A DNA stretch of 25,099 bases from Ginkgo biloba (taxonomy: Eukaryota > Plantae > Ginkgophyta): the NCBI GenBank assembly GCA_024626585.2, contig JANKJI020000004.1, positions 169,693,839-169,718,937 on the forward strand. Reading direction: 5' to 3'. A program made the translations under genes and the position numbers. The notes beneath the pieces are model-generated. The model searched no databases and was not told where the DNA came from. It worked only from the letters and a program-made list of their open reading frames with translations. This document shows positions 1-25,099 of this stretch, piece by piece. How positions within the stretch are numbered: the stretch's first letter is position 1; each line of letters starts with the position of its first letter.

Positions 1-986
1 TTTGCAAAAATTGAAGAGGTTTGTGGTCAGCATGCACAATAGTTTCTTCACCTAGAATATAATGTTTCTAATGCTTTACTGCTTAATGTAAATCATATAA
101 CTCCTTATTTTATGTTAGATAGTTTATGACTACTCCAAAAAAGGTTTTTGAATGATAAACAATCGACTTGCCTTGTTGCATCAAAATTGATTTAAGTGCA
201 TAACCTAACATGTGAACCTTAATCTCGAATGGCTTCTATAAATCTAGTACACCTAATGTAGAGGCTTCATATATATTTCTCTCTAAGATCTCAAATTCTT
301 CTTCTTGCACCTCCATCCACTAAAAAATCACTCCTACTTTGGCCAACGCATGTAAAGGTGCAATCAAAGACAAGAAGTGTGAGATGAATTTCCTCAAATA
401 CTATGAAGCTCCCATAAAAATATGTACCTCAATAAAATTGATCAATCTTATCCAATTTAAAATGGTTCAAACTTTGGTTGGTTCAATTCTCATCTCATCT
501 CCTCCAACAAAAAATCCTAAATACACTAACGACTATGTAGCAAACTCACATTTTTTAAGGTTTATTTGTAACTAGTTCTCTTTCAATTTTTCCAACAATC
601 AATTCTAAATGTTGAAGGTGTTCATCCCAGGTTTTGCTGGACACTAGGAAGTCATCAAGANNNNNNNNNNTAATGATAAAGTGATTGATGAATGGTCTGA
701 GGACTTTATTCATCAACCACTTAAAGGTAGCTAGCACATTACACAAAGCAAAAGGAAATACCGACCATTCAAATAGACCTTTCTTGGATTTAAATACAGT
801 CTTCCAAGTGTCTTCCTATTTTATTCTCATCTGATATTAATCAGACTTTAGATATATCTTTGTATAAAACTTATCCCCTTATAGATGATCTAATAGGTCA
901 TCAATCCTAGATAATGGATAGAATTTCTTCATTATAATATTATTGAGTTCCCAAAAATATACGCACATCCTCCATGACCTGTCCTT
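1..986 (-). mobile_element. Degenerate Ty3/gypsy (chromovirus-like) pol fragment: reverse transcriptase + RNase H
   Basis: Minus-strand translation with stops and frameshifts gives KDRSWRMCV..., YPLSRIDDLLDHL, EDTWKTVFKSKKGLFEW..PFALCN, [N gap]LDDFL..SKTWDEHLQHL (YxDD region). RNase H motifs follow: KPFEI, NKELY, KHYILG, HADHKPLQFL. Confidence 0.92.
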
Positions 987-990
987 ATGC

Positions 991-1590
991 AATCTTTAAA
1001 GATAATTCTTTTGGCTAGAATATAATTTAATATAAAGTGATCTATAAGGGAATGTTCTCTATGCTGTGTGTCCAAGCTTATTAATCATAATATTAAAAAA
1101 TACCAACCATTTTAGGCATTGATTAGACCTTAGGAATTTATTTTGATGGACTTTTTACAGTGCTTACCAAGTATACAACAAGATCATAAATACATTTTTA
1201 TTACAGTGGATTCATTTTCTAAGATGGATATGTTAATGAAAATTCAAGTATCATAATTATCCCATAATTATGTTCTTATTTAATCATGTTTAGGTTCACT
1301 TTGGAGATTAACTTCCTTAATAATTTCTAATTTTGTTGGTATATTTATTTTTGGGAAGGTTTATGGTGCATGATAAATACCACATTGAAGAGGTAAAATG
1401 TTTTCTATCCCTTAACAAATGGACATACAAGAATTGACAACTAAACTATAATGCATAAATTGAGAATTTATAATTCTTAGCATCCAAAGACATAGGAAAA
1501 TATTCTATATATTTGACACACTTATATTAGGAAAGTTAATGGTTTCTTTAGGATTTCTCCCTTTAAGGTTTGTTATGGATATTTGTGTTT
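991..1590 (+). mobile_element. Degenerate Ty3/gypsy integrase fragment (C-terminal half of zinc finger + catalytic core)
   Basis: Plus-strand translation gives ..FFW..IRECSLCC (CxxC), LMDFLQCLP, TVDSFSKM, VHFG, FYPLTNGHT (cf. HPQTDGQTE) and ISPFKVCYG. Many stops and frameshifts. Confidence 0.85.
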
Positions 1591-1964
1591 TTCTTAATGA
1601 GCTAATAAGTATTTAAGGACTTAATAAGATGTTTTACATTAGAGACTAGTAGGGATTATGATCCTAAGAAGGCTTAGTACATTAGAAGGGAGGTAATAAG
1701 GCCTTAAGTTTCTAGTGGGGGATATGACCCAAAGGTTAATTTGTGAGGATAAGTATATCCTATATATTTAGGATTTTTTACTCATATGAGGTTTTCTCTT
1801 AAGTGGAACTCACATGAACCATTCAAAATTATAAAAGTACTTTGTACATGGATAATCATGATGGATGGATGGATGATCATATATTTAGATAATCATGCAT
1901 AATTATGGACCATGAATCATATATTTAAGAGATCCTTGGATGATTATTTTATTATTTACTAGTT

Positions 1965-2299
1965 CATCAATTCCTCTCCTCTAAGGGAGCAATGGACCTA
2001 ATTTCTTACATCTCCTTTTTAAGGTAAAATTTTGGTCCTGACATGGTCTTAATCTTGTTCTTAGCAAGTGGTTTTGAATATGATTCCTCATATTCTTTTT
2101 CCTTAAGTTTAAAGGGTCTTCCTTTGATTTTCTTTTAATGGAGGTATGTACTTTACTTGCTTCACTAAATTTGTAACTTTCTCTCTTCCATAGTATTCCT
2201 TAGTTGGTGCCTTCATTTCAATGACCAACTCCTTTATCACACCTTCAAACAAGAAAAATCTATGGTCCTTTTCTTAAGATGATAGGGTAGGAGTTATTC
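1965..2299 (-). mobile_element. 3' internal end of a CRM-like LTR element (PPT + TGATG LTR start)
   Basis: The minus strand reads GGTCCATTGCTCCCTTAGAGGAGAGGAAT-TGATG. This matches the junction at 17078-17111 (GGTCCATTTCTTCCCAAGAACGAAGGAAT-TGATG). Confidence 0.5.
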
Positions 2300-2399
2300 N
2301 NNNNNNNNNNNNNNNNNNNNNNNNNNNNNNNNNNNNNNNNNNNNNNNNNNNNNNNNNNNNNNNNNNNNNNNNNNNNNNNNNNNNNNNNNNNNNNNNNNN

Positions 2400-2562
2400 C
2401 TTTGATTATTGTCCAATTGTTGTCTTGAAGCATGTGTGAATCTTTGCTTGGATTCTTGTCCATAATGTGGAAGGATGGTGTATAGATATTATAGACCAAT
2501 TATATTGTTGTATAGAAAATCTTTGGATGTTGTGCAGGTACTGGTGACTTTAACAGATATGT
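2400..2562 (+). repeat. Dispersed repeat (probable LTR-element sequence), homologous to 15958-16121
   Basis: Direct by-eye alignment, e.g. tttgattattgtccaatt..gaagcatgtgtgaatctttgcttggattcttgtccataatgtggaagga occurs in both places. Confidence 0.85.
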
Positions 2563-3444
2563 GCAAAGGATTATCTCAAACTACGTGCTTCAGTCCATCA
2601 ACTTCTAGGTTTTTGGTTTAATTTTTAGCTTCTGATAGAGCGCACCATGGAAGTGGGTGCATTTCCATGGTACTGTGGATCTGCATTGTGCATTTATGTA
2701 GTATCCAACTATAACTACATGCAATTCCATTATATTACAGGGATAGGCCATACAAAAGAGAAGATAGACTGTACAAAAGGGCATAGCTAGTTTGCATTAA
2801 GAAGAAGAGAATTAGAAAATTATAATATTTGAGTACTCCCTTGGTTTGACACCAAATCGCTTCCACAATGTGCATGAGGGTCATTCCCTCATACTCCTAC
2901 CAAGAAGGTACATCAGGTCTTAATTATCTCAATCATCCCAACTAATGAGAAGGTTATAAGGAGATAAAAATAACTAAGAAGGAAGCTTATTCAAATAAGG
3001 ATCACGTGCTATCAATTCTTGTGAATTCAAGCCCCTTTCGAGCCTATAATTAATAACTTAAGGGACCTCCTTTATAGTACTAAGACATATCCCTAAGAGG
3101 GTGCTCAGGGAATTTTCCAGTATATTTCCTTACCAACTTTATACCTTGCTCCATTACCCTATACAGGTAGTGGATTATTTTGATATTTTCATCCACTTAT
3201 TTTATTGTTTAATTTTAAATTTTATGCAACTCATTGTGATTACTTTGTACAATGTAAATATTTAAAGTGTTGCATATTTTTATCTTTTGTATTTGATTTC
3301 TTTGTATATTAAATATCTAAGGGAACCACCCCTAACAATAGTAGAGGGATTTTGACTCCCGTGTTTATCTTGATTTTGTGTCTTCCTCACCTTAGGCTTT
3401 GTAGTCACACATTTATTTGCCAAGAAATATAAAATATAGTCAAC

Positions 3445-3700
3445 AAGTACCTCCTTTTGAATTACTTATCCCCTTTATTAAGTTAGGACACTGGATTATC
3501 CTTGGCAATGTCAACAATGTATGAAAATTATTCTTTATAAATTATTTCTTGAATTTTTCTTCAGTCTTTAACAACTTCAAATCCTTAAAAATATTTATTG
3601 AAGCATCATAATACATGACTATCATAATCCATTGTGAGCTTGTTGAACATCTCCATCTTTTCTAAAAATATTTCTTCACACAATTTTACTACTATTTTCT
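3445..3700 (-). pseudogene. Fragment of TE accessory ORF, same family as the remnant ending at 25099
   Basis: Minus TLPRIIQCPNLIKGISNSKG vs PTSII*CTNLIKDIINSKSG at ~25020-25078. Nucleotide similarity is visible (ataatccagtgtcctaacttaataaagg vs ataatctagtgtactaacttgataaagg). Confidence 0.55.
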
Positions 3701-6700
3701 AATTTAATTGACCACCTCTACACACCTAAGTTAGGTCAAATTTTGAATTTTATATTTTTGAACCTTTAGAGTTCAACAGATAGGGTTTTCACCAAGGAAC
3801 ACCTTATAAGTCTCGAGCATTGAGTACTTGATAAGAAGTCTCGACTATTAAACTCTGCACTTTAGAATTGAATAATGTTACACCTATTCATAACCCTGAT
3901 ACCTACCTACCTAAAAATTAAATAAAGGATCATTCACACTCCATTAGATTTTGGAACTTGGGAATTAAAAGGAAAGCGTGATGCACCTTGTTGGGACATT
4001 ATAAATCTACATACCCAAAATCAGATAAAGCACAATTTAGTGCATTTTAGAGATTGAAGATTTTTAAATGAAAATCGCTCAACACCCTTCGTAAATAGTC
4101 CAAAGTGAACGGACCCTAATTGAATTAAATAGAGTTTGGGATTATTGGGATTCTAAAAATCTAAAATCTTAAAAAGATAAAATACAAATCAATTTCAAAC
4201 GGTTCAATTGCTTCTCAGGCAATCATGAAATTGAAAGGGGAAGTAAAAAGAAAAGATGAAAGTAAAGGATAAGGAGAACATAGTAATAGAGAAAAAGAGA
4301 AGCTGGAATAGATTTCTGACCATCAAGAAGAGAGTGTGCGAGAGACCATTGAAGGTTGAAAAGCTCCATACCAATTGTTGAATGTTTATTTTATTGGGTA
4401 AATCTATGTAGATTGCATCCAATGAATAGATCCATAAGCATAATTTTTTGTAAATTGTTCTTATTGAAGGGCTAAATACCATTATGGAGTTTTTTATTCT
4501 CCAAGAGGGTTTTCTCGAGTTTAAAACTTTGTTGTGTTTGTGTAAGAATATTATGTGTGCCCAACTTTTGTATTTTCTCTTGAATTTTTTATAGATTCAA
4601 GTTGATAGAATTACATGCATGTTCATACACATAATTTTATTATTTTTGTTGAAGTAAATTGAAAATAAGAATCCATAGTTATTTTCATTTGGAGATTTTG
4701 ACTCACCCACTAAAATATAGATCAAATGAGGATAATATGTGGTGCATGAACATAGATGTTAGAGTTATCAATAAATATAACTTAATAAGTGATTCCCTAG
4801 AAGGATTAATACTTTATTAAAATAATGTTCAATTTCTTTTTAAAGTTGATTTTGAATTTAGATACCATCAAGTTCAGATTAGGGAAGATGGTACTTGGAA
4901 AGGTGCCTGAAGTAAGGAAAGGGTTCTACAAGTTTGCGTTTAGATTGATTAATGCACTAATGACCTTTATGAGGTCAATGAATGAATTTATATTTACTTT
5001 AAGGAATCATATATTTTGTATGAGTCTAAAATTTTGGCATGTCATTTTAGTGATATAATTCAAAATATTAAAACTTAGCAAATGGTTGACCAAGTTTCTT
5101 ATGTTTTTATGTATTATTAACCAAAATTTTAAAAATGTTTCAAATGAAATTATTTTATGATGTACAAATTGAGTCTAGACTTCATTTTTTAATTAACTAA
5201 TAATTTTTTGGAAAAAAAATAAATAATAAGCATTAACTACTAAATATATACCTGGTTATCAAGTTTGTCAATATTCCCTTTCACATTGAATACCTTTTAC
5301 TTACTTATCCCTATTCTTATCCCCTCTTTTCTTGTATTGTCTTATAATTTTAAAGAGAAATTAAAAAAATAAATACTTCAAAAATAAAGTAAACTAAAAT
5401 AATGGGAATTTATCACTCCATCATACCATTAAATAACTTCCCTAAAACATAATACAAAAATATTTAAAGATCATTAAATTAAACTCACTTAATGAATCTT
5501 GAGTAATTGGTGGAAGCTACCACTCTTGAAAATAGACTTTATTATGAGATAAGGAAAACATGGATGTTAAGGAAATAACAAAGTCCAAACTTATATATAT
5601 CAAGATGCTTGGCCAAGCTTATATAATGACAAGTTTATTTGAACCGGTAATTAAAATATTCATCCATATATATGATATTGGCAAGGTTATAATTTGGAAA
5701 AAGTATGTTTCAACAAAGTATTTAACTCATGATTTTGAATAGTTTATGTATGTTATATTTTTTAATATTAAAATAATTTTAAATAATTTATATAAACATA
5801 TTTATTCTTTTATTTGTCTATTTAATTTTGAGATATTTGTAAATATGCATTGAATTAGAATGGGGATATTCTAAAAAGAAACTAATAGAATGATAGACGA
5901 ACCTATATGAAGGAACAAATATAAATTTTTAAACCTATAACCAAAATTATCTCATAAACTAATTTGTCATAATTAAAAGAAGAACAAGAACAAGAGGAAG
6001 GAAATATTCATAACATGAATAGAATAATTATTTTATAAAACCATATATATTCTAATATGTAAGTTAAAGGACTCCTAAATATTATGCCAAAATATAATTA
6101 TTTATAATATATTACATTAATACATTTACAGAGAAACTTGTAACAATAAAAAGATAGATATACAATCCCTCTAAAGGAAATCATGAAAAATATAATTAGA
6201 ACAAGTTAACAAATTGATCAAATAATTGTTAAATCTAAGACTAGAAAAATTTCTTCCTATAAAATGGATATAAAGGTATATTAATCATCTTTAAGAGAAT
6301 AAATCAAAATAATCTTATAAATTATGATATAATATCCATAATCCATCTAATGGCTAGGTTTTCAGGGTTGATTAAACAAAAGAGTTGAAGGACATGTAGA
6401 ATTTATAGCATTCCACTTATAGTTGAGCACCCAAACAACTAATGTTAAATGAAAAAAATAAATATTGCAAGGAAGATATATTATATTATTTTATAGGTTC
6501 CAAAATTCAGCCATTCAACACATCCCTTATAATATAATTTTAGAAAAAATGGAGCATGAAGACATACCAAAAAACTTAAGTGTCACAATAAAATGGTGGT
6601 GACAAAAATAAAATAAGAAAAGTGATGGTCTAAGGATATAAAAAGTAATATTAGAATCAAATAACGATGCCCTTTATTCCATACATAATTTAGCTTATAT

Positions 6701-6845
6701 TAAGAAAAAATTGAATAATGTTAAGTCGAGGAAGGTTGTATAGAAATTCAATTTAAGAATATAATCATAATGCTTATGCTACATGAGAATGGCATAATCA
6801 TATTAATTTGGAACATTATGATTTCTACGATTAAGGTAGAAGGGG

Positions 6846-6872
6846 TGTTGAAAGGTCCCCAAACCTTCAACA
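6846..6872 (-). other. Stem-loop near the probable 3' terminus of the element carrying the 7026-8191 ORF
   Basis: Inverted repeat TGTTGAA(A)GGT-ccccaa-ACCTTCAACA, ~155 nt downstream of the ORF stop. Confidence 0.55.
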
Positions 6873-7025
6873 AAATTATAGACAAGGGAACTTCAAGAGT
6901 TTTGCTACAAAAGACTATGCTAAAAGCCAAAATTTAAAACATTAGCTACTAAAGAAATTACAACACACTATCGATAAGATTGTAACACCAACATGAAATC
7001 CTAAAAGGAAAAAAGGCCACACTAG

Positions 7026-8191
7026 TCAGGGTCCCTCAGAATTCAACTCCTTCAGTATGTTCATGACTTCCTTCAGATAATTAGCAATTTCCAGCTCCAA
7101 CATGTTGATATAGGCACAAGTGTTATTCAATGATCCCCCCAACCCATTTAAAATTTTCAAATGACTCTTAACCTCCTTTATAACATTCTGGGTATTACAG
7201 GAGACCTTAATTGAATCCTTGATCTCCTCTAAGGGATTCGAAGGTTTCCTGCTTTTTCCAAAATCTACAGGATTGATAGCATCCTTTTCCACCTTTTCAT
7301 CTTTAAAAGTACCAACATAATCAATTATCTTCACTTTTTCAGCAAACTTCTTTTGAAACCTAGAAGAGTGCCTATTGCACTTTGTTAGATTGGTGGCCAA
7401 AACCTGAGGAGAAAGCTTCCGCCTGTGACTATCATCTATTTTCCCTGTAGACCCACCAGCATCCTCACTAGGGCTATCCTCCTCCTCTAAAGCATAAGAA
7501 ATAACATTTAGCTTTGGAGCCAAGGATGCAGGACCCCGAAGAAGATGGGCTTTTGAAATAGGGGTGTCACTGATCCTGACCAGGTTTTCTTTTAACAACA
7601 AGGTTACCGAAATAGTTCTAGCCCTCTCAAATTGGAACAAAAGCTTCAAGAGACCTTGATTCAAGGGAAGTTTTCCTTTGCCTGATTTAACAGACTTAAT
7701 AGATTTTTCAATCGACTTCATAAGGAAGAACGACACATTTATCTTCACATTATTCCAAATGGAATTAAGAATGGTAATGTGATAACCAAAAATCTTGCGA
7801 TACTTACCTTCAAGGGTCAAGTACTTCATGACTTGAATGACCACCCTATCCTAAGGATTTGGTAAAGACTCTTTAGTGATAGTCGATTGCAACCAATAGA
7901 ATGTCTCATCGTCCCTTACAAACTTAGACAACTGCTCCACCTGATTCATTTTCTCCTTGCATACCACTTCCCCTTGATACCTCTAAAATCAAGCACTCTG
8001 AATTAGTAAATTTCAAGCCATCAACCTTAACTCCCTTCATTCTAAGTTTTAGCTACTTGCAAAGAAATAGACTCGCTGAAGCCTATGAATTTTAAAAAAA
8101 ACTCAAGTAGGCCTATCTTATCTAACAACTCCTTCACATCATCTTCCATTTTAAGCACAGACGGTTCGGTCATGACAGGCTCCCCTCCCAT
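7026..8191 (-). pseudogene. Decayed retroelement accessory ORF (MGGEPVMTEP...KYLTLEGKY...NQGLLKLL)
   Basis: ATG at 8191 gives MGGEPVMTEPSVLKMEDDVKELLDKIGLLEFF. Frameshifts and stops then lead into the 272-aa ORF 7844-7026. The motif string (MGGxP, KYxTxEGRY, NxPFFL, HQGLxKLL) recalls TE-associated hypothetical proteins of gymnosperms (recollection, not searched). Confidence 0.6.
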
Positions 8192-10564
8192 AATGTTGAC
8201 GGAAGAATTTATCAACCTGGTAATAGAGTTATCTACCCAAGAGCCTCTATAAGAGATAACATTGAGAGAAAAAAGGAAGTCTTCTCAAACCTCCTGACCT
8301 AAGATCCAATTGTGCCTACCATGCAAACTAAGACACAATCCTTTGACAGTGAGGGCGGGATCATCCCTTCACCAATAATGATTTTGGAGGGTCCATCAAT
8401 CAAGTCATCCAAGTGGACATTTAAAAATAATACCCTAGCATCGATAAAAACGTTCCTCTTTACTATGTATATTTTCGTCTGCCAGATTTGGAGCATTATG
8501 ATTATCCCTAAATAATTAGAAGCTTTTATAAAGGTTCCACTTCGAATGTAATCTCGAATAAGTGTAAGCAAAATAAAACTTTTGTTAATTTGATCGAAGA
8601 GTGATGTATCCAATAAACCCTTACAAAAGAAGAATAAATAAATAAGTCAAAACATATAAGAATATTAGGTATGGTTATTGAAAAAATCTTAATTGATATA
8701 TTTGAATGGAAAATGGTTGAATAAAGGATGAAAGGATTTCTTTAAACTTTAAAATATATGTAAATTATAACATTTTAGCCAAAAGAAAAGGGATTTTTTG
8801 GGGGGGGATATCTTAGTGCCATTGAATATCCTTGATAACTACTGATGTATGGGGACAAACACTTCATTTAAAACTTGAAAGAAATAGGTTATTTTTCCTT
8901 TGAAAATCCATAGTTGAATATTAAAGGATAGATTATGTATGACTCTACAAGCATTTTGGAAAATTAATTTTATTACAACATAATGACATCTAATACTACT
9001 AGAAAAATTATAAGCCTATTACACATATTTCAAAATAAAACTATTACTAAAATAACCCAAATATCAACAAAGATTACATTGGTCAATGACTATAATAAAT
9101 ATATGTGAGATATTTTCTCCTTCAATACTGTTGTAGATTATTGGTTTAAACTTATGTTTAGGTGATGTCCATTATAGAATACGCCACTTCTTGCTTTCTT
9201 TTAAGCATGGCACTAGAAGTGAAAAAGATCAAAACACTCTTCAAATTTGAGAAAGTTTTTTATGCAAATTGGCAAAGCCCATAGAATAATCAAGTAAAAT
9301 CGTACTAACACTATAATCTAAATCTACGAAAATAAAACCAATCCTAACTCCCTGCACCCTTTCAAAGTCTACTAAATATCGTACCATTTATAATACTTAT
9401 ACTAGCTTAATATTTACATCTCTTAGTATATTCCCCAATCCATTGCTCGATCCACACTAACACTAATAAGAGAGAATGCAAGAAGAATTCTTTTTTATTG
9501 TGTAAAATAAAATGAACTCAAAATTAATTTACATTGACTATGATAATAGTAAAATCAAACTTCCCTTCCCTATTCTCCTTCTAGAAGTTATCTTGATTCC
9601 TCTAGAAGACAATGCAAATAACAAAATAAGTAATATATAATACAAAGATGAGGGAAAAAGAAAGAACAACTTAGCATGACACATCCTCAAATTGTTAAAA
9701 TCGCCTACTTAAGGTTAAAGTAAAGGTGGATCAAGCTTAATATGCATTGATTAAACTTTAGAGCATCTAAAATAAATGAACTCCTGAAAGACCAAATGAA
9801 ACCAAGAATTTACATAGACATTACCTTATTAAGTAAATTATAGGGGACTAAATGCTATCATAGATTAAAAAAAATAACACTTAAAGAGATCATCAATGAT
9901 GACTTGAATTTGCAATATTCTTTGGAGAAAGTATTAAGCATACATAAGAAACAAAACATGCCTAAAATTGAGACAAACTTATGGAGCAAAACAAGAAGAC
10001 ATAAGACCCTACCATCTTATTATGGTTAGGAATTCGAACGTGCTAATTATTCAACATATGTGACTTTTATAAAGTTCCCTACTAATATAAACACATAACT
10101 AGATGACATACAAAATTAAACATTGTAACAAACTCTTAGACCACTTATCCCTGTCGAAGAAGTGGATAGGGTTTGTCTAGTGCAATAATAGAGAAAGTGG
10201 ATAAGATAGTTGATGTATACAATTTTGGTATTGATGTGGTACTTTGATTTTTAGCATCAACTTAGGGCAAGCCCCACTTTTTTACACAACTCCTCTACTC
10301 TAGGCAATGGAGTAATTTTGGCGTATAAATTTTAAGTTGTGTATGTATATGTGCATACATACTTGTTTTGAATATTAACATACCAATGCAAATCATTTAA
10401 AAATAAAATTAAAGCAGAAAGCATAGTAACACTACTAAATAATGAATCTTATAAAGGTGTCGTAGATATATTTGTTCTTTGAGGATGTGTAAATAATACA
10501 ATAGAATAGAATAAGATCCCTAGTCTTTGAAGGTGCCCAAAGACAACGAATGGGTTGATATTTG

Positions 10565-11754
10565 TTAATGACTAATGAGCTTATGAGCAACAAACATAGC
10601 AATAGAGGAGAATAGAATAGAGAACATTATTTTAGGTTTAGAGAAGAATGAAAAGCAGCGAAAGCGTTCTTCCTCGTATTTTTCGTCATTAACATCTTTC
10701 GTGTTGGGATGGATTATTTCTTCTTCTTCTGATTCTCCTTCATCATGAACTTTGCAGCATTCTTCTTCTTCTTCTGGAGTCGGCGGTGGTTGCATTGCAT
10801 TCTGTTGTATTGGTTCTGCATGCGACCCAGTATTGCAAGCAGAAGCAGGAATATCATCTTCGCCTTTCTCCTCCGTTGTTTGAGAGCCGAAGCCCTGCAC
10901 ATTATATCTCTCAGCTTCCTGCACCTCATTCGGAGCTTCTTCTGAATGTGACACGCGTTTATCTGAATCTTCTGGTCTTTGGAATGCTTCATCATCCTCT
11001 GCATTAATAATAGAAGGTAATCTGCTCTCTTCTGGAGGCTCACGATGAGATGGAGTTGGCTCAGAACACTGTTCTACCAGGCAATGTGTCTTCTCCGGCA
11101 TTTGGGCAATGGTCGATGGACATTCTTCTGCAGTTTTATCTTCCGCTGGAGTTTCCGAGTTGCAATTACTTGCAGGCAGTGTGATTCCGTCATCTACTAT
11201 ATTTTCAGTGGACAGTGTTTGATCTCGACCATGATCATTAACAGACTCGTCCAGATACTCTTCTTCTGGATTCTCCAGCAAGCTTTGGGTACCTGTAGGA
11301 ATTGCATCCATTGATGCAATTTCCTCAGGAGGGACATCCATTGATGTTGGGATATCACGATCATCGTGACCTTCAATGGCATTCAATCTATTCTCATGAG
11401 CTCCGATCGTTTCCTCTGGAGTTGATTCTGATCTTTCAGGCAGACTTTCCATTGTATGAATATCCCCTTCCTGTGTGTGCTGATCAGAAGAAGACCCAAT
11501 ATCAAATGTGACTCTGCTACGCCTGAATTTGGGCATGATGACTTGCAATACACCGTCCTGAAAGCTGGCAGTGACGGCACCAAAGTTGACATTGTGGGGA
11601 ATTCTGAGAGGCCTTCTGAAACTTCGACCAGCTGAGGGCTCCATCAGGTGCCATCTCCACTCCACCATTCCCATTTCTTCAAAACATCTCTTCCCGCGTA
11701 TTACCAGAGTCCGCCTGCTATCGATCTCCACCCTCAGATCTTCTCCCCTAAGAC
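10565..11754 (-). CDS. HSP20/alpha-crystallin-domain protein, exon 2; 443 aa in total, acidic linker + C-terminal TM (RTM2-like architecture)
   Basis: A 118-nt GT-AG intron (11872-11755) has only one nearby in-frame acceptor, GAAG|GT. It yields GLRGEDLRVEIDSRRTLVIRG..WHLMEPSAGRSFRRPLRIPHNV..ASFQDGVLQVIMPK (ACD), then a ~290-aa E/D/S/P/T-rich region and a hydrophobic tail IMFSILFSSIAMFVAHKLISH*. The ORF is uninterrupted and retains CpG. Confidence 0.92.
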
Positions 11755-11872
11755 CTTCACACCATAGTTTGAACAACTTTCTCTAGTTTGTGAGATGTAT
11801 AATTTCCAAAGCACATAACCAGAAGCAAATATTCAAACAATTAATATTTGAATTAACTTTATGTATCATTAC

Positions 11873-12014
11873 CTGAGAGATGATGAGCGAGGAGAGTACA
11901 GGAGTGTGACGTTTCGCTCCATTCAATGCAAGGATGAAGCCCACGATCTTCCATCAAATGTGCAATGCATTGCTGTCTGTTGTGTGTAATGCTGAGTGCT
12001 AAGCTGACATCCAT
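11873..12014 (-). CDS. HSP20/alpha-crystallin-domain protein, exon 1 (MDVSLALSITHNRQQCIAHLMEDRGLHPCIEWSETSHSCTLLAHHLS-G)
   Basis: Open frame from ATG 12014 to a CAG|GTAATG donor (phase 1). IEWSETSHSCTLLAHHLSG corresponds to sHSP beta2-beta3 (VDWKETPEAHVFKADLPG). An alternative in-frame ATG exists at codon 21. Confidence 0.85.
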
Positions 12015-12106
12015 ATCCTCAAAACACGAACTCAATAAATTAGTCTTCGGCGCAAAGAGACAAAATCAGTCGCAATGAAAACAGCGTTTTTTTTGGGCAA
12101 AACTTG

Positions 12107-12149
12107 AATAGCAATAACAATTGTGTAGATATTATGCTTTCAGGTAGGG

Positions 12150-12180
<31 letters not shown>

Positions 12181-12431
12181 CTTTATCAGAGGCGAAGATT
12201 CCATGCTTGGGCTGATGCAGTATTTACTTTCTGTTCTTTCGGTAGACGAATTTCGTGTATGGAGGGTAAAATACGAAAACAATAACAATAACAATTGTGT
12301 AGATTTTATGATTTCAGGTAGGTTCGTGTATATATATAGGTAGGCAAAGATTCCATGCTGAGCTAATGGAGTATTTACTTTCTGTTCTTTCGGTAGACGA
12401 ATTTCGTGCATGGAGGGTAAAATACGAAAAC
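12107..12431. repeat. Tandem duplication (174 + 151 bp units) in the HSP20-like upstream region
   Basis: Units 12107-12280 and 12281-12431 share aataacaattgtgtagat...tatttactttctgttctttcggtagacgaatttcgtg.atggagggtaaaatacgaaaac. Confidence 0.95.
12155..12180. repeat. (TA)13 microsatellite, possible TATA element of the HSP20-like gene
   Basis: Perfect TA repeat ~140-165 nt upstream of ATG 12014. The TATA role is inferred. Confidence 0.85.
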
Positions 12432-12470
12432 TTGGAGTGGAAGAGAATTAACTCGAATCATATAATTGTG

Positions 12471-12478
12471 TGACGTGG
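12471..12478 (+). promoter_or_regulatory. TGACGTGG (Hex/G-box/ABRE-type bZIP site)
   Basis: Exact motif ~460 nt upstream of the HSP20-like ATG. It is mutated to TGATGTGG in the distal duplicate. Confidence 0.4.
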
Positions 12479-12879
12479 AAGAAATCCACGATCCATTTTT
12501 TACTTTTGGCTCGAGTCTTCGGAGAAATCTTTGTATTCAATTTGTGAGGGCACCTGTATTTTCACTTTTAAGACAATAACCATGTCTTTCAAGGAAACGT
12601 GAATTGCAAATTAGCAATATTTTCAAAGGCCTTTTTGATAATTTTTTTTGGTTGAAATATGTTCCTATTTAATATCTAAAAAGTAGGTCAATAGTGAATA
12701 TGAAAAACAATAGATACAAAAGGTTTCATAAATGCACTCTAAAATTACATGGAGCTATGGCCATACATGGACCAAAATATTAAAGATGTCAATTCTACAT
12801 GCTATCTATTTACAACCCAACCATTAGCTTTAATCATAACATTAACTTGCATTAGCAAAGCTTTTAGCATTTAGATCTT

Positions 12880-15530
12880 GATGGAGAGGATTCATGTCCG
12901 CATGAATGATTTGTCTGGGGTAGGGACGAGGCAACGCCTTCTATTACCAAGCACTTGTTAGTGCAGTGATCCAATTATAAACCCTTCTACTAAGTATATA
13001 TATAAGACTATTAAGCTAGATGAGGAATACAAGAACATTGTAGCCTTGTTGAGTTGGGTTTTTGGAGAAAAAAACACTACAAAGATGTATCACTCTATGA
13101 TATACCTGGTATATCAAGTTAATAAGATAGGTGGAAGGTTTAATTGGGTTAAAGTTATCATTGACACAGTGACAAAGAAATTGATTGAGCTTCCCAGGAT
13201 AGGTAAATTCTATATGGTGTCCTATGTTATTTATGTCATTTTCTTTTCGAGCGTTATTCCAAGATTTTCTTATAATTGTGTGAATAGAGAAGAAAGGGGA
13301 TTACCGGTACAGTTCCAGTATCCTAAAGTTTAGAAAGACAAATACAAGTCTTATTATTATTTGATAAACTATAAATTTATTTACCAAGTTTCTGTCTTAT
13401 TGCATGGGGAGGAACTCTCCGAAATTGGTAATTTTGTGAAAGAGGCCTTGACGTGTATCAGCAATTGGTACCTGGAAAAAACATTTTCTTATGTTGTGCT
13501 ATATGGTTTTGACGGCTCTCCACATCGTTTGCCAAAATATGCTGATGATCATATTGTGATGTGTGAGATATGTTGGCAGATAGTGGAAATCCACACTAAG
13601 TTCTCCCAGAGATGGAAGACAGCTACTTTTCATTCTTTTCCTATCAGAATTGGAAGCTTTATAGTCACCAACATTAGCCAAGCCAAAGCTCATGCCAAGG
13701 AAATCCTAAGTTATAACTTTGAAGAGGATTGAGTGAGGCAATATGATCCTTATGGAATTTTTGCAAGGCATTATAAGCTTTAGTCTTATCATGTGTCAGA
13801 GCCAAGAGATAAATATCATAATCTGATAGATTACGACTGGGTAGCACATAAACATAGGGGTAGTAAAACACCTCCTAGTAGTCTTGAAGACTCGCAGTCA
13901 CCTAGATCAAGTGAAGAGAGCTAAGAATAGGATGATGCTTGGATACATTCTGATAGTGATAGAAATCATGCCCATGGCATTGAAAGGGGGCAGGCAACTC
14001 AAGCCCCTACTTCTATTGAAAGAAGAGGAGAAGCATTGAAGACTGTTGAGAAAGAGCAAGCCCAAGGAGAAAGTATTATCCAAAGCTGGCATGATACTAC
14101 CAGAGAATGAGGTTATGATGAAGATAATGATCCTAATAAAGATAAGAAGAGGAAGAAACCTCATGAAGAGGAAGCAATTCCCACCAGAAGTAAGAGAATC
14201 CCTCAGAACTGAAGTTTGGTAGGGTTTTGTGACTCATCAGAAAAAATACTCATTCACCTTTATCTAGTATTCTAGTAGAGGCAACTTAGTCAAATGTAGA
14301 AAATAAAATACCCAATATAGAATTTACGAAGGAAGAAGTTCCTCAAAGAGAATAAATTTTGAATCCATCGCTAGTTGAGTTAATGAATTCACAATTAGAG
14401 TCCAGTGAGACATATGCCTTTACTATGCTAGATTTGAGTAAACAACATGCTTCTTTCGCCTTAGTTTCTAAGATAAATAATGTCAAAGTGTGAGATGCAA
14501 AACCAAGAGCCTTGAGGGCTAAGACGAAGGTAATCCCTACTAATGTGATTTTGAAGGAAACTGAGTTTGATATTGAGAAACTGACAACTCAAGAAGCAAT
14601 AAATTTCTATAAAGTCTCATTTGAGGCTTTACAATTGAAAATTGATGAATTGATATTGGAGAGTGCTCAATTGAAGGAGCAGAATACCACCTTAGAATCA
14701 AGGCTATATGAGTATGAGACTGTGTTCTCCCCTCCTCTCCTAGTCTAACCTATTCAAGCTATTGGACCTTTGACTGACACATAGTTGCAAAAGAAAATAC
14801 ACAATGTTGGTATATGCCAACACACTTACATGCAATATATAAAGGATGTGGTAGCGGATATGGTCAAGGAAGGATCACATCTATGGAGATTGGGTACCCA
14901 AGTTGAAGCCCTGATAAATAACACCTCAGCATATCTAGAAGCATATCCTAAGATTATCAAAGAATCATAAGAGTTTATGAAAAATGAGTTTGTTGAGTTC
15001 AATAAATTTGTGGGTCAAGGAAATGAAGAATCGTATCCTGGGGTAATGGACATCAATGACATCAAGGATTCCTTTATTCTCAAGAGTGAATTTAACAGGG
15101 AGGAATGTGAAAAGTTCGTAGCCATGAAAAATAATCTCTTCGAAAAGAAGACCACTTTAAAAGTGGTTTCTTTAGAAAATTCTATTCCATCCCCTTCAAA
15201 ATAAGGTCAATTGACCATGAAGGATGATCATACAAAGGTACTTCAGTTCAAAGAGATTAAGGTAGTACATACACTACAAAATAGGGAGATTTTTTTACCC
15301 AGACCAATTGAACCAGGCTCTGAAAGACAAGTGTAAACATAATCAAGAAATGGAGTTTATCTTAAGAAGAGAAATTAAAGACGAGGCCCTAATGGAAAGG
15401 GATTTTAGAAGTCTTATTTGAAAAATAAATATTTTATACAACAAAATAGAGGGAAGTATAAGATAGATTGCGACGACTGAAGGAATTAGAAGCAAAAAGG
15501 GCAGAGGAAGTTAACGTAAAAACCTGGGTT
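12880..15530 (+). pseudogene. Long decayed accessory ORF of a retrotransposon (globular N-terminus, charged linker, coiled-coil C-terminus)
   Basis: Collinear fragments 13046-13333, 13361-13732, 14512-14748, 14785-14970 and 14977-15204, separated by stops and frameshifts. Motifs RFNW, KFYMVSYVIY, WYLEKTFSYVVLYGFDGSPHRLPKY recall gymnosperm TE hypothetical proteins. It is followed by a dispersed repeat (15958-16121). Boundaries are approximate. Confidence 0.65.
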
Positions 15531-15957
15531 AGTTAATCATCAAAGTTTGCCAGGGGTCTTGATGTTCCTTGGAGAGCTAGAACATGGTTCTATGGATTCA
15601 AGCACATGGAGGGGCTATCCACTAAGGGTTTTCTCTCACTAGCATCTCTTACTTTATTTAGCTAAAGGCTAAGAATGGATAGTTTATATGCACAAGCATG
15701 TTACTATTAAAAAACATGACTTAGTGACACTTTACTTTTTAATTATATGGTTGATATGGTTCAGGTTGAGCATGCAAGTGCATGTTCTCATTTTAGTATA
15801 GGGATAATATTGGAAAAGGCTTAATATATGAAAAGACCTCTTACCCTACATACTCTTCACTCTTGAATCTTAAAGCTATTGGGGCTTATTGTATTCTAAG
15901 GTCTTGTAATTATTCTCTTGCTATAAGGTTGTGGTAGCATGTGTGAAATATTAAGAG

Positions 15958-16121
15958 TTTTGATTATTGTCCAATTCTTGTCATGAAGCATGTGTGAATC
16001 TTTGCTTGGATTCTTGTCCATAATGTGGAAGGAGGATGCATAGATCTTGTAAACTAATTATATTACTTCATAGAGAATATTTGGATGTTGTGTAGGTATT
16101 GGTAGCTTTAGTAGACACATG
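15958..16121 (+). repeat. Dispersed repeat homologous to 2400-2562, truncated by an LTR insertion at ~16123
   Basis: The direct alignment stops just before TGATGTACCC. Confidence 0.85.
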
Positions 16122-16122
16122 A

Positions 16123-17082
16123 TGATGTACCCGCTTGGTGCTTGAGGATTTGATGTCAATTTGCAACAGTAACGATTTGATCAAATCCAAGGGGATAATC
16201 CTTCTTCTCACTCTTTTGTGCTCTTTGTCTCAAAAAATCGAGTCTGTGGTTAGTTGGATCAAATTGTACAAGTCTCAGTAGTCTCTATAATTGGCCGATG
16301 CATGAATTCACACTATTATAGAGCTTCGACACGTAATTTTTCACTTTTGGAGTGCACAATAGTATGTGATTCAGACTATGACACATAAACATGCACTATC
16401 ACGCGACATAACTTGCAACTCATTCAACCTCTAGTTTTTCTCCCGAAAGTAGAAAAAATCGGTGATCTTACTTGAAGCCACCTGCATGAAACTCGAGGCT
16501 GCCTTTGTACGATGCGTGTGAACTATCAAATCAATCTACAAGAGGATCTTAGCAAATATCCTATACATCCAAGTTAAAAGATAATTTATGATCTATCACC
16601 ATCAAAACATATTGAATCCAAGATAAATCACACATGAACATTCACAAGAGCTTTAGACATAAACCACTCTCTCTCCTTCTCTATTTCTCCAAGAAATTAT
16701 AAAGAACATGAATACAAGAATAATGTGTGAGATTTACCTTAGGGTCCTTTTATGAGAGGAGTCCTAATTACATTTAGTAGGTCTCTAGGGTTTGATGCCA
16801 TGTAAGCTCCCTCTTTACCACTAATCACTTTAGTTCTTACTTAGTTAATGCCTAGTTAAGACTTGGACAAATTAAGTAACAATCCTTTACACATCAACTT
16901 AATATTGCAAGTAATAAAGATATGTTATTTAACAAATGCTAAGTAAAATGAGAGAGATAATAATTATAACTAGGAAGAGAAAACCCTTAGGTCCTCTAAT
17001 GATCCCCTTTGGTCATAGCCCCCAATAGACTTGACTCTAGAGAACCATCTACTAGCCCCCTCCTGGTTAGGATGGCTCATCA
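16123..17082 (-). mobile_element. 3' LTR (~960 bp) of a CRM-like element
   Basis: Termini are TGATG...CATCA. A purine tract AAGAACGAAGGAA lies immediately upstream on the - strand. The left end coincides with the break in homology of the host repeat. Confidence 0.7.
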
Positions 17083-18111
17083 ATTCCTTCGTTCTTGGGA
17101 AGAAATGGACCCCATTGCTTAATCCATACCATATGATGTCTTTTTCCACATCCTATCCATATCAAACATAGGAATTCTAATCCTTCCAATAAGGAATGAT
17201 CCCATGCTCATGCTCATGATGGGTACTCTAATCTCTCCAACTAGGAAAGATTATTGATAGGCCTAGTCCACTTCTGTCTTTGATTCTTTTCCCTTCTCCT
17301 CTATTGTCAAAACAAACTTCCTTTGAGCTTGTACTACTTACTTGCCTTTCACTTTAGAAACCAAACTTGTTGCCCTAGGTACTGGAACTGACTTGAAAAT
17401 GAAAGGTTGTCCTTCCTTTTCTATCTCACATCTTCCTAAATGAGGAATGGTACTGGCCTTCCTAGCAATAAAAAATGGTACTCCTAACAAAATAATAGTG
17501 CAATCCATTGGCAATACATCACATGCTACCTCATCAATATAATTCTTAGTGATCATAAATTTGAAAGTATACATATGTGTTATTGGATCACTCTCCTCCC
17601 TGTTTATGCCATTGATCTCATATGGATTAGGGCACTCCTCAAGGTGTAGACCCAAATCCTTGACCATACTAGCTGAAACTAAGTTCCTTTGGCTCCTATT
17701 ATCCAATATAGCTTAAATCACTTTGTTCTTCACCTACAATTGCAATGTAAAAAGTCTTTCTCTATCCATATTCTTTTCCTCTTCATTAACAAGAACTAGT
17801 GTTAGATCTGTCTCATCTAATTTGACTATAAGATCTATTAGTTTCTTTTTCTCTTGCTTTTGTTGATGTAGTGATCTAGGTTCCTTTTCTAGGTGAAGCT
17901 TCCAACATCCTTCTTTATCATGACCTTTCTTACCATAATGTGAACATGTCCTGGAATCATCTTGCTTCTTTCTCCATGTTGAACATGTCTTCTTCTTAGT
18001 CCCTTTCTTCTTTCTCTTTCTTAAAGAACCACTAGAAGAATTGTATGATGATGATGATGAAGTATCTAAAATGAGAGAAACCTTCCTCTTAGGCTTTCCC
18101 TCCTCTTTTGT
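17083..18111 (-). mobile_element. Internal region of a CRM-like Ty3/gypsy element: gag zinc knuckle + aspartic protease, no RT/RH/INT
   Basis: Degenerate CCHC CSHYGKKGHDKEGCWKLH at ~17946-17893. Protease region ERLFTLQL*VKNKVI*AILDNRSQRNLVS...NPYEI...YIDEVACDVLPMDCTIILLGVPF. Confidence 0.88.
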
Positions 18112-19735
18112 NNNNNNNNNNNNNNNNNNNNNNNNNNNNNNNNNNNNNNNNNNNNNNNNNNNNNNNNNNNNNNNNNNNNNNNNNNNNNNNNNNNNNNNNN
18201 NNNNNNNNNNNNNNNNNNNNNNNNNNNNNNNNNNNNNNNNNNNNNNNNNNNNNNNNNNNNNNNNNNNNNNNNNNNNNNNNNNNNNNNNNNNNNNNNNNNN
18301 NNNNNNNNNNNNNNNNNNNNNNNNNNNNNNNNNNNNNNNNNNNNNNNNNNNNNNNNNNNNNNNNNNNNNNNNNNNNNNNNNNNNNNNNNNNNNNNNNNNN
18401 NNNNNNNNNNNNNNNNNNNNNNNNNNNNNNNNNNNNNNNNNNNNNNNNNNNNNNNNNNNNNNNNNNNNNNNNNNNNNNNNNNNNNNNNNNNNNNNNNNNN
18501 NNNNNNNNNNNNNNNNNNNNNNNNNNNNNNNNNNNNNNNNNNNNNNNNNNNNNNNNNNNNNNNNNNNNNNNNNNNNNNNNNNNNNNNNNNNNNNNNNNNN
18601 NNNNNNNNNNNNNNNNNNNNNNNNNNNNNNNNNNNNNNNNNNNNNNNNNNNNNNNNNNNNNNNNNNNNNNNNNNNNNNNNNNNNNNNNNNNNNNNNNNNN
18701 NNNNNNNNNNNNNNNNNNNNNNNNNNNNNNNNNNNNNNNNNNNNNNNNNNNNNNNNNNNNNNNNNNNNNNNNNNNNTAAAAAAAATATTTTAAGTACTCT
18801 TTACCCCTTCCTTAGGTGATAAAAGCCTTATTTGTTTCCTTTTTCCATTTTCTCCTTTATTTCAAGTACTAAAAATGATCATTTCCCTATGTCTTATACT
18901 TTCTTACGTAAAATTATATTATATACTTAAAATTTTCTAATTTCCTAAGCGATGGAATCCTTATCCAACTCTTAGAATTTTGATACCCTTTTCTTATGTT
19001 ATTAATATTCCATTGATTCCTTGTATTATTCCTACATCAATCCTTTTTTATGCAAGTATATTAACCTTCTTTATTGCCACTTTTTATTTGTTATGCTTAT
19101 TTATTACCATTATGGTGTGATTTACTAATGTGCTTATTAATTAAAGGTTTGAAGGAATGGATTTTAAATAGTGAGGAAGCATGTACGAAATCACTGGAAA
19201 AATCATAACTATTCTCTTATGACTTTACTACATAGAATTTAGGGTCTTTTAAAAAGTTTGTCCATTATATGATCAAATATTATCTCTAAAACCCTCTCAG
19301 TATGGAATCTATTATAAAATCACTTAATAGCACATGGTTTCAAAGGACAACACTTAAGGGAGTGCTTATGGATGGTGCATTTCNNNNNNNNNNNNNNNNN
19401 NNNNNNNNNNNNNNNNNNNNNTAAAGATAAAAAATATGTTAAAATATTCTAGACTCGTACTCCTTCACATTCGACCCAATAAAATAACCTACATGTACCT
19501 GTCAAGATGCCAAATCACCTATATAAATTTCTACTAAATATTTTATGAATTCATAAAAGATTTAAAAAATAATATCTATAAAATCTAACTCAAAGATTTA
19601 AAGGAAATATCTCAATAAAATCTCCTCAAATAAANNNNNNNNNNNNNNNNNNNNNNNNNNNNNNNNNNNNNNTAATCAAAGTGTAAAAAATATAAAGATT
19701 ATAATTGTGTGACAGCATAAGGCTTAAGGATCTAT

Positions 19736-20146
19736 TAGGTGTGTATGTGTGTGTGTGTGTGTTTATCAGAGGTGAAGATTTGATGCTTGACTTGATGCAG
19801 TATTTACTTTTTATTCTTTTGATAAATGAATTCCATGTATGGAAGATAAAATATGAATCCTTAGTGTGGAAGAGACTTAACTCGAATCACATAATTGTAT
19901 GATGTGGAATAAATCCATGATCCATTATTTACTTTTGGCCTGATTCGTCAGAGAAATATTTGTATTTCATTTGTGAGGGTACTTGTATTTTTACTTTAAG
20001 ACAATAACCATATTTTTCAAGGAAATATGAATTGCAAATTAGTAAAATTAAAGGCCTTCTTGATACTTTTTATTGGTTGAAATATGTTCCTATTAATATC
20101 TTAAAAGTAGGTCATAATGCTGAATATAAGATATAATAGATACAAA
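19736..20146 (+). repeat. Diverged direct duplicate of the HSP20-like upstream region (12145-12280 + 12432-12720)
   Basis: Collinear similarity from gtgtgtat..tttatcagagg.gaagatt to caatagatacaaa/taatagatacaaa. The (TA)n run is replaced by (TG)8. Confidence 0.93.
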
Positions 20147-20155
20147 TAACGGTTA
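20147..20155. promoter_or_regulatory. TAACGGTTA MYB site (AACCG DUO1-type on -, AACGG MSA-type on +)
   Basis: About 250 nt upstream of the IFT80 ATG. A second TAACGG lies at 20227-20232. Confidence 0.35.
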
Positions 20156-20403
20156 GAAATAAAAAACGTCCCAAGGCACTCGTGGGAACTGTCATATCTA
20201 GTAGCAAAATATTATTTAATTTAACATAACGGCAAGTATGAAAGAACTGACAATTAAAAGGCAAGATTTGATATGCGGTATGTTTAAGGAAAAAAAATAT
20301 CAGATTCGATTGAAAAAATTGCAGAGGCGAGGACGACAATCCAAAGATCATTTAAGGAAAAAGCAAGAGTTATATCATCCTGTCCCGAGAATCTGTAAGC
20401 AAC

Positions 20404-20440
20404 ATGAGGGTTTCGTTGTCAAAAGTGCCACATTGTCCTC
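20404..20440 (+). CDS. IFT80: Intraflagellar transport protein 80, coding exon 1 (MRVSLSKVPHCP-H)
   Basis: The ATG is in AACATGA context. 12 codons + 1 nt are followed by a U12 donor GTATCCTTT. The length matches the IFT80 N-termini as I recall them (human MRLKISLLKEPKH; Chlamydomonas MRLKVKQSSANVH). Confidence 0.8.
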
Positions 20441-20601
20441 GTATCCTTTCTTGTGAAATATTTTTCCATCTCATAGCATTCAAATATTTAAAGAATTTAC
20501 TATTAGGGATCGTCCCTCGTGTCTGGATCATAAACAGATGGAATTTAATGTATGAGTAACAGATTAATTGATATTTATCTTCATTTTCCTTAGTATGGAA
20601 G
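20441..20601 (+). other. U12-type (minor spliceosome) GT-AG intron, 161 nt, phase 1
   Basis: The 5' splice site is GTATCCTTTC. A branch-like TTTTCCTTAGT at 20584-20594 lies ~9-10 nt before the AG at 20600-20601, with no intervening polypyrimidine tract. Splicing restores the conserved His (C|AT). Confidence 0.82.
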
Positions 20602-20711
20602 ATACCGATCTGGTTGTTTGTGTGGGATGGAGCTTATCGGATGAGCTCTATTCCTGCAGCGAAGATCAAACCATTTGGAGATGGAGTAGGAACGGCGAAC
20701 CTCTTAATAAG
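20602..20711 (+). CDS. IFT80: IFT80 coding exon 2 (first WD40 repeat); the rest of the gene is expected beyond the window
   Basis: HTDLVVCVGWSLSDELYSCSEDQTIWRWSRNGEPLNK resembles the recalled human [28 protein letters not shown] and Chlamydomonas HSELTAAVGWNVWNELFTCSDDQTIHKWNMLGEPEQK. It ends at AAG|GCAAGC. Confidence 0.88.
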
Positions 20712-21689
20712 GCAAGCACCACAGCGAAGTGCCACTTCTGTGTTTGTAAATGTAATGATTAATATTTTTTGCTAAAGAATGTAGTGGATTAGAACCTAGT
20801 GCAGAATGTATGTCCGTTGATAAAATTACTCTTAGATTTATAGTTTAGTAATAAAAACATGCAATTTTATCTATTTTTTAGGCATTCATGGATTTTACCA
20901 TAACTTTTGATTCAAAAATCTATTTTTTGTCCCTTTAGGCTTGTTTTGAATCTTTTAGGAAATGCTATAACTCTTATGTTGTGGCCAATAAGATGAAACT
21001 ATACATATTTTTTCTAATTTTAACTACAAGTTATTTTTTTCTTAAAAATTGACAAAAACTATTTGGATTTAAAAATGGGTCACTATTAGAGAAAAGGAAA
21101 CATTTTTCTATGATAAATATCTTGAAAAGTTAGGAGTGGTGCCTCTTAATCACACATTATGGCCTCTAATTATGAATGTGATTATAGTTGATCAAAATAA
21201 CTCTTTTAGGATTGAACTCCTAAAATTTCATTTGCACTAATAAAGAATGTGACATGGTATAAGCGACAAAAAATAGTTAGGGTAAGATATAAATCATATA
21301 ATAGAAACCAAATGTTTCTTAAATATAAAGGAAATTTGATAAATAAAATAAATTAGGAATGCATATTATAAAAATAATCATTGGGAATATCACATACATA
21401 CATGGAAAAAATGACCTTATCTAGGTTGTTATCAATTATTGTTAGGGCCCAAATACCTAGAGAAATGATATTTATCTTATAAANNNNNNNNNNNNNNNNN
21501 NNNNNNNNNNNNNNNNNNNNNNNNNNNNNNNNNNNNNNNNNNNNNNNNNNNNNNNNNNNNNNNNNNNNNNNNNNNNNNNNNNNTCTTAACAATGTTCCAA
21601 GTCAAATGAAAACCAACATGCAGACCATATACATCTCCTAATAAGCATATAGTCCACTCAACTCATTGAAATAAATACAAAAACTAAAA

Positions 21690-22760
21690 CCTTCTAGTTG
21701 AGACCGTAATAGGTAAATTCGTAGTCAATTCCAGAATAGGTGCAGTAAAGATGACTCCTCTTGGTGGAAAGGGAATCTAGAATGAATACTAAGTTATTTA
21801 ATCCATGATATAATAGGAAGGCCATTAGGAATAACTAGCCAATAAAAAAGTTTTTTCTTTGCTTCAATTTGAATTGACCAAATCAATTTATACCAAGAAA
21901 TCCATCCCTACAATAGATCAACTATCTCCAAATGTGGTTATACCTTTCTACTAGGTCAACATATGGTTTAAGAGATATAGTAATATATTTTACCTTATAT
22001 CTAAATAATGGATTATTAAATACCCAATACTAGTTAGTACATAAAATAATATTAAATACGAAACACACCTTGATCCTGATATATTGAATAATTGGAAAAA
22101 CTAAGTTATGAAAGAGATCAGTATGGGAATTGGTATCCTCTATGATATTTTAAAATTAGTCCATGTCTACCAATTTCCTATGATAGTATTCCATAGGTCA
22201 TTTATTATCCTAGTCCCCACTCATAACCATTATTTTTCGTAGGTTAGAAAGGCAACTCTAAAGGGAAAATTAGTAAACTTGAACCCCATTCTACTCCACT
22301 ACAAAGATAGCCTAGGAATCATTGGTCCTTTTTTGTGGTCCTACTCTTGCCACTTAAGAAAATATTTTACTTTCTCCCAAGTACACCAAATAGCCTTAAA
22401 TACGATTCATCCCTTCATTTTAAATCTTACCATGGTTATAATAATATGGCTCAAGTCTAAATAATACCATGCGAAAAGACCAAAAGAAAACCCTTGAGAA
22501 ATTCTAAACTCGATCAACAATTTCCATGAACTATCTCTTTAACCATTACATAAACCATCCATTTTCATGTTAAGGTAACACCATCAAATTTAATATCAAT
22601 GATTATTGAGTCACCATCTTCCTAACCTATATAATACATAGCCCACTTAACTCCAGAGAGGGATCTCATCTAAGAGGAACCATTCCATATAAAATTCCTA
22701 AATAGTATAATTATTTCCTTATATACCATGTTTGAAGGAAGCCAATAAAAGAAAAGAAAG
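21690..22760 (-). mobile_element. 5'-truncated degenerate L1-type LINE ORF2 C-terminus (incl. zf-RVT)
   Basis: Minus translation gives SFYWLPSN..FRNFIWNGSS..VKW..EDG..LT*KW, IVFKAIWCTWEKV, and WYKLIWSIQIEAKKKLFYWLVIPNGLP...EESSLLHLFWN. Confidence 0.8.
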
Positions 22761-23348
22761 GAAGGATAAGTAGACATAGATTAGGTATAAGATCTTGTTT
22801 AACTATTATTTTTCATACACAATGATAATAACTAACTAAAAACTATCCATAATTCTAATTACTGAATAAAAAATTATCTCTAAACATAAACAACATAACT
22901 CATAATAAAAAACTCAATCAAATATCATTAGTAGATAGCATAGTACATAATATACATGATATGAAGTTTCATTTCATTATTCAATTAGACTATATACCAA
23001 GACATGATAGAGAGTTATGTCATACACTTAACCTATCTCAAATAGACTTCATTAACTATTACACTCTACCTATGGTGAATATTTATAAAACATCAATTGA
23101 AATATATAGAGTTCTCTTCTTATTCTTCATCTTAGAATATTCCATTTTGAATTTTTTAAGGTGAATATTATTTATAATCACTTTATTAAAAACACTATAA
23201 TGAATTAGAATTAAAACATAATTATTCCTACTATATAGAATGTAACAAATAAATCATAATGGGTGTAAACACATTCTTAGGCTACTTAACTACAACTCGC
23301 GAGTCTTGTAAAATTACAAATTCATAAAAGGACTAAAAAATGACTAAA

Positions 23349-23605
23349 TTTTTTTTTGTTTTAACAAAAAAAGATAAAGGATTATATAATAAAAAAAATG
23401 ATTGCCTTCTCTATAAAGAGGAGACATCCATTAGAAAATAATACATCGGATACAGAGACCAGGAATCTTATCCAAAAGCACTAGGTGTGCTCAAAGGAGA
23501 CCAAAATTCTTAAAGGTATAAAATCCTAATTTACTTGATACAACAATAGATAATTTCTGCAAAACATCTAATACAGTAATCCAAAAATGTAAAACAAAAA
23601 TAGAG
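23349..23605 (-). mobile_element. Probable LINE 3' end (ORF tail, stem-loop, A-rich tail)
   Basis: The ORF tail ends at 23491. A hairpin lies at 23403-23426 (UGUCUCCUCU-UUAU-AGAGAAGGCA), and a T-run at 23349-23357 is an oligo(A) on the - strand. Confidence 0.4.
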
Positions 23606-23705
23606 NNNNNNNNNNNNNNNNNNNNNNNNNNNNNNNNNNNNNNNNNNNNNNNNNNNNNNNNNNNNNNNNNNNNNNNNNNNNNNNNNNNNNNNNNNNNNNN
23701 NNNNN

Positions 23706-25099
23706 TCCTTTCACATTTTAGTTTCTTCATTTGTACTGTGTATTGAACTCTTATACTCTTTGCCTTTATAACTTGTTATCCCTTGAGTTCTCAATGTCTT
23801 CATCTTTTTAAGATTGATTTTCCATATATAGAAATACCCACCCAGAAGGTGGATTCTTATTTGAATCTTAAGGAAAGTCTTCTTCTAACTCTATTTTTAA
23901 ATTCCAATAACTCCATATTCAATTATTTTTGTTGCCTCTATTTTCTTAATCCTCTTTTTTCCCTAGTAGTCATTTCTCTCAATACATTTTATTCTAAACC
24001 TTCTATGAATCTATCAATTTGAAGTTTTATGAAATGAAAGGGTGACTCTCTGTGGATCATAAATCTTTCCTGAATGTCAAAATTGAATTTCCATGTACAA
24101 TTGGTATTCATAANNNNNNNNNNNNNNNNTTGGTCATATCCTTTAGACTCATTTTCTTGTTCCTCTAAAATTGTACATTATATGTACTTAACTTCCTAAC
24201 CAATTCATGATACACTATTTTGGTTGATAAGAATTGACTTAAATTCTTGAAAGATCTCAAGAAACTCTAGACCTTTAAGATAATATATTTCTTTTGCTAA
24301 AATATGTCCCCAATTTTGTTTAAACATTTCTTAATTTCATTTGGGACTCTCACCTTGTTTATTCCCCTTCTTTCTTAGAATTCTTTAATCAATCAATCAT
24401 ATATATTTAAAACCTAAAATTTTGTATACTCATATCTTTCCTTCGATTTCCATTCATAAAATAATTTTCTCAATAACTAGAATTTTGTCATCTCCTTTAG
24501 CTTTCTTATCAACATTTCCTTTAGGAGTGGAGATTTTGCCAAAACTAGTGTCACCAAGATCAACGAATGTATGATATAAGCTCTATTTATTTTTGCCACA
24601 TGAATATCTTGAATTAATTCCTCTATAAAACCACATGAATATATTGCATTAATTTCTCTACAAAAAATATTGCTAAGTTATATTTGGCATTATTTTTCAA
24701 AGCATCATATAAAATTCTTATCCATTTTGTTGGTCATTTTTTAGTATCTATCAAACCCAACATCTTTATAATTCCAAATGATACATCCTTATATGGCCCA
24801 CTCATAATTTCATCTAAGGGTAGTAAATTATCAATTCCCTATCAATTATCTTTAATGATTTCTATAAATATTTTATCTACATCCCCTTTCTAGTGTACAA
24901 CATGCCAAATGTTCCTTCTACCAAATTAATATTTTTTCTCTCATTTGGAATGCCAAAAATTACAAAACATATTATTTCATCAATGTTTACATGTTTCATT
25001 GTTAAATTAATTCAACTACCAGATTTTGAATTAATTATATCCTTTATCAAGTTAGTACACTAGATTATTGATGTGGGATCACATTAATAAACACCTAAT
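23706..25099 (-). pseudogene. Heavily decayed TE accessory ORF
   Basis: Minus: PTSII*CTNLIKDII..VIFGIP..PYKDVSFGIIKMLGL..KWIRILYDALKNNAKYNLAIFFVEKL..AYIIHSLI, followed by K/E-rich coiled-coil-like sequence. Its layout parallels the 13020-13240 segment. Confidence 0.5.

What the first reader, a model, noticed from the sequence alone, without database searches (positions are those of the whole stretch)
20441..20601. Hidden U12 (minor-spliceosome) intron in a plant flagellar gene IFT80, probably at an ancient position shared with animals
Seen: a canonical U12 donor GTATCCTTT after codon 12 + 1 nt, a TTTTCCTTAG branch-type box close to the acceptor, and restoration of the His preceding the first WD40. 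Known: minor introns are enriched in animal ciliary genes, and I recall IFT80 being among the human minor-intron-containing ciliary genes. Inference: minor-spliceosome control of IFT80 could be conserved between animal cilia and seed-plant sperm flagella, acting as a rate-limiting switch in spermatogenesis. Standard annotation would probably miss exon 1.
Basis: partly seen in the sequence, partly recalled or inferred. Interest (0 to 1): 0.82.

Follow-up and report, generated by a model that had tools for sequence, protein, structure and literature searches.

The report
Ancient minor intron in Ginkgo IFT80
The Ginkgo gene for the sperm-flagellum protein IFT80 starts with a rare minor-spliceosome intron at exactly the same spot as in fish, sea urchin, liverwort and moss, so the intron is very old and the public Ginkgo gene model is wrong, but nothing shows that it acts as a switch.

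Summary
Confirmed. The window is Ginkgo biloba. Bases 20441-20601 are a 161-nt GT-AG minor (U12-type) intron, the first coding intron of IFT80. It has a perfect minor donor and an A9-type branch box with the A at -10. RNA-type contigs from three independent studies show the exact 20440^20602 joint. None shows a joint at the much stronger major-type AG 8 nt upstream. One run also holds a retained-intron contig. The public model Gb_26455 misses exon 1 and starts at an ATG inside the intron. The same position (ATG + 37 nt, splitting a His codon) carries an AT-AC minor intron in catfish, other vertebrates, a sea urchin and an unidentified protist. It carries a GT-AG minor-like intron in Marchantia, mosses and an alga-like contig, and a major-type intron in another alga-like contig; other contigs have none. 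So the intron predates the animal-plant split and has switched subtype. IFT80 is already a known minor-intron gene in human, mouse and zebrafish, and animal-plant shared minor introns are a known class; I found no paper on the plant IFT80 case. The 'rate-limiting switch in sperm' is untested, and erosion in other flagellated plants argues against it. The scan has not noted this on other DNA.

The parts
20266..20440 (+). IFT80 exon 1: 5' UTR (5' end approximate) plus coding part 20404-20440 (12 codons + 1 nt)
   Evidence: RNA-type contigs begin at 20266-20334; those from X1, X10 and X12 end at 20440; the peptide has the same length and pattern as orthologous N-termini
20441..20601 (+). 161-nt GT-AG U12-type intron, phase 1, inside the His13 codon
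   Evidence: joint 20440^20602 in 3 runs from 3 studies; same position in 10 orthologous loci
20441..20449 (+). minor-type 5' splice site GTATCCTTT
   Evidence: 7/7 match to the minor consensus at +3..+9, 4/9 to the major consensus
20557..20559 (+). premature stop (codon 52) if the intron is retained
   Evidence: translation; retained-intron contig 20420-20631 in run X1
20584..20595 (+). U12 branch box, A9 type (TTTTCCTT + A at 20592, position -10)
   Evidence: 8/8 core match; A9/A10 definition and 8-30 nt window from PMC1557818; branch use itself not shown
20592..20593 (+). unused decoy AG that looks like a strong major-type acceptor (88% pyrimidines upstream); its use would shift the frame
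   Evidence: no joint to it in four runs, though contigs drop rare forms
20595..20597 (+). in-frame ATG inside the intron, taken as start by the public model Gb_26455
   Evidence: P0001 starts MED-TDLV
20602..20711 (+). IFT80 exon 2 (110 nt), first WD40 blade
   Evidence: PDB 5N4A match; contigs in X10 and X11 leave the window after 20711/20712 into an exon reading VCTLNTCPME
20712..20720 (+). GC-type donor of intron 2 (major type); exon 3 lies outside the window
   Evidence: loose ends; same exon boundary in Marchantia, mosses, L003 and L019; exon 3 not found in the window

Best explanation
This is the first coding intron of Ginkgo IFT80, removed by the minor (U11/U12/U4atac/U6atac) spliceosome. 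U11 and then U6atac read the GTATCCTTT donor, and U12 pairs with the TTTTCCTT box and bulges A20592. The 3' end is then set by distance from the branch point, so the AG directly after the branch A is skipped and the AG at 20601 is used. Splicing restores His13 and joins the conserved 13-residue N-terminus to the first WD40 blade. Retention gives a stop at codon 52. The intron is inherited from the common ancestor of animals and plants and switched between the AT-AC and GT-AG subtypes. It has been kept, eroded, converted or lost in different lineages, as expected of a mostly neutral ancient intron that needs correct splicing but is not a dedicated switch. Shown: junction, signals, shared position. 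Inferred: dependence on the minor spliceosome, branch nucleotide, ancestral age, neutrality.
For: Exact junction in three studies. The donor is 7/7 minor and 4/9 major, with C at -1 rather than AG. The strong pyrimidine-rich AG at 20593 is not used although a major spliceosome should prefer it. The same ATG+37 position with a His split codon occurs in Marchantia paleacea, two mosses, Diadema setosum, Tachysurus ichikawai, two more vertebrates and three unidentified microbial eukaryotes. Animal orthologues have AT-AC ends and a minor branch box at -12/-13, which marks them as minor introns. Mouse and human IFT80 have a catalogued minor intron with donor context AGC|ATATCCTTT (PMC6717393 supplement). 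The zebrafish ift80 minor intron is retained on u4atac knock-down (PMC9992838).
Against: No minor-spliceosome perturbation or lariat data exist here for Ginkgo, and intronIC could not be run. The branch A is at -10, closer than the -12/-13 of the animal orthologues, and ends in AGT rather than AAC; a weaker second box exists near 20583. The RNA status of the runs is a guess by the tool and tissues are coded. The microbial contigs have no taxon label.
Confidence: 0.88

Rival explanations
1. The intron is a conserved regulatory switch: slow or regulated minor splicing keeps IFT80 off (retention leads to a stop at codon 52) in vegetative tissue and releases it during sperm-cell differentiation, as part of an ancient link between minor splicing and cilia.
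For: Retained-intron contigs exist (X1 20420-20631; partial intron contigs in X10 and X11). It is a first coding intron whose retention kills the protein. Ciliary genes are enriched among human minor-intron genes, and minor-spliceosome defects cause ciliary phenotypes (PMC9992838, PMC13216214). Ginkgo keeps a perfect donor.
Against: No tissue information. Spliced forms appear in three unrelated studies, and 14 RNA-guess runs from 10 studies hold the stretch. In X12 the minor intron is spliced while the contig runs on into major intron 2. Marchantia and mosses, which also make flagellated sperm, have eroded donors (5/7), and the mosses also have weak branch boxes. One alga-like contig has a major-type intron here and other IFT80 contigs have none. 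The functional bias of minor-intron genes is largely explained by gene age (PMC10639083). IFT80 had null dPSI in patient-fibroblast RNA-seq, though RT-PCR showed more retention.
Confidence: 0.1
2. The intron is a hybrid that is in practice spliced partly or wholly by the major spliceosome, with the TTTTCCTT run serving as a pyrimidine tract.
For: GT-AG ends; land-plant orthologues drift towards minor-like; GT-AG minor introns are the usual intermediate to major conversion (PMC2831892); the branch spacing is short.
Against: The donor lacks AG at -2/-1 and matches the major consensus 4/9. The AG next to the tract is skipped in all observed joints. Introns without -1G and with CC in the branch box depend on the minor spliceosome (PMC11347168).
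Confidence: 0.07
3. The public model is right: the protein starts at ATG 20595 (MED-TDLV) and the upstream donor is irrelevant or a chance motif.
For: Gb_26455 starts there. Contigs in two runs begin at 20515/20516 inside the intron, which could reflect a minor internal start.
Against: The spliced joint removes that ATG. Exon 1 encodes the 13-residue N-terminus seen in essentially all IFT80 proteins, and the same intron exists in orthologues.
Confidence: 0.03

Closest known systems
IFT80 minor intron of human, mouse and zebrafish (MIDB, PMC6717393; PMC9992838)
   Same: Same gene, minor type. The published mouse and human donor context (AG C | ATATCCTTT) fits Lys + first base of His, the position I measured in non-mammalian vertebrates and sea urchin.
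   Different: The animal introns are AT-AC, 0.6-3.5 kb, with the branch A at -12/-13. Ginkgo is GT-AG, 161 nt, with the branch A at -10 overlapping a decoy AG. I did not read mammalian genomic DNA, so the mouse/human position rests on the published 12-nt context plus vertebrate orthologues.
U12-type GT-AG introns of land plants; minor introns shared between animals and plants (PMC2831892, PMC10639083)
   Same: Consensus donor, A9 branch box within 8-30 nt, phase 1 (the commonest minor phase), subtype switching, and erosion, conversion and loss across lineages.
   Different: It lies in a flagellar gene that flowering plants have lost (own knowledge; PMC9023351 for the general loss of flagellar genes), so human-Arabidopsis comparisons could not see it.
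RABL2, a ciliary gene with LECA-age intron positions (PMC4736243) that is also a human minor-intron gene (PMC9992838)
   Same: Ciliary gene with intron positions conserved across the eukaryotic root.
   Different: A text search of that study found no mention of U12 or AT-AC introns; here the minor type itself is traced.

Membership tests
U12-type (minor) intron | 5' splice site RTATCCTTT | tested here: met
   GTATCCTTT at the RNA-verified donor, 7/7 at +3..+9
U12-type (minor) intron | Branch box TTTTCCTT + A at position 9 or 10, 8-30 nt from the 3' end | tested here: met
   8/8 core, A9 at -10 (definition PMC1557818)
U12-type (minor) intron | 3' site chosen by branch distance, not by a pyrimidine tract | tested here: met
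   the used AG (20601) has no tract of its own; the AG with 88% pyrimidines upstream (20593) is skipped; contigs can miss rare forms
U12-type (minor) intron | Orthologous introns are minor type | tested here: met
   AT-AC with ATATCCTT donors in 4 animals and 1 protist
U12-type (minor) intron | intronIC or PWM classification with trained matrices | not testable with these tools
   no trained matrices available; only consensus match counts were made
U12-type (minor) intron | Excision depends on U11/U12/U4atac/U6atac in vivo | not testable with these tools
   shown for zebrafish ift80 (PMC9992838), not for Ginkgo
IFT80 | N-terminal WD40 blade homologous to IFT80 | tested here: met
   best single-stretch PDB match is Chlamydomonas IFT80 15-48; a profile built on it retrieves named IFT80 proteins; the Marchantia orthologue locus carries Beta-prop_IFT80_2nd and TPR_IFT80_172 downstream
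IFT80 | Full-length intact ORF (two propellers + TPR tail) | not tested
   only exons 1-2 lie in the window; exon 3 is seen only as a 30-letter loose end
Regulatory (rate-limiting) minor intron | Tissue- or stage-dependent retention that limits protein output | tested here: inconclusive
   both spliced and retained contigs seen; contigs give no levels and tissues are coded

The most novel reading that the evidence does not exclude
Probability: 0.1. Interest if true: 0.7.

Novelty: new member of a known kind. Interest (0 to 1): 0.36.

Why it matters
It corrects the Ginkgo IFT80 gene model. It shows that the clinically studied IFT80 minor intron is older than the animal-plant split, with a subtype switch. 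It also points to flagellated plants (Marchantia, mosses, ferns, Ginkgo, cycads) as the missing comparison for asking whether the enrichment of minor introns in ciliary genes is ancestral and selected or only a result of gene age; Marchantia and Physcomitrium make that testable by intron replacement. On its own it is one more ancient minor intron.

Tried and rejected
Word search with the exon-2 ORF found no candidates. The first metagenome scan with the single ORF found nothing (one search was under the size limit). The Atlas search gave only generic WD40 clusters, Pfam had no hit on the 36-aa exon, and Rfam found nothing in the window. The neighbouring HSP20-like ORF gave no homologues at E 1e-5, so synteny could not be tested. 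The big protein search was used once, only after these failed, because the conservation claim needed relatives. Paper searches for IFT80 + Ginkgo, for minor spliceosome + Marchantia + sperm and for minor intron + IFT + plants + LECA gave no report of the plant intron; the library lacks most subscription journals. Rejected: acceptors at 20556 and 20562 (in frame but upstream of the branch box and not seen in RNA) and at 20593 (frameshift, not seen); the start at ATG 20595. No tree was built, because 36-70 residues cannot place the unlabelled protists. The spliced model was searched by exon 2 only, by reference; the joined step was left out. No human contig was fetched or compared. Mammal-like protein entries were printed in bulk listings, and their DNA was not looked up.

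Full report
Observation. ATG 20404 opens 12 codons plus one base (MRVSLSKVPHCP + C). The donor GTATCCTTT begins at 20441, the box TTTTCCTTAG is at 20584-20593, and the acceptor ends at 20601, giving a 161-nt phase-1 intron whose removal makes a His codon. Exon 2 (20602-20711) has Chlamydomonas IFT80 residues 15-48 as its best single-stretch match in the PDB (E 1.3e-6). The donor motif alone is unremarkable in this AT-rich window (3 seen, 2.0 expected), so the case rests on RNA and orthologues.

Organism and annotation. The all-protein search with the exon-2 region returned a 100% identical protein, Gb_26455 of Ginkgo biloba (EukProt), which starts at the in-frame ATG 20595 inside the intron and lacks exon 1. 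Ginkgo and cycads are the seed plants that keep flagellated sperm (PMC9023351). The same intron trips annotation elsewhere: the NCBI catfish model reads ...LKDCLH where the genome gives ...LKEPK+H, and the sea-urchin model has a wrong N-terminus.

RNA evidence. Fourteen RNA-guess runs from ten studies hold the stretch. Laying four of them shows the joint 20440^20602 (161 skipped, GT..AG, no ambiguity) in three runs from three studies. No joint uses the AG at 20593. Run X1 also has a contig spanning the whole intron (20420-20631), that is retention or pre-mRNA. X10 and X11 continue from exon 2 into a further exon reading VCTLNTCPME, which resembles the Marchantia exon 3, so intron 2 begins with a GC donor at 20712; exon 3 is outside the window. 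In X12 one contig has the minor intron spliced but runs on into intron 2. Limits: these are contigs, not reads. They show presence, not level; the RNA label is a guess; tissues are coded; and the joined form could not be looked up in DNA runs.

Is it minor type? The donor matches the minor consensus 7/7 at +3..+9 and the major consensus 4/9, with C at -1. The branch box is a perfect TTTTCCTT followed by A at position 9, the 'A9' form, 10 nt from the end and inside the 8-30 nt window (PMC1557818). There is also an internal test. The branch box ends in an AG (20593) with 88% pyrimidines upstream, which looks like a good major acceptor and would shift the frame, yet every observed joint skips it for the purine-rich GGAAG at 20601. 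That is what branch-distance selection by the minor spliceosome predicts (inference). Retention gives a stop at codon 52 (20557). intronIC and direct dependence could not be tested.

Conservation. I fetched orthologous DNA through proteins and a metagenome scan and read the junctions. In every intron-bearing locus with exon 1 present, the intron falls at ATG + 37 nt and splits a His codon. AT-AC with a minor donor and branch A at -12/-13: Tachysurus ichikawai (739 nt), another teleost (609), a bird/reptile-like contig (780), Diadema setosum (611) and an unidentified AT-rich protist (51). GT-AG with a minor-like donor: Marchantia paleacea (151 nt, GTATCCATG, branch box at -19), two peat-moss metagenome loci (535 and 527 nt, GTATCCTAC, weak branch box) and an unidentified alga-like contig (1397 nt, GTATCCAAC, good box at -12). 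GT-AG of major type: a second alga-like contig (70 nt). No intron: L004, L009, L012 and L015, some of which may be transcripts. Mouse and human IFT80 each have one catalogued minor intron with the donor context AGC|ATATCCTTT (PMC6717393), which fits Lys + C of His. I did not read human DNA, so this link rests on that table and the other vertebrates. A shared position, phase and rare type in animals and land plants implies presence in their common ancestor, at or near the last eukaryotic common ancestor (inference), with a subtype switch whose direction I cannot fix from these data.

Mechanism and rivals. Best reading (0.88): an ancestral, constitutively needed minor intron, excised by the minor spliceosome and evolving mostly neutrally. 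The switch reading (0.10) has circumstantial support: retention is null for the protein, retained contigs exist, and animal minor-spliceosome defects hit cilia and retain the zebrafish ift80 intron (PMC9992838, PMC13216214). Against it are erosion in other sperm-flagellated plants, conversion and loss in other flagellates, splicing ahead of intron 2 in one contig, and the finding that gene age largely explains functional biases of minor-intron genes (PMC10639083). A hybrid intron handled by the major spliceosome (0.07) and the annotated internal start (0.03) are less likely.

Novelty. IFT80 as an animal minor-intron gene is known. Minor introns shared by animals and plants and subtype switches are known classes: about 11% of aligned human minor introns persist as minor in one amoebozoan, a share described as comparable to many plants (PMC10639083; PMC2831892). 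I found no paper on the plant IFT80 intron, but public databases such as introns.info or MIDB, which I could not query, may list the bryophyte orthologues. Verdict: real, well supported, a new member of a known kind, and useful as an annotation fix and as an entry to a testable question; interest 0.36.

Procedure notes. The spliced model was searched by exon 2 only, by reference, and the joined step was left out. No human contig was fetched, saved or compared. The large protein search was run once after the word search and family scans failed. Earlier scan notes on this stretch are repeats of the same reading and were not counted as support.

Noticed in passing
window 10565-11776 (-): 403-aa ORF with an N-terminal HSP20 domain (Pfam E 1e-8), a long acidic middle and a hydrophobic C-terminus, divergent from IFT80; no homologue passed E 1e-5 in the word search.
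   Followed up: partly
window about 12180-12720 and 19760-20146: A roughly 400-nt block is duplicated about 7.43 kb apart (81-93% identical pieces), once upstream of the HSP20-like gene and once upstream of IFT80, with retrotransposon remnants between; it may be a split shared promoter or simply a repeat.
   Followed up: partly
window 20515-20631: Contigs from two independent runs (X10, X11) begin at 20515/20516 inside the intron, and X11 shows no spliced joint; this could be an internal start, a degradation end or an assembly break. Unexplained.
   Followed up: no
window 20712-20841: Intron 2 has a GC donor in Ginkgo (GT in Marchantia and mosses), and contigs in X1 and X12 read 80-130 nt into it.
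   Followed up: partly
window 20273-20456: Upstream ATGs at 20273 (4 codons) and 20280 (out of frame, overlapping the main ATG, stopping inside the intron at 20454) lie within the longest 5' contig only.
   Followed up: no
window 20640: G>A allele (Asp to Asn in exon 2) in run X11, which is filed under a different organism label but is 99% identical to the window.
   Followed up: no
L020:1-1117 vs L001:6055-7325: A Marchantia-like contig lacks exactly the 151-nt first intron but keeps the following intronic DNA for 1 kb: either a partly spliced RNA or precise intron loss in a liverwort.
   Followed up: partly
L017:6001-6790 and L018:13926-14580: NCBI IFT80 models of Tachysurus ichikawai and Diadema setosum are mis-spliced or mis-started at the AT-AC intron.
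   Followed up: yes
window 24136 and 25037: Two further ATATCCTTT motifs inside IFT80 intron 2; at chance level for this window and with no exon support.
   Followed up: partly
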